A DNA stretch of 64,000 nt, taken from sequence record NC_070956.1. The stretch is one strand, 5' to 3'. The position numbers and the translations under genes are program-made. Numbering within the stretch: position 1 is the first letter of the stretch; each line of letters starts with the position of its first letter. Positions 1 through 64,000 of this stretch are shown here, piece by piece. The notes beneath the pieces were generated by a model that saw nothing but the letters and a program-made list of their open reading frames with translations, was not told the origin of the DNA and did not search any database.

Positions 1-17
1 AAGAAGAGGAATGGTTA

Positions 18-419
18 GTGATTACTCGTCAAACCTTTAAGAACCTGGATGCGGAACTTCCATCGCTTTCAAGTTTCTTTCTCCCGAACATTCCGTGTGC
101 CGAAGTTAATGGATACCTGGTTATCCAAGCCAACGCCAGGAAGTTTCCAGAGAAGTTGCTCATGTTGGCCAGGAAGTATCCAGGGATCACGATTCAACAC
201 TGCAATGGCAAGCTATTGTTCGGTGGCTCGTTGGTGGGACCTGGACTCCCTGAGAGAACGGAGAAAAGGGACGGGACGTTTACGTTTCATATTTCCACCT
301 ATCCGGAACTTGCAACACCTAGATTCTGGGCAACACTTTCTATGCTTGCACAAGCTCAGCGTAAAACCTGGGTTAGCGAATTCACAAGTTATCTGAAACC
401 CGTACAAAACAACTATTAA
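18..419 (+). CDS. hypothetical protein (133 aa)
   Basis: ORF with GAGGA SD upstream; first of a tightly packed plus-strand series. Confidence 0.75.
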   Translation: MITRQTFKNLDAELPSLSSFFLPNIPCAEVNGYLVIQANARKFPEKLLMLARKYPGITIQHCNGKLLFGGSLVGPGLPERTEKRDGTFTFHISTYPELATPRFWATLSMLAQAQRKTWVSEFTSYLKPVQNNY

Positions 420-428
420 GGAAAGATC

Positions 429-1943
429 ATGCAAAACACCAAAATGATGAGTGAGAACAAAGACTGGATCGTTTACAGCAACTACTGGCGCACTACCTCG
501 CGCATCCTCGAACGCATGGGTGGTGAGTACACCAGTCAGGTTGAAATCAATCTGTCCGACGAGAACAACTCTGCCGAAGCTTTGGCGGAATTGCGTATTC
601 GTCAACATACCACCCCACCGTCCCTCCGTGATGTGATCAGTCACTATTACGAAACTTCCGTCCACGACAAACTGGTTGAGCTGATCGGGCCTGACAAAGC
701 CTGGATTGCTGAACACTGTAACATCCTCCCGTTCATTGATTGGCCGGAGTATAACCGGAAATGTAATGGCGGGGTCCCGTTGATCGAGTGTCTGAAAGAA
801 CTGGCACCACCGGTTCATGCGTACAGCGCGGTGAACGCGGTCAAGTTGAATACGTACCCGACTCGGGAACAGTTCTTCTACGACTTCGTTCTTGACGAGT
901 GGGATCGTGAGCTGGGGCACCTGGAGTTCATCTGCGGTTCCATCATTATGTATGCAGCCGCTTCCGCCAGGTTGTTCTTCATGTTCAATCCTTCCAGTGA
1001 AACATTCCATCTTTTCCTGAAGTGTCGTGACAGTGTTAACGGCAGTGCCCAGGTTATGATGAGTGCCGATTTGGAAGGTCTCAAGAAGTGGCATGAAAGT
1101 ACTCGTGGGATGGTTAGCTCGTTCTTCCAGGATGACTACGAAGGGATCTATCCTGATACCGCCATTCTTCAAAAGGGGATGACGGATGGGATCAACTACC
1201 TGATCTGGAAATACCTGATCAAAGATGTGATCACTGAGAAACCCAAGGAGATCGAACGTCGTTGGATGATCACTGATCGCAAGGTAGCTCTCCAGCGTCT
1301 TGTGGGGTCCGTGTGTAAGAGTGTTCAACAGTTCTACACGCCAGACGGTACCCGTTACCGCCAGACTATCAACGAAGACCAAATTACCACTTACGAGAAA
1401 ACCGTGAAGACTGGTAAGGGTCTGGTCAGGACCGAAGTGAACACCCCGATCACTCACAAAGCGTATCTGGATATGTATCACGCGCTTGACTGTCCTAAGC
1501 CGGTAAATAAACTTCGTTACGAATACCATCACAAAGGTTATTGTTTTGATGTCGATGTTTACACCGACAACAAGATGATCACCGCTGAGCTGGAGTTCAA
1601 AACGGTCAAGGAAGCGAAAGAGTTCCATAAGGTACCCGATTGGTTCGGTGAAGAGATCACTGATCTGGAAGGTGTCAGTAACTTCGACATCTTCAAAACG
1701 ATCAATGAAAAGCCGAAGGTAACTCTGGAACAACTCACGATGCACATGAATGGTCGTGAACTTCGTTTTGTTTACAAGAACCATCGTGGTGATGTAGCCA
1801 CTCGCCGAGTATCTCGTCCGTTCTCTATCAAGTTCGGGTCTAACGAGTATCACGAAGAAGAACAGTGGTTGTTGGAAGCGTGGGACCTGGACAAGAACCT
1901 CCCCCGCGTATTCGCCATGAAAGACATCATCGAGTTTAAATAA
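429..1943 (+). CDS. multidomain protein: unknown N-terminal domain + CYTH (triphosphate tunnel) domain + C-terminal WYL domain
   Basis: EIERRW (ExExK/R CYTH motif), KLRY, FDVDVY, AELEF, VPDWFGEEIT; C-terminal FVYKNHRGDVATRRV...QWLLEAWDLDKNLPRVFAMKDI matches the WYL pattern; TAAGGA SD. Confidence 0.8.
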   Translation: MQNTKMMSENKDWIVYSNYWRTTSRILERMGGEYTSQVEINLSDENNSAEALAELRIRQHTTPPSLRDVISHYYETSVHDKLVELIGPDKAWIAEHCNILPFIDWPEYNRKCNGGVPLIECLKELAPPVHAYSAVNAVKLNTYPTREQFFYDFVLDEWDRELGHLEFICGSIIMYAAASARLFFMFNPSSETFHLFLKCRDSVNGSAQVMMSADLEGLKKWHESTRGMVSSFFQDDYEGIYPDTAILQKGMTDGINYLIWKYLIKDVITEKPKEIERRWMITDRKVALQRLVGSVCKSVQQFYTPDGTRYRQTINEDQITTYEKTVKTGKGLVRTEVNTPITHKAYLDMYHALDCPKPVNKLRYEYHHKGYCFDVDVYTDNKMITAELEFKTVKEAKEFHKVPDWFGEEITDLEGVSNFDIFKTINEKPKVTLEQLTMHMNGRELRFVYKNHRGDVATRRVSRPFSIKFGSNEYHEEEQWLLEAWDLDKNLPRVFAMKDIIEFK

Positions 1944-1953
1944 GGAGAGCAGG

Positions 1954-2559
1954 ATGTTTAACCGTAAAGAAACCGCAGAAAAGATAATGGATCGTCTTCG
2001 TTTGATCGTCGTTCCTGGTGGCGATATCTACGTGTACCCTGAAGAGATCGCCTACAAAGTAGGCTCTTATTTCTGTGGTAAGACCATCACGACCTTCTAT
2101 TCGAGCGGAAAGGGTTTTCTTGAGTTACGGAAGGGAGTGCTCGAGTTAGCTAATATCGCGGAACAGCCACTGAAGGCAGTTCCCGTAATTCGGCTACTCG
2201 CCCTCAATGAAAAACACAAGGTTGTTTCCAATCCGATCGTCATTCATGATGCCGACACTCCGGAACAACTGTTCGACAGTTCTATCGCTGTGGCCTGTGC
2301 CGAAGCCAGGAAATATGTTAATGCCAGGGGAGTGTTCGGACGAGTCTTCTTTGAAGAAATAGAAGACTCGCTTTCCCTCTTCGCATTGAGCATGGTTCAA
2401 CGGCGTGTTCCTGGGTTTTCGGTAGGACCTCGTCCTACCAATCCCGGCAAATCGGTTACCCAGGCAGAGGTAATGTTTGCCATCGAAAAACTGAAACAGA
2501 AGGATGGTCGTGTATCGGCCAATCTTCTCCTCAATCACTTGTTTGGAGTACAGAAATGA
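1954..2559 (+). CDS. hypothetical protein (201 aa)
   Basis: ORF with AGGAG SD, operon packing. Confidence 0.75.
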   Translation: MFNRKETAEKIMDRLRLIVVPGGDIYVYPEEIAYKVGSYFCGKTITTFYSSGKGFLELRKGVLELANIAEQPLKAVPVIRLLALNEKHKVVSNPIVIHDADTPEQLFDSSIAVACAEARKYVNARGVFGRVFFEEIEDSLSLFALSMVQRRVPGFSVGPRPTNPGKSVTQAEVMFAIEKLKQKDGRVSANLLLNHLFGVQK

Positions 2560-3623
2560 GCAACGATAACTACATGGAAGCCCTCAAACATGCTTTCGAA
2601 GTAACTAAGGATGAACAGAGTGGAAAGGCCACCACCCCCATCTGTCCCACTGGCCATGAATCCTTCATTAACAAGCTGAAGGACATGCACGCGCCTACTC
2701 ATCCTGGTTATTTCGACGACATGGATAAGAAAGGTGAGGCGGGGTATCTTCCTCCTGCCGGATCCGCGTTCCCTAACTCAGCTCCACATATTCGTCGTTC
2801 CGTCGATGGTCTCGATGAATTTCTTTCTGGTCTGGAACAGGAGCAGCCCGAAACACTGCGCGCTGGATGTCCGGTGAATTTCGATGAGGAAGATGCTTTC
2901 GACATCGAGCTCGACGAGACACCGGAAGAAATGCTGGCCAGGATGGAGGCTCGCGAGAAACGTTGGGATCCTACTCCCATCCCCCGGGCGTTGTATGACA
3001 TCGAACAACTGGTGGAGCCGCTCCTGGGTCGTTTACTCGGTGCTGCACGTCACCAACGTGACACCCAGATCGACATGGGTACTGCGGCATCTCCCGATCC
3101 CGCATTCAGTGGTGAACTGGAAGGGTTCCAGGTGGTCATCACTCCGCGACCTTTGACACGTTACATTCAGATACAGGTTGGACGTTGCGGCTTCATCAAC
3201 TATCTGATGGAACCTGGCTGGGAGTTCGGTAGTTTCACTGAAGAAGAGTTGAAAGATACCACTCTCTATCAGTGTCAACTCAATCTCTTGAAGAAGCTGT
3301 TGGTGGATATGCATTACGGCCTGTCCATCTATCAGCACATCAAGATGGAGGTGTTGGGTCCGATTCTCGAGAAACGTGATCACTACGAGATGAAGAAGAT
3401 TCTTCCTCCCTCTGTTGATTACCGGTTCAAGGGTAACAAAGGTTGCTTCTTCATGTTTAATGGTGAAGAAGTGTTTTACAAAGATCGTTCCGTCCATGCC
3501 AGAGAGCAGAAAGTGAAGGAGTACGCAAAACTCCATTCTCTGCTGAAAACCGCCATGTTGAAAACGTCGTACATTCCGCCTTTCATGGTGGATTACAACA
3601 GTCCCAAAGTCTTCCGTTATTAA
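2556..3623 (+). CDS. hypothetical protein (355 aa)
   Basis: ATGA overlap with the previous stop; acidic low-complexity N-terminal half. Confidence 0.8.
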   Translation: MSNDNYMEALKHAFEVTKDEQSGKATTPICPTGHESFINKLKDMHAPTHPGYFDDMDKKGEAGYLPPAGSAFPNSAPHIRRSVDGLDEFLSGLEQEQPETLRAGCPVNFDEEDAFDIELDETPEEMLARMEAREKRWDPTPIPRALYDIEQLVEPLLGRLLGAARHQRDTQIDMGTAASPDPAFSGELEGFQVVITPRPLTRYIQIQVGRCGFINYLMEPGWEFGSFTEEELKDTTLYQCQLNLLKKLLVDMHYGLSIYQHIKMEVLGPILEKRDHYEMKKILPPSVDYRFKGNKGCFFMFNGEEVFYKDRSVHAREQKVKEYAKLHSLLKTAMLKTSYIPPFMVDYNSPKVFRY

Positions 3624-3632
3624 GGAACCATT

Positions 3633-4307
3633 ATGTCTAACCGTTATCAGTTCGCAACCCTTTCCTCCAAAAGCAAATTCCTGGGTGTCGTGATGTCTCT
3701 TGGCGAACTTGCCTTGGTACAGGAAGTCGCACTCACTGCTAAAAGTCCCGCCGAAACCGGTTACGACCGTCTTGGGTTCATCAAGACTCGTTACCCCGAA
3801 GTCCAGGTGATCGAAGGTGAGGGGAAAGAAACCGTCATCATCGATATCGCCAACGACGAAATCATGGCCAAGTTCTCTGATCTCAACTCTGACTTTGGTG
3901 GCTTCTTAGGGATCACCAATATCGAGTTGCTCACTGATCGTCTTCGGAACATGGACCGGACCAGATCCAAGGCATCAACCGTCGCTGCCAACGAAATGGT
4001 CTTCCATGGCAAGTTCAAGCCCTTCCGTAACGCCGCCCCATCTGCACCTCATGATGATGCACTCCGGATATTCAAGGAGATGAATGCACATCTGGGCCCG
4101 AAAATCCAATTCGGTGTTTATGCCTACGACATGCCTGGTTTCAAAGAACCCGTAATGTTCTACGTCGGTTCCAAACAGGCTCGTCTGAAAGGACACCTGA
4201 ATATGGCGCAGTGGCGTGATGTCACTGATGAAGAAGGTCTGAAACTGTTCAACACTCTTCGGGCTCCCCTGGCCAGTATCGGTCGTACAGCAATGGTGAA
4301 GTCGTAA
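3633..4307 (+). CDS. hypothetical protein (224 aa)
   Basis: TAAGGA SD, phage-like codon bias. Confidence 0.8.
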   Translation: MSNRYQFATLSSKSKFLGVVMSLGELALVQEVALTAKSPAETGYDRLGFIKTRYPEVQVIEGEGKETVIIDIANDEIMAKFSDLNSDFGGFLGITNIELLTDRLRNMDRTRSKASTVAANEMVFHGKFKPFRNAAPSAPHDDALRIFKEMNAHLGPKIQFGVYAYDMPGFKEPVMFYVGSKQARLKGHLNMAQWRDVTDEEGLKLFNTLRAPLASIGRTAMVKS

Positions 4308-4717
4308 TGAACTTCGAACGTTCCAAAGATCATGTCCAGATCTCTTCTATTGGACATGTTAACTTTGGACGTGCGTACATTACGGAAATGGTTCGTAGGA
4401 GTATGAAGGTAGGGTTGCTCTACGCAGCCCTCGATAGCATCACTCCTAAGCGCGTCGATCCGTATTTCGACATGTCCAAGTTAACCGGTGTCCCAGGGCG
4501 ACTCTGGGAAAGTTACATTCAGAAGCAATATCCCTTCTCTTTCTTCGGTAAGGAATACACCGGTCAGAAAGAATGCGGAATAACCATTCTGTCTGATGGT
4601 GCTATCAAATACCATGAGACATTTTTGGATAACGAATTGAGTGTTATCCTGAATGGTTCCATTACCAAACCCAAAGCAGAACGTATTCTGTTTTATACTG
4701 GCGTAAGGAGTGAATAG
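4307..4717 (+). CDS. hypothetical protein (136 aa)
   Basis: TAATG stop/start coupling. Confidence 0.75.
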   Translation: MNFERSKDHVQISSIGHVNFGRAYITEMVRRSMKVGLLYAALDSITPKRVDPYFDMSKLTGVPGRLWESYIQKQYPFSFFGKEYTGQKECGITILSDGAIKYHETFLDNELSVILNGSITKPKAERILFYTGVRSE

Positions 4718-5214
4718 TGAAACTGCACGAACTGTATCGTAAGGCTGTTCGGGGTTCCAACTGCACAGGCGGTGGTCCGTTGATGTTGTTCTCCGGGGTT
4801 ATGAAGAATGGACCCGAGTCCAAATCCAAACTTCCGGGGAAAGTATTTGGTCTCTGCTGCCAACAGTACGGTGATGACGACACTCTGGAAGAAGAACACG
4901 ACCTGGCGGCGATCGAGATCGAATCCCCGGTCGGAATCATCCTTGAAGAAGCCCTGGTCGTGGACGAACTCGGTGACATCCTGAAACTGTTGAGCGACAT
5001 CGATGGCGAAGATGCACTTCGGATCGGTTCCGATATCAACAGTGTTCTGGACGTAAGTCACACCATGCACCGGTCCAGCGATGCTCGTCAGAATGCCCAG
5101 GTGGGTATTTGGGTGACCAAATTGAGTAAGACCAAACTCCCTGGTGAGTTTGTTACTTGCACTGGTTCCGAAGAAGAAGACTTCTTCTACGATGTGACTG
5201 ACTGTATCAACTAA
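4717..5214 (+). CDS. hypothetical protein (165 aa, GTG start)
   Basis: AAGGAG SD, coupled to the previous stop, followed by a terminator. Confidence 0.75.
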   Translation: MKLHELYRKAVRGSNCTGGGPLMLFSGVMKNGPESKSKLPGKVFGLCCQQYGDDDTLEEEHDLAAIEIESPVGIILEEALVVDELGDILKLLSDIDGEDALRIGSDINSVLDVSHTMHRSSDARQNAQVGIWVTKLSKTKLPGEFVTCTGSEEEDFFYDVTDCIN

Positions 5215-5217
5215 GTG

Positions 5218-5247
5218 AAGCTCTGGGGTCTTCGGATCCCAGAGCTT
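5218..5247 (+). terminator. intrinsic terminator hairpin
   Basis: AAGCTCTGGG-GTC-TTCG-GAT-CCCAGAGCTT inverted repeat after the stop. Confidence 0.8.
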
Positions 5248-5260
5248 TAAGTCCCATATC

Positions 5261-5285
5261 TTTTTAATTAGATATCATTAACGTG
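5261..5285 (+). promoter_or_regulatory. putative phage early promoter
   Basis: TTTT-N6-GATATCATTA-N2-GTG, a copy of the repeated motif. Confidence 0.65.
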
Positions 5286-5324
5286 TAGCAATCAGCTATT
5301 ACATTTAACTAAAGGAAAGAGACC

Positions 5325-6065
5325 ATGAAAAAGATTATTATCGCCACACTGTTCTTCGTCCCGTTCTTCGGTAATGCAGCTTCCTTTGACTGTCGCAAAG
5401 CGACCACTGTCATCGAGAAGACGATCTGCGAGGACGAAGTTGTCAGCAAGCTGGATGAAGAAGTCGCAAAAGTCTACAAGGCGGTTCGTCAGGCTAATCC
5501 TGGTGATCAAGACATCATCAACCAACAACGTGACTGGATCAAGTCCCGCAACAAAGCCACCAGTGTTGTGGAACTGGAAGAGAAACACAGGGACCGCCTG
5601 GACGTTCTCAACATCATGCTGAAAGCCTCCAACGAACCCCAGGCTATGAAGCGTGGCAACGCCGGTCCTGTGGCTATGAAGCGTGGCGATGCTCCTGTGA
5701 AAACTCAGGAACAGAAAACCAAGCCGGTTAAGAAAGGCACCATTGCCGAATTGGATGACATGGCCAAGCAGGTTAGTGAGACTGGCTATTACGTTGACCC
5801 TAAAGGTATGAAGTTCGATGGTCGCACTCTGGGTGCAGACATCAATGGTTTCCCTGGCTGGTGTGCTCAGCGTGTTAACCGCGTCACCGACACCCTGGTA
5901 CTGCAAATGGTGAAGACCGATGAAGAACGCGCGGCATTCGTCAAACACAGTTCCATGTTCCGCATCGTAATGGGCAACATGATGTTGGAGAACGCCAAGA
6001 TGACTACCGAGAAAATGGGTGTTCCTTTTGATCCCAACAATTTCTGTTTCAATCTGGACGTATAA
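5325..6065 (+). CDS. exported LprI/DUF1311-like (lysozyme inhibitor-like) protein
   Basis: signal peptide MKKIIIATLFFVPFFGNA; ASFDCRKATTVIEKTIC...LDEEV..VY...QQRDWIKSRN is the typical DUF1311 N-terminal pattern. Confidence 0.7.
   Translation: MKKIIIATLFFVPFFGNAASFDCRKATTVIEKTICEDEVVSKLDEEVAKVYKAVRQANPGDQDIINQQRDWIKSRNKATSVVELEEKHRDRLDVLNIMLKASNEPQAMKRGNAGPVAMKRGDAPVKTQEQKTKPVKKGTIAELDDMAKQVSETGYYVDPKGMKFDGRTLGADINGFPGWCAQRVNRVTDTLVLQMVKTDEERAAFVKHSSMFRIVMGNMMLENAKMTTEKMGVPFDPNNFCFNLDV
5642..5687 (+). repeat. 16-bp direct repeat with 30-bp period (AMKRG x2)
   Basis: GGCTATGAAGCGTGGC at 5642-5657 and 5672-5687. Confidence 0.9.
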
Positions 6066-6074
6066 GGAAAGATC

Positions 6075-6464
6075 ATGAAAAAGATTATTCTTGCGTTGTT
6101 CTTTACTTCTTTCTTTGCTGTGGCTGATACCGGTGTCAGTAAGGAAGAGGTTGAAGAACTGATCGAAGTTGCTTCCGGACACGTAACCGAAATCGATATC
6201 AACGGTTTCGCCGTCTCCGGGACTTCTATCAATACCACATCCAACAAAGAGTTGCGTAACTGTGCCCAAGCTTTGGGTTCACAGTTGGTCGCTGACGTCT
6301 ATCTCAAGCCAGCCCACGAGTATGGACTTTACGCGGAACTGACCAACGTCCGTGATGGAGCCAACACCGTTGGTGCAAATATGGTGATTAATCAGCTCCT
6401 GGGGATCTCTGGGTCTGATGAAGTCGCTCTCACTATCTGCAACAAACTTCGGAGCAACATGTAA
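6075..6464 (+). CDS. small exported protein (129 aa)
   Basis: signal peptide MKKIILALFFTSFFAVA; TAAGGA SD; two Cys. Confidence 0.8.
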   Translation: MKKIILALFFTSFFAVADTGVSKEEVEELIEVASGHVTEIDINGFAVSGTSINTTSNKELRNCAQALGSQLVADVYLKPAHEYGLYAELTNVRDGANTVGANMVINQLLGISGSDEVALTICNKLRSNM

Positions 6465-6943
6465 TGTTCAAATATCTGTTTGGTAAAATGCGTCTGGTTG
6501 ACGATCAGGGCGAATCCATGAAGGACGATGTCTTGATGGTCACCAGACGTTGCGACTCCTTCCAACATCGCGAAATGGCGCAGAGTGGTAAACTCATTCC
6601 TTTCGCCGGTGGGTTCTGTGGTAGCGCCTTGAAACCCGACAACTACTTCCCTGGTCAGTTCAACGGCGAGTCCATCTCTTGCCGGGTCAAGACTGATTCC
6701 TTTACGGCTGAAGAAGTCAAGAGTGAACTGGAAGAGCACGACATTTATATGGCCGGGCTCTCGCCGTGGGAAACTCACGGTAAGAAGGATAAACTCTATC
6801 TGACCGCCATCTTTGTTCCGAAGGGAACCCGGCCCGATAAACCCAGGAATCCGGAGATCAAAGGTCCGGACTGGGTTCTGAAAACTCCGGAAGAGTTCTG
6901 TTCAGAAATGAAAGAAGTCTTCGACGATCCGTATTACTTCTAA
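6464..6943 (+). CDS. hypothetical protein (159 aa)
   Basis: TAATG coupling. Confidence 0.75.
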   Translation: MFKYLFGKMRLVDDQGESMKDDVLMVTRRCDSFQHREMAQSGKLIPFAGGFCGSALKPDNYFPGQFNGESISCRVKTDSFTAEEVKSELEEHDIYMAGLSPWETHGKKDKLYLTAIFVPKGTRPDKPRNPEIKGPDWVLKTPEEFCSEMKEVFDDPYYF

Positions 6944-6952
6944 GGAGCGATC

Positions 6953-7174
6953 ATGCCCATTGTGGAAATCCTTCTTGGTTTGTTGGCACTACTGTACCTG
7001 TTTATAGGCTGGGAGATTTTCGCACCTATGGGTTGGTACTTTGGTGAACCATTCAAACGAACCTGGTATAACAACGTGTTATACTTTATCGCATTCCCCA
7101 CTGCTGTCGTGATGTGGTTGCCGATTCTTGCGATCATTGTCATTGGTGGGACAACGTTTAAGCGCGAACCGTAA
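6953..7174 (+). CDS. small membrane protein (73 aa, 2 predicted TM)
   Basis: AAGGAG SD, two hydrophobic segments. Confidence 0.7.
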   Translation: MPIVEILLGLLALLYLFIGWEIFAPMGWYFGEPFKRTWYNNVLYFIAFPTAVVMWLPILAIIVIGGTTFKREP

Positions 7175-7178
7175 ATAA

Positions 7179-7210
7179 AGCTAGAGCTACCCGTTTGGGT
7201 AGCTCTAGCT
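7179..7210. terminator. bidirectional terminator between convergent genes
   Basis: AGCTAGAGCTACCC-GTTT-GGGTAGCTCTAGCT. Confidence 0.85.
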
Positions 7211-7220
7211 ATTACATTAA

Positions 7221-7835
7221 TTATTTTTTCGTTTTAGCTGCGATCACATGTTCGGCATAGAACACGGGAATAACGTAGTTCTGCATGGCGACACAGAGTG
7301 GTGTCACGCTTCCTGAACGCTTCGTAGAGGCATTTATTGCATTATCTATGGAAACGGTCAGCTTGTCCCAGTAAAGGTCACCAAGGAGTCCCTGGACATC
7401 TTTAATCGACTTCTTGCCTGAATTGAGAACAATTGCGTATTCTTTCTTATCGGTAAGATAAAAGATTCCAAAAGAAACAACCTTATCTTCGATCTTCACA
7501 ATGAGATCGCTCTCTTTGATCTTGGTCGGAGCTATTTCAAAATCACGGAAGATGTCGAGCAGTGTTTGCTTCTCAATAAGTGCGTCAGCATGGAAATACG
7601 GAGCACCGGCTCTTGTCAGGAAACAGGCTCTCATGATTCCGTTCGCAAACGTCTTTACTGGTTCAATCTGTACGTTATCGGGAGCGATCCCTAGATAACG
7701 TTGTCGAGCCAGATCTATCTTCTTCTGATCGCCTTCGAGATGTATTTCATTCAGTCGCTTAGTGACGTAAGCTTTGATAGCGGAGAAGACTGGATCTTTG
7801 ATGACCTTACTCCGCTCTATTTTGTCAGTGATCAT
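7221..7835 (-). CDS. hypothetical protein (204 aa), isolated minus-strand gene, possibly late/virion
   Basis: ORF 7221-7859; CAGGAG SD precedes the ATG at 7835; the convergent terminator supports expression. Confidence 0.7.
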   Translation of the reverse strand: MITDKIERSKVIKDPVFSAIKAYVTKRLNEIHLEGDQKKIDLARQRYLGIAPDNVQIEPVKTFANGIMRACFLTRAGAPYFHADALIEKQTLLDIFRDFEIAPTKIKESDLIVKIEDKVVSFGIFYLTDKKEYAIVLNSGKKSIKDVQGLLGDLYWDKLTVSIDNAINASTKRSGSVTPLCVAMQNYVIPVFYAEHVIAAKTKK

Positions 7836-7935
7836 AACGTTCTCCTGTAACTGGATCAAAAGATCCTTTTAGTAAAATACTAATCCTGTTATCTTAGGAG
7901 CGAATTCCGCTATTAATTTAAACTTGGAGTAAGGT

Positions 7936-8544
7936 ATGCAGATCAGAAAGCAATTTGATCCCAATAACCTTCCCGAAGATATCAACAGTATCTATGATCA
8001 GAGTCGCTACATTCCGAAACGTAGCGGCGGACCGAACACTCCCAACGAATGGTTTTGGAGCGATCTCCATATTGACCATTTACCGGCGCTTAAGGCGCGT
8101 GGGTGGTTCGGTACCTTACAAGAGTATCAGGATTACGTTGCATTCATCTGGGACAGTCATGTTAAAGATATCGACACCATTCACTTGGTAGGTGATATCG
8201 CATTAACGTGGCAGGGATTGCGTTGGATCAGCGAGAGGACTGGGAAGAAGATTCTCTATATGGGTAACCATGATACAGAACGCGAAAACTGTATTCGTGA
8301 CCTCCTCTCTGTTTACGACGACATCAGGGGATTCTGGAAACACAAGAAAGGTTTCTATATCGGACATTGTCCAAGCCACCCTAGTGAGTTGCGTGGAAGA
8401 AGAATGATCCATGGTCACACTCATACCAAGGTAATACAAGATCAGCGTTTCATCAACGTTGCTATCGATCTTCTTCCTAACGGTCCTGTTAACATGAAGG
8501 ACTTGGTGTCAGGAGATTACCGTAGTTATCGAGACCCGACATAA
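7936..8544 (+). CDS. calcineurin-like metallophosphoesterase
   Basis: SDLHIDH, VGDI, MGNHD, GHCP, IHGHTH, INVAID motifs. Confidence 0.9.
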   Translation: MQIRKQFDPNNLPEDINSIYDQSRYIPKRSGGPNTPNEWFWSDLHIDHLPALKARGWFGTLQEYQDYVAFIWDSHVKDIDTIHLVGDIALTWQGLRWISERTGKKILYMGNHDTERENCIRDLLSVYDDIRGFWKHKKGFYIGHCPSHPSELRGRRMIHGHTHTKVIQDQRFINVAIDLLPNGPVNMKDLVSGDYRSYRDPT

Positions 8545-8550
8545 ACTAAT

Positions 8551-8575
8551 CCATCACTGCCTTAGGGTGGTGATG
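8551..8575 (+). terminator. putative terminator hairpin
   Basis: CCATCACTGCC-TTA-GGGTGGTGATGG imperfect inverted repeat after the stop. Confidence 0.55.
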
Positions 8576-8591
8576 GGTTGATCTCCATATC

Positions 8592-8616
8592 TTTTCAAGT
8601 AGATATTATCTAAGTG
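8592..8616 (+). promoter_or_regulatory. putative phage early promoter
   Basis: TTTT-N6-GATATTATCT-N2-GTG. Confidence 0.65.
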
Positions 8617-8648
8617 TATTCACAATCAAAATTGCTAAGGGGCAATAA

Positions 8649-9122
8649 ATGAATCTCTTAAATAAAGCACTTGTCAAAATGTTTATGCTGGCTGGTTGCC
8701 GGAGTCGAATCTGTGGGAGGGATCGCCAAGTCTTCATTCTGAAGAAATGCGTAGTGAAGATACCAGTGATGTCCAATGGCTGGTTTGAATTCGTCCGTGG
8801 TTATTATTCCAATCTCAAAGAGATGGATAGCATCCGAGGTTACGAAGGTAATTTCCCGGAACATCTTCCAGAAATACTGGGGAGTTATTTATTTGGGTTA
8901 GTCGTCGTTTACAAGAAATATCGTGAGATTATGGATGGTAAAGATGACAATGAGACCGGTGATTTTGCCGAGTACACTAGGTTCCTAGGTAAACTCGATG
9001 ACATCCGGAGAAATGAGAAAAACTCAGAAAAATATATCTGGACTCAAGACACCAAGATCTTTAACTTCGGCTGGGACAAATATGGTCGGGTGGTGGTTAT
9101 TGATCTGGGCACGCCTTATTAA
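8649..9122 (+). CDS. minimal protein kinase-like fold protein 1 (157 aa)
   Basis: GRDRQV, VVKIP (beta3 Lys), NLKE (alphaC Glu), DTKIFN (catalytic loop D-x-K-x-x-N), VIDLG (DFG-like). Confidence 0.65.
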   Translation: MNLLNKALVKMFMLAGCRSRICGRDRQVFILKKCVVKIPVMSNGWFEFVRGYYSNLKEMDSIRGYEGNFPEHLPEILGSYLFGLVVVYKKYREIMDGKDDNETGDFAEYTRFLGKLDDIRRNEKNSEKYIWTQDTKIFNFGWDKYGRVVVIDLGTPY

Positions 9123-9138
9123 CAAAGAGGAAATAGTT

Positions 9139-9537
9139 ATGTCTGAAGTAAACATGAATGAACTCATGAAGAAAGTTCATGAGAAGGGAATGAAAGCGTT
9201 CGAGGAAATGGATCATAAAGAGCGTTGGGCTTTCTGGACCTCTATCTCCGTTCCACCTCTCCGTTTCGTTCTTCGTAACGCAATGTCCTGTGAAGATAAG
9301 AAGTTGCGGTATGATCATCGTGACATTTCGCTGGTGTTGGGTTACGTACTGGGAATGCACAAGGTTGCTCCCATTCGCGAGCTCATGAACAGTCAAGCCA
9401 TTCGCTTGGCCATTGTGGTTCTCCTGGACGCAATGACCGAGATGAAAGAAATGGATACGGTCATGGATGACATGGTCAATATCGCGGCCAAAACGATGAA
9501 CACCATCGACAACAAGATACTCTACTATTACCAATAG
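9139..9537 (+). CDS. hypothetical helical protein (132 aa)
   Basis: GAGGA SD before the ATG at 9139; lies between the two kinase-like genes. Confidence 0.75.
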   Translation: MSEVNMNELMKKVHEKGMKAFEEMDHKERWAFWTSISVPPLRFVLRNAMSCEDKKLRYDHRDISLVLGYVLGMHKVAPIRELMNSQAIRLAIVVLLDAMTEMKEMDTVMDDMVNIAAKTMNTIDNKILYYYQ

Positions 9538-9545
9538 GCTAGTGT

Positions 9546-9935
9546 ATGAAACCTGAAGTCATTGGAACAACTCGCCACGTGAGGTTATTCAAACATTTCG
9601 TGGTGAAGTTTCCTAGGATGACAACGTGGTATGAGAAAGGCTTTAATCTAAGAGTCTTTCTCAATAACCTTTATCTCAACCGTAGAGAGCGCAGATTGGC
9701 AAAGAAGTATAAGGGAGCCGAAGGTATTCCTCATATTTACTTTGCAGACCCATTCGGTTTTGTTGTTGTAATGAAACGTTACAACACTAATCTGAAGACT
9801 GAACAATTCTGCGCGCTTTACAATTCTCTACTCGACAGGACTGAAATAGATCCTGAATTTTGGGAAGACGATTCGACCGTCCCTAACTTCGGTTTAACAG
9901 AGGACGGGAAACTTGTTAAAATTGATTTGGGGTAA
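9546..9935 (+). CDS. minimal protein kinase-like fold protein 2 (129 aa)
   Basis: GTTRHV, VVKFP, NRRE, DSTVPN (D-x4-N), KIDLG at the very C-terminus; aligns by eye with 8649-9122. Confidence 0.65.
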   Translation: MKPEVIGTTRHVRLFKHFVVKFPRMTTWYEKGFNLRVFLNNLYLNRRERRLAKKYKGAEGIPHIYFADPFGFVVVMKRYNTNLKTEQFCALYNSLLDRTEIDPEFWEDDSTVPNFGLTEDGKLVKIDLG

Positions 9936-9938
9936 CTA

Positions 9939-10295
9939 ATGCAGCACTGTACTTTTGATACTGTAGGTGAATTGGTAGGTGTCTTGAATGGTCTCGGGAA
10001 ACCCGAAGCCATGGTGGATAGCTTTTATGTCTATGAACGACAGGAAAGAAACTACATCGTGATGGAACAAACTGATGAAGGTGAAACTTCTTTCAACTTT
10101 GCTCCGGTGCGTCACAATCACCCTTATCAAGGTTATGACGATATCGTAATCTCGTCCTCACTCACCGTGGGTAAATTTATCGAGATGTTAGAAACCTTTC
10201 CACTGGATACACACATCAAGTACATCAGGCTGAAAGGTGCCGACAACATGGTGGCAATGAACGTTGAAGAAGACGGCATCGTAATCCACGATTAA
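9939..10295 (+). CDS. hypothetical protein (118 aa)
   Basis: ORF packed in the operon. Confidence 0.7.
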   Translation: MQHCTFDTVGELVGVLNGLGKPEAMVDSFYVYERQERNYIVMEQTDEGETSFNFAPVRHNHPYQGYDDIVISSSLTVGKFIEMLETFPLDTHIKYIRLKGADNMVAMNVEEDGIVIHD

Positions 10296-10305
10296 GGAAA
10301 CTGTT

Positions 10306-10686
10306 ATGAACAATAAACATTACTACATTCCTGAGCCTAAAACCTTAGGAGTATTTGCCCGGGCATTGGAAAATCACCTCATCACCAAACTGGCCCAAGA
10401 CACAATGGGACATGTCAACTATCCAGTACCAGGTAAATCTCTGAATCTGGGCGCTTATTCGTCCTCAGGACTTAGTACAATGTCATCCAAGGATGTCACT
10501 ACGTTCAGGATGGAAGAAGAGAATGGGTACGATCTCGTATCCAGGTACATGGAGACCATGGATCCGAATTGGGAAGGTGAACCTTATATTCCTCCATCCA
10601 CCCGGACTCCCCGTGACCTCCTGGAAATGAAAACCCACGGGGTTTTGAAGCGCAGTTTCCAACCCCCTAAACGTACCAAGTACTAA
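10306..10686 (+). CDS. hypothetical protein (126 aa)
   Basis: TAAGGA SD. Confidence 0.75.
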   Translation: MNNKHYYIPEPKTLGVFARALENHLITKLAQDTMGHVNYPVPGKSLNLGAYSSSGLSTMSSKDVTTFRMEEENGYDLVSRYMETMDPNWEGEPYIPPSTRTPRDLLEMKTHGVLKRSFQPPKRTKY

Positions 10687-10715
10687 CCCGCCTCGATAAT
10701 AATAAAGGAAATGAA

Positions 10716-11078
10716 ATGTTTGACTTTTCTGGTGTAAAGAAGAAGTTCCGTAAGAGTTTGAAGAAGCGTTACGGCACTATTGTCCCGATGGTTGTTGGTG
10801 GTGACAAACAGATCTACAACTTCCTGAGTATGTTCGCTGGCCCGCAACATTTCCGGCGCGTTAAGTTCCAGTGGAGACATGAACGGGCACCGTTCTGTTT
10901 CCGACCGGTACTCGACGGATACCAGTGTGTCAAAACAGGTTTGATCATCCAGGCTGGCAATGTGTTAGCGATGACCAACCAATTTGAAACAATGGCGAAA
11001 ACTGCCAAGGAAGAAGGGAAGCTCGAAGAGCTGACTAAACGCCGTGTCAGTTACGAGCTCAATCACAAACGTTTTTAA
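10716..11078 (+). CDS. hypothetical protein (120 aa)
   Basis: AAGGA SD. Confidence 0.75.
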   Translation: MFDFSGVKKKFRKSLKKRYGTIVPMVVGGDKQIYNFLSMFAGPQHFRRVKFQWRHERAPFCFRPVLDGYQCVKTGLIIQAGNVLAMTNQFETMAKTAKEEGKLEELTKRRVSYELNHKRF

Positions 11079-11088
11079 TAGGAAACAC

Positions 11089-11508
11089 ATGAACTCCTAT
11101 CTCAAGAGCTGCATCAACGACGTTAAGTTTTCGATGCTGTTAAAACGCAGACTTACCTGGCACTGGATAATGATTAACATCGTAATACCGGTACGGTGTT
11201 ATTTCAGAGCTAGGGAAATTGTTTATGTTGACATGGGCGTGTGGTTTACCTATAAAGGAGTAACCATGTGTCCGGTCGAATGGAAACTCCAACCCAAATG
11301 GTTCCCATGGACATTGGGTCCTTCCCACAAAGGTTATCGGGTTCATGGTTACAACAAACCCTTTGAACTCACTAGCGAAGTAGAAGTCATGTTGTATTGC
11401 GAACAGCTCGCATACCACAACAGTCGTTTACTTAAATCGGCCAATACACTCACCAAGAAACTTGATGAGATGGTGGCTAACATGGAAAAACAACTTCTCG
11501 AAGGTTAG
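11089..11508 (+). CDS. hypothetical protein (139 aa)
   Basis: TAGGA SD before the ATG at 11089. Confidence 0.7.
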   Translation: MNSYLKSCINDVKFSMLLKRRLTWHWIMINIVIPVRCYFRAREIVYVDMGVWFTYKGVTMCPVEWKLQPKWFPWTLGPSHKGYRVHGYNKPFELTSEVEVMLYCEQLAYHNSRLLKSANTLTKKLDEMVANMEKQLLEG

Positions 11509-11509
11509 C

Positions 11510-12892
11510 ATGACCGACGAACAATATATCAATGAAGAGGTAAGCGAAATGAACCAACATGATACAGCTTTGCAATCTGGACTGCGTCGACTCCAAATTG
11601 CCATCTCCGGTGAGTGGGGTGGAAAGGAGGGTCGGATCGCCAAAGAGGCGGTCGAGCTTTATCTGAAAAACAAGCGGGAGTTCCTGCTTTGTAAGGATCC
11701 CGTCGCACTGGCGGGAATGATGGGTAACACTGAACGTTATCCAGAGCTCGAGGCTCTCTTGGAAACCGGAACCGTCGGAACGAATGCGATTCTTCATGCC
11801 TTCGTTTCCACCACCCAACTCAACTACAAGTATGATGAATGGGCTGGTGATACCGTGGGTTATTGGGGTGTTAATCCCAATACCATCAAGAACAAGTTTG
11901 AACACTGGTACTTGGAACTCATTCGTCAGCTGATGGGCGAGACCTCCAAGGATGACCGCACCGGAACAGGGACCCGTTCCCTGACCACCGCTGTGTACAA
12001 ACACGATCTTCGTGAATCGTTCCCTCTGCTCCGTAGCCGATTCCTGAAACCGGAGAACCCTGGTAAGGAATACATCTGGATGCTTTCCGGTTCCAACAAC
12101 GAAAAGGAACTGGCGGCAATGGGTGTTCCCTTCTGGAGTGAGTTCGCTGATGAGACCGGTGATCTGGGCCCTGTATACGGTTACCTGTGGCGTTACTGGC
12201 CCAATGGTGATGGTACCACCACGGACCAAATCGAATACGTTCTGGAGACTCTCCGCAAGTCCCCTGAAAGTCGACGCGCTGTGGTCAGTTGCTGGCACCC
12301 TGGGCTGATCCCCGATAGCAAAACCCCACCCAAGGAAAACTACAAGGTAGGGAAGCAAGCACTGACTCCGTGCCACTATGCTTTCCAATTCCTGGCAAGT
12401 CCCATTGGGTTCTGCGAACGTCTGGCGTGGGTTAAACAACACAAGCCCGAACAGATCGCATTCCTGTATCCCGTGACTGGTTCTGACTGGACTGAAAGGA
12501 CAGAGGAGGCAATGAATCGGATTGGAGTACCCAAGTACTACCTGGACCTCCAATTCAACATGCGGAGCTCCGATACTGTTCTGGGTCTTCCGGCAAACTT
12601 CAACTTCTACGGTCACATGTGCCACGCATTCGCCAAAGAGTTGAACATGGTCCCTCGTTATCTGTCCTATACCGGGACTGATGTCCATTTGTATGTCAAC
12701 CATATCAAGGGTATGAAGGAAGTCTTTGATTGGGTGAAACAAAACAAAGAGAAAGTCTTTGACGAAGTAGCTCAAATCAAAATCGTGGGTGAGTTCGAAA
12801 ACCTGTACGACATGAAGCCTGAAAACTTCGAGTACATCAACTACAACCGTGAACTGGTCGGTCCGGCCAAACGCTTCCCGGTTGCTGTTTAA
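11510..12892 (+). CDS. thyA: thymidylate synthase with N-terminal extension
   Basis: DRTGTGT, DLGPVYG..WR, SRR, LTPCH (catalytic Cys), RSSD..LGLPAN, DVHLYVNH; DHFR nearby. Confidence 0.95.
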   Translation: MTDEQYINEEVSEMNQHDTALQSGLRRLQIAISGEWGGKEGRIAKEAVELYLKNKREFLLCKDPVALAGMMGNTERYPELEALLETGTVGTNAILHAFVSTTQLNYKYDEWAGDTVGYWGVNPNTIKNKFEHWYLELIRQLMGETSKDDRTGTGTRSLTTAVYKHDLRESFPLLRSRFLKPENPGKEYIWMLSGSNNEKELAAMGVPFWSEFADETGDLGPVYGYLWRYWPNGDGTTTDQIEYVLETLRKSPESRRAVVSCWHPGLIPDSKTPPKENYKVGKQALTPCHYAFQFLASPIGFCERLAWVKQHKPEQIAFLYPVTGSDWTERTEEAMNRIGVPKYYLDLQFNMRSSDTVLGLPANFNFYGHMCHAFAKELNMVPRYLSYTGTDVHLYVNHIKGMKEVFDWVKQNKEKVFDEVAQIKIVGEFENLYDMKPENFEYINYNRELVGPAKRFPVAV

Positions 12893-12909
12893 CATTTACC
12901 TTTAACAAT

Positions 12910-12939
12910 GGTTGAACTAGGGACCTCCCTAGTTCAACC
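12910..12939. other. perfect stem-loop upstream of the next gene (terminator or RNA processing/stability hairpin)
   Basis: GGTTGAACTAGGG-ACCT-CCCTAGTTCAACC; no clear plus-strand U-tract. Confidence 0.55.
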
Positions 12940-12956
12940 TATATTTGGAGAATAAC

Positions 12957-13958
12957 ATGAAACTTTTAGTCGCGGCTCTCTTCGGTATTTCCCTGGGCAG
13001 TTCCAATATCGACACCGTGAAATCGTTCAGTCCTGATAAAGAACAGCGCTGGAATATAGAGCAGATCACCGAGGCCATGAAACATTGCTCCGAGAAGTTG
13101 TGGGAGGAGGTTAACACTGGTAACAATGTGGAGGTCGTCTTTACCTGTAAGGTCAACCCGCGCATCATCCAGACCGTCAACGATGTGATGGCTGCTCAAC
13201 TCAAGAAAGATGCAATCCGGGTTGAGAAAGAAGCCACCAGTCAAGCTCAGCGAGTGACTGTTAAGGTTGAAGAAGTCATGGCCGAACTGAACGAGCACAA
13301 TCCCGAAGAGGATGTTGCCTTGTTCGATGAATGGGCTCCCAAGGCTGTGGCGTTGTTGAAGAACCACCCTAACGAGTTGTCCTACTTCCGCAACAACATC
13401 AATGGTGACGTTCAGCATTACGACGCTGAAACGATCGCTAAGTATCCTGAATACAAGTTCCTCAATGACGTCGCTGACATCAATGAGGGTTCCAAGGGCG
13501 TTGTTCACGTGGGCAGTATCTACCAAAGTTATCTGGTTTATCAGAATTATGATCGCGTGCTGAAAGAACTTCGTCCAGAAGGAATGAGTGGTGTTAATGA
13601 CTATATCAAAACTCTGGAGGACGACGCGAATCAAATAGCTGACCGTCTTAACACCGCACGTAACTTTGTCCAGGATCCGGCGACAAAACTGGAAGAAATG
13701 ACTTATGAGTATCGTTTCTTGGTGATCGATAATAAAGTTCAACTCCTTCGTTTGTTCGTTGGTGCTCAAACTGGATTGGGTCAGTACCGTGTTTACGATA
13801 AAACCCCTGGGGTATCTGATGAAATGATGAGTAGCCTTCAAATGGGTCTGCTTAACCCCAACAACGTTCCTGGTGACGTTGAGTTCTTTGGTACCTATCG
13901 TGCCGCCATCAAACACTTCCGCGGTGGCACCGCGTTGAAGTATTGGGCAACCAAATAA
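12957..13958 (+). CDS. hypothetical protein with putative signal peptide (333 aa)
   Basis: GGAG SD; MKLLVAALFGISLGSS N-terminus. Confidence 0.8.
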   Translation: MKLLVAALFGISLGSSNIDTVKSFSPDKEQRWNIEQITEAMKHCSEKLWEEVNTGNNVEVVFTCKVNPRIIQTVNDVMAAQLKKDAIRVEKEATSQAQRVTVKVEEVMAELNEHNPEEDVALFDEWAPKAVALLKNHPNELSYFRNNINGDVQHYDAETIAKYPEYKFLNDVADINEGSKGVVHVGSIYQSYLVYQNYDRVLKELRPEGMSGVNDYIKTLEDDANQIADRLNTARNFVQDPATKLEEMTYEYRFLVIDNKVQLLRLFVGAQTGLGQYRVYDKTPGVSDEMMSSLQMGLLNPNNVPGDVEFFGTYRAAIKHFRGGTALKYWATK

Positions 13959-13961
13959 ACT

Positions 13962-13984
13962 GAGAGGGCCAGTCCCTCTCTTTG
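13962..13984 (+). terminator. intrinsic terminator
   Basis: GAGAGGG-CCAGT-CCCTCTC followed by TTTT. Confidence 0.7.
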
Positions 13985-13992
13985 GAGGGACT

Positions 13993-14301
13993 GTGCAATT
14001 TGTATTAGGCCATTTAGTTTTAAATGGCTCTGTGTTGGTAGGTTACTATCTGATCTTTGTTTTGGTCAGTCAAGTGTTCAGGGATGATTATCGTCGTTAT
14101 CAAGTCAGAAGGATATGCAGGATAATTCTGTTATCTTATTTCTCTTGGTACACCTGGAGCTTAGAAAGTCTGGCAATCGCTAATTATGCACTAATGCATG
14201 TTAGGATGACTGCCCTCATCATCGCCATCTGTGCTTTGCAAAATGCAGTTGGGTGTTTAATCGCTAAAGAAGAAAGGAAAGCTAGTTATGATTACCGCTG
14301 A
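13993..14301 (+). CDS. membrane protein (102 aa)
   Basis: GGAGG SD, GTG start, about 3 hydrophobic segments. Confidence 0.65.
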   Translation: MQFVLGHLVLNGSVLVGYYLIFVLVSQVFRDDYRRYQVRRICRIILLSYFSWYTWSLESLAIANYALMHVRMTALIIAICALQNAVGCLIAKEERKASYDYR

Positions 14302-14569
14302 ATTGATCCTCGGAATCTTGTTTGTTTACATCACCGCCATGTTTGGATCCATGTTGGTTAAACCAGGAGTTGACGGTAAAGTGATTCGTAGCACTATCAC
14401 TGTCATCGCCTTTATCATCCTGGGGATATTGATCTGTTCTGTTAACCATCGGAACAGTTGGTTATATCTTGCGTTTACAAGATCAGTTGGTGGGATACTG
14501 TTAGCTCTCGCCGCTGCTCACGTTGTAATGATCGTAGATATTCACCGTAAAACCAATCATAAGAAATAA
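14288..14569 (+). CDS. membrane protein (93 aa)
   Basis: AAGGA SD, about 3 hydrophobic segments. Confidence 0.7.
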   Translation: MITAELILGILFVYITAMFGSMLVKPGVDGKVIRSTITVIAFIILGILICSVNHRNSWLYLAFTRSVGGILLALAAAHVVMIVDIHRKTNHKK

Positions 14570-14579
14570 GGAGGTCGTC

Positions 14580-14978
14580 ATGACTGTTAAAATTGACGCA
14601 CTGAACATATTCGACACTAACGATATTTTCTCGCTGGTGTTTGAATCGCGTAACCGTGAAATTGAAGACGGAACTATTTTGAAGAGCGATGTTGCTGGCG
14701 TTAAAACCACGCTCCATCTGTTTGATCAAAAAGGTTCCCTGATCATTGAAGGTTCAATTGGTCACTCCACCATACTCATTGCCCATGTTAACAACAAGTG
14801 GCTGATGTATATGAACAAGGATACCAATACCTTGCCGGCGGGTGCTTTGCGTAAACAACGCATCCAGTATTTCAACACCGTAATGAAGAACCCAGCAACA
14901 ACTGGTACTTCTTGCGAAACTGACGACTGGGATTCCTTCGCAGGAACCATCTGTCGTTTTATTAAGGACGCGCGATGA
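14580..14978 (+). CDS. hypothetical protein (132 aa)
   Basis: AGGAGG SD. Confidence 0.8.
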   Translation: MTVKIDALNIFDTNDIFSLVFESRNREIEDGTILKSDVAGVKTTLHLFDQKGSLIIEGSIGHSTILIAHVNNKWLMYMNKDTNTLPAGALRKQRIQYFNTVMKNPATTGTSCETDDWDSFAGTICRFIKDAR

Positions 14979-15190
14979 CCGGATATGAGGGGATGTTCTT
15001 CGTCCTTCTCATGTTGATCCCCATGACGATCATTTCGATTGGATTGGGGATGCGTGATCAGGACGTGACCAAAACAAGTATGAAGAACTTCAAAATCAAA
15101 CTCAATCACTTTTGTGGGTTCATCACGATAGCTGGCGCGTTGGCTTATGGGTTCTTCTTATTCTTTCTGAAACAAGGTATAGCATGGTAG
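14975..15190 (+). CDS. membrane protein (71 aa)
   Basis: ATGA overlap; two hydrophobic segments. Confidence 0.7.
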   Translation: MTGYEGMFFVLLMLIPMTIISIGLGMRDQDVTKTSMKNFKIKLNHFCGFITIAGALAYGFFLFFLKQGIAW

Positions 15191-15405
15191 ATTTCTTTAA
15201 GCAGTTTTACGGTGAGGTGATTAACACCTGGTACGTCTTTTTGCTGATCCCGTTCGTGAGTGGTCCCGTGATCACTTTCTTGACGTGGTTGAAGACCCGC
15301 AAGGATGTAAACCGTGAAACCTGGATAAGGATCTACATGAACGAGGTGGCGTCAGAGTACGCCATCTACGTTATTATCGTGGGTCTGGTTTTGTATTTTA
15401 AATAA
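15184..15405 (+). CDS. membrane protein (73 aa)
   Basis: ATG at 15184 overlaps the previous stop; two hydrophobic segments. Confidence 0.65.
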   Translation: MVDFFKQFYGEVINTWYVFLLIPFVSGPVITFLTWLKTRKDVNRETWIRIYMNEVASEYAIYVIIVGLVLYFK

Positions 15406-15414
15406 GGAAGGAAC

Positions 15415-16560
15415 ATGCATTTCTCTAAACCTCGTTTGGTAGTTGGTTTCGATATGGATGACACCATGTGTCAAACTGGCGAATACATCAAGCAAGCCAT
15501 CCGGCACTTCGCCCTCAAAACCAACAACAAAGACTTGTTGGACTACCTGGATCGGACAGTAGAACTTTCCACTATGCACTACGAACCCTGGGTCAAAGAT
15601 CTGGTTTGGTCTGAAGTAGTCAGCAATGGTCGCTTCATGCTCGATGCGTTACCCACTGACATCTGTAATGATGGTGGATTGGTAGATCGTGTCTCTCTTT
15701 TCCGTGACGAAGAATGCAAACACGGTGAAGTCGCACTTGTAATCTGTACTCACCGCGGGTTCCATGAACAAGGTAAACTGTTCACCGAGACCTGGCTCAA
15801 GGACAGAGGACTGGATTGGGTCTTTGATGAGATCCATTGTGTTTCCTCTAAGGAGCACAAAGATAAGATCAAGTATCTGAAAGAGCAATATCCTGGTTCC
15901 CACATCCTGCTGATCGATGACAACCCGATGGGCGACTCCGCACCTCACACCCCTGCCATGGACGAACTTATCATCTACGATAAGTACACCAAGTTCCAGG
16001 CATATAAAGATCAGGTTGTCTACCAATCTGATAATCAAGTCATCGAGATCATGCGTGATCGCTTGAAAAAGCAAACCCCGCTGACTATAGAAATGTATGA
16101 CAGTGGTAAAAAGATCGAAGCCAAGCATTACCTGAACGTCGGGCAGATGGTTCGACAACTCCTGGTTGTCGAACACCAGTACGCCAAGTCTCTTTATGAG
16201 ACATCTGGTTTGATCGATCCTAGCACACCCATCAACGAACTCGTTGAATACATCTCTGGATACGATAGCGACGCTGTCAAATCGTTCATCCTGTTCGCTG
16301 ATGGCGAAGCCGTTGGGTTTACCCGGGCTTTCAATGATGGTGATCCGGCGCACTGGAACCTCTGTGCGTTCGTTATCGACGAAGCGGTTCGAGGGAAAGG
16401 TTTCGGTAAACAGTTCGTTCGTCTGGTAGAAAACAAACTCAAGGCCAATGGTGCCGAAGAGATTGTCCTGGATCACAAATACGATAACGACCAAAGTTCC
16501 GCCTTCTGGCAAAAACTTGGTTATGTTCCACACACAGTTGTTTGTTCGAGGAAACTGTAA
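15415..16560 (+). CDS. HAD-superfamily phosphatase (NT5C-like) fused to a C-terminal GNAT acetyltransferase
   Basis: GFDMDDT (HAD motif I), ICTHRG (motif II), K..KI, LIDDNP (motif IV); C-terminal FVIDEAVRGKGFGKQ (acetyl-CoA motif A), N...AFWQKLGY. Confidence 0.85.
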   Translation: MHFSKPRLVVGFDMDDTMCQTGEYIKQAIRHFALKTNNKDLLDYLDRTVELSTMHYEPWVKDLVWSEVVSNGRFMLDALPTDICNDGGLVDRVSLFRDEECKHGEVALVICTHRGFHEQGKLFTETWLKDRGLDWVFDEIHCVSSKEHKDKIKYLKEQYPGSHILLIDDNPMGDSAPHTPAMDELIIYDKYTKFQAYKDQVVYQSDNQVIEIMRDRLKKQTPLTIEMYDSGKKIEAKHYLNVGQMVRQLLVVEHQYAKSLYETSGLIDPSTPINELVEYISGYDSDAVKSFILFADGEAVGFTRAFNDGDPAHWNLCAFVIDEAVRGKGFGKQFVRLVENKLKANGAEEIVLDHKYDNDQSSAFWQKLGYVPHTVVCSRKL

Positions 16561-17141
16561 TGACCAAAGCACTCTTTTCTGCAATCTGGGCACAAACCGC
16601 CGCTGGCGGTATGGGTATTGACAATACTCTTCCCTGGCCGCATAGTCCTGCTGACATGGAATGGTTCCGGAAGCACACCATGGGGAAACCCATCGTGATG
16701 GGTCACAACACCTACAAGTCCTTGGGCGTCCATCAGCTCAATGGTCGGTTGAACGTTGTGATTTCCAAGACGCAACCAGTGGGTGCAGAACACCTCAATA
16801 CCTACAACGGTCACGAGACCAATGAAGGACTGTACTGGGTTGAGTCTGTTGAACGTTTCCTGGAAACCGTTCCCAGTGCTTGGGACACCAAGGAAATCAT
16901 GATCATCGGTGGTCCGAAAACTTATGTTGAGTTTAAGGAAGTCATCGAGCGTGTCTACACCACCACCTTCATGGGCGAGTTCGAAGCCGAGATTGGACTC
17001 TGTTCACAGACTGACGCCGAGGAAGCGTTCCACACCGTTTACTATGATGAGTTCTCATCGAAAGAAGTGGTGTTCCGGATACTGGAGCGTATCGACCCGT
17101 CGGATGAACTCGATATCGAGGTATGGAAATTTAATGATTGA
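16560..17141 (+). CDS. folA: dihydrofolate reductase
   Basis: AIWAQ..GGMGIDNTLPWPHSPADMEWFRKHTMGKPIVMGHNTY.SL..LNGRLNVVIS, IMIIGG. Confidence 0.95.
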   Translation: MTKALFSAIWAQTAAGGMGIDNTLPWPHSPADMEWFRKHTMGKPIVMGHNTYKSLGVHQLNGRLNVVISKTQPVGAEHLNTYNGHETNEGLYWVESVERFLETVPSAWDTKEIMIIGGPKTYVEFKEVIERVYTTTFMGEFEAEIGLCSQTDAEEAFHTVYYDEFSSKEVVFRILERIDPSDELDIEVWKFND

Positions 17142-17370
17142 TCCAAGCATTTACATTTCCATTCTGGTGATCATCGCTGCTATCGTCTGGTTGGTGATCG
17201 GTGTGAATATCTCAGCCAGAGTTCATTGGGCATTTGGGACCCCGCATAACACCATGCGTTTTGGTTCGCGTCTGAAGAACAACGCCATTTTCATCGGTAA
17301 CGCTGTCTTTTGGCCCTGGTTGGGATTGTTCTTTCTCTACGCAATCCTCGAAGCAAATTTCGATCGTTAA
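17134..17370 (+). CDS. small membrane protein (78 aa)
   Basis: GAGG SD; two hydrophobic segments; followed by a terminator. Confidence 0.65.
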   Translation: MIDPSIYISILVIIAAIVWLVIGVNISARVHWAFGTPHNTMRFGSRLKNNAIFIGNAVFWPWLGLFFLYAILEANFDR

Positions 17371-17377
17371 TAAATAG

Positions 17378-17407
17378 CTCTTTGGGGTTTCGACCCCAAA
17401 GAGTTTT
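17378..17407 (+). terminator. intrinsic terminator
   Basis: CTCTTTGGGGT-TTCG-ACCCCAAAGAG + TTTT. Confidence 0.85.
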
Positions 17408-17420
17408 ATTTGTCTATAGT

Positions 17421-17445
17421 TTTTGAAACAGATATTATTAGGGTG
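17421..17445 (+). promoter_or_regulatory. putative phage early promoter
   Basis: TTTT-N6-GATATTATTA-N2-GTG (exact consensus). Confidence 0.7.
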
Positions 17446-17465
17446 TAAACGACAGGAGAACTCTC

Positions 17466-17558
17466 ATGGGATACTTTATATTGGTTTTGCTTTTGATCGC
17501 TGTTCTGGTTAAACTGGGACGGATAGAAAAGAAGTTGGGGAGAAAGAAAGATGTCTGA
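17466..17558 (+). CDS. 30-aa single-pass membrane micropeptide (not in the ORF track)
   Basis: CAGGAG SD; MGYFILVLLLIAVLVKLGRIEKKLGRKKDV; stop overlaps the next ATG. Confidence 0.6.
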   Translation: MGYFILVLLLIAVLVKLGRIEKKLGRKKDV

Positions 17559-18273
17559 ACAAGAAAAGCCGGTTATCAAGATTAACACATTCAGCTTTAT
17601 GTGTGACATCGATGATCAGGCGTTACACAAGTTTTTCGAGTTCTACGACTCGATGTCTGTCAAAGACGGATTGATAATCAATGTCTCAAGTGATGGCGGG
17701 AACCCGGAAGTAACACTGAAGATCCAGGACTTCGTGACATCGAGGAATCGCCCCACCCTGGTTGTCGCGATCGGTGATTGTTCCAGTGCTGCAATGGGAT
17801 TCTTCGGGATACGCGGAACTACCAGGCTCGCATACAGCAGTTGCCGGTTTATGGAGCATCAGCTCATGCTGAACACTCCCAAGATGAGTATCGAATCAAT
17901 CTACTCGTCCATTGATGAAGTTCAGTCCAGATCAGGACTCTTCGAACAGCGTCTCACTAACTGGTGTGGGTTGAGAGAAGAAGAGTGTAAAGAACTGTTC
18001 AGTCCCAACGATCTTTACTTTGATGCAATCGATGCATTGATGTTTGGTACAAGAGGGATAATCGATGGTATCATCATCCGTCAACTGGACGACTTCGAGT
18101 GGATCGTTCTCACCAGGGACGGGTTCAAACGTTTCATGTTCCCCAAGAATATCATCGATGAGAATCCGATATTAACGGATGAGGAGTTAAAAGAATATGG
18201 GCTGAAACCCTATAAACCCGATAACGTTATCAAAGCGATAGAACGACGTAAGCATCGTCAAGGTCGCGCTTAA
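17551..18273 (+). CDS. clpP: ClpP-like serine protease subunit with C-terminal extension
   Basis: INVSSDGG, GDCSSAA (Ser), RFMEHQ (His), NDLYFDAIDALMFG (Asp) align to ClpP motifs. Confidence 0.8.
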   Translation: MSEQEKPVIKINTFSFMCDIDDQALHKFFEFYDSMSVKDGLIINVSSDGGNPEVTLKIQDFVTSRNRPTLVVAIGDCSSAAMGFFGIRGTTRLAYSSCRFMEHQLMLNTPKMSIESIYSSIDEVQSRSGLFEQRLTNWCGLREEECKELFSPNDLYFDAIDALMFGTRGIIDGIIIRQLDDFEWIVLTRDGFKRFMFPKNIIDENPILTDEELKEYGLKPYKPDNVIKAIERRKHRQGRA

Positions 18274-18302
18274 TCACAACACACTTAATAAAGGAACCAG
18301 AC

Positions 18303-19931
18303 ATGTCCATTCTGAATGATGTAACTTATACCAACCGTGCCGGCACTCGTGAAATCATCGACGAGGTTGTCCAGGAGGCATTCGATAGCGTTTGCTCCAC
18401 CATGGGTCCGGATGGTAACTATGTGGTGATCAACCAATCCAACGTCCCGGTCACCACCAAAGATGGTGCGTCTGTGGCCAAGGCATTGGATTTCGGTGAA
18501 ACCCGTCGGAACATGATCGCGCAACTGGTACGTGAGCCGAGCTTGCGAGTGGAGCGGGAAGTTGGTGATGGCACCACCACCACTGTCTTCATGACCACCA
18601 AGCTCTACCAGGCGTTCTGTGACAACATGACGTTCCGTGAAATCCGTTTCATCGATTCCATGGTTGGTAAAGCGCTCGAAGCTCTCCGTAAGCTGATCAT
18701 CCCGGTTAAGGCGAACTCCCCGGAGTTCAAGCTCATGCTGACCACCACCGCGAACTATGAGACCGAAATCGTAGATCGGATCCTGGACCTCTATCAAGGT
18801 GATGCACTCCCGAACATCACACTTCGGAAGAATCCGAGCATCCCCGAGGACCGTGTTGAACGTGTCACTGACCTCCGTTACAACGGTGCGTATCCGTCAC
18901 CTGAAATTCAGGCTATGAGTAAAGCTCCTCGTAGTCGGATCACTTTCGGTGCCGGCACAACTGTGGTTGTGGTTGACAGCAACATCGAAACCATCCAGAT
19001 GGGTGACCTGGCTCGTCTGGCACAGCCTGGTGGGGATCCGGTAGTTATCATCGCTACCAGTTTCTCCATGGCTGCCATTCAAGCAATCAAGGGTTACTAT
19101 CAGATGGCCAACGAAGAGGCGCTGAAGGCGCTCCAGGCTGATAAGAATGCCAATGTTGCATTGACTGCACCCATCGTTCCGTTCACCGTACAAGCTGGCG
19201 GGACTCTGGGTAAAGCGATGTTGCTGGAAATGGCACAGCTGCTGGGGCTGACTACTGCGGTAGATCTGTCCAATGGTATCACTCTCGCTAAAGAGTGTGA
19301 TGCTCCTTTTGTTCTGAGCCAAGACGGTGTGACCATTCCTCGGGATTGCGAACACGTAGAAGCTCGTCGCAAGGAAATGCTGGAAATCAATACCGCCCAG
19401 TACGAAGAGCTCGATCAAGCCACTCGTCAAAAGGCACCTGGTCTGATGTTGTTCGAACGCATCGGGATTCTTTCTGGTACCAACATCACGGTCAGTGTGA
19501 CCGGTCAAACCGAGAGTGATTGCTCTGAGCGTTACTATCGCTACGAGGACGTTATCACCGCTGCCCGTAGCTCACTCGGGTTCGGTGTACTTCCTGGTAT
19601 TGGTTGGGGGTATCTGCAAGCGGCGAAGGAGGTCGAGGACCACTTTTACGAAGTGGGAGTCACTCAGGATCAACGTATCCTGATGGATAAGTTCCTGGAT
19701 GTTCTTCGCGCCCAGTACACTTACCTCACCGGCAATGTTTACCGGGACATGGATCGTGTCACCTTCCTGGATCTCACCACTGGTGAAGAATCCAAGGATC
19801 CTGGCAAGGTCTATGATAACGCTGCCGCAACCTGTCTCGCTCTTGAGAGTGGTTGGGGTGCTGCCAAGACCCTGGGTAAACTGAGTACCATCACTGGTCG
19901 TGGCGATACCAACTATCTCCACAAACGTTAA
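18303..19931 (+). CDS. groEL: phage GroEL-like chaperonin
   Basis: STMGPDG, TTKDGASVAK, EVGDGTTT, RYEDVITAAR..GVLPGIG, VYDNA; 542 aa. Confidence 0.95.
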   Translation: MSILNDVTYTNRAGTREIIDEVVQEAFDSVCSTMGPDGNYVVINQSNVPVTTKDGASVAKALDFGETRRNMIAQLVREPSLRVEREVGDGTTTTVFMTTKLYQAFCDNMTFREIRFIDSMVGKALEALRKLIIPVKANSPEFKLMLTTTANYETEIVDRILDLYQGDALPNITLRKNPSIPEDRVERVTDLRYNGAYPSPEIQAMSKAPRSRITFGAGTTVVVVDSNIETIQMGDLARLAQPGGDPVVIIATSFSMAAIQAIKGYYQMANEEALKALQADKNANVALTAPIVPFTVQAGGTLGKAMLLEMAQLLGLTTAVDLSNGITLAKECDAPFVLSQDGVTIPRDCEHVEARRKEMLEINTAQYEELDQATRQKAPGLMLFERIGILSGTNITVSVTGQTESDCSERYYRYEDVITAARSSLGFGVLPGIGWGYLQAAKEVEDHFYEVGVTQDQRILMDKFLDVLRAQYTYLTGNVYRDMDRVTFLDLTTGEESKDPGKVYDNAAATCLALESGWGAAKTLGKLSTITGRGDTNYLHKR

Positions 19932-19936
19932 TTGAA

Positions 19937-19958
19937 AGGGAACCCTTCGGGGTTCCCT
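19937..19958 (+). terminator. intrinsic terminator
   Basis: AGGGAACCC-TTCG-GGGTTCCCT + T-rich tail. Confidence 0.85.
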
Positions 19959-20033
19959 CTCTTATTTATACATTTTATTTTTGTCTCCAACCAGTATCTG
20001 TTGTAACTCAATTACCACATGAAGGAATGAGCA

Positions 20034-20882
20034 ATGTCTAAAGTGCATTTTATCTATGGTCCCATGAACAGCTCCAAGACCACTACACTCATCACCACCG
20101 CGTACAACTACCGTGAAGAAGCACAGAACCCGGTCATCATGAAACCTTCCCTGGATACTCGGGATGGTGTTGAACCGATGATAAAGTCTCGTCCTGGTCT
20201 GACCGCTGCCTGCCAACTTTTCGACAAGAGTGAGAATCTCTTCGTCAAGGTCGCTGCACTCTCTGGAGCTACCCAGGAAGAACTGAACTGGCTGGAAGAA
20301 AACCTCCCTCCTCGACCCGCACCGGATGTAGCCGAAATGGTCTCTGGTATCAGAACCGCCTGGATCAACAAGGGGGTGATGCTCAAGGACATCCTCCCTG
20401 GCTATGACCAAAGTCGTCTTGACGAACTCAGCGAGATGCTGAAGACCCAGAAAGTCAGGGTGAAAGAATACCAGTACACCCGCCACCAAACTCTGGAACT
20501 CTTCGGGACCCGCATCAATAAAACCATCGACTGTGTTCTGGTTGATGAAGTTCAGTTCCTGACCGAGGAACAGGCCCTCGATCTCCTGGACATCGCCGAT
20601 TATCTCCGTATCCCTGTAATGGCCTTTGGTCTCCGGAACGACTTCAAAGGGGAAATCTTCCCTGCCTCCAAGATCCTGATGGCTCAGGCAGAAGTCTGTA
20701 AAGAGAACAAGGGTGTGTGCTGGTGTGGTCGTAAAGCCACCCACGTACTCCGCATCGCCGAAGATGGTACTGTGGATACTGATGGTCCTCAGGTTAAGGT
20801 TGGCGGTAATGACACCTACAAATCTGTCTGCCGTTATCACCACCGTGCCGGCATGTATCGTAAGCCAGGGATTAATAGCTGA
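20034..20882 (+). CDS. tdk: thymidine kinase (TK1/type II) with about 85-aa insertion
   Basis: GPMNSSKT P-loop, DTR, VLVDEVQF, FGLRNDFKGEIF, Zn-site C-W-C...C, GGNDTYKSVCRYH. Confidence 0.92.
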   Translation: MSKVHFIYGPMNSSKTTTLITTAYNYREEAQNPVIMKPSLDTRDGVEPMIKSRPGLTAACQLFDKSENLFVKVAALSGATQEELNWLEENLPPRPAPDVAEMVSGIRTAWINKGVMLKDILPGYDQSRLDELSEMLKTQKVRVKEYQYTRHQTLELFGTRINKTIDCVLVDEVQFLTEEQALDLLDIADYLRIPVMAFGLRNDFKGEIFPASKILMAQAEVCKENKGVCWCGRKATHVLRIAEDGTVDTDGPQVKVGGNDTYKSVCRYHHRAGMYRKPGINS

Positions 20883-20900
20883 AGATTTAACATGGAGAAT

Positions 20901-20925
20901 ATTTCAGACCGATATTACTATAGTG
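20901..20925 (+). promoter_or_regulatory. putative phage early promoter
   Basis: ATTT-N6-GATATTACTA-N2-GTG. Confidence 0.65.
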
Positions 20926-20974
20926 AAGATACATAGGGTATCTCATTAATGTAACTACATCGGAGAAATATAAC

Positions 20975-21664
20975 ATGGCTATCATCACTATCAAATCTGT
21001 ATCCCTGGTTGGCGTTTCCAAGTTCGTCCGTGCCTTCGCCTTTGACGAAGATAAGATGGGTGTTCACCAGGCCATCATGGAAACTCCTGAGTATAAGGAG
21101 CTTTCCAAACTGACCGACATGAGTCAGTATGACAAAGATGTTTGTGCAATGGACTACGAAATCAAATTCGAATCCATCCGTCACAAACATCATCCGCTGA
21201 ACAATCAAACTCTGCGTCAGCAAATCTGGTACACCACCCTGGAAATCGTTAAAGAGGAGAAGATCAAATTGGAACCCATCGAAATCAAAGTACCGCGTAT
21301 CAAGGTTGAAAGCTACACCCGTGAACTGGACTTCGGTCGTCAGTACCGTAGCCTGCACGCCAACAAGATCACCAAGTCCAAGAACTACACCGGTATGGCC
21401 GTTGGTGCTCTGGCTGCCGTTGGTCTGGAAATTCTGGCTGAAGACAGCAACACTGCATCCATCGTAGCTGCTGCCGCAGGTGCTGGTCTGGGTGCCCTGG
21501 CTGTATCCAACGCCGCCGAGATGATGGATGACAACCTGGCCAACTCTGCACTGCTGGGTCTGTACACCATGTCCGCCGGTATCATGTTCGGTCGCATCAC
21601 TGCGGCCCTGACCGCTGACGATGAAGTCGAGCAAGTTTCAGCAGAATACGCTGACGAGCTGTAA
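20975..21664 (+). CDS. hypothetical protein with C-terminal Gly/Ala-rich hydrophobic (glycine-zipper-like) helices
   Basis: GGAG SD; GMAVGALAAVG, AAAAGAGLGALA, ALLGLYTMSAGIMFG. Confidence 0.8.
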   Translation: MAIITIKSVSLVGVSKFVRAFAFDEDKMGVHQAIMETPEYKELSKLTDMSQYDKDVCAMDYEIKFESIRHKHHPLNNQTLRQQIWYTTLEIVKEEKIKLEPIEIKVPRIKVESYTRELDFGRQYRSLHANKITKSKNYTGMAVGALAAVGLEILAEDSNTASIVAAAAGAGLGALAVSNAAEMMDDNLANSALLGLYTMSAGIMFGRITAALTADDEVEQVSAEYADEL

Positions 21665-21671
21665 GTGATAT

Positions 21672-21699
21672 CCCTCCTGCCATTGGCAGGAGGGTTTCT
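21672..21699 (+). terminator. intrinsic terminator
   Basis: CCCTCCTGCC-ATT-GGCAGGAGGG + TTTCTT. Confidence 0.85.
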
Positions 21700-21787
21700 T
21701 ATTTCACATTTAATTTTTCATTATATGAACTCCGCATCCTTTCTATTGGGAGAGTGCGACTCATAACTTTTGCACAAGGATATACGA

Positions 21788-22396
21788 ATGCAATCAGTTA
21801 ACCTGAAGAAACCCGTGGACTACTTCATCAATATTCTTCGTGAATATCGTCCGATGTCTCTGTTCGAGGACACTCCCGACAACAAGGATATCATTCTGTC
21901 CAACTGGACTACTGACGCCAATGGTGTTAGCGATGTTGTTGTCCGTTCCGAAGTGACCGCCAACCAAAAGACCGAGCAGGTCAAATTCCAAACAGGTACC
22001 CTGTTGGGGATGTTGCGTGGTGTCGCCAAGGAATACACCGAGGAAGGTGTTGATGTCGGCCTGTACCTCATCGATGGCGTTCTCACTCTCTTCATTGAGG
22101 AGAACAACCACGACTACGTTACCGCGCTGGAGTGTACAGGGTACCGGTTCGATGAAGGCAACCTCAGCTTCGGTACGGCTCCTGTAGGTGATGAAGATGT
22201 AACTGCCGCCGGTATTCTCCACATTGAGTACCCCTTTGTAACTGGTGATATCGCCGTCTACGTGATCGCCGATGCTCCGGTAGAGGAGGAATCCGAAGAG
22301 CCCTCCCAGGAGGAAGAGAAGGAGGTCGCTCAACAACCGGTCCAGAAACAACATTATGGTCATCAAGGCCGTAAGAACAAACAAAAGCACAACTGA
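21788..22396 (+). CDS. hypothetical protein with acidic then basic disordered tail (202 aa)
   Basis: AAGGA SD before the ATG at 21788. Confidence 0.8.
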   Translation: MQSVNLKKPVDYFINILREYRPMSLFEDTPDNKDIILSNWTTDANGVSDVVVRSEVTANQKTEQVKFQTGTLLGMLRGVAKEYTEEGVDVGLYLIDGVLTLFIEENNHDYVTALECTGYRFDEGNLSFGTAPVGDEDVTAAGILHIEYPFVTGDIAVYVIADAPVEEESEEPSQEEEKEVAQQPVQKQHYGHQGRKNKQKHN

Positions 22397-22425
22397 TCAT
22401 TGATGCTTATTAGTTAACACGCACA

Positions 22426-22459
22426 AATACCAAGGCTGGGGAAACCCGGTCTTGGTATT
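22426..22459 (+). terminator. terminator hairpin
   Basis: AATACCAAGGCTGGG-GAAA-CCCGGTCTTGGTATT. Confidence 0.75.
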
Positions 22460-22480
22460 AAACTTTGTATGTTCTATTTA

Positions 22481-22505
22481 TTTATAGGTCGATATTATTA
22501 CAGTG
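22481..22505 (+). promoter_or_regulatory. putative phage early promoter
   Basis: TTTA-N6-GATATTATTA-N2-GTG. Confidence 0.65.
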
Positions 22506-22573
22506 ACGAACAACTCCATGTTCATTCAATGCAGTCATACGTACTGTCAACCATAACGTATTAGAGGTCTATT

Positions 22574-23305
22574 ATGATTAACGAACAAATGCTTGCTGGT
22601 GCGATTCGTAAAGCGATTGAACCCCTGACAACTATTGAGGACAACAACCTCTTTATGTATGAAGTGGGACAGGTCCTTTGTCGGTTTAAAACCAACATCT
22701 ACATGATGTTGGACGAGGACATGTGTTATCGTGATCCTAACGAACTGATTAACTTTGTTATCACTGCGGGTGCTGACATAGTTAACGCCGGTGGCTATAC
22801 CGAGATTATCAAGCGTGACCAAACAGTCCTCCGTATTTCTGGTGTTCATGATTACGGAGCGACCGTGCTGGAACAAGGACGTGAGTTCCTGTACAACGAA
22901 GATATCAGCGATCTCATTCCGGCCGATAGATTGGTAAGAATGCACGACACCCATTTCATGAGTGCTCGTCAAGAAGGTGAAGGTGCACCCAAGAATGACT
23001 TGGAACGATTCGAATCCTTAGGGTTCAATCTGGAGAGTGCTCACGGTTACCATTTCAATACCGATCGTTTCCTGGACGCAAGAGCTACTGCGAGTATGAC
23101 TATCAGTGGGCGTGTCTTCGCCGCCGCTTATGCTAAGAAGCGTCGTGAAACAGCGGAACGTCATCCAGGGTCAGAAGGGCGTTATCTCAGTCAGGGTCGT
23201 GAAGCCAACCGGCTGCAACGTCTGGAAGACGAAAGCAATCCCATCCCTGAAGAACGTCCTGGTCTTTCCGGTCGTCAGTTCCACATGCAATTCATGGCTA
23301 AGTAA
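22574..23305 (+). CDS. hypothetical protein (243 aa)
   Basis: GAGG SD, downstream of the promoter motif. Confidence 0.8.
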   Translation: MINEQMLAGAIRKAIEPLTTIEDNNLFMYEVGQVLCRFKTNIYMMLDEDMCYRDPNELINFVITAGADIVNAGGYTEIIKRDQTVLRISGVHDYGATVLEQGREFLYNEDISDLIPADRLVRMHDTHFMSARQEGEGAPKNDLERFESLGFNLESAHGYHFNTDRFLDARATASMTISGRVFAAAYAKKRRETAERHPGSEGRYLSQGREANRLQRLEDESNPIPEERPGLSGRQFHMQFMAK

Positions 23306-23314
23306 GGAATATAA

Positions 23315-23881
23315 ATGAGCAATCTCGTAATCTTAGAAACCAAGGGCAGGGGTTTTTGGAAACCCGTAATTTCCGAAGATGGTGCCAAATGGATCGAAAC
23401 AAATATCCCTCCTCACTTTGGTTCAATCCAGGCGCACTCCACGATCATGTCGGTGGGCTATCACTGGAAGAAACACGCTGTACTGTTTAGTATCATGGGA
23501 ACCTTGCGTGGATACGACATCTTCATTAACGCATGGTCCCTTACAACGGATACTTGCACTCCTCGTTTGATAAGAGTGAGGTTGGAAGGTCAGCCACTTG
23601 GATGGCTTTCCAAAGAGGAATCCCTGCGGTACCTCAAACGTTGGTTGTTGAGTGAAGGGCTCTACACAGTGGCAGGTTATCCTCCCAGAACCAGGAAGAT
23701 GATCTATCAGATGCTGGAGGAGATAAAGGATGATCACGTAACCACTTACTACCCTGGCTATCTATACAGACTAAGTAAACATCATGGTCGTTGGCGTTTG
23801 TCTCACGACGGAAAAGTTTGCCTGGATGTCAATCATCTCAATCAAATCACTCAAGCCAATCTGTACCATTTGGCCGTGTAA
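23315..23881 (+). CDS. hypothetical protein (188 aa)
   Basis: TAAGGA SD. Confidence 0.8.
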   Translation: MSNLVILETKGRGFWKPVISEDGAKWIETNIPPHFGSIQAHSTIMSVGYHWKKHAVLFSIMGTLRGYDIFINAWSLTTDTCTPRLIRVRLEGQPLGWLSKEESLRYLKRWLLSEGLYTVAGYPPRTRKMIYQMLEEIKDDHVTTYYPGYLYRLSKHHGRWRLSHDGKVCLDVNHLNQITQANLYHLAV

Positions 23882-23890
23882 GGAATAACC

Positions 23891-24331
23891 ATGTTAAAAG
23901 ACCCGGTAGTCGTTTACACAGATCCAGAGAAAACCACCATCAGCACTCACGGTGAAAATCTAGCCCAGAAAGACTTTAGTCTTTACAACGAAATAATTGA
24001 GCTCAGAAGAGATGGGTTCAAAACACCAGATCAGATCAGGTCGATCCTGGATGCTGGTGGTTTCTCGTTGCGGCGTCGAGTCGATGGCAAGAAAGGATTC
24101 ATTCTTGAACGCAAGTTTGGATTCACTCACATCGGCGTCATCGAAGAAATAGTGATGGAAGAAAACACCATGGCTGTTTTGGGTTGGGAAGTTCGCCAAG
24201 ATAGCCATGATAAGATCGCCATCAAAGAGATCAGACATGAAGTAGGTCGCGGTAGCGAAGACTTCAATCCTCGCAAGGGATGGCTCTGTGATGTAATCTC
24301 CTTCAGTGTGCTGCTGGATGAACTTTTGTAA
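23891..24331 (+). CDS. hypothetical protein (146 aa)
   Basis: TAAGGA SD. Confidence 0.8.
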   Translation: MLKDPVVVYTDPEKTTISTHGENLAQKDFSLYNEIIELRRDGFKTPDQIRSILDAGGFSLRRRVDGKKGFILERKFGFTHIGVIEEIVMEENTMAVLGWEVRQDSHDKIAIKEIRHEVGRGSEDFNPRKGWLCDVISFSVLLDELL

Positions 24332-24343
24332 TAACGTAATAAC

Positions 24344-24372
24344 CCCTACCCCATCCTTTCGGTGGGGTAGGG
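24344..24372. terminator. bidirectional terminator
   Basis: CCCTACCCCATC...GGTGGGGTAGGG between convergent genes. Confidence 0.8.
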
Positions 24373-24380
24373 AGTCTTTA

Positions 24381-25031
24381 TTAGGGATTATTTTTGATTA
24401 CGTCTTCCAACTCTTTGACATAAGTCTGGAGTTCGAGGATTTGCTGACGTTGCTGCTCAATGATGATCGTTGCTGACGGTTCATCAGTGATACGATTTTG
24501 GCGACTCTGTTCCCATGCCTCTGCTTCCAATTTGGAAACGTATCCACGGGTAGGTACGGTAGTCACAACCACGTTAGGGTTCTGAATCCCGAATGCACCT
24601 TTCAGATACTCGTCAATGTACGCAACGGCATTATTGACACGATCTTTCAGGTGTGGTGGGCAGGAACCCAGGTCGGCCACAATACCAACGCGCTCATAGA
24701 TCACACCATCCGCCACAGGGAACGATTTGATGTAAGTAGAGAGCACATAGGTGGGACCACGACCACGACTCGCCAGAGAGACAACCACAGCGTTTTGCGA
24801 GATAGCTGTTTCAATCTGGCTGTTCACTTCATTTACATGGTTCGGGTCATCTTTGCTATACCCGAGCGGTTCGTAAATGATTTTGAACAGATCCAGTTTG
24901 AGCGCCTGCATCTCAGGGATCGTTCGGTTAGCCTCGACAGAATAGAAGACGTCTTCTTTTACCACTTTATCGAACGGAGCTTCTGCTACGAACTTACCAG
25001 CCGCTCTGATCGACGGAATGTTATTCGTCAT
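24381..25031 (-). CDS. conserved phiKZ-like protein (gp158-like, recalled), probable virion-associated
   Basis: PSIRAAGKF..PF, YI.SFP...V.Y, LG..P pattern and C-terminal coiled coil; synteny. Confidence 0.6.
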   Translation of the reverse strand: MTNNIPSIRAAGKFVAEAPFDKVVKEDVFYSVEANRTIPEMQALKLDLFKIIYEPLGYSKDDPNHVNEVNSQIETAISQNAVVVSLASRGRGPTYVLSTYIKSFPVADGVIYERVGIVADLGSCPPHLKDRVNNAVAYIDEYLKGAFGIQNPNVVVTTVPTRGYVSKLEAEAWEQSRQNRITDEPSATIIIEQQRQQILELQTYVKELEDVIKNNP

Positions 25032-26358
25032 CTACAAGACCGTCCTTAATGAATTGATAGCGGGTCGCCATAGTGATCTTGGCAACGCTACTACGTTTTG
25101 TCAGATACATCCGACCGCCGATGGTCACCCGTTGCATACCTGCCGGAGGGAGGTCTGTCGGACGGTTGACTTCCGCAGCAGCCAGCATGGATTCCAAGTC
25201 GAACACGAACTGGTGAGTCTCTTTACTCATGTAACCAGCCTGGCTGTCGTCGGACGGAATCAGTTGGTAATCAGGGAATACCTGACGGATGTGGATGCGA
25301 CCTTGGTTGTTCCGGGGCTTGCCTACAAAGGACACCGATGCCGATTTATAGAGGGAAGGAACGATCTGGAGGGATTTTATGATATCATCCTCTGCGTAGA
25401 AGTCAGCGTACTTCTTCGCAAGTGCATCTCCACCTTGGAAAGTAAAGATAGGACTCAGAGTAGAACCTCTCTGTGTCTCGTTCAACAATGCAAGCTCATT
25501 CCAGTGAGGAATGGCGATGAACTCCAGTGGGTTAAACAAGTCTGGTATGACTTCCTCCCACTTGGTTTCGGGGTGCTTGGAGTTGGAGAGAATACAGTTT
25601 CGGATCGCCTCAAATGTTTCTTCTTCGGCGTCGTTCGGGTTCCCGTAATAAATCACCGTCCAAACAGCTTTATTGAACTTCGGCTTGTTGATCAAGTCGT
25701 AGACATTAAAGGTGTAAGTGGTGCGCAGTGTGTACGGATCGGTTTTACCAACCAGGGCATCAACACGATCTTGGACCTTATCGGTGGTTTCTTCGTACAG
25801 ACGGTTTTGCACTTCCTTATAGTTGTGCTCTGCCAGATAGTCGATGTCACCAGGAGGGATAGGACCAATGACGTAGATCTCCCGGTACGGGAATTCCAGA
25901 GCAAAGGCGGCATTAGCCATCCAGATTTTGAACTCGTGGACCACCCCACCCGCTTCATAGGTGAAGTTAATGCTGGAGGGTAACCAGATAGTGCTATTGG
26001 TCACCATCTCACCAACACTCTTCCAAACCCATCCTTTCGAGAAATTGGTCTTGAGAGCTTGGAGACAGATATTGGAATCATCAGTGATGTTTCCCTTCTT
26101 CGCCTCGTTGTACAGCCAGTCCAGCATCGTGAGAACCGGGTCTTGGTGACTCGTCGGGATCTGCTCATAGCGGTTTTCCGGTGAGTCCAATTTAACACCA
26201 CGGAATCCAACCAACAGAACGGGACTGTCTTTCTTGAAATAGAAGTCAGGTTCCTTCGCATAGGTTTTGGTCTTGTTGGTCAACTCACCAATCGGAGAGT
26301 TAGAACCATTCCTTACCAAACCCGCCACTTCCGCGAAGCAACTGTAGAGGTTACTCAT
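25021..26358 (-). CDS. virion structural protein (phiKZ gp157-like, recalled)
   Basis: N-terminal SPIGELT....Y, F.IW.A..AF...YP, ET.WE...PDLF...EF motifs recalled from phiKZ-family structural proteins; synteny with the RNase H-like gene. Confidence 0.65.
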   Translation of the reverse strand: MSNLYSCFAEVAGLVRNGSNSPIGELTNKTKTYAKEPDFYFKKDSPVLLVGFRGVKLDSPENRYEQIPTSHQDPVLTMLDWLYNEAKKGNITDDSNICLQALKTNFSKGWVWKSVGEMVTNSTIWLPSSINFTYEAGGVVHEFKIWMANAAFALEFPYREIYVIGPIPPGDIDYLAEHNYKEVQNRLYEETTDKVQDRVDALVGKTDPYTLRTTYTFNVYDLINKPKFNKAVWTVIYYGNPNDAEEETFEAIRNCILSNSKHPETKWEEVIPDLFNPLEFIAIPHWNELALLNETQRGSTLSPIFTFQGGDALAKKYADFYAEDDIIKSLQIVPSLYKSASVSFVGKPRNNQGRIHIRQVFPDYQLIPSDDSQAGYMSKETHQFVFDLESMLAAAEVNRPTDLPPAGMQRVTIGGRMYLTKRSSVAKITMATRYQFIKDGLVDDE

Positions 26359-26425
26359 ACTTTTTGATCCTCAGGTTATTGTACAATGAATAGGGTGTGA
26401 ATTGATAAAATGGTGGAACATAAAA

Positions 26426-26836
26426 ATGTGGTTCGTGATAAGGGAGGTAACAGACCGGTTCGTTTTGAACCGGGTGGTAAACTGGGCGTCTGATAAGACC
26501 CAGAAACACCTTGTCGGTAGCCTTTCCGGTACCGTTGTGTTCTGTGTGTTCTTACTCATGATTCTGGCTAACGTTTCCGTTAAAGCCATGACTCTGTGGT
26601 ATGAACGCCGAGCTCTTCTCGACAACTTGACTCATGTAGAGGCAAGAATGTTAGACGTGCAAGAGAACACAAATCTCTTTATCGGTGTACTCCATGAGAC
26701 GAATGAATCTAAACAGGCTTTGATCGCTGACAACATCAAGTTGAAAAATGACCTTAGCTTGTTGATGCTTCGTAACAAGGAGTTGGTAAAGAGAAATCGG
26801 CTGCTTGAAAAGGAGTTAGATCTCTCCCAGAAATAA
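26426..26836 (+). CDS. single-TM protein with C-terminal coiled coil
   Basis: hydrophobic GTVVFCVFLLMILANV then heptad-rich C-terminus; ATG at 26426 preferred. Confidence 0.7.
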   Translation: MWFVIREVTDRFVLNRVVNWASDKTQKHLVGSLSGTVVFCVFLLMILANVSVKAMTLWYERRALLDNLTHVEARMLDVQENTNLFIGVLHETNESKQALIADNIKLKNDLSLLMLRNKELVKRNRLLEKELDLSQK

Positions 26837-26910
26837 AGTGATCTAAATAAAATTTCACTCAAAGAAGAATCGGTTGTCCCATAGTTAAACCCAACGTGCA
26901 GGTATAAACA

Positions 26911-28335
26911 ATGAATGTCGTCTATTATCTTGTCAGCACAGCTATCAAAGACAAGACGGTTGGTATTTCGGGCGGTCATGGGTATTCCTACTCATCTCAA
27001 CCTAACGGAAACACCAGAAAGTTGACCAAGGACACTCCATCCTCCTACGGATATTTCGTTAATGGAAGTCTGCAAAGCATTGCCGTCACTCAGGAAGGGA
27101 TCTTCAATGGTCGTGGTCTTGGAGCACCAACACCACACGAAGCGTTCCTTTCTCACTTTGTAGCGTTGGTAGAACATCTGAAAGATAAAGAAGTCGAGAA
27201 GCTCCTGATCATACACAACTGTCCTAATGGACAGAAACTGTTGAAAGCAGCAACCCTGACCGAAAAGTTTCGTAACAACGAACTGGTTCTGAGAGCACGG
27301 GAAAAGTTCAAAGAGCTGGGTGATCGTGTCATCCTTGATGACGAGTATTACGTTAAAGGTGGCGAAGGTGCCAAGCAAGCCCATAAGCAATTGGACTTCG
27401 CAAAGGCCCTGGTAGAAGTCGGACAACTCCAGATGGATGTCATTGATGAAATGGCACCTAAAGAGTTTAAGAATCCCGAGAATGACTTCAACAAGATAGT
27501 GACCGCATCCCGCTGGTACTTCAATACCGGTGATCGTTCTACGCATTACAACGTTGACGATAAAGGTTACTTGGAGTATAACTTTGGTCGTCCCGAGCCT
27601 GCCAAGCATTATTACGGCAAGGCCACCCCAGACACCATGTACTCCAGCTTGTTCACCAAGAAACCAATTACGGTTCTGGATAAACTGTACGACTTCTGTA
27701 AGGAACGTAAACCGAATCCATACAACCTGCTTGCAGCGGCGAATGTGGACATGGTCAAGTCCAAGGAGATTAGTCGGATTATCGACATCCTCCCTGGTAC
27801 TGTGCAACGTAACAGTTTGGTAGCTCCAATGGAGATAGGTGGGAAGGAAGATCCCATCTTGGTCGATTTTATCGATCCCCCTGGCCTGTCCTACCGTATC
27901 GTTGATTTCCATGAAAAGCTTCGGTACTACCACACCTTCTTCCAGATGCGAGATGAAAATAATGTTCATGGCAAATCAGCCTTTGTGGACATTACCAATC
28001 TTTTCTATCTTACTGACGAAAAGGGTAAAGTAAAAATCCATCCTGGGTTCACCAACAACACGATCACCATTCCTATTCCTGTGGAATGTCCTGGTTGTGT
28101 TAAACCGGTGACTATTAACTTGGCGATCAAGTATGATTGTCCTGAGCGCAACGCTTTCAACAGTCTGATCAATAACAAGGTCGTTGATTTCAAGGTATGG
28201 CTTGGTTTGGACTTCTCCAATGAGTCGGGTGTTCGGTATTACACCATCATCGAGACTCCGGAGTTCAACTATATTCATTCCAACGCTTCGGCCAATCTGC
28301 GTGTGTACAACCTGAAAGAACTCGGTCGTAGTTAA
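26911..28335 (+). CDS. RNase H-like protein (phiKZ gp155-like), catalytic acidic residues apparently degenerate
   Basis: G.HGY.Y, YGYF, RWYF, YYGK, Y.SL...P..VL motifs recalled from the family; synteny; DG/E/D positions not evident. Confidence 0.6.
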   Translation: MNVVYYLVSTAIKDKTVGISGGHGYSYSSQPNGNTRKLTKDTPSSYGYFVNGSLQSIAVTQEGIFNGRGLGAPTPHEAFLSHFVALVEHLKDKEVEKLLIIHNCPNGQKLLKAATLTEKFRNNELVLRAREKFKELGDRVILDDEYYVKGGEGAKQAHKQLDFAKALVEVGQLQMDVIDEMAPKEFKNPENDFNKIVTASRWYFNTGDRSTHYNVDDKGYLEYNFGRPEPAKHYYGKATPDTMYSSLFTKKPITVLDKLYDFCKERKPNPYNLLAAANVDMVKSKEISRIIDILPGTVQRNSLVAPMEIGGKEDPILVDFIDPPGLSYRIVDFHEKLRYYHTFFQMRDENNVHGKSAFVDITNLFYLTDEKGKVKIHPGFTNNTITIPIPVECPGCVKPVTINLAIKYDCPERNAFNSLINNKVVDFKVWLGLDFSNESGVRYYTIIETPEFNYIHSNASANLRVYNLKELGRS

Positions 28336-28353
28336 GAACGTAATTAAAAGTAA

Positions 28354-28383
28354 CCCTCACCTCCCTTGACGGGGAGGTGAGGG
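28354..28383. terminator. bidirectional terminator
   Basis: CCCTCACCTCCC-TTGAC-GGGGAGGTGAGGG. Confidence 0.85.
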
Positions 28384-28398
28384 CCTTTATCTTATTTG

Positions 28399-29346
28399 TT
28401 ATTTTTCAGAGGGGTCAAAACCCATGAACGCTTCGAGATCTGCGATTTCGATCATCTCGATCGGTCTGAAAGCTTTAGCCACGTCGCCACCGGCTGCACA
28501 GAGACGGAAGATGAGTTTGTTACAGCTATCGATCGCCCGACCCAGTTCGTTGTTCATCTTGGTCAGGAAGTTGGTCACCTTATTAGCATGACGTTGTTCC
28601 ATTTCCGTACCAGTTGCCAGCATCTTGTTATAGATCTCAGCAAACTTGGTGTTCTCTGCAACAGATTTGGATTGGAGGGCACGATATGCGCCGCGCAGTC
28701 CTTGAACCAATGACGCAAGGTTATAAGCTTCTGCTGTGGTTTTTACGACACCGCTGAAGTTGCCATCTTTACGACGTTCGATCATGGAATCGACTTTGTC
28801 GTAAGCTGCCTGGATTGCTTTGAACTCCGCTTCGAAGGTGGGGCATTTCTCGCCGATGGTTTCGGCTGACTTGCAAACGTCATTGATCATGCCGTTCTTG
28901 TTAGTGACGTACTTGTCACTCAAACCCTTCAAGGTTGCAGGGAGAGGTTTGGCCAGCAGGACGTCGAGTTCTTTGGCTTTGGTCTCGGCCTTAGCTTTGA
29001 CTTCATCGGATGCCGTCTTGATTTCGCTCTCTACTGCTTTGGAGACCTTGTTGGTATCAGCCACAGCTTTGGTAACGGCTTGATCTTGACCACGACCTTT
29101 AGAGCCAAAGAAGAAGTCCTTAACCATCTTCAGAAAGTTCATTACCATTTCGTAGAACTTCTTACCAGCGCCAACAATCGCAGTACCGAGACCTTCATTC
29201 CCCGCAATGTCTTCGAGTCCATTGAGACGGAGACAGGTATGAAGGTATTCACCATCAGGACCTTCCAGTTTGCCGGTTGTGTTCAGTTCTTCAAACCCCG
29301 CCAACAGGGCGTCGGTATGGTCCGGCATACCAAAAGCAATATTCAT
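28399..29346 (-). CDS. internal head (ejection) protein of the phiKZ paralogous inner-head type, with propeptide
   Basis: AAGGAG SD before the ATG at 29346; IAGNE-GLGTAI..GKKFYEMVMNFLKMVKDFFFG propeptide/amphipathic helix signature. Confidence 0.7.
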   Translation of the reverse strand: MNIAFGMPDHTDALLAGFEELNTTGKLEGPDGEYLHTCLRLNGLEDIAGNEGLGTAIVGAGKKFYEMVMNFLKMVKDFFFGSKGRGQDQAVTKAVADTNKVSKAVESEIKTASDEVKAKAETKAKELDVLLAKPLPATLKGLSDKYVTNKNGMINDVCKSAETIGEKCPTFEAEFKAIQAAYDKVDSMIERRKDGNFSGVVKTTAEAYNLASLVQGLRGAYRALQSKSVAENTKFAEIYNKMLATGTEMEQRHANKVTNFLTKMNNELGRAIDSCNKLIFRLCAAGGDVAKAFRPIEMIEIADLEAFMGFDPSEK

Positions 29347-29356
29347 GTAAAGCTCC

Positions 29357-31483
29357 TTAGAAAATATCGAGAATGTTAGCCCGCTTGAAAATGGGCATTG
29401 CACGTTTGACAGTAAGTTCCAGATCTACTTCGAGATCTTTGTCCAGTGTAGGAACATCCCAAACCATCCCAGATTCAAAACCACCGAATGCAATCGGATT
29501 CTGGTTGAGTTGTTTCAGACCAGGGATCTTACCACCGCCCATTAGTTGGTTCACCAGCTCTTCGGACCACTGCATGATATCGATGGAACGAGAAGTGATG
29601 TTTTCTTCTTTACCAGTGTCCAAGTCGAAGAGATAGACAAAGCATTCTTCATCCTGCCCACGACGGTAAATCCGAGCGATAGTCTGAACCAGTTCGTAAG
29701 AACGGAACGGGGAGTTCATCAAAAGGATTTGGTTTGCCATGGTCATTTGTCTACCTTCACGCAGAGTGTTGAAGGTGGTAACGAGCGGGTTAATTTCCGG
29801 TCTGTTGGTAAACTCATTAATGATGGTGTTGATCTCATTGGTGTTCTCACCGTACAGAGGACTCGCAATCATCCCTTGTGTTTCCAGATAACTTACTACC
29901 TCGTGCACAACGTCAACGTAAGAGGTGTAGACGAGTGTCTTCTTCTTAACAGCGTTGATGTACTTGGGAAGGTTTGCATGAGCAATGGTGAGCCTTACAG
30001 CTTCCATACGGGCTTTACCGAGGACATTACCCAGCGCCTCACCACGGATCTTCAAATTCACATACTTGACAGCAGATTTGATGTGACGCCAGTATTTGCG
30101 TTGTTCACCGGTCATCCCCACGGTCTGTTCCATTTCTCGCTCAAACTCGTTAGCGAACTTGGAAAGCGGACCATCGGTGGAGTTATCGAAACCCTTGGTT
30201 CTGAACTTGTTAACTATCTCCAGATACTTGCGGAGTTTCTCGATATTGACTTTATCGTGAACCACTGCTTGTCTGTAAGCGTTAACAATGGATGTCCAGT
30301 CTTCCAGGTATTCGTCGGCCATGGATGCGTAGAAGCGAACCCGATCAGTAATGAACATCGCCATTTCAGCTCGGATAGCGTCCAGAGTGAAGTTCTCTGC
30401 ACCAGGGAATTTGACCTTGACGATGATAGGTTCTGGAGGACTATCCATGTTCGTAATTGCAGATATGGTGTACTTAATCCGACCAAGTCGATGTGCGAGC
30501 ATCTCGTTAAGGTAGGTGTTGTCGCGACCATAGAGCTTGAGGAACTGGCTGTGTACGGCTTCGTCGAACATCGGGTCGATGATGTTGAATAGTGTAAAGG
30601 TTTCTTTACCCTGTGCCTTAATCGGCGTTCCGGACATCATCAGTACATCGGAAATGAATGGGTTCTTGCAAAACGAAGTCAAACCCTTGGATTGAGAAGA
30701 GGTGTGGACGTTGTAGTTATGGGATTCATCAACAATAACTTTAGCAGGATTCCTTCCCGACTTAGTGATTGTTTTGATAGCCAGATCCCATTCACCGGTT
30801 CGGATTTGTTCCTTGTGGATAATGAATATCTTGGCATCCAGGTGATCCATGATATCAGTGCCGTCCAAAGTGGACCAAACCTTCGGCGGGTTTTTGTACA
30901 GTTTGTTGATCTCTTCTTTCCAAGGGTTATCGACCAATCCCTTGGGAACAATAACGAAGATAGCTCCGTCACTGATCATCTCCGCCCAAACCAGAGACGT
31001 TGGAGTCTTACCACTACCTACTGCCGCGTCCAGAAGACAACCACGTAGTTTGAACCCCTCTCTGATCCCATTGTAATTATCTAAGAAATCACGCTGGTCA
31101 GGATATGGTGTGATGGTAAATTTCTTCAGTGCTTTATTGACGTCGTGGGACGGGAAAGTACGGAAAGTGCTTTCAACCCAAGTCTGAGTTTTGATCTCAT
31201 CGTAGAGTTGTTTGTACTTGTGCATACCAACGTAGTAGCGGTCAACAACACGCTTGTTACTTTGGTTTGTAAGATGATGAATCAACCATGTGAATTCGAT
31301 CATAAAGAACTGGTGAATCTTAAACGACCTTGAGGAGGTCCGAGTAATCAGGCGGCTGAATATTACGCTCGTTCCGAAATTACTCGATAAATCGTGTTCG
31401 AATGCTTTTACATTTATACCACTTACGGTATAGTAGGAACCCACCTTTTCTATCTTAGGTGAGAAGTTAAAGAAACCCTGCAT
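29357..31483 (-). CDS. SF2 (SNF2/DEAD-like) helicase, phiKZ gp203-like
   Basis: AVGSGKT, VIVDESHN, MSGTP, TLREG..M, QTIARIYRRGQ. Confidence 0.9.
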   Translation of the reverse strand: MQGFFNFSPKIEKVGSYYTVSGINVKAFEHDLSSNFGTSVIFSRLITRTSSRSFKIHQFFMIEFTWLIHHLTNQSNKRVVDRYYVGMHKYKQLYDEIKTQTWVESTFRTFPSHDVNKALKKFTITPYPDQRDFLDNYNGIREGFKLRGCLLDAAVGSGKTPTSLVWAEMISDGAIFVIVPKGLVDNPWKEEINKLYKNPPKVWSTLDGTDIMDHLDAKIFIIHKEQIRTGEWDLAIKTITKSGRNPAKVIVDESHNYNVHTSSQSKGLTSFCKNPFISDVLMMSGTPIKAQGKETFTLFNIIDPMFDEAVHSQFLKLYGRDNTYLNEMLAHRLGRIKYTISAITNMDSPPEPIIVKVKFPGAENFTLDAIRAEMAMFITDRVRFYASMADEYLEDWTSIVNAYRQAVVHDKVNIEKLRKYLEIVNKFRTKGFDNSTDGPLSKFANEFEREMEQTVGMTGEQRKYWRHIKSAVKYVNLKIRGEALGNVLGKARMEAVRLTIAHANLPKYINAVKKKTLVYTSYVDVVHEVVSYLETQGMIASPLYGENTNEINTIINEFTNRPEINPLVTTFNTLREGRQMTMANQILLMNSPFRSYELVQTIARIYRRGQDEECFVYLFDLDTGKEENITSRSIDIMQWSEELVNQLMGGGKIPGLKQLNQNPIAFGGFESGMVWDVPTLDKDLEVDLELTVKRAMPIFKRANILDIF

Positions 31484-31498
31484 AACGGAACCTTAGTC

Positions 31499-32596
31499 AT
31501 GAAGAAATTGGAAAGTTTGAATTTTGAGAACCTGATCAACCATGTTTACGCCATGGGTTTACAGCTCGGTGAGAACATCGATTGCGCCGCTGATGATAAA
31601 GTGGTTGATGGTCATGTCATAGCATCGGTTGGTGTCCACCGCTTCGTGGTTCGTAACGACACCTGGGACACTTTCGTCAACGTAGTGAACAACGGTACAA
31701 CCGACGAGTTTTACGGAATGGTCAACTCCGTTCAAGTGGCTATTCGTTACGAGGTGATCATGGAATCACCCAACGATTACAAAGTCATTCCTGTCGTTGG
31801 TACCGAGGTGAAAGAAATTCCGAAGGCGTTGGAACAACTCTTGCTGGAGCGCACAACAGGTCTGATGAGCATCTGTGCCGGGGCAATGGGTCGGATTGCT
31901 AAACTCGTGAATATCGCCCAAGATCGAAACCAGCGTAATGGCGAACTGGTCAAAGACTTTGACGCGATGCTCACTTTCAACACTGAGCTCGGTCATGGTT
32001 TCAAGCCAGAACTCTGCTTCGACAAGATTCCGGCCATTCTTCGTGAATACGAAGGTTTCCAGATCGACCGCACTCCGTTCACTCAGGAGCTCAAGGAGCA
32101 ATTCCTGACCCACGAGTACAAACTGATCGACCGTGAGCTGGAAATCCTCCACGACGTCGTACAGGCGTTCCTGAACTCCAAAGCAGTCAAGTCTATGGTC
32201 TTGACCGAGGAGCTCGCGATCAACGTAGTGAACAGTGCACTGATCGCACCACTGCTGGATCAGCAAATCACCTTTATTAGTTTCGGTGGAGTTGACAACT
32301 GGCGGTTGACCGGGGATCTCACTCCTAACAGTCAGAAGTGTCACGACATCATGGATGTTGAAATCGAAAGTATCATGGACATGCTTCGGACACTCCCGCT
32401 GGAAGAAGGCGTCGACTATTGGGCGATCGATACCAAGACTCTCAACGTTTACGGTCGGACCGAACTGAATGCAACCAGTGAGAAACCTCACGACATCTCG
32501 GAAGCTATTTCCCTGAGCTATTGTGATGGTCTCCTTGAACTGTTGAAAGTTCGTCTGAGCATGCACGATAACAAACACGTCATCACTATCAACTAA
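31499..32596 (+). CDS. hypothetical protein (365 aa)
   Basis: long ORF with phage codon bias, followed by a terminator. Confidence 0.8.
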   Translation: MKKLESLNFENLINHVYAMGLQLGENIDCAADDKVVDGHVIASVGVHRFVVRNDTWDTFVNVVNNGTTDEFYGMVNSVQVAIRYEVIMESPNDYKVIPVVGTEVKEIPKALEQLLLERTTGLMSICAGAMGRIAKLVNIAQDRNQRNGELVKDFDAMLTFNTELGHGFKPELCFDKIPAILREYEGFQIDRTPFTQELKEQFLTHEYKLIDRELEILHDVVQAFLNSKAVKSMVLTEELAINVVNSALIAPLLDQQITFISFGGVDNWRLTGDLTPNSQKCHDIMDVEIESIMDMLRTLPLEEGVDYWAIDTKTLNVYGRTELNATSEKPHDISEAISLSYCDGLLELLKVRLSMHDNKHVITIN

Positions 32597-32603
32597 CAAA
32601 CAA

Positions 32604-32638
32604 AAGACCCTAGGGCCGGTTTCCCAGCCCTAGGTCTT
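32604..32638. terminator. bidirectional terminator
   Basis: AAGACC-CTAGGGC...GCCCTAG-GTCTT. Confidence 0.7.
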
Positions 32639-32645
32639 TATGGTA

Positions 32646-33413
32646 TTAGTTCAACTTCGGAAGTTGGATCACGTGGTTGGTCATGATAGCAGTGAGGTTG
32701 CTCAGCTGTTCGGTAATGAAACCAACATACTGCACTGCTTGAGCCAACGTGTTCAGTGACTCATTCAGAATTTCCTGTTGGGGTTCACTGAGACTGATTT
32801 CCTGCTCCAGGATTTTCCGCTTGAGCAGATCAGCCATCCTGATTACTTCGTCTGCGCTCTTCGCCAGCATTTCGGCATCACGAGCGTTCAACTTACCGGC
32901 AACGCGGTTGAAGTTATCGAAGATATCTTTACCAATGGTCCAGTTGGGATAGAGTTCACTAACCGGACGAGTGGACGGATTCCCCACGGTAAACACCAGG
33001 TCTGTTTTGGCTTTCAGATCAAAGATCAGAGTCATTGTGTCATGATTAAACATAGCCACAGGGACTTGACCTTTAGCTGCCGCCAGCTTCAGACCACGGT
33101 AAACTGATTCGCAACCGGTGGTAGCAATTTGCATTGCACCGATAGCTTGCAGACACAATTCCACGTATTCCTGGAAGGAACATTTCGCCGGGTTAAAAAG
33201 AACTGGCGATTGGATATGTTTGTAAGCAATATCGAAATAGTTATTCTTGTGACGGAGGGTGTTGAACAAACCACCATCTTTAATAACGTGAACCGACTTG
33301 TTGAAATTGCGAGCATTGAACTTGTCGATGCCGAGGCTCAGCTCAGAAAAGAAGGACGAAACCTTCTCGGACAGAGTCAGGGCTTCCTGACCCGCGATAT
33401 TCGCGATTGACAT
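32646..33413 (-). CDS. virion head protein (phiKZ gp153-like, recalled)
   Basis: GGAG SD; N-terminal AGQE cleavage-like motif; divergent from uvsX as in phiKZ. Confidence 0.6.
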   Translation of the reverse strand: MSIANIAGQEALTLSEKVSSFFSELSLGIDKFNARNFNKSVHVIKDGGLFNTLRHKNNYFDIAYKHIQSPVLFNPAKCSFQEYVELCLQAIGAMQIATTGCESVYRGLKLAAAKGQVPVAMFNHDTMTLIFDLKAKTDLVFTVGNPSTRPVSELYPNWTIGKDIFDNFNRVAGKLNARDAEMLAKSADEVIRMADLLKRKILEQEISLSEPQQEILNESLNTLAQAVQYVGFITEQLSNLTAIMTNHVIQLPKLN

Positions 33414-33469
33414 ACTTTGGTTATCTCCAAACCGTAACGAGTTTCATAAGATAAATTAAGAGGACATAT

Positions 33470-34933
33470 ATGCTGGGTGCATTGGATTTCCTGAAAACCT
33501 ATTCTGCCGAATCTGACCTCCAGATCGGGCTGAACGTTTCTCCCATTTTCGACATGCTGACAACCAGCATGATCAAAGACCATCGTGGTGTCTGGGTACA
33601 GAACGGTGGCCTCATGCCTATCAACGCTCTGGCCGGTGGCAACAACACTCAGAAGACAGGTCGTACTGTGAAAGACACTGCGGCGTTGCTCTACCGTTTC
33701 CAAACCGCCAAAGTGTTGTACGGTGACTCTGAATCCACTCTGGACATTTCCCGTCTGGCCGAAGAGGTTGACCGTCTGTTTGATGAAGAGGGTTACTTCG
33801 AAGAGCACATCAACAACAAGCGTTTCTTCTACATGCCGTACTCTGCCGGGATCGATGGTACCGAACTCCACCGTCGTGTCCAAGAGATCTTCACTCGTAT
33901 CGATGCGTTGTCCAAGTCCAAGGACAAGGACGAACAGGCTGCTTACGAAGGAATGTTCATCGACACTCCGTTCGTTTCTGCCAAGACCGGTAAACGGATT
34001 CGCGTCCAGGGTCCGATGTTGTTCATCATGGACTCCATCTCCGAAATTCTGTTCGACACGCTCATGTTCAAACAGTTCGATGATGGTGACATCGATGAAG
34101 GCGGCAAGAAGCGTACCCGTGACATGGAAATCGGTAACATGCGTCGCATCCTGATGACTGACGTCTGTATGCTCGGTCCGCGTGTCGGACTCCGGAGTTA
34201 CTGGATCGCTCAGTCCGCTGACGTCATGAACATCGATGGTAAGCCCAAGGAAAAAGACTCCACCTTCCTGCGTCACAACAAGAAGATCGCTGCTCCGAAA
34301 GCGATTCTCAAACTTCCGCACATTGGTGTGGAGATCATCCGTGGTGCGGTACTGAAGCAGAACGACCACTCTGTCACCTACCCCCGTGGTAAAGAGTCCC
34401 AAATCTGTGCCAACGCCAAGAGCAATCCGGAACTGGTGGAATACAGCACCACTGTCTTCCGTAACAAGTCTGGTCAGTCTGGCGGTGACATCAAGTTCAT
34501 CGGTTCCCAGGAAGAAGGTATCCTGGAATCTCTGAGTATGTACAACTCCCTGAAAGATGAAGGGTACTTTGGACTGAATGGTTCTGCCATTCGTCACAAC
34601 TGTGCCCTTATCCCCGACGTGTCGCTCACCCGACCCACCGTCCGTGACATCCTGGACGAGAACAAGAAGCTTCGCCGTGCTATCGAGATCACGTGGCAAC
34701 TCTGGTACATGCAGACCTTCTGGACCAACTTCCCGGCTGAATGGCGAATCGAGCCTGCCAAGCTCTATGAAATGGGTAAAGAGAAGGGTCTGGATTGGGA
34801 TGACGTCCTCGAGAACACTGTGTACTTCTGGCATGACAACCCCGAGCACATCAAAGAACACACCCTTACTGTTTACGAACTCCTCGAGATCGTAGTTAAC
34901 GGTAAGAAGCCCTATTGGAAGGAAACCAAGTAA
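33470..34933 (+). CDS. uvsX: UvsX/RecA-like recombinase (phiKZ gp152-like)
   Basis: GLN....D..T....NGGL...AGGNNTQKT (variant Walker A), YGDSESTLD..RL, FIMDSISE (Walker B), RNKSGQSG. Confidence 0.8.
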   Translation: MLGALDFLKTYSAESDLQIGLNVSPIFDMLTTSMIKDHRGVWVQNGGLMPINALAGGNNTQKTGRTVKDTAALLYRFQTAKVLYGDSESTLDISRLAEEVDRLFDEEGYFEEHINNKRFFYMPYSAGIDGTELHRRVQEIFTRIDALSKSKDKDEQAAYEGMFIDTPFVSAKTGKRIRVQGPMLFIMDSISEILFDTLMFKQFDDGDIDEGGKKRTRDMEIGNMRRILMTDVCMLGPRVGLRSYWIAQSADVMNIDGKPKEKDSTFLRHNKKIAAPKAILKLPHIGVEIIRGAVLKQNDHSVTYPRGKESQICANAKSNPELVEYSTTVFRNKSGQSGGDIKFIGSQEEGILESLSMYNSLKDEGYFGLNGSAIRHNCALIPDVSLTRPTVRDILDENKKLRRAIEITWQLWYMQTFWTNFPAEWRIEPAKLYEMGKEKGLDWDDVLENTVYFWHDNPEHIKEHTLTVYELLEIVVNGKKPYWKETK

Positions 34934-35301
34934 TGACCGAACAAACCAACACCTCGATGTTTTACGACTACTCTGTGCTGGTAGTGGTGGAACCTGAGTT
35001 CGAATCCAAGGTTAAGGATATCGAGGCGTATCGTAACAACCTGGTCAAGCATCTGACCAAACGAGCGGGAGGGACCCCGCTCCGTATTGTGACCCCGAAA
35101 GGTAAATTTGGGTTCGTGGGTTTCGAAGAGATGGAAAGCGATGATCGTAACAAAACTGCGTTCGTTCGTTCTGTTGAGGATTATTTGACCCAACTTAACG
35201 AGATCGTGGTTGTTGCCAACTATCAGCAACATCCCTTCTTTGACGCTCTGAGTAACAGCGCCACAGGAGCAAGCAAGACGGTCTCTTTCTACGGTTATTA
35301 A
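34933..35301 (+). CDS. conserved hypothetical protein (122 aa)
   Basis: TAATG coupling to uvsX. Confidence 0.75.
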   Translation: MTEQTNTSMFYDYSVLVVVEPEFESKVKDIEAYRNNLVKHLTKRAGGTPLRIVTPKGKFGFVGFEEMESDDRNKTAFVRSVEDYLTQLNEIVVVANYQQHPFFDALSNSATGASKTVSFYGY

Positions 35302-35310
35302 GGAACCCTC

Positions 35311-35991
35311 ATGCTTAAAAACAGAAAAGAGATTCAGAACGACATCCTTTTCTTGGCAAAGCGTATAACTCCCGGTGGTGGTAATCACCGGATTTATACC
35401 GCTCTGTTTGAAGAGATGTCCGATGATCAGTTCAAACTGTTCTGGAATGGTATCCATGATTCCGGTTTCATTCCTTTTATCGTTGACAACTACGATAACA
35501 AGGAAATGATCGATTATGACGGTATCGCCAAGCTCGCTAAGGAACTCAACATTCCATTGGAGCAGCGTATCATCATGACCGATCCTGATACCGGGTTGGA
35601 ACACACCACTCCTGAAACCTATCTGGTTGGTATTGCCGAAACCCGTAAACAACGCCAACTCCAGGCCAAGAAGTTTGGCGCATCCAAACATGACCACGAT
35701 ATCGAAGACTTGACTGGTCAACCTACCGGTGACTCTAAGGCTGGCGGTATCTCTAACCCCGAAATTCAGGTTCTGCTTTCGCTTGGTCTGAAGACTATGG
35801 CTAAAGAACTCGCTGACGTTCGTGGTGGCGATATCGGGGCTTACCAAGCCTACAAGAACGACATCATCTCTGGTGGTGAAACAACTGTTCAATCTACCCT
35901 GGAACGGGGAACTGGTGTTAAGTCCTTGAGGACGGCCCACTGGATGCTTCGTGGTCGACTGCTCGATAACAACCTGCACCGGAGGGACTGA
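35311..35991 (+). CDS. rpoB: virion RNA polymerase beta subunit, C-terminal part (phiKZ gp149-like)
   Basis: RKQRQLQAKK, DLTGQPTGDSKAGGISNPE.Q.L...GL...EL..VRGGD correspond to the RpoB C-terminal region. Confidence 0.8.
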   Translation: MLKNRKEIQNDILFLAKRITPGGGNHRIYTALFEEMSDDQFKLFWNGIHDSGFIPFIVDNYDNKEMIDYDGIAKLAKELNIPLEQRIIMTDPDTGLEHTTPETYLVGIAETRKQRQLQAKKFGASKHDHDIEDLTGQPTGDSKAGGISNPEIQVLLSLGLKTMAKELADVRGGDIGAYQAYKNDIISGGETTVQSTLERGTGVKSLRTAHWMLRGRLLDNNLHRRD

Positions 35992-36494
35992 TGTGGTTTG
36001 ATGAAACCGGTAAACCGGTAATGGAAGATCAGGTAGCCATGCTTATCGATGCGATCGCGCTCGAAAAGATGAATGAGCTCCAAGTCAATGGTGATGTGTC
36101 CAAATTCTGGACTGTCGTCTCTGACACGATTAACTCTTATCCGGTCGCTGCATTTATGCAGGCGTACAAAGACTTTACCTTTTATCTGCTGAACGACCCT
36201 TCGATGTGTAAAGAGCTTTTCGACTATACAACTTGTCTGGTTGTTCAGCTCCGTACGAAGCCCTACTACACGAAGGCGGTTGAAAGCAGTCTCTCTGTAC
36301 TGACCCAGATAAAGAATCACGATGCGTTTGCTGACGTACTCGATGAAAACGTCCAGGGTCTGGATGTTATCGCAGAGTTGCTGATGTTCATCCGACTCAA
36401 CCATCGTGTGATCGAACGTCGTCTCATCGAGATGGCAGGTGGACAGGTGAAACTCCCTCGACCTTCATCGAAACAGGATGGAGGTGAAAGATGA
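35991..36494 (+). CDS. conserved hypothetical protein (167 aa)
   Basis: TGATG coupling. Confidence 0.75.
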   Translation: MWFDETGKPVMEDQVAMLIDAIALEKMNELQVNGDVSKFWTVVSDTINSYPVAAFMQAYKDFTFYLLNDPSMCKELFDYTTCLVVQLRTKPYYTKAVESSLSVLTQIKNHDAFADVLDENVQGLDVIAELLMFIRLNHRVIERRLIEMAGGQVKLPRPSSKQDGGER

Positions 36495-37219
36495 TCTCCA
36501 TCTACACCGAGTTAGGGTCGTTGTTCGATGAACGAAGAATGATCCTATGTAAACTTGCTCGTGAAACTGTCGGATTTAAATTCGACTGGGTTCGTAATTT
36601 TCAGCAAGTGTATCAAGAACGTCTCTACGATGTTTTTGAGTATCCCGAATTCGGGATTACCGATGAACGTTATAAAGAACGGTTTGAGCGTAGAAGTAAG
36701 GAAGATTTCGCGGATCGCCTCGAGAACTTCCTTTACCCGTCGAAGGTATGTCGGGATATGTTCAATATCGTCCGAGAGTATGAATTCGGTGTGGGTAAGC
36801 TCCTCTCTGTTTCCAAGTTCACTGTGACTGTCAACACATGGCCATATGAATTGAACGACGAGGAGCAAGCAGAATTGATTGGTGCGATCAAGGGAACTGT
36901 TAGTTGGAGTTTCGACGTCAACTTGGTTCACCTTCCTCCCCAACAACTCATCCCGCACTTCCTTCATGGTTTCGATTACGTGTTCAAATACGACTACATG
37001 CTTTCACCCCACATGGGTAAGTATTGGGAGTTGTACGAGACCTCACTTCCTAGCAGAACCAAAATCGTGGTTCCTGGAGTGTTCAAAGGTAAAGTGACCC
37101 TTACAGATGGAATGGAAGCGGATTCGCCGAAAGACCTCATCTTTAAGTTAAGTGCATACCAGGGCGGTAAGGTTACCTGGATACCGTGCGATAAAAGCAT
37201 TTATGACTCATACTCATAA
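36491..37219 (+). CDS. conserved hypothetical protein (242 aa)
   Basis: GGAGG SD, ATGA overlap; IYTELGSLFDER resembles a recalled phiKZ-family N-terminus. Confidence 0.75.
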   Translation: MISIYTELGSLFDERRMILCKLARETVGFKFDWVRNFQQVYQERLYDVFEYPEFGITDERYKERFERRSKEDFADRLENFLYPSKVCRDMFNIVREYEFGVGKLLSVSKFTVTVNTWPYELNDEEQAELIGAIKGTVSWSFDVNLVHLPPQQLIPHFLHGFDYVFKYDYMLSPHMGKYWELYETSLPSRTKIVVPGVFKGKVTLTDGMEADSPKDLIFKLSAYQGGKVTWIPCDKSIYDSYS

Positions 37220-37222
37220 ATC

Positions 37223-37252
37223 ACCTCCTAGGACCCGTAGGTCCTAGGAGGT
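37223..37252. terminator. bidirectional terminator
   Basis: ACCTCCTAGGACC-CGTA-GGTCCTAGGAGGT. Confidence 0.85.
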
Positions 37253-37273
37253 TTACTTTATGTTTGTTCTGTA

Positions 37274-37804
37274 TTAGAAAGTGGCTTCGATTTCAGAGAT
37301 GTCTATTTCTTGGACACCTTGGTCGATTTCTCCTTCTTTGATACGTTCATCGAAAGAGAGTTCCTTGATAGGTTTCAAGGGATCGAGAATCATTGCCCGG
37401 TCACCATAGTTCGGAAGCACCAGTTTACCAGCAGCGACTTCGTTGAGTGCGTTAACGAAAGTTGCAAAGTTGGCACGGTTGTCCTCGGCTTCTTTCTCCT
37501 TGGCTCGTTCTTTCCGCTCATCCCGGATAGTCTTCTCCAAGAGACCGGTCAGAGTGTTGATGGAGTCAAGCAGTTTACAGTTACTCGGCTTACTGATGTA
37601 GGTTTCCATTGCCACGTCGAGAAGCAATGCACGTTGCTTGGTGAGCATACTGACAAGCTCTGATTCGGCTTGACGCTTATCATCGGTCTTATTCAATATG
37701 CGGTTGATCTCAGCGATAAATTCATCTTTCTTCTTAATGGACTTATCAGCTTTGGTGCCCTCTACTGGCTGAGGGAGAATTCCTGAATCTTCTTCGTCGT
37801 ACAT
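37274..37804 (-). CDS. conserved hypothetical coiled-coil protein (176 aa)
   Basis: GGAG SD before the ATG at 37804. Confidence 0.7.
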   Translation of the reverse strand: MYDEEDSGILPQPVEGTKADKSIKKKDEFIAEINRILNKTDDKRQAESELVSMLTKQRALLLDVAMETYISKPSNCKLLDSINTLTGLLEKTIRDERKERAKEKEAEDNRANFATFVNALNEVAAGKLVLPNYGDRAMILDPLKPIKELSFDERIKEGEIDQGVQEIDISEIEATF

Positions 37805-37908
37805 TGTATGCTCCAGAATGTCTAAAGTTTTAACTGTTCTAAACTTTTTCAAGCAGATATTATCATGTTGTAAGTGCATGAAGATATCTAAAATTAGATG
37901 AGGTAACC

Positions 37909-38457
37909 ATGTTTGAAAAGCTACTTATGCGGTTCTCTTTCTTCAGAAGGAGGGCTAAAAGAAAGTTAAGGACTACGTTAGCAGTCCTCACTGAAAAGAT
38001 AAACCAACAAGGTGCTTTCAACGATGATGACATAGTCACTATACACAACATCGTAAAAAGCCCTCTAATCTCGTATGACGAGAGTTTGGTGTTGGGTGCT
38101 GATGAGACTATACGTTTCTATTCGGTGACCTCTAACAAGGCTCTCGTTGCTCTTGAAAAGAGACCGGATGTACTGTCCCCCGCCAACCTTAATTACGATA
38201 TCACGGCCAATCCAAAAGAGCGGCCTTTCTACACTTGGTATTCAAACCAAGATAGTGTTCGACACTACGTGGATACTGTATCTGAGATGCTGGATGCCCA
38301 CGTCGACACCATCGTTACCGAGATTGATATCAAAGGCACCTGGCGACCCACATTAACAGAAGAGGACCAAGAGTTCCACGATGGGTTACTTTATCGATTG
38401 TTCCTGTTAGACCTGTTGAACATCATCAACTTCTATATGGAACGGCAATCCGACTAA
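37909..38457 (+). CDS. conserved hypothetical protein (182 aa)
   Basis: GAGGT SD. Confidence 0.75.
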   Translation: MFEKLLMRFSFFRRRAKRKLRTTLAVLTEKINQQGAFNDDDIVTIHNIVKSPLISYDESLVLGADETIRFYSVTSNKALVALEKRPDVLSPANLNYDITANPKERPFYTWYSNQDSVRHYVDTVSEMLDAHVDTIVTEIDIKGTWRPTLTEEDQEFHDGLLYRLFLLDLLNIINFYMERQSD

Positions 38458-38469
38458 AGGTATAAAACA

Positions 38470-38892
38470 ATGGCAAAGAAACCAACCAATAAGACAGGCT
38501 TTGAGCGTAATAAGAATTTTGTGCCGGATGAACAACTGACCGATACCCCGGCTCGGTTATTCAGGAAGATCTCCAACGCCATGGGAATGAACCTCAGCAA
38601 GTGGACATCCTACATGGGTGAATACTTGCGTTGGTTACACCCGGAAGACTCTGGAACACCACTGGAAGTCAAGAAGGCAAGATCGACCACTCTGGGTAAC
38701 GCGCAAAGTGCTTACTACTACAGCAAGTCTCTCAGCTTTAATAAGCTGATTGCAGGAATGAAAATTCTTAAATTCAAGAAGGTCACTTTCACCATTACCG
38801 GTGAAACTGCAACCGGTGAAGTTATCACCGTGAGCGAGACTACGTTCCTTAATCGCGATACACCAACACCTGAAGACCCGTCCGAAGAGTAA
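38470..38892 (+). CDS. conserved phiKZ-like hypothetical protein (140 aa)
   Basis: ARLFRKI...W...M..YL, LSFNK...G.KIL pattern recalled from the family; AAGG SD. Confidence 0.7.
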   Translation: MAKKPTNKTGFERNKNFVPDEQLTDTPARLFRKISNAMGMNLSKWTSYMGEYLRWLHPEDSGTPLEVKKARSTTLGNAQSAYYYSKSLSFNKLIAGMKILKFKKVTFTITGETATGEVITVSETTFLNRDTPTPEDPSEE

Positions 38893-38901
38893 CGCGGTCA
38901 T

Positions 38902-38933
38902 CTGTTACCCCTACCATGTGGTAGGGGTAACAG
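38902..38933 (+). terminator. terminator hairpin
   Basis: CTGTTACCCCTACC-ATGT-GGTAGGGGTAACAG. Confidence 0.8.
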
Positions 38934-38974
38934 TCAACTTATCCAATTTCTTTTTTGTCTAAATAGAGGTCGTA

Positions 38975-41170
38975 ATGGCTAATAAAGTTAGCACGCAAGA
39001 CAAGAACCTTGTGACGAGGTCCTTTCGTCTTTTGAGTGACGGCGTTGCAAACCCGACCGATGAGTATATAAACACAGACTACGATCTGTACACCAGTTTC
39101 TTCTCAACGGCGATCGGGGATAACAAGTACATCAACCCGCTACCAGGATATGGATTCAACACGGATCCCTATCCAGAACCCATCATGGAAAACCGATACG
39201 GTAACATGGGTCGTTTCTACAAACGTATCCATCACGACAATGCAGAAATGGTAACACTCACTGCTTGTGTCCCTGAGTTTACCGGTATCCTTCCATTCCT
39301 TATGAATATGTTTGACTATAGCGCCGCCGTTATGGTTAACAAAGGTCGTGCTCCTGGTTGGGCGTTCTATATAGGTCAAGCCGCCGGCGCCATTGCGTTC
39401 TTCCCTGCACAGATCGTAGCTGCCAGTTGGAACTTCTTCGAGTACCTCACTCAACAACCGAAGAACCAATGGTATTACGGTAAAGCTGCGATGGGTCAGT
39501 TCTTGACAGCAGCTCAAGGTATGTTCAACGACCTGATGGTTGCTGCTGGATATACATTGACTGTTCTTCCCCAAGGTTCCCAGGTAATGGATACCAAGTT
39601 GGGTGATCGACAATCAAACGGCCTCAAAGGTTATCGGACGCACAGCGACCAAGCAAAGAGTAACTATAGTTACCTGAACTCCATGTTCCCTGATGCGATT
39701 AACCAAGACGGGACCGTGGATATCACAAGGGTCGCGTTACGTGGTGTGAGGAAATATCGCTATTTCCTTAACAAGGTTAAGTCGTTGGACGAAGGCTCTC
39801 GTTTCCGTAGTGTCGGCGAGAAAGATCTTGCTATTGAACGTATCCTGAACGGTCTTATTAAAGACGGTAACTTCATGAATGGCTCTGTTGGGCCAGCAGG
39901 GAAGATAGGGACTTACGAGGTACTCACCAAAGAGCTCGGGTCAGTAGGTGCGTCACGGGGTTCTGATGAGATATCCTACCCTGAAGTTGCATCTGCTTAT
40001 ACCAACCCGAGTGCTTATGCCGAGATTCTTCCAGCTGATATGGACACAGGTCAAGCAAGTGGTTTTGATAGTGTCCGTGCCAAAGTGGAAGGTCAAGTGT
40101 CTGCCGAACGCGAAGAACGTTTCGGAATCAACCAAGGTAACTCCGGTGCGGCTGATGGTGCCACGTCACCACAACTGCAAGGAACAGAGGCGTTCTTTAA
40201 TGACACCAATAACCTTTCTGAAGATTCGTGGTTGACACAAGTCGGTTCCTTGCTGATGGATCACCTTTACGGTGGTACTGACGGAATCACATTTAGAACA
40301 GAAGGAACAGGAGCTGTTAGCGATTCATTCTCTAACGCTTCTCAACAATCTGCTATCGCCAGCAGCTTCAACAACACAGTACAAGCTGTCCAAGACTTCA
40401 AGTTCAACATGGGTGGTGGTGTTACGGGGATCGAGTTCATTGACAAGGCGATGGAAATCGTCAAAGACTCTGTCACTGGTCTGATGGCTGGTAGTGTGGT
40501 TGGTAACCTCCCGTTGGCGTTACTGGGTAACTCCAGGGTTATCATTCCGGAACACTGGCAGGATTCAACTACCAGTCTTCACAGTGAAACGATCAACCTG
40601 TATTTCCAGGCTCCTTACGCGCATCCTTATTCGATCGCCACAAACGTGTTCCTTCCAGTAGCGTTGATCATGCCGTTCTTTGTTCCATTCAGTACAGGTG
40701 GTGCGATGTATGGTTCTCCGTTCATGGTTAAGAGCTTTGCTCGTGGGAAAGGGATCATTCGTTCTGGTATGGTTCGTAACGCATCCATGACTTGGGGTGA
40801 AGGTCCGTTGGGATGGACTACTGATAAGAAACCGTTGAACTGTCGAATCACTCTGGATTTGGTTGACTTCGATCCGATTCTTTCTGTTCCGGTCACTCGT
40901 GTCACTAACCCACTTGACTTGGTTAACATCGCTAAGCAATCTTCCCGTTATCTTGGTGACATCGGTAAATACAACGATTGGGTAAACCGAGTTGCTGGCT
41001 TGGATTATATCGACACTGTTCTTCGTTATAACGACATGAACCGTCGACTCACTCGTTTCACCAATGACGTTGAAACCATGTTCTCCCCTGCCAACGTTGC
41101 AAACATCGTCAACGACTCTATCATCGGTGACGTTTCCCGTTTGTTTGTTGGTCGTCCTATGAACCGTTAA
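38975..41170 (+). CDS. virion structural protein, probable tail/baseplate (731 aa)
   Basis: large ORF convergent with the tape measure gene; P..W.DS, YG.P, SPF.VK...RG..GMV motifs recalled from phiKZ-family tail proteins. Confidence 0.6.
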   Translation: MANKVSTQDKNLVTRSFRLLSDGVANPTDEYINTDYDLYTSFFSTAIGDNKYINPLPGYGFNTDPYPEPIMENRYGNMGRFYKRIHHDNAEMVTLTACVPEFTGILPFLMNMFDYSAAVMVNKGRAPGWAFYIGQAAGAIAFFPAQIVAASWNFFEYLTQQPKNQWYYGKAAMGQFLTAAQGMFNDLMVAAGYTLTVLPQGSQVMDTKLGDRQSNGLKGYRTHSDQAKSNYSYLNSMFPDAINQDGTVDITRVALRGVRKYRYFLNKVKSLDEGSRFRSVGEKDLAIERILNGLIKDGNFMNGSVGPAGKIGTYEVLTKELGSVGASRGSDEISYPEVASAYTNPSAYAEILPADMDTGQASGFDSVRAKVEGQVSAEREERFGINQGNSGAADGATSPQLQGTEAFFNDTNNLSEDSWLTQVGSLLMDHLYGGTDGITFRTEGTGAVSDSFSNASQQSAIASSFNNTVQAVQDFKFNMGGGVTGIEFIDKAMEIVKDSVTGLMAGSVVGNLPLALLGNSRVIIPEHWQDSTTSLHSETINLYFQAPYAHPYSIATNVFLPVALIMPFFVPFSTGGAMYGSPFMVKSFARGKGIIRSGMVRNASMTWGEGPLGWTTDKKPLNCRITLDLVDFDPILSVPVTRVTNPLDLVNIAKQSSRYLGDIGKYNDWVNRVAGLDYIDTVLRYNDMNRRLTRFTNDVETMFSPANVANIVNDSIIGDVSRLFVGRPMNR

Positions 41171-41180
41171 GGAGTAAGAA

Positions 41181-42299
41181 ATGGGATTATTAGGTCGCAG
41201 CTCTACCTTTAACGGGGTGGATGTAGACAACCCTATCAAGAAGGCGTCTCAATCGATCGCTGACGCAATCTCTGGCTTTGGTGATCAACTTGTCAACCCC
41301 ATGACCAACGTCTCCCAGGCGGAGACTGGCGTCGCTCTGGTTGATGAGAACAGCAGTTCTGTTAACGCATCGCTGACTAACTATAAGTCCTTCACACTGG
41401 AAGGGATTATGGCTCGGTCACGTGACCTCGTCGGCGGGATACTGAACAACCCCGACTTGGGTCGGGTGTTGACCTGGGAAGATGGGTTCAATGTCGATAC
41501 CGACGAACTGTTCCGCATCGCCGCTCAGGGTCTTGGTTTCTCGCTCAATGGCATGGGCGATATCAAACGCAGCATTGGTGATAGCTTCCTCGAAAGCTTG
41601 AACGATATGACTGGCGGTTTGAGTAGTGGTCTCTATTTTGATGACCAAATGAAACTCAAGATCGGCGACGGTTGGCAGATGGATGTTGCTGATGAGTTCT
41701 TGGGCTTCGTCAGCAAAATGGATAGTGACTTTGGAAAGGTCTTGAACCTTGCTGGTGTTAACGCGGTACTGAACACAATGGTGAATCAGGCCGCTATGAA
41801 CAGTATGTATCAGACCTACGATTCATTCGCTGATCAATACCTGTTCTACAGTGACTATGTTGATGCGTTGATCAATTCACTGGAGTTCATTCTTGGTCGT
41901 GGTGACCTCGAGTCCATGAACAAGATCTTCGAGATCATCGAGGAGGAAGGAATCCAGAAGGTAAGGGCGCAATACCCTGACTTTATCGAACGTGCACTTG
42001 CTAACTTCTACTTCACCAGTGATGTTTATCCTGAGGACTATGAAGAAATGGCGATCATGCTGGATAAAGTCCTTGTCCTGTATGGTGGAGAAGATTGGTT
42101 CTACTCTCATACCGAGTTTGGTAAATTGGTTAACCTTGCCGTTGTTTCTAACATCAGTGAAGACGCTAAATTACTTCTTGGTGATTTTGAGAAATACCAT
42201 GTGCTGTTACTCGGCGCAGGGATTTACCAAGATGAAAGTGCGTACGACGTATTCCTTCGTCAGATTCCCAACGCTATCGACTTCCAAATGAGAACATAA
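41181..42299 (+). CDS. probable virion structural protein (372 aa)
   Basis: AAGGAG SD; synteny in the tail module. Confidence 0.55.
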   Translation: MGLLGRSSTFNGVDVDNPIKKASQSIADAISGFGDQLVNPMTNVSQAETGVALVDENSSSVNASLTNYKSFTLEGIMARSRDLVGGILNNPDLGRVLTWEDGFNVDTDELFRIAAQGLGFSLNGMGDIKRSIGDSFLESLNDMTGGLSSGLYFDDQMKLKIGDGWQMDVADEFLGFVSKMDSDFGKVLNLAGVNAVLNTMVNQAAMNSMYQTYDSFADQYLFYSDYVDALINSLEFILGRGDLESMNKIFEIIEEEGIQKVRAQYPDFIERALANFYFTSDVYPEDYEEMAIMLDKVLVLYGGEDWFYSHTEFGKLVNLAVVSNISEDAKLLLGDFEKYHVLLLGAGIYQDESAYDVFLRQIPNAIDFQMRT

Positions 42300-42306
42300 A
42301 CATAAG

Positions 42307-42339
42307 ACCCCTACCCCTCCGAAAGGATGGGGTAGGGGT
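42307..42339. terminator. bidirectional terminator
   Basis: ACCCCTACCCCTCC-GAAA-GGATGGGGTAGGGGT. Confidence 0.85.
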
Positions 42340-42347
42340 TTATTATC

Positions 42348-45300
42348 TTAACCTAATCCAACGGTGTTCGGTCGACCACCTTTACCTTGGCTGGCCATCA
42401 GGTCATTCAACCTACCAAGCTGACTGATGATCCCACTCAACAATTGCTGAGCTCCTTCATCACTGACTGCTTGTGTTCCCGTGCCAGTCTGTTTGGGAGC
42501 TGGTTTGGGGGTTGGACCAACACTAGAAACAGTAGTAGGACCTGCCGGTTGACTTACTGGTGCCGGAGCACTCGGTTTGGGACCCGGAGCCTGAACTGGT
42601 GTCGGACTCGGAACTGGGTTAGTAACAGCGGCGGTTGGTGCTGCACTAGGAGATACCGGCGGAGACGCTGTCGCAGCTTTCTGTTGATTAACGCTACTCT
42701 TATCCAAGAGCTCATCGACTTCCTGCTTATGAGTCTTCTTGGTAGATGCGACTTTCTCTTCAGCGGCCTTGGGGACATTCTGATCGGCAGCGTTAGGAAC
42801 ATCCGCTATCTTATCTTCACCGCCAGAGGTCGGTGCAAAGTCGGAGGTCTTTGTCGGACCCGCTGCTTTGATTTGACCGTTCTGGAGTTTAGCAAGATAT
42901 TCGGTATATGCCTTACGACGTTCGTCAGTAAAGGGAACAGAGTTACCGCCGTTGATACCACGAACAGCACTATCGAAGTCACCAGTCGTCGCAATGGACT
43001 TGATCGCTTTATTACCCAGGAGGTAACGAACAGCGGAGTCTGCTACAACGTTAGGATCTTCAGATACCAGTCGTGGGTTACTTACGACGTCTATCCCTGT
43101 CTCACGCTTGTACTTTTCGTAGTTGGCTTTACCAGTGAGCTGGAACAAACCACGACCACGATACAACCAACCATCCTCAGGCTTCTCGTTACCGAGTGTG
43201 GGACCTTTGGGCGCTCTACCATACACATACATCGCACGTTGTTCTGGTGGCATTGCTGCTACCTTTTCCGCTGTAGCCATGTCTGGTATGTTCCTGAAAT
43301 ACTTCTTCAGGGTTGGTGCAGACCAGTTGGTGTTTTCTACCGTGGACTTGTAGTTGCCCGTTTCAACCTTGGCAAGTGCCAGAGCGAGAGCAATCTGCTT
43401 GTTGTCTGTGATACCAGCACGGAGCAGACCTTGAAGGAGGAGTTGTTCACCCTGTTCCGGAGTCATGGAGAGACCTTGGTCATCACCTGCCTTCAGAGTG
43501 GGATCCATTTCCCAACCTTCACTGAACCCACCACTATACTGACCACCGCTACCAGCACCTACTGTCCCTGGGGTAGTTCCCATTCCACCAGGAGGGAAAG
43601 CATTAGCAAAACCATTGCTTGCGTAGTTGTTTCCACCGAAAGTCCCACCTTGCTTACCGGCTTGCTCCCTGCGTTTCATACGCATGGCAGTCAGTTCTGC
43701 AATACGGGCCTGTTCAGCTTGTTTCCTGGCTTCGGACTTATCTTGGAGTTGTTCACCGATTGCTTTAGAAGCAGCCTCCTCCATTACCGGGTCGCGCAAC
43801 GCTGCTTTCATTGCATCGCTGTTAAGCGACTTAATGTAAGTATCAGCCCTATCGCTGTCGGTACCGGATTGAGCACCTTCGAACGGACTCGCTTTCACGT
43901 TCCAGACAGAAGTCTCTTCACCATCGACCATTACCATGATCTCTGACAGCACTTTAGCTATTTCGGCTTTGTTGCTATTAGAGAGCTGACGCCAACCTTG
44001 TTTCGGAGATGACCCACGTTGTTTGTAAACCAGTGCGTAGTACTTCTGGAGTACAGGGAGGAAACGTGATTCGAACCAAGCCTTCCAGTTCGCCATCATC
44101 AGTTCTGTTTTGATCCTGAACATCGGCTTGAAGAGAGCCAGTACAGACTCCAGTGGGATTTCGAGTTTCCCCAGCCCATTGGAAAGAACCATGTTCTCTT
44201 CGCAATAACGTTCAAGTTTCAGAACCGCATCTACACGCCAGTTGATATTGGCATCGTTACCGTACACGGCAAGACGAGCAAGCGTGAATGGTTCGATTTC
44301 CGTGTCTCCATCTTTGTGGAGGTCAGATATGTCGATGTCCTTAATTTCCGCTGTGACAGCGAAGGTTTTGTCGATGTGCTCTTGTGATTTGATTAACGAC
44401 TCGTTACCGAACTTATTCTGGAACCAAGCGACAACCTTATTGTCCGATACTTCCGGATTCAGGTTGGCTTGACGTTGCTCATCATAAGTCCTCAGCTTGA
44501 GACCGTCCGCCTTCTTCTCGGCTGGATAAGCTTTACGAAGTTCATTCATCAAATCAGCGACTTCGCCAGTAGTAGCAATTCTTGACATCGTCCCAGTATC
44601 TTGGTCAATCGGGACGTCGATAGTGTAAGGATTGGTCGACATGTGGCCAATGGCTTCCTGTACACGCTCTGCGACAAGAACTACTTCGTGGGTCTGACCA
44701 GCATCGTACTCTTGAAGATCGCCAAACCTTGCAGCGTTAGCCGCGGCAACGAAAGTCAAGAAGATGGGCTTGAACCGTGCCTGGAACCAAGTATTGATAT
44801 TGTCACGAGGAACCGGAGTTGAGTTCTCAACGAACTGTCTGAAGACTTCAGCAACTGCCTCTGGTTTACTGAAACCTGCTGATCCACTACCCACATTAAC
44901 ATGTGGGAGCAACATCATCTCGAGACGTTGTACACGCTCTGCCAAATCACTCCGCCATTCACGAATACCGTACATCGCGAAACGAAGACGTTTCTGAATG
45001 GAGTTGGCCAGCAGAGTTGTCCGGTAAGTAGTGCCGTTGTACTTGTACCCTTCCGAGTTAGCCATATGCTGTTCGGCGTCACGACGGTCTGTGAACAACT
45101 GTCCATCATCGGTCCAGTACACACCAGTGTTCTTGATACCGTCAATCCAGCTCTTGGGCATAACCGCTTCAAGAACCGTGGTCCCGATACCAATCTGAGG
45201 AATCCAGTTTGCAGCATCCTCTATCTGATCAGCAGTGGTCACTGGACGTTTCTGGTTGAACATGTTCTCTTCAGTAGGTGTGGAAGAACTGTCGTCACCT

Positions 45301-48300
45301 GTCAACAGGTTGTATGCTAGAGCACTACCACCAAGGAGTGCGCCGACACGACCCATCCCTTTATTGAGTTTACCCCCTCGTCCACCAGGGCCGCCCATAC
45401 CAAGCAGTCCGCCGATACCGCTGCCGGCCATCCTGGCGATGGGACCTAACAGACCACCCAACATCTTTATACCTCCGCTAAGAAGTTTAAAGATGGGAGA
45501 ACCGATACCCAATACGCCAGAGAACAACGCACTTCCAATTGTTCCTAAACGTTTCACGCTGGCAGCCATGGAGCCACCAACCATCCCGAGTAATGAACCC
45601 AGTGGGTTCTTGAAGAATCCGCCGATGGAACCCATCATGTCGTAGAGCTTGCCAAAGAGACCAGGTTTCTTGCCCTTCTCTTCACCTTCCCCTTTCTTCT
45701 TACTCTTACCGGTGAGTGTGTCACCAATATCGATGATTGCTTTCTGGACTCGATCAGATTGCGATGCTGCGGCCTGACGCGCTTTATCCTCAAGGGAGTT
45801 CTTACGCATCGCTGGACCACCGGCGTCATCAAGTTCTTCGTCCTCAATCTCCATACCAAACTTTTGGGAAAGGAGCTTGTAGATGCGATCAAGACGGCGT
45901 TCAACACCGTTCATGTTGGTACCACGACCACGAACCGCAGAGACGTGTGAACTGGCTTGTTCGTTAGCGCGTTCGAAGCCAAGCTTACCCATCATGTTGG
46001 TAAAGAGTTGTTTACCCATACCGACGGCAGCACCAGCCATGTTAGAACCCATTGTTCCCACTTGTCTGATACGTTGACCTGTACGAGTCACCAAACCTTC
46101 ATCAAACTCGGCTTGGGAGATAAGTTCGTTGCCTTCTTCATCGTAAACTGGACCAGAGATTTCGTTCCAACCCTTGACAGGTTTGAAAGTTCCGTTCTCA
46201 TCTTTCCAGTATTCAACGTTCTTAAATCCTACTGCACGGAGACGGGGATTTTGGAGGTCACCTTTCACAAAGACGTCTTGTTGATAGATGATTTCTTTAC
46301 CCATGTCGATACCGGCACGGAGTTTACCGATTGGGTTCACAAAGTTGTAGGCATTGACAATCATGCCCTTTGCGGTTTCGATTCCACGAAGCACTACAGC
46401 GCGACCATCAGGACCGAAGATGCGACCACCCAGTTCACGAACTGTAATGATTGCTTTGGACACCACGTCAATGACAGGACCTTTAATTTCACGGTACGTG
46501 TTAATAACACGTTTAGTGATCGCGTCAATGTACTCACCAGCTTTGAGCTTTGCTGACTTCAGAATGCTTTCACCGTTTTCATCTACGATGTCTTCATCAT
46601 CAGAAGGTTCGCTCGCACTGACTTTTTCTTTACGGTCCTTGTTACCCCAGTACTGAACGAGACCGCCCAGAGCCAGACCACCTACAGCCATAGAAGCTGC
46701 GGCAATAGGGTTAGATGCAAAGTTGGAGGCAATGCCACCAAGTACGCCACCCAACACTATCGGAGAGTTCTTGACCAGTAAGTCCATGCCACGACCGAAC
46801 ATACCTTCCGGGAACAGACCTTTAATCTTACCCATCAGACCTTCTTTAGCCTGCTCTTCTTGGCGTTCTTCATTGGCGTTCTTTGGAGCACCTGAGAACA
46901 ACTTGCCTTTATTAGCAAGATCCAGAAGTGAAGAAAGGATTGTTTCCATCCGCTGATTGCTTTCTGCAATCTTGGATGTGTTGGAAACGATCTCTCCGGT
47001 CTGGGTATCCATGTATGCCGTATCCGGCTTACCGGACTTGGAAGACATGTTGCTGCTAGCCAGCACGTCCAATTTCTCTGTCAGTGTGTTGAGAGAACTG
47101 GAGAGACCAGCGAAAGAGGCGCCTTCAGTACGTTTTCCATCATTGGCCGGAGCGGGTCGATCAGGGATGTGGAAACTGTTCCTGGTTTTCTTACCTTGAG
47201 TTTTGTCGCTGGGATTCATCCCTCTGAGCGCGGGGTTGTTAGGATCGTCCATGAACATACCGATACGTTCGTGGAACACTTCCATATCAACCTTGTCGAT
47301 ACCGTTCTCTGTATAAATCACGCCAAGGTCACGGAGCAACTGTTCATTACCAGTGGCCCTGAGCATGTCGATACGTTCGGCGATATTCGGCGCGAGGTCT
47401 TTCAGGTTGGTTGCTGCGGACCCTGCTTTATTGAGACGCTCTTGATACCTGGAGTTCCGCATCTCTGTCATCACTTGCATACGCTCGAAACCTGTGGTCT
47501 CGTTGAAGCGAGCAATGTCTTGATCACGCAAACCAAAGTGACGACGCACCACCGCATGGATCTCGTCGAGCATCGGACCAGAGATACCAGGAATGTCCCC
47601 GATATAGTAGAACGGGTTAAAGTTCTTCTCTCGGTCAACGTCTCTTGCGATTACCTTAGCAAATGCTTTACGAGCTCCCTGGGACAGCGTCTTCTTGGGA
47701 TCCAGGTCATCAACGAACTCAAGAGCAGCAGTCGCATAGCGATCGAATTCAGCAGCGGGCATCAAGTCGGCTTGAACAGCGATCTGTTTGTTGGTTTCGT
47801 TCTGGAACTGACCACGCATGTAGTTATAAGTAACCAACTCGGCGTTACTGTCACCAGTTCTGATCATCTCCAACAGTTGGTTGGTGCGAGAAATCAAACC
47901 GGGTATTACTTCATTCAGTGTAACGTTGTTACCCTGAGTCCAGATACCAGCATCGACCAAATCACGTGGGTTACGTTTCTTGAGGGTGTACTGTGTGCCT
48001 TTAGCCTGGTTCATCTCAGACATGAACGAGTTCATTGCGGCTTTAGCGCGGTTACTCGCGGCATTCTGAATTGTCCACCTGGCTTTGCTCATGGGTTGTT
48101 TGTCAGGAGGAAGACTGGCAACGTAGTCTTCGTAATCAATGAACGGCATCTCGTCCATTGCTTGGTAGTCTTCAGCCATGAAGTTGATCAAGCCAACTCC
48201 GGCGTTAGACATATACGAAGCTTTCGAACCCGTGTTAGAGAGACGCCCCCATTGGCGACGCAATGCCTTTGCTTCGGCCGGGTTCTTCTTGGCAAGACTT

Positions 48301-49409
48301 TCCAACATTCTTTTACCAGGACCTCTGGCAAAGAAGTTGGGGAGGTTACGGACGGCAGCACCCGCTAAACCTCGACCGGCCATGTCCCCTAACATACCAG
48401 CAGATACTGGCATCCCGTCAGACATCTCGAGCATGTCGGCGACCATTCCCAACACACTACTAGCACTATCTGAAGCATCTTGCCTGGCTTCTTTACCGAA
48501 ACGATCCCTGATGAGACCCGTCAGACCACCTACACGACGTCCTACCGTACTAAACAGGGAATCACGCATGTACTGTTTAGAAGCAGTGAAGTTTGATGTC
48601 TTTTGGTAATCAGACATCATCGTTCCTTTCAGGATCTTCTTCAGTTCGGCAACCTGGGCGTGCATGCCCTTTTCCATGAACTTGTAGTACTTGACGTTGG
48701 CCACATAGCCTTTCGCCATTAAGTTCAATTTGGTCTGTTCGATTTTGAACTGTACGTTGCGCTGGTAATCGTTAAGATCGCGAACACTAGTCTCGATATT
48801 GACGAGTTGGCGGTTACCGGCCATGACGGCAGAACTGATTTGACCACCAACGTTCGCAGACATTACGTTGAGGGAGTTCGTCATTTCTGAGAACAACCCT
48901 TCTTGGCGACTCATGACGCTGTCGAGCACCAAAGTCAAGTCATAATCAGACTCTTCTTCAATACCCTCCATGCTATTATAAGACCCATCACTCTTCTCCC
49001 AGTCAGAGAAATCTTTCTGGGAAAAGTCATCCATTTTGTTACGAAGACCGCCAGGTAACTTCTCACCGAAACGGTTGGAAAGCTGGCCGGCAATGCTTTG
49101 TAATGATCTGACCGATTCGTAGTTTTGCTCTTTGAGCTCTGTCTTGAGTTCATCGTAGCGTTCGATGGCACGGTTGGTTCGGTCGAAAGCGTTACTGAAA
49201 GTGTTGGGTAAAATAGTGCGGAGTGATCTAGTGATCGCCGCGCCTGACCCTACTGTTTCATTAACGAGTCCACCCAAGAACCCCGACGCCATACTTGACA
49301 CGAATCCTTTACCTTTGAAAGGATCGATATCAAAATCTCCATCGAGATCGAAATCACCCGCAAACGGGTCATCCCAATCATCGAGACCGAGATCATCTTC
49401 ATATGACAT
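42348..49409 (-). CDS. tail tape measure-like protein with C-terminal GH19 (lysozyme/chitinase-like) domain; positional equivalent of phiKZ gp181
   Basis: 2353 aa, helical with Gly-rich hydrophobic segments; KVETG...EN, DGWLYRGRGLFQLTGKANY, INGG at about 42900-43440; divergent from the vRNAP beta' gene. Confidence 0.85.
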   Translation of the reverse strand: MSYEDDLGLDDWDDPFAGDFDLDGDFDIDPFKGKGFVSSMASGFLGGLVNETVGSGAAITRSLRTILPNTFSNAFDRTNRAIERYDELKTELKEQNYESVRSLQSIAGQLSNRFGEKLPGGLRNKMDDFSQKDFSDWEKSDGSYNSMEGIEEESDYDLTLVLDSVMSRQEGLFSEMTNSLNVMSANVGGQISSAVMAGNRQLVNIETSVRDLNDYQRNVQFKIEQTKLNLMAKGYVANVKYYKFMEKGMHAQVAELKKILKGTMMSDYQKTSNFTASKQYMRDSLFSTVGRRVGGLTGLIRDRFGKEARQDASDSASSVLGMVADMLEMSDGMPVSAGMLGDMAGRGLAGAAVRNLPNFFARGPGKRMLESLAKKNPAEAKALRRQWGRLSNTGSKASYMSNAGVGLINFMAEDYQAMDEMPFIDYEDYVASLPPDKQPMSKARWTIQNAASNRAKAAMNSFMSEMNQAKGTQYTLKKRNPRDLVDAGIWTQGNNVTLNEVIPGLISRTNQLLEMIRTGDSNAELVTYNYMRGQFQNETNKQIAVQADLMPAAEFDRYATAALEFVDDLDPKKTLSQGARKAFAKVIARDVDREKNFNPFYYIGDIPGISGPMLDEIHAVVRRHFGLRDQDIARFNETTGFERMQVMTEMRNSRYQERLNKAGSAATNLKDLAPNIAERIDMLRATGNEQLLRDLGVIYTENGIDKVDMEVFHERIGMFMDDPNNPALRGMNPSDKTQGKKTRNSFHIPDRPAPANDGKRTEGASFAGLSSSLNTLTEKLDVLASSNMSSKSGKPDTAYMDTQTGEIVSNTSKIAESNQRMETILSSLLDLANKGKLFSGAPKNANEERQEEQAKEGLMGKIKGLFPEGMFGRGMDLLVKNSPIVLGGVLGGIASNFASNPIAAASMAVGGLALGGLVQYWGNKDRKEKVSASEPSDDEDIVDENGESILKSAKLKAGEYIDAITKRVINTYREIKGPVIDVVSKAIITVRELGGRIFGPDGRAVVLRGIETAKGMIVNAYNFVNPIGKLRAGIDMGKEIIYQQDVFVKGDLQNPRLRAVGFKNVEYWKDENGTFKPVKGWNEISGPVYDEEGNELISQAEFDEGLVTRTGQRIRQVGTMGSNMAGAAVGMGKQLFTNMMGKLGFERANEQASSHVSAVRGRGTNMNGVERRLDRIYKLLSQKFGMEIEDEELDDAGGPAMRKNSLEDKARQAAASQSDRVQKAIIDIGDTLTGKSKKKGEGEEKGKKPGLFGKLYDMMGSIGGFFKNPLGSLLGMVGGSMAASVKRLGTIGSALFSGVLGIGSPIFKLLSGGIKMLGGLLGPIARMAGSGIGGLLGMGGPGGRGGKLNKGMGRVGALLGGSALAYNLLTGDDSSSTPTEENMFNQKRPVTTADQIEDAANWIPQIGIGTTVLEAVMPKSWIDGIKNTGVYWTDDGQLFTDRRDAEQHMANSEGYKYNGTTYRTTLLANSIQKRLRFAMYGIREWRSDLAERVQRLEMMLLPHVNVGSGSAGFSKPEAVAEVFRQFVENSTPVPRDNINTWFQARFKPIFLTFVAAANAARFGDLQEYDAGQTHEVVLVAERVQEAIGHMSTNPYTIDVPIDQDTGTMSRIATTGEVADLMNELRKAYPAEKKADGLKLRTYDEQRQANLNPEVSDNKVVAWFQNKFGNESLIKSQEHIDKTFAVTAEIKDIDISDLHKDGDTEIEPFTLARLAVYGNDANINWRVDAVLKLERYCEENMVLSNGLGKLEIPLESVLALFKPMFRIKTELMMANWKAWFESRFLPVLQKYYALVYKQRGSSPKQGWRQLSNSNKAEIAKVLSEIMVMVDGEETSVWNVKASPFEGAQSGTDSDRADTYIKSLNSDAMKAALRDPVMEEAASKAIGEQLQDKSEARKQAEQARIAELTAMRMKRREQAGKQGGTFGGNNYASNGFANAFPPGGMGTTPGTVGAGSGGQYSGGFSEGWEMDPTLKAGDDQGLSMTPEQGEQLLLQGLLRAGITDNKQIALALALAKVETGNYKSTVENTNWSAPTLKKYFRNIPDMATAEKVAAMPPEQRAMYVYGRAPKGPTLGNEKPEDGWLYRGRGLFQLTGKANYEKYKRETGIDVVSNPRLVSEDPNVVADSAVRYLLGNKAIKSIATTGDFDSAVRGINGGNSVPFTDERRKAYTEYLAKLQNGQIKAAGPTKTSDFAPTSGGEDKIADVPNAADQNVPKAAEEKVASTKKTHKQEVDELLDKSSVNQQKAATASPPVSPSAAPTAAVTNPVPSPTPVQAPGPKPSAPAPVSQPAGPTTVSSVGPTPKPAPKQTGTGTQAVSDEGAQQLLSGIISQLGRLNDLMASQGKGGRPNTVGLG

Positions 49410-49435
49410 TTTAATACCCCTAAGGAAAAGTTTTA

Positions 49436-51055
49436 ATGAGTCGACAACCCACTAACTTTACGTTGCTTAATCCGAGGACCTTCCCTTGGCAAGCAATGGA
49501 ACCGGTTACGACAGGCGACACTTTTGAGGGACAGACTACGAACCTTCACGAAGAAGGCTTGTACTCAACTCGCATCTTCGGACGTGTCGGTACTGATGAC
49601 CGTGATAACACTGAATCCTACATCAACACCATCCTCCCCATTTTCAACCCCACCTTCTTTAAAGCACTGATTCAACTCAAGGCTTTGTACGGTGAGATCT
49701 TCAAAGGCAAGGTATATGCCAAGTGGGATCCCGAGGAAAAGGATTTCATAAAATCCAACGTCCTTGAAGGTGATACTGGTTATGCCTTCTTTATGTCTCA
49801 CTATGGTGAGTTAAGTCCGGCTAGTAACGCCTCTTTCAAGCGGACACAGAAAATCCAAATGCTGGAACGGTATCGCGACATTGCACTCCATAGTCGTATT
49901 CCTGTTATTCCGGCTGGTCTCCGTGATGTAGAGATTTCCCCTATCAATGGCCAGGTTACAGAGAACGAGATCAACGATCTTTATCGCAAGCTTTTGTTCC
50001 GTAGCAAGTCACTGAACATCAAGAACCCTGATGAAACAGATCCTGTCTACGATAACATCCGTTGGGGACTCCAAGAGTCTCTTAACAATATCGATCAGTA
50101 TCTGTTCGACCTTCAGGAAGGTAAACGTGGCTACATGCAACGTCGCATGTCTCGTCGTGCTGTACACTCTGCAACACGTAACGTTATTACCTCTCGTAAG
50201 GTTTCCGTTGAGGACATGGATAACAACCATACCGGTGATCCTAACTCCACTATCATCGGGATGTATCAAGCCCTGCTTGGTTACTCGCTCACCTGTCAAC
50301 ACGAACTGTTGAACGGTTATCTCTCTGAGTGTTTCACTCCAGGGATGCCCACTGCTCGTCTCATCGATACTAAGACACTCGAAAGTGTCTATATCGATGT
50401 CGATCCGAGTGTTGTGGACCGTTTCACTTCTGCTGACGGGATTGTTGGTCTGATCAACAAGTTCTCTGATCCGGAACTCCGTAACCGACCGATTAAGATC
50501 GAAGGGAAGTACCTGGCCCTGGTATATGATGATGGTAAGCGTGTTTGCTTACTCCATGATGTTAACGATCTTCCTGAGTCCATGCCCAAGAAGTTCGTCC
50601 GTCCGGTAACTTATATTCAGTTCTTCTACATGCAGTGTGTAAAAGCAATTGAACGTAAAATGTTACAAGTTACTCGGTACCCAATTACAGGGATAGGCTC
50701 CATCTTCCCGAGTCGTGTTTTCGTCCTTCCTACCAACGCTACTTCAGAAGAGCGTCAATTGGTGGACTTGGACGGAACCGTCATAGGTGGATATCATTTC
50801 TTCCCGTATTGGACAGAACAGCCCAGTTACTTTGATGGGATGTCCATCAGCAACATACGCCTTGGACTGGCTGGTGGTGACTTTGACGGTGACCAACTTT
50901 CGGCTAACTCCATTCAGGCTGCTGACTCCATCAAGGAAATCGAAGATATGTTTGATAAACGTATTTTCTATATTTCCGGTGCTGGTGAGTTCCTTTACGA
51001 CCCGGTTCAAGAACCGCACGAGTTTCTCCTTCGTGCATTAACTAATGGACTCTAA
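49436..51055 (+). CDS. rpoC: virion RNA polymerase beta' subunit N-terminal part (phiKZ gp180-like)
   Basis: EEGLYSTRIFG, PVIPAGLRD, KRG..QRRM..R, GGDFDGD catalytic motif. Confidence 0.92.
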   Translation: MSRQPTNFTLLNPRTFPWQAMEPVTTGDTFEGQTTNLHEEGLYSTRIFGRVGTDDRDNTESYINTILPIFNPTFFKALIQLKALYGEIFKGKVYAKWDPEEKDFIKSNVLEGDTGYAFFMSHYGELSPASNASFKRTQKIQMLERYRDIALHSRIPVIPAGLRDVEISPINGQVTENEINDLYRKLLFRSKSLNIKNPDETDPVYDNIRWGLQESLNNIDQYLFDLQEGKRGYMQRRMSRRAVHSATRNVITSRKVSVEDMDNNHTGDPNSTIIGMYQALLGYSLTCQHELLNGYLSECFTPGMPTARLIDTKTLESVYIDVDPSVVDRFTSADGIVGLINKFSDPELRNRPIKIEGKYLALVYDDGKRVCLLHDVNDLPESMPKKFVRPVTYIQFFYMQCVKAIERKMLQVTRYPITGIGSIFPSRVFVLPTNATSEERQLVDLDGTVIGGYHFFPYWTEQPSYFDGMSISNIRLGLAGGDFDGDQLSANSIQAADSIKEIEDMFDKRIFYISGAGEFLYDPVQEPHEFLLRALTNGL

Positions 51056-51057
51056 CA

Positions 51058-54000
51058 ATGACAGAAACCCAACTCGCGTTACTCGGTCATTCCGGTAACG
51101 AGGCGATTGAGTACAACCAGTTTGTTAAACTCTTCGCCACGAGAGAACGGGCCAGTGATGTCGTCAATCCCCGATACCAGTCTATCGGGGATGTGATGCT
51201 TCCACGAAGCTCTGTGTTCCATTATCAACCTAAAGGGTTGAAAGAGATGGGACCGAGCAATACCGCTCCGTTCATCTCTAACTATGATCGCCAGATCAAC
51301 ATGTTCTTTAACCCCAACTATGTTCATGATCGTGGTGCCATCAAAATGGTTCCGCTCCAGATGAGTAAGTTGGAGAAAAGCTATTTGGCTGGACACTACA
51401 ACTATCGTCGCACCCGTCAGATCTCTGCGGTTGCCAGCAAGCCTGGTGAACTGCTCATTGATAACATGGCACCTGGTCGACTCCCGGTTGTTTATCGTCG
51501 CATCACCATTCAAACTGGTTTCGACCAGGCTTACAACGAACTTGCCACTTTGATGGCTAACGTTGGTCAGTTCAGTAGCTACAATCTGAACCAATTTGCC
51601 GAATTCCCACTTCCCCGTGCTTTCCCCAGTTACAAGTTACTGGAGTTTAAGTTCGAGAAGTACATGAAACATTTCTTCAAGCGTTCCAAGGATGGCGAGA
51701 GCCTCGTTATGGAAGGTTGGGATAAAGAAACTCTGAAAGAGTTCCAAGCGGAATCTTCTTTCTGGCTTCTTGATCTTTATGGAATGATCATGGGACATGG
51801 TTATGAACAGTACTCGCTGTTCAACCGTCTGAACGAGAAAGCTCGTTCTCAGTTCAACATGATTTTCACTTACAACGGTCGTTGCTGGATTGTTAATCTT
51901 CAGACCCTGATCAACCTGATCGGTTATGACGATAAACCGAGTGATAAGAAACCGTCCGCGATCAAGATTGCGTACTTCAAGCGTTTCTACCTGTCACTGA
52001 TTTCTCTGGTAACACCGATTACTCAAGAGACGCCAGAGGTCAGTAACGATGAGCACGTTGTGGAAGAAGATGCTGAAAGCGAACCAGCGTCTATCGGAGA
52101 TCAAGGGAAGAACACCAATGTGGACAATCGTTCTGGTGGGGGTTCTCTTGACGACCTTTATAAGAAGCCTGTGGACACTAAGTCTGTGGGTAAAGGACAG
52201 CCAAGCGATGTCGAATCAACTCCAGCTGGAGGTTCGGACGGAAGCGATAACAAGGAGCCGGAAGGGGCCGGATCAAACAGCGATGGAGCTGGAGATGCGA
52301 CTGACGGAACAGAGTGGGGGACTGACATCCCAGATGAAGTATTCGAACGAGCTACTGTTGAACAAGCAGAAGTAGTTGCTACTGACTCCAGCTATGGACC
52401 AACAGTTACTGCTGATCGCGTTCTTCAACGTCTTGCACGTCAGGGTCAGTTGACCACTAAAGAACTCAAGTACTACACCGATATCTCTCGTAGCTATAAA
52501 GACATCGAGTTCGGTGGTCGTACCTTGGAAGAGATCGTTGACATCAAGTATAGCGATCTCGAGTTGAAGCCTGAGAAGATTGGTACAGACTCTGTATTGG
52601 TCGCCGATAAATCTGTTCAGCAGTCCAGGACTCAACAGTTTGTTAATGGCTACACCAAGGAATATCTGGAACGTGACATTATCAACATGATCCTGGGTGT
52701 TCAGAACGGTGGTACCGCACTGGTTGATTTCGATCGTGAAACAACCATCACCGCTGAATCCAAGTACGACGTGTACAAGCTTCGCCTCCAACCCGTTGAA
52801 GGTGGTGCCCTGACCACTCGGCCATTCCGTATTCCCAAGGTTGATGATGACGGCACTCTGTTCATGGGTGGGGTAAAGATCTATTGCCAGAATCTCCGTG
52901 TAGATATTCCGGTAAGAAAGATTTCTCCGACCAAGGTCAGTCTCTCTTCTTATTACGATAAGAAGATCATGATCGAACGCAGTCCGTACAAGGTCAATGA
53001 CTTTGCTGCGTGGTTGAAGGCCGCCATCCTGAACAAGAGTCGTGTGGATAAATCCCTCGTCGTCACTCTGGGTGGTCAGAAAGCAGATCAGAAAGAAGTG
53101 TGTTGGTACTACTCTGTACTCGCCAGCCGGTTCAAGGAAATTCAGTTCGGAAACTACCATTTCAAGTTTGACACCAAATCTTTGATTGGTGATAACAAGG
53201 CGTGGGGAAAACTCTGTAACGCTGAAACCTGGGTGATAGGGGTAGAAGGTGATAAACCTGTTCTGATCGACAGCTCTGGTTTGATTTCTGTGGAAGGTGA
53301 AGAGCGTGGGTACATTGAAGAAATCCTCGGTCTGGAAATCTTCAAAGCGCCGATACCGAACTGCACTGTAAACATCAACGGGTTCATGTTCCCGATCATC
53401 GCAGTGCTTTCGTATTGGGTTGGGTTCTCAGAGGTGATGAAACGCCTCAAACCTGTTTACCGGAGTATCGAACCTGGTGTCCGTCCTCAGCTTAGTGCTG
53501 ATGAATACATGGTACAACTCGCCGATGAACGACTCGTGTTCAACCGTCGTGATGAGTTCGCCACGCTGATCTTCTCCGGTCTCGAAAACATGCCGGGTAC
53601 CAAGAACTTCGCTCGTTCACAACTTGACGATCCGAACGTGTGGTTCTCCATCATCAGTAACGACAAAGTTAAACCTTCTCACTTTAGCGAGATGGGTTTG
53701 ATCTACGATATGTTTATCGACCCCATCACAGCTCGTGAGTTGGAACGTCGCAAATATCCGCTGGTGATGGACCAGTTACTGATGGCAGCGGCCAAACTGT
53801 TGTTGAGTAACGAAGCTTCTCACGAAGTAGAAATCACCGAACAGCGGTTCGTCGGTACCGAACGCATTCCAGGTCATGTTTACCGGGAGTTCGTGAAGTC
53901 TACCCGGCAGATGCGTAACAAGCCAGGTAAGAAGAAGACATTCGATCTGAACCCCGAAACAATCATGATGAACATTTTGACTGACTCCTCGTTCCAAAGC

Positions 54001-55416
54001 GTGGAAGAGGTTAACCTTGTTCACCAGGTTAAACAGCAAGAAGAAGTAACATTCGGTGGTTCCTTCGGTCGTACCGATCAAGCAATGGTTCGTCGTACTC
54101 GTGGTCAACTGGATAACTATGCTGGGATCATCTCTGAGGCCGGTAAGGACTCCGGTAAGGTAGGGTTTATTTCCTACATGACGTCCGATGCAAAGATCGT
54201 CGACCTTGCTGGTAACATCGATGTTGACCTTCCTGGCACTCCTGCTGGTCGTGGTTCTATTACTGCCAACCTGCTTTACGGCACCACTCGAGACGATACC
54301 AAGCGTTCTCTCTTTGCTGGTGTACAGTTGAGTCAGTGGATGGCTACTGATAGTTACGGTCCCGTTCCGCTACAAACGTCCTATGACACCCAAATCGCTT
54401 ATCGTACTAGCGAACTCTACTCTTCTGTTGCCAAAGATGACGGTGAAGTCATCGAAGTAACTAAAGAGGGGATGGTGGTCAAGTACAAGAACGGAAACAC
54501 CGATCGCTTCTTCTTGGGATATGAGATTGGCAAGGGTGCTGGTGAAAACCACAAACACCTGAAGATCACCGACATGAAAGTTGGTGATAAGTTCACCAAG
54601 GGCAAAGTCGTTGCTTGGGACAGTATGTTCCTGGCTCGCGATATTCGTGACCCCAACCGCGTTTGTACTAAACTCGGAACGATGACACGGATGGCACTCG
54701 GTGAAGGTCAATTCACCTTCGAAGACTCGATAGCGATCAGTAAGAACTATGCGCTGAAGAGTACCACTCCTTACGTTAAGGAGAACCACTTCGTTGTGAA
54801 CTATACCGACGTCATCACCATGCATGTTAAGGTGGGTGACAAGGTTGAGTACGCACAGCCTTTGGCAGATCTGCAAGACCCGACATCCGCAACCTTTAAT
54901 GATGATAGCATCATGAACGGATTGGATCGTCTGGGGATCAAACAGATCAAGGCTAAACAGGCTGGGGTAATCACCAAGGTCGAAGTCGTCTACAATGGTG
55001 ACATTGAGGATGCCGACCCGTCAGTTAAGAAGTTCATCCAGCAGCAAGACTCTGTCCGCGGTAAAATGGCCAAGTACCGCAACAACACGGCTACCGATGG
55101 TAACGTTGGTGGGAACACCTCTGTAGGTAAGAGTAAGGTATACCCTGGCACTGCCTCTGTCTCCATTTACATTGAGAACAGTCTCACCACCACCGTCGCG
55201 GATAAGTTCGTTGCAGGTAACCAAATGAAGGGTACTGTCGGGTTCATCTACCCCAACCCCATCTACACTGAAGATGGTCGAGAGGTTGATTGGTTCTTCT
55301 CCTTGAAGTCCCTTCTGAACCGCATGGTGCTCAGTCTCCGTGATAAGCTTGTTGCTAACGAAGTCAATAACGTTTACACGATTCGCATGATCGAGAAATA
55401 TCCGAGGTATGAATGA
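51058..55416 (+). CDS. rpoB: virion RNA polymerase beta subunit N-terminal part (phiKZ gp178-like)
   Basis: 1452 aa; SEAGKDSGKVG, DD.KR..F..VQ, FEDSIAIS, ADKFV.GNQMKG..G RpoB-like motifs. Confidence 0.9.
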   Translation: MTETQLALLGHSGNEAIEYNQFVKLFATRERASDVVNPRYQSIGDVMLPRSSVFHYQPKGLKEMGPSNTAPFISNYDRQINMFFNPNYVHDRGAIKMVPLQMSKLEKSYLAGHYNYRRTRQISAVASKPGELLIDNMAPGRLPVVYRRITIQTGFDQAYNELATLMANVGQFSSYNLNQFAEFPLPRAFPSYKLLEFKFEKYMKHFFKRSKDGESLVMEGWDKETLKEFQAESSFWLLDLYGMIMGHGYEQYSLFNRLNEKARSQFNMIFTYNGRCWIVNLQTLINLIGYDDKPSDKKPSAIKIAYFKRFYLSLISLVTPITQETPEVSNDEHVVEEDAESEPASIGDQGKNTNVDNRSGGGSLDDLYKKPVDTKSVGKGQPSDVESTPAGGSDGSDNKEPEGAGSNSDGAGDATDGTEWGTDIPDEVFERATVEQAEVVATDSSYGPTVTADRVLQRLARQGQLTTKELKYYTDISRSYKDIEFGGRTLEEIVDIKYSDLELKPEKIGTDSVLVADKSVQQSRTQQFVNGYTKEYLERDIINMILGVQNGGTALVDFDRETTITAESKYDVYKLRLQPVEGGALTTRPFRIPKVDDDGTLFMGGVKIYCQNLRVDIPVRKISPTKVSLSSYYDKKIMIERSPYKVNDFAAWLKAAILNKSRVDKSLVVTLGGQKADQKEVCWYYSVLASRFKEIQFGNYHFKFDTKSLIGDNKAWGKLCNAETWVIGVEGDKPVLIDSSGLISVEGEERGYIEEILGLEIFKAPIPNCTVNINGFMFPIIAVLSYWVGFSEVMKRLKPVYRSIEPGVRPQLSADEYMVQLADERLVFNRRDEFATLIFSGLENMPGTKNFARSQLDDPNVWFSIISNDKVKPSHFSEMGLIYDMFIDPITARELERRKYPLVMDQLLMAAAKLLLSNEASHEVEITEQRFVGTERIPGHVYREFVKSTRQMRNKPGKKKTFDLNPETIMMNILTDSSFQSVEEVNLVHQVKQQEEVTFGGSFGRTDQAMVRRTRGQLDNYAGIISEAGKDSGKVGFISYMTSDAKIVDLAGNIDVDLPGTPAGRGSITANLLYGTTRDDTKRSLFAGVQLSQWMATDSYGPVPLQTSYDTQIAYRTSELYSSVAKDDGEVIEVTKEGMVVKYKNGNTDRFFLGYEIGKGAGENHKHLKITDMKVGDKFTKGKVVAWDSMFLARDIRDPNRVCTKLGTMTRMALGEGQFTFEDSIAISKNYALKSTTPYVKENHFVVNYTDVITMHVKVGDKVEYAQPLADLQDPTSATFNDDSIMNGLDRLGIKQIKAKQAGVITKVEVVYNGDIEDADPSVKKFIQQQDSVRGKMAKYRNNTATDGNVGGNTSVGKSKVYPGTASVSIYIENSLTTTVADKFVAGNQMKGTVGFIYPNPIYTEDGREVDWFFSLKSLLNRMVLSLRDKLVANEVNNVYTIRMIEKYPRYE

Positions 55417-56285
55417 ACAACAACCGTGAAGTCTTTGGACTGAAAAGTATCCAAAGCTTGATGCGGGAAGTTGGTCTTTATGGAGGGCGCATCGACGCCC
55501 TCTTTGGACCGTCCTGTGTCGACGCAATGAAAGCCCTGGTGGCTAATGCAAATCCGTCCTACAACCCGATTGTAGCCGTTCCTACTTATGACGCTACCGA
55601 TGTATTCAAGTGGGTACAGGAATACCTTGTACGCGCTGGCAAGACCCCTAACGGGTTTGCCGTAGATGGTAAGTGGGGTAGCGGTACCGAAGGTGAACTC
55701 GGTAAGCTCTGTAACATGTACGCTGAAGCGCATTCGCTTCCTTTCTATAGCTACGCTTGGACCGCTCACCCCAGGATCACTCCTGAGATGGTCGCGAAGG
55801 TAGAAGCATGGATGGTGAAGTGGGGTAAACCCAAAGAACATGTCAACTATTTGTTCAGTTGTATGGCACTGGAAACAGGTCGTACTTTTGACGCTTCGAT
55901 CAAGAACAAGCATTCCGGCGCTGTTGGGCTGATCCAGTTTATGCCTGGCCCTAATGGTTCTGCTGTTGATCTCGGGACCACCACCGATGCCTTGGCGAAG
56001 ATGACTGAGGTTGACCAGCTGGACTATGTCTTCAAATACTTTGAAAAGTACGGGTACATCAAGAAGTGTGCTCGACTGGAAGACTACTACCTCACCATTT
56101 TCTATCCTGCCCATGTCGGTAAAGACCCCAACATCAAAGTTGGCGTGGAAGGAACCAAACTCTATAGTCAGAACTCTGGTTTTGACCGTGAGAAGAAAGG
56201 GTTCTACACCGTCGGTGATATCGCTTTCGCGATTACCGAATTCTACTGGGAAGGTATGGATCCGAAGAAACGTACCATTAAGTAA
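55413..56285 (+). CDS. modular endolysin: N-terminal peptidoglycan-binding domain + lysozyme-like transglycosylase domain (EL188-like)
   Basis: GLY.G.ID..FG and VDGKWG.GT PG-binding repeats; CMALETG.TF..SIKN, GLIQFM, QLDYVFKYF, LEDYYLTIF.P match recalled EL gp188. Confidence 0.9.
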   Translation: MNNNREVFGLKSIQSLMREVGLYGGRIDALFGPSCVDAMKALVANANPSYNPIVAVPTYDATDVFKWVQEYLVRAGKTPNGFAVDGKWGSGTEGELGKLCNMYAEAHSLPFYSYAWTAHPRITPEMVAKVEAWMVKWGKPKEHVNYLFSCMALETGRTFDASIKNKHSGAVGLIQFMPGPNGSAVDLGTTTDALAKMTEVDQLDYVFKYFEKYGYIKKCARLEDYYLTIFYPAHVGKDPNIKVGVEGTKLYSQNSGFDREKKGFYTVGDIAFAITEFYWEGMDPKKRTIK

Positions 56286-56294
56286 GGAATTCAC

Positions 56295-56462
56295 ATGTCC
56301 AAGCTGTTCGTCGACAACGTAACCACGCTGTCGAACCTCTACGAAGTCATTGCAGGAACGCTCCAGCAAATTGGCTACGAATACCAAGCCCCTCTGTCTC
56401 CGGCAGAGGAACAGGAAGTGATCTCTCGTCAGATCAAAAACAAAGTTCTGAGTGAGGACTAA
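56295..56462 (+). CDS. 55-aa small protein (not in the ORF track)
   Basis: TAAGGA SD; MSKLFVDNVTTLSNLYEVIAGTLQQIGYEYQAPLSPAEEQEVISRQIKNKVLSED; fills the gap between flanking genes. Confidence 0.75.
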   Translation: MSKLFVDNVTTLSNLYEVIAGTLQQIGYEYQAPLSPAEEQEVISRQIKNKVLSED

Positions 56463-56464
56463 TA

Positions 56465-57973
56465 ATGATCCGTCAATCAACCATTCTGGCGATGACCCCT
56501 ATCGCCATGGAACTCTCCAACAAAAACATCGATTTGTCTGATAAGGTTGGCGACATCATCAAAGGTCTGAACGATGTTTCTGCTGGCGCTGCTGCCATGA
56601 CCGAAGACAACGTTGCTGTGAACCTTCCCGAAGCTGCTGATGATGGCGATCACTCCATGATCCAAGCCGAGGTCAATGCTCGTCTCGCTGCGGTTATCCG
56701 CGCAAGTATGGGTGTGATCAGCAACTGTGTCAAACCGATCCTGAAGGACGCAGACCGTCTGATCTCCAACTGCATTGGTGAAGGCGGTGCTCTCGATGCA
56801 GCGCTCTCTCAGATCCGTATCGACATGACCAACATGGAACCGGCGTTCCTGTCTTCGGGGATGTGTCCTTCTGAAGTCCCCGCTTCTTTCGCTCAGAACC
56901 CCACCATCAATGTGAACAACATTATCAAGGGTAACTGGCCGCGCATCGAAGACGCCCACGAAGTGTATCAGCTGATCAACGTCGATGTTGACGTTATCAA
57001 CCCGTTCCTGACCGATCCGGACGAAGTCAAGAAAGTCTATAACGACTTCTTCGCCGACAAGTACTACTGGAGCATCTTCGAGAGTCGTGTCCGTGAAGGT
57101 GACGTGGTGAACGTTCTGAATCCGCATCACTACAAGTTCAGTTCTTTCCGTTCTATGGTCATCCTGTCCCTGTTGGTTAACAAGTTCCGTTCCATGGACG
57201 ATCCGTTCGATGGCGTGATGGGTGTCTCACTGGAAGACTACCGCGCCAACCTGAACTTCCTCCGTGACCTGACCAACACAGTTCTGGCTCGTTTCCGCTT
57301 TGTATGGCTGGATCGCGCCAAGGCTGGTCTGGTGATCATCGATGAAGACGTCAAGGTAGCTCCGGCTACTTTCGGACCGTTGGAAGGTATCGAGACTGTT
57401 CAGGGCACCATCCGGATTGGCTATAACAACTCCATGCTGGAAGTGTTCGCCAATAAGGAAGAAGAGTCCATCATCGACTACGCTCTGGGGTATACTTACG
57501 CCAAGTACCGTGGTTACAAGGTACGTGATGTTATCACTGATGGCGATGTTGTCGTAAGTGCGTACAAGGAGTACATTCACGGTATCTCTGCCGCCATGAT
57601 CGTTAACGCGGACAAGCAGGGTCGTGAAGCATTCCTGACAGCCTGCCGTAACTTCTCCACTGATGAGAAGAACAAGGGTTACCTGGAAGTCATCAAATCT
57701 GATGTTCCTCTGAGCAATCGCATTGCGGTGGCTGTCAACTCCAGGATCAATCTGGAAGGTTTCTTCACTGAATACCTGGTGAACGGGATTGCTCGTGGCG
57801 AGCGTTCCACCATGGGCACTGCTCTGGCTGTGGAGTTGGCTGAGATCTTTGGTTCTCCCATCGCCGCCGAGATTCTGAAGAACAACATGGGTGGTACTCC
57901 TGCCTCCATCGAACAGCAGCGGAAAATCCTGACTGGTTCTATCGTTGCTGCAATCCTCAAGCGACTGGTGTAA
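56465..57973 (+). CDS. virion head protein (phiKZ gp177-like by synteny)
   Basis: 502 aa, strong codon bias, position between vRNAP beta and the protease. Confidence 0.6.
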   Translation: MIRQSTILAMTPIAMELSNKNIDLSDKVGDIIKGLNDVSAGAAAMTEDNVAVNLPEAADDGDHSMIQAEVNARLAAVIRASMGVISNCVKPILKDADRLISNCIGEGGALDAALSQIRIDMTNMEPAFLSSGMCPSEVPASFAQNPTINVNNIIKGNWPRIEDAHEVYQLINVDVDVINPFLTDPDEVKKVYNDFFADKYYWSIFESRVREGDVVNVLNPHHYKFSSFRSMVILSLLVNKFRSMDDPFDGVMGVSLEDYRANLNFLRDLTNTVLARFRFVWLDRAKAGLVIIDEDVKVAPATFGPLEGIETVQGTIRIGYNNSMLEVFANKEEESIIDYALGYTYAKYRGYKVRDVITDGDVVVSAYKEYIHGISAAMIVNADKQGREAFLTACRNFSTDEKNKGYLEVIKSDVPLSNRIAVAVNSRINLEGFFTEYLVNGIARGERSTMGTALAVELAEIFGSPIAAEILKNNMGGTPASIEQQRKILTGSIVAAILKRLV

Positions 57974-57976
57974 TAC

Positions 57977-58726
57977 GTGATCGATATCACTACTCTTAAA
58001 CATGATCGAGGACTGCCTGGCGCAGTCCTCAAACTCATGCCTGATGGCTCCGCTGTCGCTACCAAGCGATTGAAGTGTTGTATACCCAAGAACTGGGAGC
58101 GGAGTAATCTTGCTGAGATCGCTGACGTTGTAACGACTATTCTGATGGTGGGTTTGATCTGTGACGGTAAGTATGCAATGCTGGGTGGAATGACTCGCAT
58201 TGTTATGAAGCCGGGTGAGATCGATGAAATCTCTATCGGTGGTACTCGGTACTACATCTTTGATTTCGAGCCGGGTGAAGTGGTTATCGAGAACATGACC
58301 ATTCCTCAGGACAGCAACATCGGATATTACTACTACCTCGAGTTCACCAAATATGCTCGACTACCGTGGTATTGTTCCGAGGCCAGTTTGCTCGCCGTTT
58401 ACGACGCAGCAAAGTTCTACACTGGCAAAGGGTTTGGGACCAGTAACCAATGTATCCGGGTTTTGTACGCACTTGTAATGCGTGATCCCAACAACCTGGA
58501 TTTACCATTCCGTTACTCCCCTGATTTAAACAAAGGTGGGAAACCGAAAATCATCGGTATCAACAACCCGGGTCAACTGCTCAACAGTACCTTCTCTCGT
58601 CTCTCGTCTGGTTATATGGCTGATAACATCATCGGTGGTATCCTCAACCCTGATACGAAGGTTACTGAGCTTGAAGAAGTAATCCGTGGTCTTCCTGCCG
58701 AACTGAGAGACAATAGCAATGTCTGA
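57977..58726 (+). CDS. phiKZ gp176/SPN3US gp244-like protein (proposed vRNAP beta' C-terminal piece)
   Basis: synteny directly before the prohead protease; IP......LAEI, LPWY, R.P.....FR motifs recalled. Confidence 0.55.
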   Translation: MIDITTLKHDRGLPGAVLKLMPDGSAVATKRLKCCIPKNWERSNLAEIADVVTTILMVGLICDGKYAMLGGMTRIVMKPGEIDEISIGGTRYYIFDFEPGEVVIENMTIPQDSNIGYYYYLEFTKYARLPWYCSEASLLAVYDAAKFYTGKGFGTSNQCIRVLYALVMRDPNNLDLPFRYSPDLNKGGKPKIIGINNPGQLLNSTFSRLSSGYMADNIIGGILNPDTKVTELEEVIRGLPAELRDNSNV

Positions 58727-59564
58727 AATTAGTTTCGGGAATATCATCCTGGCTAACAGCGGTAAACAGGGCATACTGAAACCCGACGCTACCGGTCGTT
58801 ATCTGTTGAATGCTGGCGGGTTCAATATCGCCAATGCTAGCGGGATTAACTATCCCGCTAACCAATACATCATCTCCCAGATGGACAAGAACTCCGACCT
58901 GATGCGTCGTGTCAGTCAGGGTTATTGCAAGATGGAAGTTGAACATCCTGAACCTTTCGTTTATGTGGAAGAGAACGGTGTTCGCTACAAGAAAGCAATG
59001 ACTTCCATTCTGGAGTGGATCAACCGGCTCCGTAGCTACGATCCTGATCGTATTTGCGGACTCATCAGTGAGATCGCTTTCCGTCCCACAGATCCCAATG
59101 ATCTGACCAAGCCGATCTACAACATGATCTACTGTGAACCCTTCGGTCCCCGTGGACCTGAGTTCAAAGAGTCACTGAACAACCCCCGTCACAACACAGC
59201 CGTTTCCATCCGTACTCAAGTTTCCCCTTTCCGTCCTGGTGACAACAAGAAAGAAGTCGAGTACTGGGTTGGTTATGACTGGGTCGGTGAGCCTGGCATG
59301 GTTCATGCCAACAAGCACATGACTGCTGGTTGTGAATCGCTGATCCTCAATCTGAACGACAACGTACAGAAGTTCAAGGTCGCTGACGTTCTGGATGCAA
59401 TGGAAGAGATGTTCACAGATGCCACCGCTAATGCTGAAGCTCTGGAGCGGGTTGGTGGTATGGAGTCTCTCAATGCCATGCGTGAAATGCACAACCGTCT
59501 GAAGCAGAATTACCGCACAGGCGAAACTGTTCGGATGGGTGCCAGCTTTGCCGATATCTTCTAA
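58719..59564 (+). CDS. prohead (head maturation) serine protease, phiKZ gp175-like
   Basis: MEVEHP (His), PFGPRG...L.NP..NTAVSIRT (Ser), YDWVGEPG; synteny. Confidence 0.85.
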   Translation: MSEISFGNIILANSGKQGILKPDATGRYLLNAGGFNIANASGINYPANQYIISQMDKNSDLMRRVSQGYCKMEVEHPEPFVYVEENGVRYKKAMTSILEWINRLRSYDPDRICGLISEIAFRPTDPNDLTKPIYNMIYCEPFGPRGPEFKESLNNPRHNTAVSIRTQVSPFRPGDNKKEVEYWVGYDWVGEPGMVHANKHMTAGCESLILNLNDNVQKFKVADVLDAMEEMFTDATANAEALERVGGMESLNAMREMHNRLKQNYRTGETVRMGASFADIF

Positions 59565-59574
59565 TACCTAAATT

Positions 59575-59610
59575 GAGTAACCAGGGCTTCGGTCCTGGTT
59601 ACTCTTTTCT
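59575..59610 (+). terminator. intrinsic terminator
   Basis: GAGTAACCAGGGC-TTCG-GTCCTGGTTACTC + TTTTCT. Confidence 0.9.
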
Positions 59611-59667
59611 TTTGTACTCAGCTTTAATTATATTGTTAAGCAATCGTCATTAACCAAGGAAATAGAA

Positions 59668-60240
59668 ATGAACTTTGACCACCTCCGTATTTACACGCAA
59701 CTCCGCGCACTGATCCAAACTGCGTACACCATCAAGAACACCCGTACCGCCATGGTATCCACCTGGGATGAACTCAAGGACGCCGATGGTAAGGAAATCA
59801 TCGTGGAACAGTACATGACCAGGGCGAAAGCTCAGTTGGTTCAGATGTACGCACGTCGTCTGATGAAGTACATGGAAAGTATCGCCAACCTGGACGTCAT
59901 CCCGATGACCACCGAAGATGTCAAAATCGGTAATTGGCGTGTGGACTCCATCATCATCCAACTGGCCAGTAACGAGATCAAAGATCACGACCACATGTTC
60001 CAGCTGATGATGACCAACATCTATGGCGTCACGACCAAGATGTTCGATTTCATCGACTCCGGGTTCAAACTGGAGAAGCTGTTGGACTTGATGTCCAAGC
60101 AATATCTCTCCAGCTTCGAAGAACTCAAAGACGAGTCCTTTGAGGTATCTGAGGAATGGGCCGAAGATCTCATCAAGGCGTTCATCAATGGTGAACTCCA
60201 GGATCCCGGTTTCAAACTGTTGTCTCTGACCAAGAAGTAA
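59668..60240 (+). CDS. hypothetical protein (190 aa)
   Basis: AAGGA SD, strong codon bias. Confidence 0.8.
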   Translation: MNFDHLRIYTQLRALIQTAYTIKNTRTAMVSTWDELKDADGKEIIVEQYMTRAKAQLVQMYARRLMKYMESIANLDVIPMTTEDVKIGNWRVDSIIIQLASNEIKDHDHMFQLMMTNIYGVTTKMFDFIDSGFKLEKLLDLMSKQYLSSFEELKDESFEVSEEWAEDLIKAFINGELQDPGFKLLSLTKK

Positions 60241-60250
60241 AACCTACTAT

Positions 60251-60287
60251 TAGAACTAGGAACCTAACGGTTCCTAGTTCTATTTTT
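60251..60287 (+). terminator. intrinsic terminator
   Basis: TAGAACTAGGAACC-TAAC-GGTTCCTAGTTCTA + TTTTT. Confidence 0.9.
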
Positions 60288-60301
60288 AATCGGTCTATTT
60301 A

Positions 60302-60326
60302 TTTTCGGATATACATTATTAACATG
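60302..60326 (+). promoter_or_regulatory. variant early promoter
   Basis: TTTT-N6-TACATTATTA-N2-ATG: same spacing as the motif, with three mismatches. Confidence 0.45.
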
Positions 60327-60394
60327 AGCATAGAGCATTGAACAACCGCGGACCACTTCCGGTAAAACTCTTGTCTCTTTAAAGGAGAAACAAT

Positions 60395-61453
60395 ATGTTT
60401 AACGACTACTACGGATTTCGCACCTCCATTAATGGCGGTGTGACATTCACCATCACCCCGCTAGGGGATAGACAGTATCTGGAATTCCATCTTCGGGATT
60501 TGGATACTGGTGAAATGAAAGTATCCAGGATGAACCTCACCGCCGTGTCCGGTGGAACACTTTGTTCACTCCTGCTTCGGATGATGACCCATATGGAAAG
60601 TGGGGGTGGAAAGAAGACCTTCAAGTGGGATGGCTCTATTCCATTAGTGTTTGTTTACGAAATAGGTATTGGGATACGGATCTGCGCAGATGGGAAACAT
60701 TATGTGTTCCTGTCTGGTAACAAGAACTTGTTGCTGCGTGGATTGGAATCAATCGGTGAGATGACGGAAGCGTGTGTCAAGAAAGACTATGACTACGCCC
60801 AGCATATCGCCTATTGTTACAGGTTACTCCCGAACTATGTGGATCAGGTATTCGAACAACAAGAATCCCGGGTCCGGATGGTTCACAATACCAGGTTCGG
60901 TTTCGACATCTGTCACGAAGACAAGCAAGGTAGCTTCCGGCTTTCCTTTGGTGGGAAACGTCTTGATGTTATCGAGATCCACGAAATGATAGTTGCAATC
61001 ATCAAGTTAACTTGTAGCGTTAACGATGGTAAAACAATCAACATCGGAAAGTACATCTTTACCAACCTCGATACAGAGAGCGGGGATCGTTACATTGGAA
61101 TTTTCCGTAACGCGATTCACGTTTCTTGTCGTGCCAAAATGATACTGGTGGGTACTGGAGAACTGGAAGCTATTGTCCAATCTCTGGGTAACATCATTTT
61201 CATGGAGACGACACGTCGTGGAAGTGATAGTAAAGAACTGGCTCGTTTCACCAGAGCAGAGAGCGAAAACCTGAAGAAGAACGTACAGCGACTGTGCGAG
61301 CTTTACAGCGATCGTCACAAATGGACGGACCAAGTTTACACCTGGTTGAGAGAATGCACTACAATGAGCTTACAAGAGCTCTCAGTGGAGTACGGTGGGG
61401 TACAGATCAATCGTAATAGACTGCTCCGTAGCAAACCGCTACTCAACAAGTAA
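60395..61453 (+). CDS. hypothetical protein (352 aa)
   Basis: AAGGAG SD. Confidence 0.8.
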   Translation: MFNDYYGFRTSINGGVTFTITPLGDRQYLEFHLRDLDTGEMKVSRMNLTAVSGGTLCSLLLRMMTHMESGGGKKTFKWDGSIPLVFVYEIGIGIRICADGKHYVFLSGNKNLLLRGLESIGEMTEACVKKDYDYAQHIAYCYRLLPNYVDQVFEQQESRVRMVHNTRFGFDICHEDKQGSFRLSFGGKRLDVIEIHEMIVAIIKLTCSVNDGKTINIGKYIFTNLDTESGDRYIGIFRNAIHVSCRAKMILVGTGELEAIVQSLGNIIFMETTRRGSDSKELARFTRAESENLKKNVQRLCELYSDRHKWTDQVYTWLRECTTMSLQELSVEYGGVQINRNRLLRSKPLLNK

Positions 61454-61478
61454 TTTCCTACTCATGTAGGGATGAGGT

Positions 61479-61505
61479 GGAGGAACAATTCCGTTCCTCC
61501 TTTTT
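61479..61505 (+). terminator. intrinsic terminator
   Basis: GGAGGAAC-AATTCC-GTTCCTCC + TTTTT. Confidence 0.75.
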
Positions 61506-61569
61506 CGCAGTGCTACCCCGTAAAACGGATGACTGCATTATTGCCATGGCTAAACGCCTAGGAGTAATT

Positions 61570-62553
61570 ATGAACGTTATGAAAATGATTCACGCGCCGC
61601 TTGACAATCTCGGTGAGTACCACGTCGGGATGTTCCCCGAAGATCCTGAACGAGTCTACTTGATGGACTTAAACTTCCACGAACACAATTCCATGGTGAT
61701 CCATCGCTACACCAAACACGAAATGGGTGAACTCGCAAAGATATTCAAGAGTGTTCTTACCTCCATGCAATTTGCAAGGAACGCGACCATCAAGTTCGAT
61801 GTTGTTGAATACGGCGTCTCGGTCATCAAAGGGGCGAGTATCGAGATCCGTAATCTCGAACACGTTCATCGCCCTAATCTGACAATGAGATTCTGGGGAC
61901 GGGCGAGTGATAAAGACCCTAGCGGTGAACTCGATTGGTTCTCCCAGACTGAGCGTGCACTACTGGTCCTTTCTGAAATCTTCGGAACAATGCACGAGCT
62001 TAACGAACCAGGTAAGAAAGGAAAACTCTCGACAGTGATGCGGTTGTTTAAGAAGTATTCGTCAGAACATGAACTATCGGAAAAGCAGTTTGTCGATTTC
62101 ATCGGCGCTACCAGACCAGATAGACGTGAACTGATAAACGACATCATCATGATCGGGCACTCGCTGAGCGATGGTCCTGTTCACCATTCCGGGTTAACGT
62201 TTGCGAGTACCGCTGACCACTATCATCTTGCACTGGATAAAGGAGAACACCTCCCTGCATTGATAAACAGTTTCAGCAAAGTAGTCCGGGGTGAAGATGC
62301 CGTGGATCACTTCACGGAATACAACGGGGAATATCCCTGGATGTCCCATAGCTTTATGGGTTATTCTGCAAAGAAAGGGATGCCCGCCTGGAGAGACCGA
62401 ACTGTCGTTATGGGGTATAACACCTACATGAAGACAGGACGGTTCAGTACTTTGACGAGTGTAGATGTACTTGAGTATATTGTTCAAGTACTTATCGAAA
62501 TTGAGGAACGAGTGAAACGACTAGTCGAACTCTATCCTCCTAAGACCAAGTAG
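61570..62553 (+). CDS. hypothetical protein (327 aa)
   Basis: AGGAG SD before the ATG at 61570. Confidence 0.8.
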   Translation: MNVMKMIHAPLDNLGEYHVGMFPEDPERVYLMDLNFHEHNSMVIHRYTKHEMGELAKIFKSVLTSMQFARNATIKFDVVEYGVSVIKGASIEIRNLEHVHRPNLTMRFWGRASDKDPSGELDWFSQTERALLVLSEIFGTMHELNEPGKKGKLSTVMRLFKKYSSEHELSEKQFVDFIGATRPDRRELINDIIMIGHSLSDGPVHHSGLTFASTADHYHLALDKGEHLPALINSFSKVVRGEDAVDHFTEYNGEYPWMSHSFMGYSAKKGMPAWRDRTVVMGYNTYMKTGRFSTLTSVDVLEYIVQVLIEIEERVKRLVELYPPKTK

Positions 62554-62559
62554 TGTGGC

Positions 62560-62585
62560 AGGGTGGAGACTTCGGTCTCCACCCT
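62560..62585 (+). terminator. terminator hairpin
   Basis: AGGGTGGAGAC-TTCG-GTCTCCACCCT. Confidence 0.85.
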
Positions 62586-62616
62586 ATAAACCTTTATTAT
62601 TTCTTTGCTCTATATC

Positions 62617-62641
62617 TTTTCAAATCGATATTATTAAGGTG
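62617..62641 (+). promoter_or_regulatory. putative phage early promoter
   Basis: TTTT-N6-GATATTATTA-N2-GTG (exact consensus). Confidence 0.7.
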
Positions 62642-62695
62642 TATGCAAGGCCATATAAATTAACTAATCTTCAACAATGACTAGAGGAAATACCC

Positions 62696-63667
62696 ATGAA
62701 TGATTTCATCGCTGCTCGTTTCGGACATAACGTTTTCATCGGCTTCGATCTGGAGACACCTGATTGCTTGGATGTGATCAGTGCTTCCGGTGAACGCATG
62801 GAAGTGCTGGCGATCAGCCATTACCGTCAAGATGCTCGCGGAATGTTCCGTGATCGTCGTTACGCACTGGTCCGTGCTATTGAAGGGATGCTGATCCATC
62901 TCTCCGTTCTCCCCAACGAGAAGCACATCAAAGCGTTTGACTTCCTGGAGCTGTCCTACATTCCAGGGGAAGGTTGCATGCTTCGTTACGATCGTCAGCG
63001 TGTATACCTGATGCGTTACCCGCGACACATCAAAGCTCAGGAATTCAATGTCTCTGGCTTGATCGTCGTCCTGACTCGTTTGATGAACTTGATCAAGGCC
63101 AACATCGAGTACTGTGACAATGACCTGAATGAAAAGGAAGCGCGTCTCAAGTACAAAGAGAATGACTACCTGATCAACACCCATCTTTACGAAGTGACCC
63201 GGATGGCAAGTCCTACTGGTAACTTCAATCGCAGTTATCAACGTTACTGGGCTTTGGCAGTTCGGATGTTCCAAGGTACCCAGGGAACTCCTACTGATCC
63301 GGCACAACCGTATGCTTACGCCAAGGTACGGTTCTACAGTCCGCGTGGTTTCATGATCTATCAGACTGGTGCTGGTGTTGGTTGCAAGGAACGAGATGCG
63401 AAACTGTTTGACGCTCTCGATCGTTGCCGCCTGGGCGATCATCTCCAAGTGGTGTACACTACTCAACGTGGTGCGATGACACTTTCAACTACTCCGGATT
63501 GCGAACCGGATGGTTATGGTGAAATCAACATGCACCTGGTCAGTGGTCCTGCCGGTAGTTCGTTAACCATCCCGTATGAAACAGACGCGATCGTGTTCAT
63601 TAAGAACTCCATCGCTGCGGCAAGTCGTGAAGCAACTGAAGCAGTCCGTGCACTGCGTTCGGCATAA
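62696..63667 (+). CDS. hypothetical protein (323 aa)
   Basis: GAGGA SD, downstream of the promoter motif. Confidence 0.8.
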   Translation: MNDFIAARFGHNVFIGFDLETPDCLDVISASGERMEVLAISHYRQDARGMFRDRRYALVRAIEGMLIHLSVLPNEKHIKAFDFLELSYIPGEGCMLRYDRQRVYLMRYPRHIKAQEFNVSGLIVVLTRLMNLIKANIEYCDNDLNEKEARLKYKENDYLINTHLYEVTRMASPTGNFNRSYQRYWALAVRMFQGTQGTPTDPAQPYAYAKVRFYSPRGFMIYQTGAGVGCKERDAKLFDALDRCRLGDHLQVVYTTQRGAMTLSTTPDCEPDGYGEINMHLVSGPAGSSLTIPYETDAIVFIKNSIAAASREATEAVRALRSA

Positions 63668-63684
63668 TCTAAGAGGAAGCTAAC

Positions 63685-64000
63685 ATGTCAGTAGAAAGCA
63701 TTAAGGAACGTGTTAAGAATTTCGTTAACATGTCCGGTATCGATGTGAACTTCAATGGTCGCATCATTACACCCAAGGCCAGGTTCCGTAAAGACCGGAT
63801 GAAGTCCACCCAGGAAGCCACTCGTCACTATCGCGAGATCAGGATTTCTGATGACGTACTGGACAACCTCGGAATCGAGAAAACGGATGGCAAGAACATC
63901 CCGACCATCGCCGAGTGTTTTGAAATGCTTCCTCCTCACTTCAAGCGGAAGGACAGCATCGTCAAGTACATGGAATCCCGCCGCACCGAATTTGACAACC
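63685..64000 (+). CDS. hypothetical protein, truncated by the window end
   Basis: GAGGA SD; open frame MSVESIKERVKNFVNMSGIDVNF... with no stop before 64000. Confidence 0.75.
   Translation, partial: MSVESIKERVKNFVNMSGIDVNFNGRIITPKARFRKDRMKSTQEATRHYREIRISDDVLDNLGIEKTDGKNIPTIAECFEMLPPHFKRKDSIVKYMESRRTEFDN

Follow-up and report, generated by a model that had tools for sequence, protein, structure and literature searches.

A rare N-CYTH-WYL fusion protein of Aeromonas phage LAh10 with the sequence features of a triphosphatase-type enzyme

The 504-aa protein encoded in the analysed DNA of Aeromonas phage LAh10 is a three-module protein, in which an orphan N-terminal domain, a CYTH domain of triphosphatase and not cyclase type, and a divergent WYL module are joined into a rare fusion, and this corrected annotation is the firm outcome of the analysis. 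The window, i.e., the whole stretch of DNA that was analysed, is 64 kb long and corresponds to positions 124001-188000 of the genome of this phiKZ-like jumbo phage (MK838116), where the gene is annotated as a “hypothetical protein”; in phages D3 and D6 it is designated as “putative CYTH-like phosphatase.” The three domains proposed in the first-pass annotation were recovered at almost exactly the same coordinates (N domain at nt 444-1163, CYTH at 1245-1712, and WYL at 1749-1931), and the features of the locus are as follows.

418..425, + strand: ribosome-binding site AAGGAAAG, lying between the upstream stop codon (417-419) and ATG 429, as seen in the nucleotide sequence itself
429..1943, + strand: whole coding sequence (N + CYTH + WYL), 504-aa open reading frame, dN/dS 0.019 versus D6
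444..803, + strand: N-core, aa 6-125, conserved part of the orphan jumbo-phage family phrog_30474
804..1163, + strand: N-variable half, aa 126-245, a four-strand beta-meander with helices, poorly conserved in the family and missing from many homologs
1245..1712, + strand: CYTH / triphosphate tunnel metalloenzyme (TTM) domain, aa 273-428 (phrog_6660), by profile, phmmer, and Foldseek
1713..1748, + strand: flexible linker between CYTH and WYL, with pLDDT < 50 at model residues 150-174, a low-confidence stretch of about aa 414-438
1749..1931, + strand: module of divergent WYL type, a predicted Sm-like beta-barrel, aa 441-501 (phrog_3715 segment), by Pfam PF13280 and AF2

The ribosome-binding site AAGGA lies 6 nt upstream of ATG 429 and follows the stop codon of the preceding gene immediately. 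The gene is under strong purifying selection: between LAh10 and D6 there are 49 synonymous and 4 nonsynonymous differences, and the CYTH part has no amino-acid changes at all. Because this selection acts on the plus-strand frame 429..1943, the antisense 546-aa open reading frame at 213..1853 is a shadow ORF.

The CYTH identity of the central domain, which had been read from motifs, is now supported by sequence and fold comparisons. Single-sequence phmmer matched the domain to PDB entries 2FBL/3TYP with E 8e-5, and the family profile aligned end to end with NeuTTM 2FBL at 1.6e-40. In the AF2 model the domain has the strand pattern of the eight-stranded antiparallel tunnel barrel (pLDDT 80-97), and the Foldseek search with this model gave 2FBL/3TYP as the best matches (1e-6), followed by the SaTTM and AtTTM3 triphosphatases and other CYTH structures, with 27 matches at E <= 1e-3; among the matches listed, class IV cyclases were ranked under the triphosphatases. 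The Pfam CYTH model PF01928 gave no match to the query even at E <= 10 and reached its relative P0004 at 0.061 only, and for this reason the membership rests on the profile-to-PDB match.

Residue conservation was assessed in alignments built per domain; when the query and 150 homologs were aligned globally with MAFFT, CYTH-only sequences were stacked on the WYL region, and this alignment was discarded. All 11 of the 11 family-invariant catalytic and tunnel residues are present in the query and are invariant too across four multidomain relatives, the key positions of the domain being E274, E276, R278, Y303, R309, R311, K327, R334, E336, K361, R363, D376, E387, and E389. The ExExK-type motif, with E274 (nt 1248) as its first residue, reads E274-I-E276-R-R278 with both Glu invariant, while R278 replaces the motif Lys in the LAh10 group only, and Lys is present in P0002, P0004, P0006, and the standalone phage homologs. 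The Tyr28/Lys52 dyad of NeuTTM is conserved as Y303/K327, and the basic pairs R309/R311 (RxR) and K361/R363 (KxR) and the second acidic pair E387/E389 (ExE) are family-invariant.

Triphosphatases can be told apart from class IV adenylate cyclases (AC-IV) by sequence determinants (PMC8233210): in the cyclases ExExK is preceded, at a distance of four residues, by an “HF” motif, and a small residue replaces the central Arg of xRxR. In the query the HF motif is absent upstream of ExExK, where the region reads V-I-T-E-K-P-K-E274, and residues 308-311 read T-R-Y-R with both Arg kept, including the central R309; the ExE pair at 387-389, a further determinant of triphosphatases, is present. The WxRxR motif of thiamine triphosphatase with its thiazolium-stacking Trp is not formed, as T308 stands at the Trp position, and the family profile matched no AC-IV chain at E <= 0.01. 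The sequence determinants of the domain thus fit a triphosphatase and neither a class IV adenylate cyclase nor a thiamine triphosphatase. The suggestion of the first-pass annotation that the protein might make cAMP is made unlikely by the missing HF motif and the kept R309, by the presence of the Tyr/Lys dyad and both ExE Glu, and by the lower rank of cyclases in the fold search.

The most similar characterised systems are the cluster-2 bacterial TTMs NeuTTM (Nitrosomonas europaea NE1496; 2FBL, 3TYP) and CthTTM, to which the end-to-end profile alignment and the best fold matches lead, and which share with the query ExEx[K/R], the Tyr/Lys dyad, RxR, K-x-R, ExE, and the C-terminal “P-x-W-F-G-x-E-V/I-T” strand. 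Both enzymes, in which the Tyr/Lys dyad was described, are PPPases with no cyclase activity (PMC3440374). The same chemistry, metal-dependent triphosphate hydrolysis, is predicted for the phage domain. However, NeuTTM and CthTTM are single-domain proteins of ~150 aa, whereas the CYTH domain of the query sits between a 270-aa orphan domain and WYL, its motif Lys is Arg, and the Pfam CYTH model misses it. The RNA triphosphatases Cet1 and poxvirus D1 have the same tunnel fold (Foldseek 4e-4 to 5e-3) but are much more distant than NeuTTM; in these viral enzymes the nucleic-acid substrate is held by further modules to which they are joined, and in contrast to them the 504-aa protein is without guanylyltransferase or methyltransferase. 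Phage CYTH enzymes are common, making up a whole PHROG and being present in T4-like and jumbo phages, and in the IMG/VR locus search one locus was obtained, weak and CYTH-only.

The C-terminal module, previously called WYL from its motifs, was also identified by profile search. In the whole-protein scan PF13280 scored 20.0 bits, under the gathering cutoff of 21.8, while the 74-aa segment alone scored 25.6 bits (E 1.3e-5), above this cutoff, and 39 of 42 members of the WYL family were matched (best 2e-11). In the AF2 model the module is formed by five strands with pLDDT of 93-95, and the best 50 Foldseek matches were taken up by CYTH structures. The sequence reads Q-W-L-L-E-A-W-D...R-V-F-A-M-K-D-I with the WYL strand at W480-L-L. 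In common with the wHTH-WYL-WCX regulators (CapW, BrxR, PafBC, and DriD) the module has the predicted WYL barrel and the W-[YL]-L strand with A-x-D and R-x-F-x-x-x-D-I behind it; the WYL regions of CapW (9C5G) and BrxR (7QFZ) are weak profile matches to it. In these regulators, however, WYL is carried by a DNA-binding protein, while here it is joined to an enzyme domain: Pfam, NCBIfam, and PADLOC found no HTH in the 504-aa protein, and WCX is absent, only 3 residues following the barrel. The family invariants are Y449, N451, R459, Q479, D486, R493, and A496, and its own insertion G-S-x-E-Y-H-x-E-x-Q contains the invariant H475 and Q479. By-eye motif alignment, and not superposition, tentatively places the ssDNA-contact arginines of CapW (RWHVR, flanking the WYL strand) at the invariant Q479 and the variable E483.

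To the same family as aa 441-501 belong phage WYL modules (phrog_3715 segment) that stand alone or are shuffled, such as the 73-aa rV5-like VVA60376, with 40-55% identity and all invariants in common. These relatives occur as single modules, as W-W tandems, or fused to unrelated partners.

The N domain (aa ~6-245, nt 444-1163) is modelled by AF2 with pLDDT of about 90, and its core has the conserved polar residues D12, R25, R29, E39, R58, H60, T62, H72, H96, and D104. Its family includes 57 phage records, all from genomes of 190-285 kb. Foldseek against PDB found no solved relative of the fold (best E 0.05), BFVD matches of the model were uncharacterised jumbo-phage proteins only, and none of the 19 family members scanned gave a Pfam signal. 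The variable half has a weak local likeness to PUR-repeat and WGR nucleic-acid-binding modules, which is not significant (prob 0.75-0.91, E >= 0.08, TM <= 0.19). Assignment of the domain to 2H phosphoesterases, prompted by R-x-H60-x-T62, was rejected, as one HxT-like motif is present where two are needed, the Foldseek PDB matches include no 2H structure, and a Pfam signal was obtained in 0/19 members. Homologs of aa 6-125 are found in jumbo phages (phrog_30474: pAEv1810 gp194, EL ORF143, OBP_222/223, RisingSun, and pEt-SU), the longer members being homologous over aa 6-245, and they occupy the same nrdB-to-thyA block position as the 504-aa gene but differ in being standalone proteins of 130-280 aa, all uncharacterised.

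The first-pass annotation did not recognise the combination as a described architecture, and this impression was well founded. Among 1.84 billion representative proteins the N-CYTH-WYL fusion was found only in LAh10/D3/D6/D9 and in one 36%-identical relative from a syntenic metagenome contig (L004), and in the literature no paper discussing this architecture was found. Search of a word-indexed set of 5.8 billion for CYTH+WYL returned nothing, which is a weak negative, since this search needs shared 5-mers.

In related phages the modules are linked in other ways. Contig L005 encodes N-CYTH, then a 199-aa gene, and then an X-WYL gene; in pAEv1810 the N gene adjoins an X-WYL gene; and in AerS_266 N and CYTH are 5 kb apart in the same block. 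Because related phages keep the modules as N-CYTH with a nearby X-WYL, or as N beside X-WYL, this arrangement suggests that they work together. The three-way link is at the same time lineage-restricted, since the N gene of most jumbo phages has neither CYTH nor WYL within 5 kb, and standalone CYTH genes (AerS_266, Aes012) have no WYL gene beside them. The X parts that precede WYL (pAEv1810 gp195, the 238-aa protein of L005, P0013, and others) were tested as cryptic CYTH or N domains and are not such, and for P0079 and P0081 (about 500 aa with a C-terminal WYL), considered as diverged N-CYTH-WYL proteins, hhalign indicated that the linker and WYL alone are in common. The fusion is probably a product of the Ludhianavirus lineage, put together from modules that are kept separate but neighbouring in related jumbo phages.

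The analysis thus establishes what the domains are, that the catalytic residues are intact, that the fusion is rare, that the modules are linked, and that purifying selection acts on the gene. Concerning the substrate class, the role of the WYL and N modules, and the physiological purpose of the protein, we infer, with somewhat better than even confidence, a three-module enzyme of NeuTTM/CthTTM type, i.e., a triphosphate hydrolase with flanking binding modules. The catalytic centre would most likely use two divalent metal ions for hydrolysis of a triphosphate group, with inorganic tripolyphosphate, NTP/dNTP, or a 5'-triphosphate end as candidate substrates, and would not cyclise ATP. The WYL barrel on its flexible linker and the N domain may bind a ligand or single-stranded nucleic acid, and this binding would either deliver the substrate to the tunnel or switch the activity on or off. 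The gene and its homologs are located near nrdB, thyA, tk, and thioredoxin, and because of this nrdB-to-thyA block position the management of nucleotide or phosphate pools during infection is the most likely role; action on NTP pools was proposed for jumbo-phage CYTH triphosphatases by Iyer et al. 2021. Several facts fit this explanation less well: R278 takes the place of the motif Lys, although in the LAh10 group only; the Pfam CYTH model is blind to the domain; the three-way link is confined to one lineage; the CapW-type ssDNA-contact arginines are missing; and the genes adjoining the 504-aa gene in the window are without exception orphans that give no functional clue, the nucleotide-metabolism block being broad and full of small unknown genes.

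Processing of RNA or DNA 5' ends is a special case of this best explanation with a defined substrate, and as such it is possible but clearly less probable. Here WYL, possibly with the PUR/WGR-like half of N, would hold single-stranded nucleic acid, and the tunnel would remove the gamma, or beta and gamma, phosphates from transcripts of the phage's own RNA polymerases or from primers. The TTM superfamily includes Cet1 and viral capping RNA triphosphatases, the model matches the tunnels of vaccinia D1 and T. cruzi Cet1 at 4e-4 to 5e-3, and WYL domains with known ligands bind ssDNA, or ssRNA in the case of WYL1; moreover, LAh10 encodes its own multisubunit RNAP, and a CYTH protein of this phage-type family (P0131) is fused to a SAM methyltransferase, which is typical of capping and end-modifying enzymes. 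On the other hand, the closest characterised relatives, NeuTTM and CthTTM, have PPPi and NTPs as substrates and are much nearer than the Cet1 types, and standalone CYTH genes of the same family are also present in T4-like phages, which depend on the RNAP of the host. The likeness of the second half of N to PUR/WGR modules, weak as it is, falls short of significance, and the ssDNA-contact arginines are absent from the phage WYL family.

The putative nucleic-acid gating and counter-defence role suggested by the first-pass annotation is possible, but its full form, in which a WYL ligand (ssDNA, RNA, or an immune nucleotide) turns on the triphosphatase, so that an immune signal bearing a triphosphate, or a precursor of it, is destroyed and nucleotide-signalling defence is blunted, appears unlikely. 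Linear 5'-ppp oligonucleotides and (p)ppNpp-type alarmones would be examples of such targets. WYL domains are ligand sensors on many defence systems, and here WYL is flexibly tethered beside an intact enzyme; its invariant polar set (Y449, N451, R459, H475, Q479, D486, K489, and R493) suggests a specific ligand, and the same module occurs widely among lytic phages as a protein on its own. Against this, no defence or anti-defence gene is linked to the 504-aa gene at any locus examined and nothing ties it to CBASS, Pycsar, or Thoeris, PADLOC returned a generic WYL match only, the context is that of nucleotide metabolism, no phage CYTH is known to act on signalling nucleotides, and no literature support was found. 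Equally doubtful is a wider ligand-switched variant, in which WYL would sense a cue (a small nucleotide or single-stranded nucleic acid) other than the ssDNA that host WYL repressors recognise and the enzyme would destroy an immune signal or alarmone, the free phage WYL proteins would constitute a family of ligand-binding sponges or decoys, and N would be a new fold adding a second activity or phiKZ-like-specific targeting.

There is still less in favour of a catalytically silent binder, where K278R and the added modules would make the tunnel a triphosphate or nucleotide sponge or a scaffold. The ExExK Lys is indeed Arg in the LAh10 group only, and Arabidopsis TTM1 and TTM2 demonstrate that CYTH proteins can depart from canonical chemistry; however, the metal-binding Glu pairs, the Tyr/Lys dyad, and the tunnel Arg/Lys residues are kept and invariant, dN/dS is 0.02, the Lys to Arg change preserves the charge, and the 36%-identical full-length relative has the canonical Lys. 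Least probable of all is a class IV adenylate (nucleotidyl) cyclase by which the phage would adjust cAMP in the host, like the host CyaB, since the naming of CYTH after A. hydrophila CyaB, the class IV structures 3N0Z/3N10/2FJT reached by the model at 6e-4 to 3e-3, and the label “similar to bacterial adenylate cyclase” in some phage records are outweighed by T-E-K-P-K in place of the HF motif, the kept R309, the profile match to NeuTTM (1.6e-40) with no AC-IV chain at E <= 0.01, and the lack of cyclase activity in NeuTTM and CthTTM (PMC3440374).

The wider implications of the triphosphate hydrolase with binding modules are hypothesis-generating. WYL domains are known as sensors almost exclusively of transcription factors, the other cases being a helicase and a Cas13 accessory protein; a viral metabolic or phosphohydrolase enzyme with a tethered WYL would widen the range of what these sensors control. 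The 504-aa fusion may serve as a tractable system for finding a non-ssDNA WYL ligand, and it also offers clues to the targets of phage CYTH enzymes. The N domain represents a confidently modelled, conserved, and jumbo-phage-specific fold without a solved relative. Phage WYL proteins that stand alone form a widespread family, the same module being present as a free 70-100-aa protein in roughly 400 phage genomes.

The window corresponds to nucleotides 124001-188000 of Aeromonas phage LAh10 (MK838116). This 260-kb jumbo phage belongs to the genus Ludhianavirus and possesses phiKZ-like features, among them split multisubunit RNA-polymerase beta subunits, GroEL and a UvsX-like recombinase. Its gene for the three-module protein (N, CYTH and WYL) is overlapped by a long antisense frame.

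429..1943, plus strand: N-CYTH-WYL gene, ORF of 504 aa
213..1853, minus strand: antisense ORF of 546 aa covering most of the N-CYTH-WYL gene, a shadow ORF by the 49:4 pattern

Between LAh10 and D6 the gene differs at 53 nucleotides and just 4 residues (49 synonymous to 4 nonsynonymous changes in the plus frame; dN/dS 0.019), and none of the 4 residue changes is in the CYTH segment. It is therefore the plus frame that codes, and the protein is strongly constrained. The packing is operon-like, and no terminator was found between the gene and its neighbours. An AAGGA ribosome-binding site lies 6 nt 5' of the gene, just where the gene before it has ended, and the downstream gene, which carries an AGGAG of its own, begins 10 nt past the stop codon. 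By PHROGs the protein is composed of three unrelated families.

aa 6-117: N module, phrog_30474
aa 273-428: CYTH module, phrog_6660 (3.5e-34)
aa 429-503: WYL module, part of phrog_3715

The Pfam CYTH model did not match the protein; a single-sequence match to Nitrosomonas NE1496/NeuTTM (2FBL, 3TYP) was obtained at 8e-5, and a CYTH family profile of 51 sequences matched NeuTTM end to end at 1.6e-40. Across the CYTH barrel the AlphaFold model has a pLDDT of 80-97, and Foldseek with this model ranked 2FBL/3TYP best, followed by SaTTM, Pyrococcus, AtTTM3 and Bacillus CYTH structures and, at lower ranks, by class IV cyclases, thiamine triphosphatases, Cet1 and the vaccinia capping-enzyme tunnel. 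All 11 invariant positions of the CYTH family (E274, E276, Q301, R309, K327, R334, E336, K361, R363, E387 and E389) are kept in LAh10 and are also invariant in all four multidomain relatives, while Y303/K327 are the counterparts of Tyr28/Lys52, the proposed catalytic dyad of NeuTTM (PMC3440374). The sole departure is the ExExK lysine, which is present in every aligned relative and is replaced by arginine (EIERR) in the LAh10 group.

Class IV cyclases are characterized by an HF motif placed four residues ahead of ExExK and by replacement of the central Arg of the xRxR strand (Vogt et al. 2021, PMC8233210); according to the same source, in thiamine triphosphatases a Trp opens this strand, and binding of the second metal in CYTH enzymes requires the second ExE glutamate. 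The LAh10 domain carries T-E-K-P-K ahead of E274, T308-R309-Y-R311 and E387-L-E389, which by these sequence rules predicts the triphosphatase type. A CYTH of the same phage-type family is fused to a SAM-dependent methyltransferase (Methyltransf_11/12/25) in the 422-aa homolog P0131, a layout reminiscent of RNA 5'-end modifying enzymes.

The identification of the C-terminal segment as WYL in the first-pass annotation was borne out by profile search. Pfam WYL on the whole protein gave 20.0 bits, slightly below the 21.8 cutoff, and PADLOC a similarly weak match; the last 74 residues scanned alone reached 25.6 bits (E 1.3e-5), and PF13280 was matched by 39/42 WYL-family members (best 2e-11). The module is modelled as five strands (pLDDT 93-95), with a disordered linker between it and CYTH, and its sequence is in keeping with the classical layout, F-x-Y-x-N...R-R-V-x-P...Q-W-L-L-x-A-x-D...R-x-F-A-x-x-D-I. 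Against the PDB the WYL profile reached CapW (9C5G, E 0.19) and BrxR (7QFZ, E 1.4) within their WYL regions, neither significantly. The LAh10 protein has neither HTH nor WCX and therefore does not belong to the PafBC/CapW-type regulators. Arginines beside the WYL strand of CapW, RWHVR, touch the ssDNA (PMC11662680), whereas in LAh10, by alignment of the motif by eye, the invariant Q479 and the variable E483 occupy these positions; the phage family also has an insertion of its own, in which H475 and Q479 are invariant, so that its ligand may be other than ssDNA.

This phage WYL family is widespread and unstudied and has a set of invariant residues peculiar to it. The module is promiscuous, being found in about 396 phage records and occurring as free 70-100-aa proteins, tandems and fusions to unrelated partners. 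Free forms occur in many lytic phages (rV5-like, where they adjoin EndoVII, N4-like, Caulobacter, Rhizobium, Vibrio and others), for example VVA60376 of Escherichia phage rV5_ev168 (73 aa, L002:2459-2680); P0014 and P0029 are tandems, and in P0079 and P0081 WYL is fused to about 400 aa of unrelated, unassigned sequence. Records named as Campylobacter phages C9, C11 and A141 (MG0656xx) share one 52.5%-identical match with rV5-like Escherichia phages and are similar to them in genome size, so that their host assignment seems doubtful.

The N domain was modelled confidently (pLDDT 86, pTM 0.83), and Foldseek against the PDB returned nothing significant (best E 0.05, TM <= 0.19), the resemblances to PUR repeats and PARP WGR domains being local and not significant. 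Matches in BFVD were solely uncharacterised jumbo-phage proteins (e.g. of pEt-SU, RisingSun and EL), no match of the N sequence was found in the PDB, and Pfam showed no recurring family among 19 N-family members. By tblastn N was located in 57 phage records, all of 190-285 kb. The conserved stretch is aa 6-125, while the second half is variable and frequently missing, and the conserved polar residues (D12, R25, R29, E39, R58, H60, T62, H72, H96 and D104) look like a candidate binding or active site. Pseudomonas phage OBP has two adjacent N-family paralogs, OBP_222 and OBP_223 (L010:4571-5816; E 4e-11 and 1e-56 against the N profile). In Aeromonas phage ZPAH34 the 134-aa UOX39536 (L006:5013-5417), labelled "putative CytH-like phosphatase", is the N core alone without CYTH, the label evidently being inherited from the multidomain protein of D3 and D6.

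By exhaustive phmmer 3097 matches were obtained among 1.84 billion representative proteins, and the best 150 of them were classed by per-domain HMMs.

Domain classes among the best 150 of 3097 matches
N-C-W: 3
N-C: 2
N only: 18
CYTH only: 61
W only: 65
W-W tandem: 2

Among the proteins so classed, the N-C-W fusion occurs in two places alone: in LAh10, D3, D6 and D9 (99% identity), and in P0002 (506 aa, 36% identity), whose metagenome contig is syntenic with the window. A word-indexed search, which depends on shared 5-mers, covered 5.8 billion proteins and returned the phage's own cluster alone for the whole protein and nothing for the CYTH+WYL segment, and an IMG/VR scan gave one weak locus with CYTH only. 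The first-pass annotation had not recognised CYTH+WYL as a described architecture, which agrees with this rarity and with the literature, where no paper was found on the LAh10 protein or any CYTH-WYL fusion. Split versions were also observed: at locus L005 the gene of an N-CYTH protein precedes a 199-aa gene, after which comes that of a 238-aa protein with the same WYL module at its end; in pAEv1810 gp195, with the WYL module at its C-terminus, comes directly after the N homolog gp194; and in AerS_266 the N core and CYTH are in one block, 5 kb apart. Fused and split versions are Rosetta-stone evidence for cooperation of the modules, but lineage-restricted: no CYTH or WYL was found within 5 kb of N in EL, OBP, N1M2, CF8 and ZPAH34, and no WYL neighbour of the standalone CYTH genes in AerS_266 and Aes012.

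The N (or N-C-W) gene of the jumbo phages is placed within a same-strand block of small genes of unassigned function, flanked by nrdB on one side and by Ser/Thr phosphatase and thymidylate synthase genes on the other. In the T4-like Aeromonas phage Aes012 a standalone CYTH gene directly precedes thymidine kinase within the nrdA-regB-tk region (L014:3995-5035); it is annotated "similar to bacterial adenylate cyclase", a label that for this CYTH family is probably incorrect. For the CYTH triphosphatases scattered among jumbo phages, Iyer et al. 2021 (PMC7824862) suggested degradation of NTPs whose bases are unmodified.

The best-supported mechanism, which we consider somewhat probable, is that of a putative triphosphate hydrolase: the CYTH domain would hydrolyse triphosphate with two metals, the tethered WYL barrel and N domain would set its targeting or activity, and the substrates during infection would be nucleotide or phosphate pools or 5'-triphosphate ends. 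Within this general mechanism an RNA or DNA 5'-end as the substrate is a serious, though tentative, sub-hypothesis, favoured by tunnel-fold kinship with capping triphosphatases, by the CYTH-methyltransferase fusion of P0131 and by the nucleic-acid ligands known for WYL. The first-pass annotation, whose three modules stand, had proposed a counter-defence enzyme making or destroying a nucleotide signal on sensing nucleic acid; this is possible but rather doubtful. A non-catalytic binder is unlikely. Least probable is the other option of that annotation, cAMP synthesis, since the HF motif before ExExK is absent, the central R309 is kept, and NeuTTM and CthTTM are tripolyphosphatases without significant cyclase activity (PMC3440374). 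The LAh10 protein combines known kinds of domains with one orphan fold; it is an uncharacterised, rare protein under constraint. Two side leads are worthwhile, namely the orphan N fold and the phage WYL family that is widespread in standalone form.

Family matches were also noted in other ORFs of the window.

5325-6065, plus strand: protein hydrophobic at its N-terminus, with an LprI/DUF1311 (lysozyme-inhibitor-like) domain (Pfam 2.5e-5, phrog_4675); the distant relative L004 carries a homolog in the corresponding place
6075-6464, plus strand: weak partial paralog of the LprI/DUF1311 protein
15415-16560, plus strand: 381-aa protein with a phrog_16292 region, itself giving a weak polynucleotide-kinase-like signal, and a C-terminal acetyltransferase-like domain
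42348-49409, minus strand: 2353-aa ORF, the first ~1200 aa matching a tail-fibre PHROG and the C-terminal part (aa ~2000-2220) matching endolysin and chitinase-like families

What the first reader, a model, noticed from the sequence alone, without database searches (positions are those of the whole stretch)
8649..9935. Pair of paralogous ultra-minimal kinase-fold proteins flanking a helical partner gene
Seen in sequence: two ORFs (157 and 129 aa) align by eye along their length: G-x-x-R-x-V, VVK(I/F)P, N-x-x-E, (L/I)P-x-I...FG-x-VVV-x-K-(K/R)Y, D-x4-NFG...G-x-x-V-x-IDLG. Established: these correspond to the protein-kinase-like ATP-binding Lys, alphaC Glu, catalytic-loop Asp/Asn and DFG motifs. 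Unusual: both proteins stop 0-3 residues after DLG, so they lack the activation segment and the substrate-binding C-lobe helices; this is even shorter than RIO/Bud32-type kinases. They share a unit opened by an early-promoter motif, with a 132-aa helical ORF between them, and the block looks more AT-rich than the core genes (visual impression only). Inference: an early phosphorylation module for host takeover or anti-defence, in which the middle protein may supply the missing lobe or act as substrate or adaptor.
Basis: partly seen in the sequence, partly recalled or inferred. Interest (0 to 1): 0.8.

Follow-up and report, generated by a model that had tools for sequence, protein, structure and literature searches.

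The report
Two mini kinase-like phage proteins
Two small early genes of an Aeromonas jumbo phage encode about 120-residue protein-kinase-like domains that stop exactly at the magnesium-binding motif; they belong to an uncharacterised phage-wide family that may be the smallest kinase-type catalytic core yet seen.

Summary
The window is Aeromonas phage LAh10, a phiKZ-like jumbo phage. ORF A (8649-9122, 157 aa) and ORF B (9546-9935, 129 aa) are homologous (BLASTP E 1e-13). Both belong to PHROG 4301 ("unknown function"). A profile search found 174 clusters, mostly 115-150 aa.

Lys, Glu and the final Asp are 99-100% conserved. The catalytic-loop Asp and Asn are conserved as the covarying sets D..N or E..S. 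99 of 144 members end 0-3 residues after the D-[Y/L]-G motif.

The AlphaFold2 model of ORF B is confident (pLDDT 93.9). 46 of its 50 best PDB matches are kinase-like folds, led by Rio2 and Bud32/PRPK. No curated Pfam or NCBIfam model captures the family.

An early-type promoter (ATATTAT-N6-G) behind a hairpin precedes ORF A, and also precedes its orthologues in four genera. The block is unusually AT-rich.

The helical middle gene exists only in Ludhianavirus. Elsewhere the paralogues abut or occur singly, so it is not the missing lobe.

The most likely function is an early ATP-dependent phosphotransferase or ATPase whose substrate recognition comes from oligomerisation or a host partner. Activity and target are inferred, not shown. 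I rate it a new variant of a known kind.

The parts
8547..8580 (+). Hairpin (15-bp stem, 4-nt loop) just after the stop of the upstream phosphoesterase gene. It is the likely 3' end of the preceding transcription unit.
   Evidence: RNA fold gives -22.6 kcal/mol, z = -4.28, and 0 of 200 shuffles fold as well. It is identical in D3 and D6. Analogous hairpins precede the other copies of the promoter motif.
8587..8616 (+). Promoter-like element: upstream ATATCTTTT (8587-8595) and core GATATTAT-N6-G (8602-8616). The putative transcription start is the G at 8616.
   Evidence: The pattern gives 7 matches against 1.18 expected, 6 of them in + strand intergenic gaps. The same element lies upstream of the A-type orthologue in PS1, AerS_266, AhC3_1 and D6. 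The architecture equals the mapped AR9 early consensus AAATATATATTAT-(6N)-G (PMC5312081).
8649..9122 (+). ORF A (LAh10_107, 157 aa): an A-type mini kinase-like domain with a roughly 20-residue N-terminal extension and a longer insert between the hinge and the catalytic loop.
   Evidence: phrog_4301 E 4.7e-14. Family HMM E 2.4e-30 to 3.7e-30, depending on the ORF set searched. Key residues are K37, E58, D134, K136, N139 and D152. The BFVD model of the 98.7%-identical D6 protein matches the ORF B model at E 6.8e-7, TMq 0.70.
9048..9110 (+). ORF A catalytic loop D-T-K-I-F-N-F-G through I-D-L-G (residues 134-154). Only 3 residues follow.
9139..9537 (+). Middle ORF M (LAh10_108 with a corrected start, 132 aa): an all-helical ORFan restricted to Ludhianavirus. 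It is an insertion between the two paralogues.
   Evidence: tblastn finds it only in LAh10, D3, D6 and D9. One cluster appears among 5.8 billion proteins. It has no Pfam or PHROG match. AF2 predicts 7 helices at pLDDT 60. Foldseek best E is 0.28. D3 annotates the same start.
9546..9935 (+). ORF B (LAh10_109, 129 aa): a B-type mini kinase-like domain whose last residue is the Gly of D-L-G.
   Evidence: phrog_4301 E 2.1e-10. AF2 pLDDT 93.9, pTM 0.84. Foldseek top hits are Rio2, RIOK2, Bud32/PRPK, WbdD and AceK. Key residues are K21, E48, D109, N114 and D127.
9870..9932 (+). ORF B catalytic loop D-S-T-V-P-N-F-G through I-D-L-G (residues 109-129). The stop codon follows directly.

Best explanation
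ORF A and ORF B are two anciently diverged members of a phage-restricted family (PHROG 4301). The family consists of stand-alone domains of about 120 residues with a protein-kinase-like fold. Each contains only the N-lobe (strands carrying an invariant Lys, and a long helix carrying an invariant Glu), the hinge, one C-lobe helix, the catalytic loop (D-x-K-x-x-N) and the Mg-binding D-[Y/L/F]-G. The protein ends at that last motif. Shown here: homology of A and B, family size, residue conservation, truncation as the family norm, a confident predicted PKL fold, and a conserved early-type promoter. Inferred from the fact that every nucleotide-, metal- and phosphate-handling residue of kinases is kept: the proteins bind ATP/Mg and either transfer its gamma-phosphate or hydrolyse it. 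Also inferred: they are made at the very start of infection from a virion-RNA-polymerase promoter and act on host, or possibly phage, targets. They lack the activation segment and the helices that normally hold substrate and stabilise the C-lobe. Substrate recognition and stabilisation must therefore come from self-association, A-B association or a host partner, as in other reduced kinases (Bud32 in KEOPS; OspG with E2~ubiquitin). The A-type copy keeps the catalytic-loop Lys and heads the unit in every relative. The B-type copy has lost that Lys, is absent from some relatives, and may be an accessory or regulatory copy. The helical middle gene is a lineage-specific insertion, not part of the mechanism.
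For: A and B are homologous: E 1e-13. Both match phrog_4301. A profile search of 1.84 billion representatives gives 174 clusters at E <= 1e-3, mostly 115-150 aa. Column shares in 144 sequences: G7 143, R10 144, K21 144, E48 143, D109 as D 98 / E 46, N114 as N 104 / S 38, D127 143. The triplets covary: D-K-N in 55 and E-K-S in 38. 99 of 144 end 0-3 residues after the last motif. The family profile against PDB sequences gives best hits (E from 0.013) that are almost all kinases, aligned in register on the catalytic loop plus Mg-binding motif. Individual members hit the ABC1, PIP49_C and APH Pfam models. AF2 gives pLDDT 93.9 and pTM 0.84 with kinase-order secondary structure. In Foldseek against PDB, 46 of the top 50 are PKL folds: Rio2 E 4.7e-3 prob 1.00 TMq 0.57, Bud32/PRPK, WbdD, AceK, APH, phosphorylase kinase TMq 0.64, and Ark1 RNA kinase. 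In BFVD the Ralstonia RP12 homologue is named 'Protein kinase domain-containing protein'. Purifying selection is clear. A-type and B-type orthogroups both keep K/E/D/N/D across four genera. The early-type promoter is conserved upstream of A-type genes (PMC5312081). An early phage kinase that disarms defences has a precedent in T7 (bioRxiv 10.1101/2024.12.20.629319). Kinases lacking subdomains VIII-XI can be active (PMC12756638).
Against: There are no activity, binding or expression data. The fold is a prediction. No Foldseek PDB hit reaches E <= 1e-3, and rmsd values are 4-8 A. Sequence-profile hits to kinases are below significance (E >= 0.013). No Pfam or NCBIfam model passes its cut-off. 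The glycine-rich loop is replaced by G-x-T-R-x-V with an invariant Arg. The central C-lobe helix that anchors the catalytic machinery in all characterised kinases is absent, so catalytic competence of the isolated domain is uncertain. B-type copies lack the catalytic-loop Lys. Copy number in the clade varies from 1 to 3, which argues against an obligate A-B pair. No conserved neighbour or fused domain points to a substrate.
Confidence: 0.6

Rival explanations
1. The domain is an ATP-driven switch or ATPase rather than a kinase of third-party substrates. Like its nearest structural relatives (RIO kinases in ribosome maturation, Bud32 in KEOPS), it would bind a partner complex and use ATP binding or hydrolysis (possibly autophosphorylation) to change that partner's state.
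For: The closest folds are Rio2, RIOK2 and Bud32/PRPK. The protein has no substrate-binding elements at all. All nucleotide and metal residues are kept.
Against: No partner gene is conserved next to family members. No Kae1-like or ribosome-factor context is present. The catalytic base position (D or E) is kept in all 144 aligned family members, which fits transfer as well as hydrolysis.
Confidence: 0.15
2. The domain is a kinase of a non-protein substrate (RNA 2'-OH, a nucleotide or signalling molecule, or a sugar). Several small or atypical PKL enzymes work this way: ArkI on tRNA, WbdD and APH on sugars and antibiotics.
For: Ark1 RNA kinase (173 aa), WbdD, APH(2''), MTR kinase and choline kinase appear among the fold matches. 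ArkI lacks the peptide-binding subdomain and uses a basic surface for tRNA (PMC9095486). The family is basic: median pI 9.1, and 81% of members are above pI 8. In the Aeromonas phiKZ-like relatives AhC3_1 and AerS_266 the genes lie within a few kb upstream of a thymidylate-synthase-like gene.
Against: The linkage to nucleotide-metabolism genes is not conserved outside the clade. No small-molecule-binding insert is present in a 120-residue domain. The A-type catalytic loop has the D-x-K-x-x-N form that aligned best with Ser/Thr kinases.
Confidence: 0.15
3. The domain is a non-catalytic nucleotide binder (sponge or decoy). It would sequester ATP or a defence-signalling nucleotide, or mimic a host kinase to titrate a host factor.
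For: The proteins are small, early and phage-restricted, like known phage sponges. They lack everything except the nucleotide pocket.
Against: A pure binder would not need the catalytic Asp/Glu, the Asn/Ser and the Mg-binding Asp to be kept in 99-100% of members, nor their covariation.
Confidence: 0.05
4. Split kinase: the helical middle protein (for A) and the next gene (for B) provide the missing C-lobe in trans.
For: M is about the size of a kinase C-lobe remainder and is predicted helical. M starts 17 nt after ORF A's stop codon.
Against: M exists only in Ludhianavirus. The paralogues abut directly in PS1 and AerS_266. Downstream genes of other family members range from 61 to 204 aa and are unrelated. 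The M model has no kinase match: best E 0.28, TM 0.28. M is less constrained than A or B.
Confidence: 0.03

Closest known systems
RIO kinases and Bud32/PRPK (atypical, reduced protein-kinase-like ATPases/kinases)
   Same: They are the best structural matches (Rio2 1zar E 4.7e-3, prob 1.00, TMq 0.57; Bud32 and PRPK entries). They have no activation segment and a reduced C-lobe, and they work inside complexes with partners.
   Different: These relatives are 189-290 residues long and keep helices after the Mg-binding motif. They are cellular proteins with known partners (ribosome, Kae1/Cgi121). No Pfam RIO1 or Bud32-type model matches the phage proteins. The phage family has G-x-T-R-x-V instead of their phosphate-binding loops.
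OspG / NleH 'minimal kinase fold' effectors
   Same: They are described as active kinases lacking subdomains VIII-XI, and they depend on a bound partner for activity (PMC12756638).
   Different: From my own knowledge, they are about 200 residues long and still have C-terminal helices. They act in eukaryotic cells. They did not come back as hits in any search here, so no homology closer than the superfamily is shown. No sequence of theirs was fetched or typed.
ArkI / Ark1 archaeal RNA kinase
   Same: It is a small PKL enzyme lacking the peptide-binding subdomain, and it appears among the fold matches (8yv5_B, 173 aa, TMq 0.53). It shows that reduced PKL domains can phosphorylate RNA (PMC9095486).
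   Different: It retains subdomains IX and XI and a long basic helix for tRNA. It is archaeal or bacterial, not phage-encoded.
Phage T7 gp0.7 protein kinase (phrog_2828)
   Same: It is an early phage-encoded kinase and a functional precedent for promiscuous phosphorylation that disarms host defences (bioRxiv 10.1101/2024.12.20.629319). T7-like 'protein kinase' models appear as weak BFVD matches.
   Different: It belongs to a different PHROG. Its kinase domain is about 240 residues with a complete C-lobe, followed by a shut-off domain.
PHROG 4301 (unknown function)
   Same: Both ORFs are members (E 4.7e-14 and 2.1e-10), as are all long relatives tested.
   Different: The PHROG carries no functional or structural annotation. 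Its 225-position profile includes N- and C-terminal extensions that most members, including these two, lack.

Membership tests
PHROG 4301 | Significant match to the family HMM | tested here: met
   E 4.7e-14 (A) and 2.1e-10 (B), profile positions 45-168 of 225
Protein-kinase-like (PKL) superfamily | Two-lobed fold: N-lobe sheet plus helix, hinge, catalytic-loop/Mg-loop strands | tested here: met
   AF2 model pLDDT 93.9 with the kinase order of elements. 46 of 50 top Foldseek PDB hits are PKL. This rests on a prediction only.
Protein-kinase-like (PKL) superfamily | Conserved strand Lys, helix Glu, catalytic Asp, Asn, and Mg-binding Asp in the right order and spacing | tested here: met
   K 144/144, E 143/144, D or E 144/144, N or S 142/144, D 143/144. 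The register was confirmed by profile alignments to solved kinases.
Protein-kinase-like (PKL) superfamily | Match to a curated PKL family model above its threshold | tested here: not met
   Neither window protein matches any Pfam or NCBIfam family. Only 6 of 144 members give hits to ABC1, PIP49_C or APH at E <= 0.1 (best 4e-4; curated cut-offs not compared).
Hanks-type (eukaryotic-like) protein kinases, Pfam Pkinase | Complete catalytic domain including the activation segment and subdomains VIII-XI | tested here: not met
   The proteins end 0-3 residues after the Mg-binding motif. No helix follows in the model.
Hanks-type (eukaryotic-like) protein kinases, Pfam Pkinase | Canonical glycine-rich phosphate-binding loop | tested here: not met
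   The family has G-x-T-R-x-V with one Gly and an invariant Arg.
RIO kinase family | Match to the RIO domain model; RIO-specific N-terminal helix and flexible loop | tested here: not met
   No RIO1 Pfam hit for any of 144 members. The model has about 9 residues before the first strand. The resemblance is at fold level only.
Bud32/PRPK (KEOPS) | Association with Kae1/Cgi121 and a C-terminal tail that reaches into Kae1 | tested here: not met
   There is no tail after the Mg-binding motif. No conserved neighbour was found, and no Kae1-like gene is annotated near the family members examined.
OspG/NleH minimal kinases | Detectable homology to the effector kinase family | tested here: not met
   They were not returned by PDB sequence searches or among the top 50 Foldseek hits. 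The resemblance is architectural only.
T7 gp0.7-type phage kinases (phrog_2828) | Match to phrog_2828 | tested here: not met
   Only phrog_4301 was matched.
Active phosphotransferase (any PKL) | ATP/Mg binding and phosphate transfer | not testable with these tools
   Inferred from residue conservation only.
phiKZ-like virion-RNAP early promoter | Extended AT-rich conserved element with the start point 6 nt downstream (ATATTAT-N6-G) | tested here: met
   Present at 8602-8616 and five further + strand intergenic copies. Conserved upstream of the orthologues. The architecture is as in PMC5312081. Actual early transcription was not tested.

The most novel reading that the evidence does not exclude
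A roughly 120-residue domain that ends at the Mg-binding motif is a self-sufficient kinase catalytic core, the smallest known. Phages of many lineages would deploy it in the first minutes of infection. It would become active by pairing (A-type catalytic copy with B-type Lys-less copy, or homodimers) or by docking on a host protein that serves both as surrogate C-lobe and as target, giving a compact host-takeover or anti-defence phosphorylation weapon.
Probability: 0.3. Interest if true: 0.8.

Novelty: new variant of a known kind. Interest (0 to 1): 0.62.

Why it matters
All characterised protein-kinase-like enzymes, including the 'minimal' ones (RIO, Bud32, OspG/NleH, ArkI), keep helices after the Mg-binding motif. 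Those helices anchor the catalytic machinery. Here a conserved, strongly constrained family keeps every catalytic residue yet stops at that motif. If it is active, it would redefine the minimal unit needed for kinase chemistry. It would also give a tractable system for asking what the C-lobe contributes. For phage biology it adds a widespread early gene family with a plausible enzymatic role. Members occur in phiKZ-like, N4-like, RaK2/CBB-like and other phages, and in metagenomic viral contigs. Only T7's kinase has so far been shown to reprogramme the host and disarm defences by phosphorylation. The family is invisible to Pfam and NCBIfam annotation, so these genes are 'hypothetical' in every genome examined.

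Tried and rejected
- Single-sequence searches of ORF A and B against Pfam, NCBIfam, PADLOC and PDB sequences gave nothing meaningful.
- Word-indexed protein searches were shallow, giving 2 and 14 hits. The exhaustive profile search was what revealed the family.
- The split-kinase / middle-gene-partner idea was rejected on distribution and fold.
- A kinase-phosphatase module with the upstream 'Ser/Thr phosphatase' was rejected for two reasons. That gene is only a generic metallophosphoesterase. It is also separated by a hairpin plus promoter and is not adjacent to the pair in PS1 or AerS_266.
- Conserved neighbours: all-against-all BLAST of flanking ORFs in 17 loci found none outside the Aeromonas clade.
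- Fused domains: the C-terminal tails of the 12 members with tails of 25 or more residues are unrelated to one another. They have no Pfam match, only two unknown-function PHROG hits in one of them, and no significant PDB match.
- Cellular homologues: one pattern scan of 185,579 species genomes found none. The pattern was narrow, so this is weak evidence.
- I could not inspect model coordinates, so spatial clustering of the catalytic residues is inferred from secondary-structure positions only.
Full report
**Source and setting.** The window is identical to Aeromonas phage LAh10 (MK838116.1, 260 kb, genus Ludhianavirus); window position equals record position minus 124,000. The Aeromonas clade to which LAh10 belongs is phiKZ-like. 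The window carries multisubunit RNA-polymerase beta genes. The related phage AerS_266 encodes chimallin, PhuZ and both virion and non-virion RNA polymerases (PMC10673249). The three genes are annotated only as hypothetical proteins LAh10_107, LAh10_108 and LAh10_109.

**Observation check.**
- ORF A is 8649-9122 (157 aa). The middle ORF M is 9139-9537 (132 aa). ORF B is 9546-9935 (129 aa).
- GenBank starts LAh10_108 at 8998, overlapping ORF A by 125 nt. The ATG at 9139 has a strong Shine-Dalgarno sequence and is the start used in phage D3.
- A and B align end to end: BLASTP E 1e-13, 31% identity.
- A ends three residues after I-D-L-G and B ends on its Gly.
- Against D3 and D6 the genes show strong purifying selection. 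Synonymous/non-synonymous codon differences are A 21/1 and 18/2, B 11/0 and 10/3, and M 19/6 and 25/7.
- The block 8545-9935 has GC 0.422 against 0.477 +/- 0.021 for equal-sized windows, the lowest 0.2%.

**The family.**
- Both proteins match PHROG 4301, 'unknown function'. They match nothing in Pfam, NCBIfam or PADLOC.
- An exhaustive profile search of 1.84 billion cluster representatives found 174 clusters at E <= 1e-3. Nearly all are 115-150 residues, with the match running to the protein's end.
- In an alignment of 144 sequences the shares, in ORF B numbering, are: G7 143, R10 144, V12 138, K21 144, P23 142, N45 140, E48 143, G71 141, D109 as D 98 or E 46, K111 99, N114 as N 104 or S 38, G116 138, D127 143, position 128 as Y 132, and G129 114.
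- The catalytic-loop triplet covaries as D-K-N (55) or E-K-S (38).
- After the final Gly, 26 members have no residue, 73 have 1-3, 20 have 4-10, 21 have 11-30 and 4 have more than 30.
- The twelve members with tails of 25 or more residues carry tails that are unrelated to each other. These tails match no Pfam model and only two unknown-function PHROGs.

Ending at the Mg-binding motif is therefore the ancestral, normal state of a self-contained domain. It is not a truncation peculiar to LAh10.

**Kinase-likeness.**
- The family profile searched against all PDB sequences returns, as its best sub-threshold hits (E 0.013-1.4), almost only protein kinases. These are TTK, isocitrate-dehydrogenase kinase AceK, p38, KSR, PKC iota, twitchin and CK1. 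They align in register on the catalytic loop and the Mg-binding motif.
- A few members individually hit the ABC1, PIP49_C and APH Pfam models. One hits the kinase of defence system PD-T4-6.
- AlphaFold2 on ORF B with the family alignment gives pLDDT 93.9 and pTM 0.84. The elements are strands 10-14 and 18-23 (K21), helix 35-54 (E48), strands 64-67 and 74-77, helices 85-98 and 103-107, then strands 115-117 and 123-125. These last strands bracket the loop with D109/N114 and lead to D127.
- In Foldseek against the PDB, 46 of the top 50 are PKL folds. They are led by Rio2 (E 4.7e-3, probability 1.00, TMq 0.57), RIOK2, Bud32/PRPK, WbdD and AceK. Also present are APH(2''), a lanthipeptide-synthetase kinase domain, phosphorylase kinase (TMq 0.64) and the 173-residue RNA kinase Ark1.
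- Against BFVD, the model matches the PS1 orthologue (E 2.5e-16). It matches the 209-residue Ralstonia RP12 homologue that UniProt names 'Protein kinase domain-containing protein' (E 9e-8). It matches the D6 copy of ORF A (E 6.8e-7, TMq 0.70). It also matches uncharacterised proteins of CBB, RaK2, Lacusarx and PaMx11.

The PKL assignment is thus well supported at fold and motif level. No curated model captures the family, and no PDB match reaches E 1e-3.

**Organisation.**
- A hairpin follows the upstream phosphoesterase gene (8547-8580; -22.6 kcal/mol, z -4.28).
- Then comes ATATCTTTT (8587-8595) and GATATTAT-N6-G (8602-8616).
- The motif pattern gives 7 matches in the window against 1.18 expected. 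Six are in + strand intergenic gaps, and most of those directly follow a hairpin.
- The same element precedes the A-type orthologue in PS1, AerS_266, AhC3_1 and D6.
- Its architecture equals the experimentally mapped early (virion-RNA-polymerase) consensus of phage AR9, AAATATATATTAT-(6N)-G. [quoted passage not shown]

An early unit starting near G 8616 is therefore a well-founded inference, though untested.

**The paralogues and the middle gene.**
- Across Ludhianavirus, AhC3_1, Chaoshanvirus (AerS_266) and Ferozepurvirus (PS1), the genes form two orthogroups. A-type scores 112-162 bits within the group and B-type scores 112-127 bits. Scores between groups are only 36-69 bits, no more than either scores against N4-like or other phages.
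- All eight keep K, E, D and the final D. One B-type sequence (AerS_266) aligns Q-C at the Asn-Gly positions. A-type keeps the catalytic-loop Lys, while B-type has T, H or C there.
- Copy number in the clade is 1 (CF8, AVP1, ACP1, pAEv1810; A-type only), 2, or 3 (PS1, PS2).
- In PS1 and AerS_266 the two genes abut or overlap.
- M is found only in the four Ludhianavirus genomes, and in one cluster among 5.8 billion proteins.
- M is predicted as seven helices at low confidence (pLDDT 60). It has no structural match: best E 0.28, TM 0.28.

M is an inserted ORFan, not a conserved partner or surrogate lobe.

**Mechanism.** Retention of the complete nucleotide, metal and phosphate-handling residue set, with covariation, in a domain under strong constraint argues for chemistry on ATP rather than mere binding. 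The domain has none of the elements that hold protein substrates or stabilise the C-lobe. It must therefore rely on self-association, A-B association or a host partner. The closest structural relatives (RIO, Bud32) are partner-dependent ATPases/kinases, and the architecturally closest effectors (OspG/NleH) need a bound host protein (PMC12756638).

I rank the possibilities as follows.
- An early phosphotransferase/ATPase acting on host targets: 0.6 for the overall statement. Within it I give about 0.85 for the fold, about 0.55 for catalysis, and about 0.4 for host takeover or anti-defence.
- A pure ATP switch: 0.15.
- A non-protein-substrate kinase in the manner of ArkI (PMC9095486): 0.15. The family's basic pI (median 9.1) gives this some support.
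- A sponge or decoy: 0.05.
- A split kinase with M: 0.03.

**Comparison and novelty.** The family works like a reduced PKL enzyme but is not a member of RIO, Bud32, Hanks-type, OspG/NleH or T7 gp0.7 (phrog_2828) families; the membership table gives the tests. It is shorter than all of them by 50-150 residues. I found no paper describing it in nine full-text searches. Partial recognition exists in the automatic UniProt name for the long RP12 homologue. I rate it a new variant of a known kind.

- I could not read model coordinates, run multimer predictions, or run profile-profile searches against PKL libraries.
- The search for cellular homologues was narrow.
- The added rule forbids this.
- None of those was from a toxin, effector or virus. 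The register claim rests on the tool alignments instead.

Noticed in passing
window 8998-9537 (LAh10_108): The GenBank start at 8998 overlaps ORF A by 125 nt. ATG 9139 has the Shine-Dalgarno sequence AAGAGGAAA and is the start annotated in phage D3, so the product is 132 aa, not 179 aa.
   Followed up: yes
window 5271, 8602, 17431, 20911, 22491, 62627 (+ strand): Six intergenic copies of an early-type promoter element (..ATATCTTTT.. GATATTAT-N6-G), most directly behind a stable hairpin. They are terminator-promoter cassettes that partition the + strand genes into units. A seventh match, at 37856, lies inside a minus-strand gene.
   Followed up: partly
window 7936-8544 (LAh10_106): The 'putative serine/threonine protein phosphatase' is supported only as a generic calcineurin-like metallophosphoesterase: phrog_547 E 5e-40, Pfam Metallophos_2 E 0.021 (below cut-off), and best PDB hit the hypothetical protein aq_1665 at E 0.009. 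It is not adjacent to the kinase-like pair in PS1 or AerS_266.
   Followed up: partly
window 10306-10686 (LAh10_111): This gene evolves fast: 25 non-synonymous against 19 synonymous codon differences between LAh10 and D6, where neighbouring genes show 1-3 non-synonymous. This suggests relaxed or diversifying selection. It has no family match.
   Followed up: no
window 6953-7174, 14288-14569, 14975-15190, 15112-15405: Hydrophobic small ORFs (73, 93, 71 and 97 aa) are unannotated in the LAh10 record and lie in long 'intergenic' gaps with coding-like GC. The first is annotated in D3 and D6. They are probably small membrane proteins.
   Followed up: no
window 11465-12892 (LAh10_114): The thymidylate-synthase-like protein is 476 aa, which is long for ThyA. 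The paper on the relative AerS_266 reports modified DNA, so this could be a deoxynucleotide-modifying homologue. GNAT, DHFR and thymidine-kinase genes lie downstream.
   Followed up: no
window 9939-10295 (LAh10_110): This acidic 118-aa protein (pI 4.6) lies directly after ORF B. It shares similarity (blastp E <= 1e-4) with longer proteins of about 250 aa that lie 1.1 kb downstream of the pair in AerS_266, and between the two copies in AhC3_1. It also matches phrog_13970 over residues 55-118.
   Followed up: no
family alignment A2 (relatives, not the window): The family splits into two covarying catalytic-loop types, D-x-K-x-x-N (55) and E-x-K-x-x-S (38). A Glu/Ser version of the kinase catalytic loop is unusual.
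   Followed up: partly
window 42348-49409 (- strand, LAh10_147): A single 7-kb gene (2,353 aa) is annotated merely as 'putative endolysin'. At that size it is more likely a large virion-associated multidomain protein with a lytic domain.
   Followed up: no

Follow-up and report, generated by a model that had tools for sequence, protein, structure and literature searches.

The ClpP-like and GroEL-like genes of Aeromonas phage LAh10 appear to belong to a single early unit, in which an accessory, ATPase-independent peptidase of the ClpP type would be made alongside a phage chaperonin; we assign this reading a probability of roughly 0.6. The window, that is, the whole stretch of 64,000 nt that was analysed (NC_070956.1), is identical (100%) to sequence of LAh10, a giant nucleus-forming phage (Chimalliviridae, Ludhianavirus). 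The proposed unit would start at a promoter motif of the virion-RNA-polymerase type and run as far as the hairpin that immediately follows the chaperonin gene, and it would encode a 30-aa hydrophobic peptide, a divergent serine peptidase of the ClpP family and a chaperonin of the OBP gp246 class. The peptidase may assemble into ClpP-like rings and act on peptides or unfolded polypeptides in the early phase of infection, a role that seems likelier than that of a standard ClpXP/ClpAP core; its synthesis together with the chaperonin would reflect that both deal with non-native proteins during this phase. In LAh10 the order is hairpin, promoter motif, 30-codon ORF, ClpP-like gene, GroEL-like gene and second hairpin, and all the elements that a first-pass annotation of the letters had listed are present where it had placed them. 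The unit and its surroundings comprise the following features:

17134..17370, + strand: membrane protein of 78 aa with two transmembrane (TM) segments, a neighbour outside the unit; the short version of LAh10 gp120, as in the annotations of D9, D3 and D6
17376..17405, + strand: upstream terminator-like hairpin (13 bp, then a stretch rich in T) that closes the upstream unit (folding energy)
17422..17447, + strand: promoter motif of the early (virion RNA polymerase) type (published consensus; same place in relatives)
17466..17558, + strand: ORF of 30 codons, its product hydrophobic in an N-terminal stretch and basic in the tail (annotated in D9, D3 and D6)
17551..18273, + strand: ClpP-family serine peptidase, 240 aa (Pfam, structure model, alignments)
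18303..19931, + strand: GroEL-like chaperonin of the OBP gp246 type, 542 aa (Pfam, PHROG and PDB matches)
19937..19958, + strand: downstream GC-rich terminator-like hairpin, immediately 3' of the GroEL stop codon (folding energy)
20034..20882, + strand: thymidine kinase, a neighbour flanked by the GroEL hairpin on one side and the following promoter motif (20902-20927) on the other
58719..59564, + strand: phiKZ gp175-type prohead protease of the family Peptidase_S80 (Pfam PF20034, phrog_3014)

The ClpP-like gene is surrounded in LAh10 by genes for DHFR, thymidine kinase and thymidylate synthase, and an Rfam search of positions 17000-20300 returned no known RNA families.

The boundaries of the unit are given by its two hairpins. 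The upstream one (17376-17405) has a minimum free energy (MFE) of -22.1 kcal/mol (z = -6.3 with respect to shuffled sequences) and is invariant across D9, D3 and D6, while the downstream one (19937-19958) has an MFE of -18.8 kcal/mol (z = -4.2); the first-pass annotation had drawn terminators at both ends, and terminator-like hairpins are present there. Its statement that no hairpin separates the genes also holds, given that the 29-nt spacer between the ClpP-like and GroEL-like genes is unstructured (MFE 0), and neither a promoter motif nor a hairpin was found between these two genes of LAh10. A promoter pattern derived from the window itself occurs at five sites, all of them on the + strand, against 1.1 expected, and the core of the OBP consensus, with up to three mismatches allowed, occurs at eight sites in the window, again all on the + strand, against 0.01 expected. 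The site at 17422-17447 agrees with the OBP consensus at 21 of the 24 core positions. It had been described as an exact early-promoter motif; it clearly belongs to the set, but with three mismatches it is inexact with respect to the published OBP consensus. The thymidine kinase gene of LAh10 was not found to have an early motif of its own.

A conserved AT-rich intergenic motif has been published for OBP, N1M2, EL and phiKZ (PMC7058600, Table 2), and the literature on OBP and N1M2 treats this motif family as early (PMC7058600; the class inference also draws on PMC7598289). By analogy with OBP, N1M2 and phiKZ, we infer that the promoter at 17422-17447 belongs to the early, virion-RNA-polymerase class of the chimalliviruses. 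The co-expression proposed in the first-pass annotation agrees with the early-type motif, with the lack of an internal motif or hairpin and with the gene order kept in relatives, and it is well supported by the sequence that the ClpP-like and GroEL-like genes would be expressed together as one early, terminator-bounded transcription unit.

The assignment of the 240-aa protein to the ClpP family is based on profiles, on a structure model and on its catalytic residues. The protein matches the Pfam family CLP_protease over residues 31-175 with 27.9 bits (cut-off 20.2), the same family is matched by 77 of 81 relatives, and the profile built for the family reaches ClpP structures in the PDB with an E value of 2.5e-28. 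The relatives come from an exhaustive search of representatives (84 matches); a word-indexed protein search gave the D6 orthologue only, and a scan of IMG/VR viral contigs with an alignment of closer relatives gave no confirmed relatives. In the literature that was searched, the phage family appears in annotation-level mentions only. The AlphaFold2 model of the monomer (pLDDT 96, pTM 0.91) has a core formed by residues 11-175 and a handle helix at residues 114-139. When the model was compared with the PDB by Foldseek, every one of the 50 matches listed was a ClpP; the target TM-scores were 0.64-0.83, and mostly 0.73-0.83, over approximately 172 columns, and the identity to cellular ClpPs among the matches listed was approximately 16-22%. 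Judged by this model, the fold of the protein is genuinely that of ClpP.

The intact Ser/His/Asp triad that had been read from the letters is located at Ser79, His103 and Asp154, positions that align with Ser97, His122 and Asp171, the catalytic residues of Thermus thermophilus ClpP (10.1101/578260). Ser79, His103 and the oxyanion glycines Gly49-Gly50 are invariant in the 81 sequences, and the column of Asp154 holds Asp or Glu in 62 of them. The gene is under purifying selection (dN/dS of 0.05-0.07 with respect to D9, D3 and D6), and searches of the window and of the first 50 kb of LAh10 revealed no second ClpP-like gene.

Set against bacterial ClpP (MEROPS S14, PF00574; T. thermophilus, PDB 6hwm/6hwn), the phage protein has the same fold (target TM-score of approximately 0.8, rmsd of approximately 2.2 Å over approximately 172 columns), its triad and oxyanion glycines are homologous, and the handle helix is present. 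It is, however, only about 20% identical, it lacks approximately 18 axial-loop residues, it carries a folded C-terminal extension of approximately 65 aa, and its gene has no cognate AAA+ gene and is located in an early operon with a chaperonin. At the N-terminus, the first core strand begins at residue 11, with 10 residues before it, whereas that of T. thermophilus ClpP begins at about residue 28, with about 27 before it; the alignments start at chain residue 28, and query residue 31 pairs with chain residue 49. The approximately 18 residues that are missing correspond to the region of the ClpP axial loops, and the N-termini of the relatives are variable or of low complexity. At the other end, an extra C-terminal stretch of about 60 aa had been noticed, and the extension indeed comprises approximately 65 residues beyond the Pfam match (residues ~176-240, nt 18076-18270). 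It is conserved and structured in the model, where three strands are followed by two short helices, and a Pfam search with it returned nothing significant.

On its own, without an AAA+ partner, ClpP is normally inactive, and its N-terminal axial region matters for its work with the ATPases, as the title of PDB entry 1tg6 indicates. The window had been described as devoid of a ClpX/ClpA ATPase or GroES gene, and Pfam families of Clp-type AAA+ proteins or of Cpn10 were indeed absent from its 58 other ORFs of at least 80 aa (E <= 1e-4). Extended to 20 large hypothetical ORFs from other parts of LAh10, the same Pfam screen found no Clp ATPase or Cpn10 there either, the result for Cpn10 being limited to the sensitivity of Pfam, and no co-chaperonin is named in the LAh10 annotation, judging by product names. 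The loss of the axial region argues against ordinary coupling to ClpX or ClpA. Because this region is missing and a phage Clp ATPase gene was not found, action independent of an ATPase would be more likely, these two features being the whole basis of that part of the proposal.

It is also conceivable, though unlikely, that the phage subunit docks host ClpX or ClpA as an alternative core, or mixes into host ClpP rings, and in this way redirects or blocks degradation by ClpXP/ClpAP, for example that of phage proteins or antitoxins. Such a takeover would be suited by early expression, by a true ClpP fold with handle helix and intact triad, and by the fact that a Clp ATPase gene of the phage itself was not found in the LAh10 ORFs screened. 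Against it stand the identity of only ~16-22% to cellular ClpPs, the absence of the N-terminal axial region that is used with ATPases, and the conserved C-terminal module, which makes the protein bulkier near the C-terminus. The protein may nevertheless use a host ATPase, or the extension may provide a new docking site; self-activation through the tail, which the first-pass annotation had suggested, would be a further possible mode. What the data describe is a conserved viral branch of ClpP, under purifying selection, in which the catalytic residues have been kept, the axial region has been dropped and a new folded module has been gained; the branch would represent a naturally rewired ClpP, with proteolysis that is independent of a partner or that depends on a different one.

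Homologues of the protein in N1M2, AH04, ZPAH34 and AhC3_1 are labelled as head maturation proteases in RefSeq, and prohead proteases with a ClpP fold do exist in other phages (BFVD matches). That the ClpP-like protein matures the phage head is nevertheless barely credible, because LAh10 has its own prohead protease, of the phiKZ gp175 type, encoded at 58719-59564 (PF20034, E value of 5e-69; phrog_3014, head maturation protease). Both are phage serine proteases, but they are unrelated in family and fold class. Moreover, the ClpP-like gene is situated behind an early-type promoter, amid genes of nucleotide metabolism and outside the structural module, and it has been lost in related phages with deposited genome records. 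The peptidase, lost twice in its clade, would thus be an accessory protein and not the capsid maturation protease; the RefSeq label on several homologues is very probably wrong, and its correction is one practical outcome of this work.

The chaperonin gene has a dN/dS of 0.02. Residues 6-538 of the protein match PDB entry 6hdd (OBP gp246) with an E value of 2e-119, and it also matches 6tmt (EL gp146; 5e-43), phrog_5725 (4e-98) and the Pfam family Cpn60_TCP1 (46.8 bits, cut-off 34.3). By these matches, the LAh10 protein is closely related to OBP gp246, a chaperonin of solved structure whose deposited entry (6hdd) contains seven chains. The solved chaperonins of this class are reported to work without GroES, and within the class an ATP-dependent holdase/foldase activity and the ring stoichiometry are known for the OBP and EL proteins only. 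The EL protein is similar in being a phage GroEL-like chaperonin with the same kind of promoter motif upstream and a hairpin downstream of its gene; it differs in sequence (~27% identity) and in that EL has no ClpP-like gene upstream. The possibility that EL gp145 is a ClpP-like protein in disguise was rejected, since the family profile fails to detect it. EL gp146 has been reported not to interact with GroES, the existence of an unrelated cofactor being left open, and the substrates and cofactors of phage chaperonins are still open questions (PMC7185714). A ClpP-like gene that is inherited together with phage chaperonins lacking a co-chaperonin would be a candidate for such a cofactor, or for a companion enzyme.

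The adjacency of the two genes had been singled out as something to be checked across phages, and the neighbourhood is kept: the order promoter, (membrane ORF), ClpP-like gene, GroEL gene and hairpin was found in 19 distinct database phages and in six metagenomic contigs (6 of the 9 metagenomic contexts). In the 19 phages, the GroEL gene lies approximately 30-560 nt 3' of the ClpP-like gene and on the same strand. The carriers form one clade on the sampled GroEL tree, and the pair has been inherited together while identity has fallen to approximately 25% for the ClpP-like protein and approximately 33% for GroEL. A distant member of the family (P0018) has no adjoining chaperonin. The promoter motif is located 5' of the membrane ORF or of the ClpP-like gene in OBP, CF8, ZPAH34, AH04, AhC3_1, SXP01 and Kc263, with a weaker match in N1M2, inside a small upstream ORF. 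None of the ClpP-bearing relatives examined has a motif between the ClpP-like and GroEL genes, the next one following the thymidine kinase gene, and a hairpin is present 3' of GroEL in 17 of 17 phages examined.

A close parallel is found in Pseudomonas phage OBP, where OBP_244 (annotated as a putative Clp protease subunit), OBP_245 and OBP_246 constitute a homologous module within the same genomic block. This block shares with LAh10 an acetyltransferase, DHFR, a small membrane ORF, the ClpP-like gene, GroEL and thymidine kinase, with the same motif upstream, and the two chaperonins are 42% identical over their full length. OBP differs in having the 2-TM protein OBP_245 between protease and chaperonin, in a longer small upstream ORF (71 aa versus 30 aa), and in a ClpP-like protein without the distal tail motif of the Aeromonas-phage group.

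Because the arrangement comes from a single clade, it represents one inherited event and is weak evidence of a functional link; the whole block from DHFR to thymidine kinase is collinear in the relatives, so adjacency by itself says little about coupling. In addition, the ClpP-like gene has been lost twice with GroEL kept (lost in pEt-SU/Survivor, deleted in pAEv1810), which means that GroEL does not depend on it. These considerations bear on the idea of a chaperonin-protease machine, in which a heptameric ClpP-like ring would sit on the single-ring chaperonin by means of the C-terminal module, so that misfolders are degraded or the ring serves as a lid. The predicted co-transcription of the genes and their joint inheritance across deep divergence are compatible with such a machine, as are the seven chains of 6hdd beside the heptameric rings formed by ClpP, the structured and conserved extension, and the unrelated cofactor left open in the EL study (PMC7185714). 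It is very improbable all the same, given that GroEL occurs without a ClpP-like gene in EL, Miami, VP4B, RisingSun, pEt-SU, Survivor and pAEv1810, that the OBP and EL chaperonins have been solved and studied on their own, and that other ORFs stand between the two genes in OBP, N1M2, AH04, Kc263 and SXP01. The particular geometry in which a gate-less ClpP-like ring docks coaxially, through its C-terminal module, on the seven-fold single-ring chaperonin in the place of GroES would be a long shot; if true, it would provide a viral fold-or-degrade chamber with no need of an AAA+ unfoldase. As regards the preferred reading, an accessory peptidase made alongside the chaperonin, any functional fold-or-degrade coupling of the two would be purely hypothetical.

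Small membrane proteins accompany the pair in several genomes. Such ORFs are common in the early regions of phages. In LAh10, the 30-aa ORF has an AGGAG sequence 7 nt 5' of its ATG, and its stop overlaps the start of the ClpP-like gene (17551) by 8 nt, the overlap itself having been noted in the first reading; the ORF is probably translated and, through this overlap, coupled to the ClpP-like gene. A small hydrophobic ORF lies immediately before the ClpP-like start, or overlaps it, in LAh10, D9, D3, D6, OBP, CF8, ZPAH34 and the metagenomic contigs L018 and L028. The conserved membrane partner in the relatives is a different, 2-TM protein, the gene of which lies upstream of the first terminator in LAh10, and either just before the ClpP-like gene or between it and GroEL in the relatives. 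Members of this 2-TM family were detected by jackhmmer in SXP01, N1M2, AhC3_1, ZPAH34, AH04 and CF8, and Pfam searches with the 2-TM proteins gave nothing significant.

These proteins invite the proposal that the enzyme is a membrane-associated peptidase, tethered or regulated by the adjoining small membrane proteins in the manner of SppA/NfeD and acting on membrane or secreted substrates, with the adjacency of GroEL being incidental. The hydrophobic ORF at the ClpP-like start in several phages and in L018 and L028, a homologous 2-TM family beside the ClpP-like gene in eight phages, and matches to NfeD1b_N in 6 of 81 family members speak in its favour, but the peptidase itself has no predicted TM segment (maximum hydrophobicity of 1.56), the membrane ORFs are not uniform in type or location, and such ORFs are also found beside GroEL in phages without a ClpP-like gene (pEt-SU, Survivor). 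On balance, the proposal is improbable.

As for the 30-aa peptide itself, searches of Pfam and PHROG gave no family match, and jackhmmer detected no homologues outside Ludhianavirus. The four Ludhianavirus genomes show three differences in this ORF, which is part of a mosaic block of 95-100% identity; a reading in terms of selection was discarded, the low dS and the dN/dS of 1.5 both being meaningless with so few substitutions. Its positional analogues in N1M2, SXP01, pEt-SU and Survivor have in common with it only the pattern of a hydrophobic stretch followed by a basic one.

Positions 17300-20000 match Aeromonas phage LAh10 at 100% identity (MK838116 / NC_070956; the window position is the record position minus 124000). 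LAh10 is a member of the Chimalliviridae, genus Ludhianavirus, with a 260-kb genome that has genes for a nuclear shell protein, PhuZ tubulin and multisubunit RNA polymerases. Over this region LAh10 and its sister phages D9, D3 and D6 share ~92% identity. The region holds a unit that runs from promoter to hairpin. In it the gene of an enzyme with the ClpP fold, whose catalytic residues are under selection, precedes that of a bona fide phage chaperonin, and the two genes show deep co-inheritance. The features are:

17376-17405, hairpin upstream of the unit (-22.1 kcal/mol, z -6.3 against shuffles)
17422-17445, + strand, promoter motif
17466-17558, 30-aa ORF, with AGGAG 7 nt before its ATG
17551-18273, ClpP-like ORF, 240 aa
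18303-19931, GroEL-like ORF, 542 aa
19937-19958, hairpin after GroEL (-18.8 kcal/mol, z -4.2 against shuffles)

The layout described in the first-pass annotation was confirmed: the two terminator hairpins that flank the unit fold far better than shuffled sequences, the stop of the 30-aa ORF overlaps the start of the ClpP-like ORF by 8 nt, and no hairpin separates the ClpP-like and GroEL genes, as their 29-nt spacer folds into no structure. An Rfam search of the region matched no family. The “exact early-promoter motif” is present too, as a clear member of the motif set, though it does not match the published OBP consensus exactly. When 12-mers were slid along the leader, the peak fell at ~17421-17437, and a pattern fitted to the window finds five sites, all on the + strand, against 1.1 expected, a count that is circular in that the pattern was fitted to the same sites. 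An unbiased test is provided by the consensus strings published for N1M2, OBP, 201phi2-1, EL and phiKZ in Table 2 of the N1M2 genome paper (PMC7058600): the 24-nt core of the OBP string, with up to 3 mismatches allowed, has eight sites in the window, all on the + strand, against 0.01 expected, and the site ahead of this unit is one of them, with 3 mismatches. The OBP motif was deemed early owing to its position ahead of early operons (PMC7058600), and a review describes the AT-rich motifs found bioinformatically as early promoters of the virion RNA polymerase in every jumbo phage profiled (PMC7598289). It is by analogy with that position and with the review that the LAh10 motif is taken to be an early promoter, from which the ClpP-like and GroEL genes would be transcribed together and early.

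The first ATG past the motif, 19 nt downstream, is that of the 30-aa ORF, whose product starts with a very hydrophobic half and ends in basic residues. Translation of this peptide is mildly favoured, because the leader would otherwise be ~104 nt long, whereas it measures 31-53 nt at the four remaining motif sites. The ORF is annotated in D9, D3 and D6, no homologue was found beyond Ludhianavirus, and the four genomes of the genus differ too little within it for a selection test. N1M2, SXP01, pEt-SU and Survivor have similarly built short ORFs at the corresponding position. The truly conserved membrane component is a separate, homologous family with two transmembrane segments (2-TM). Its gene precedes the ClpP-like one in CF8, AhC3_1 and ZPAH34, and in N1M2, SXP01 and AH04 it stands between ClpP-like and GroEL; Kc263, OBP, pEt-SU and Survivor have 2-TM ORFs of similar build in matching places, which were not detected as family members. 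These neighbours would suit a rival but unlikely reading, that of a peptidase tethered to the membrane. In LAh10 itself the 2-TM gene (17134-17370) lies upstream of the first terminator. LAh10 gp120 is annotated there as a 153-aa CDS (16909-17370) that overlaps the 3' end of the DHFR gene by ~230 nt; D9, D3 and D6 annotate just a 78-aa 2-TM protein matching 17134-17370, and the start of gp120 is probably over-extended. A second copy of the 2-TM family, a paralogue, is found at 6953-7174 on the + strand (L001:1654-1875; jackhmmer E 2e-18).

The ClpP-like protein matches Pfam CLP_protease above threshold over residues 31-175. Its single sequence gives a weak match in the PDB, a profile of 35 relatives reaches ClpP structures at E 2.5e-28, and the AlphaFold2 model (81-sequence alignment; pLDDT 96, pTM 0.91) has ClpP chains as all 50 of the PDB fold matches listed. 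The Ser/His/Asp triad reported earlier is intact: Ser79, His103 and Asp154 align with Ser97, His122 and Asp171 of T. thermophilus ClpP, named as its triad in the bortezomib-ClpP paper. Among the 81 sequences Ser79, His103 and Gly49-Gly50 are invariant, and at the Asp154 column 47 sequences carry Asp and 15 carry Glu. With these conserved residues and a dN/dS of 0.05-0.07 against D9, D3 and D6, the gene is a functional one and its product a serine peptidase that is probably active. The peptidase would assemble into rings. Unlike ClpP, it has only 10 residues ahead of the first core strand (alignments start at about ClpP residue 28), so that the N-terminal axial region is absent, and it carries the extra C-terminal stretch noticed at the outset, residues ~176-240, which is confidently predicted to fold into three strands and two helices and has no Pfam match. 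The first half of this extension is common to most sequences of the 35-member alignment; its distal tail is confined to the Aeromonas-phage subgroup. This is a small family: 1.8 billion proteins yield 84 representatives at E <= 1e-3. Most members start with Met-Ser-Glu (alignments A1/A5), even those with long, otherwise unrelated N-terminal extensions, and among the nine closest sequences neither Met1 nor Glu3 varies.

The best solved relative of the LAh10 chaperonin is 6hdd (“Putative chaperonin GroEL”, E 2e-119, residues 6-538), followed by 6tmt (E 5e-43); by tblastn its identity to the chaperonin gene is 42.6% in OBP and 27% in EL, and its dN/dS is 0.02. The EL chaperonin reportedly does not interact with GroES, an unrelated cofactor being left possible (PMC7185714). 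As had been noted, partner genes are missing: no Clp-type AAA+ or Cpn10 domain was detected in the 58 other window ORFs of at least 80 aa (E <= 1e-4), nor in 20 large hypothetical LAh10 ORFs outside the window (whose only domain match is a sub-threshold AAA_18), and no product name in the LAh10 record is a Clp ATPase or a co-chaperonin. The lack of the axial region, and of a Clp ATPase among the phage ORFs screened, suggests that the peptidase acts without a canonical Clp ATPase. The missing ATPase gene could also suit a less likely rival account, in which the phage protein hijacks or poisons host ClpXP; the missing axial region points rather to the ATPase-independent peptidase.

A tblastn census of a phage database with the LAh10 and OBP proteins identified the ClpP-like gene in 19 distinct chimalliviruses (LAh10, D9, D3, D6, CF8, AhC3_1, AVP1, ACP1, PS1, PS2, AerS_266, ZPAH34, SXP01, N1M2, Sureiya, Yubaba, Kc263, OBP and AH04), and in all 19 a chaperonin gene follows on that strand after ~30-560 nt; a family HMM confirmed the result in the fetched loci. 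Among nine metagenomic contexts the chaperonin is immediately downstream in six, the contig is too short in two, and one, that of the distant member P0018, has no chaperonin nearby. The adjacency described at first is conserved, and so is the gene order around it, which runs collinearly from acetyltransferase through DHFR, small ORFs, ClpP-like, GroEL and further small ORFs to thymidine kinase. Most of the ClpP-bearing relatives examined have the promoter motif ahead of either the membrane ORF or the ClpP-like gene (in N1M2 the match is weaker and lies inside the small upstream ORF); in genomes lacking the ClpP-like gene it stands directly before GroEL (EL, VP4B, RisingSun) or further upstream (Miami). 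None was found between ClpP-like and GroEL in the relatives examined, the next one coming after thymidine kinase, and a GC-rich hairpin with a T tract lies 3' of the GroEL stop in 17 of 17 phages. Kc263 gp186 (L013:3657-3965) and AH04 gp231 (L007:3640-3960), extra small soluble ORFs of ~100 aa with similar N-termini, sit between the two genes.

A neighbour-joining tree built from 21 fetched chaperonin sequences groups the ClpP-bearing genomes in a single clade, with EL, RisingSun, Miami and VP4B outside; within this clade the ClpP-like gene is missing from pEt-SU and Survivor. In Aeromonas phage pAEv1810, the promoter motif and GroEL are separated by a 33-codon ORF, gp222 (L009:3847-3948), which still has the conserved N-terminal residues together with the distal tail motif and looks like the ClpP-like gene cut down by one internal in-frame deletion; this makes pAEv1810 a natural ClpP-less variant for comparison. 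The gene thus seems to have been gained once, inherited vertically for a long time, and lost twice while GroEL stayed, and given the losses any coupling to the chaperonin is not obligatory. This speaks against a docked chaperonin-protease machine, an unlikely rival that the joint inheritance would suit. For the “fold-or-degrade” unit first proposed, co-expression is supported by the promoter-to-hairpin layout; a functional link between protease and chaperonin is possible but hypothetical. The literature search returned annotation-level mentions and no study of the protease family or of the pairing; in phage Z90 a Clp protease (ORF 191) and GroEL (ORF 192) are grouped as “virion assembly-related” (PMC12837969).

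RefSeq/GenBank gives several homologues of the ClpP-like protein (N1M2 gp192, L004:2880-3527; AH04 gp229, L007:2787-3425; ZPAH34 gp176, L011:3197-3970; AhC3_1 ORF36, L010:3218-3967) the name “head maturation protease”, which would make the enzyme a prohead protease. This reading is effectively excluded: LAh10 has its own Peptidase_S80 protein (phiKZ gp175-type; phrog_3014) at 58719-59564 on the + strand (Pfam E 5e-69), by homology its real head maturation protease, and the ClpP-like gene, preceded by an early-type promoter, has nucleotide-metabolism genes as its neighbours. The label is very probably a mis-transfer, because the capsid protease in the family of these phages is of the S80 type.

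The thymidine kinase gene (20034-20882) comes after the GroEL hairpin and ahead of the next early motif. In those phages that allowed a check, the gene was not found to have an early motif to itself, and it may be expressed by read-through or from a different promoter class. The linkage of GroEL, small ORF and thymidine kinase reaches Miami, VP4B and RisingSun. Against D9 (L002), nucleotide identity over 16500-21100 is a mosaic, 100% over ~20220-20640, 95-100% over 16860-17700 and down to 85-90% within the ClpP-like and GroEL genes, a pattern suggestive of recombination between genomes of the genus Ludhianavirus. Elsewhere in LAh10, beyond the window, four clustered tRNA genes (Trp, Asp, Asn, Thr) on the - strand (L034:27294-27795; record ~214793-215294) sit within a 4-kb stretch that has no annotated feature.
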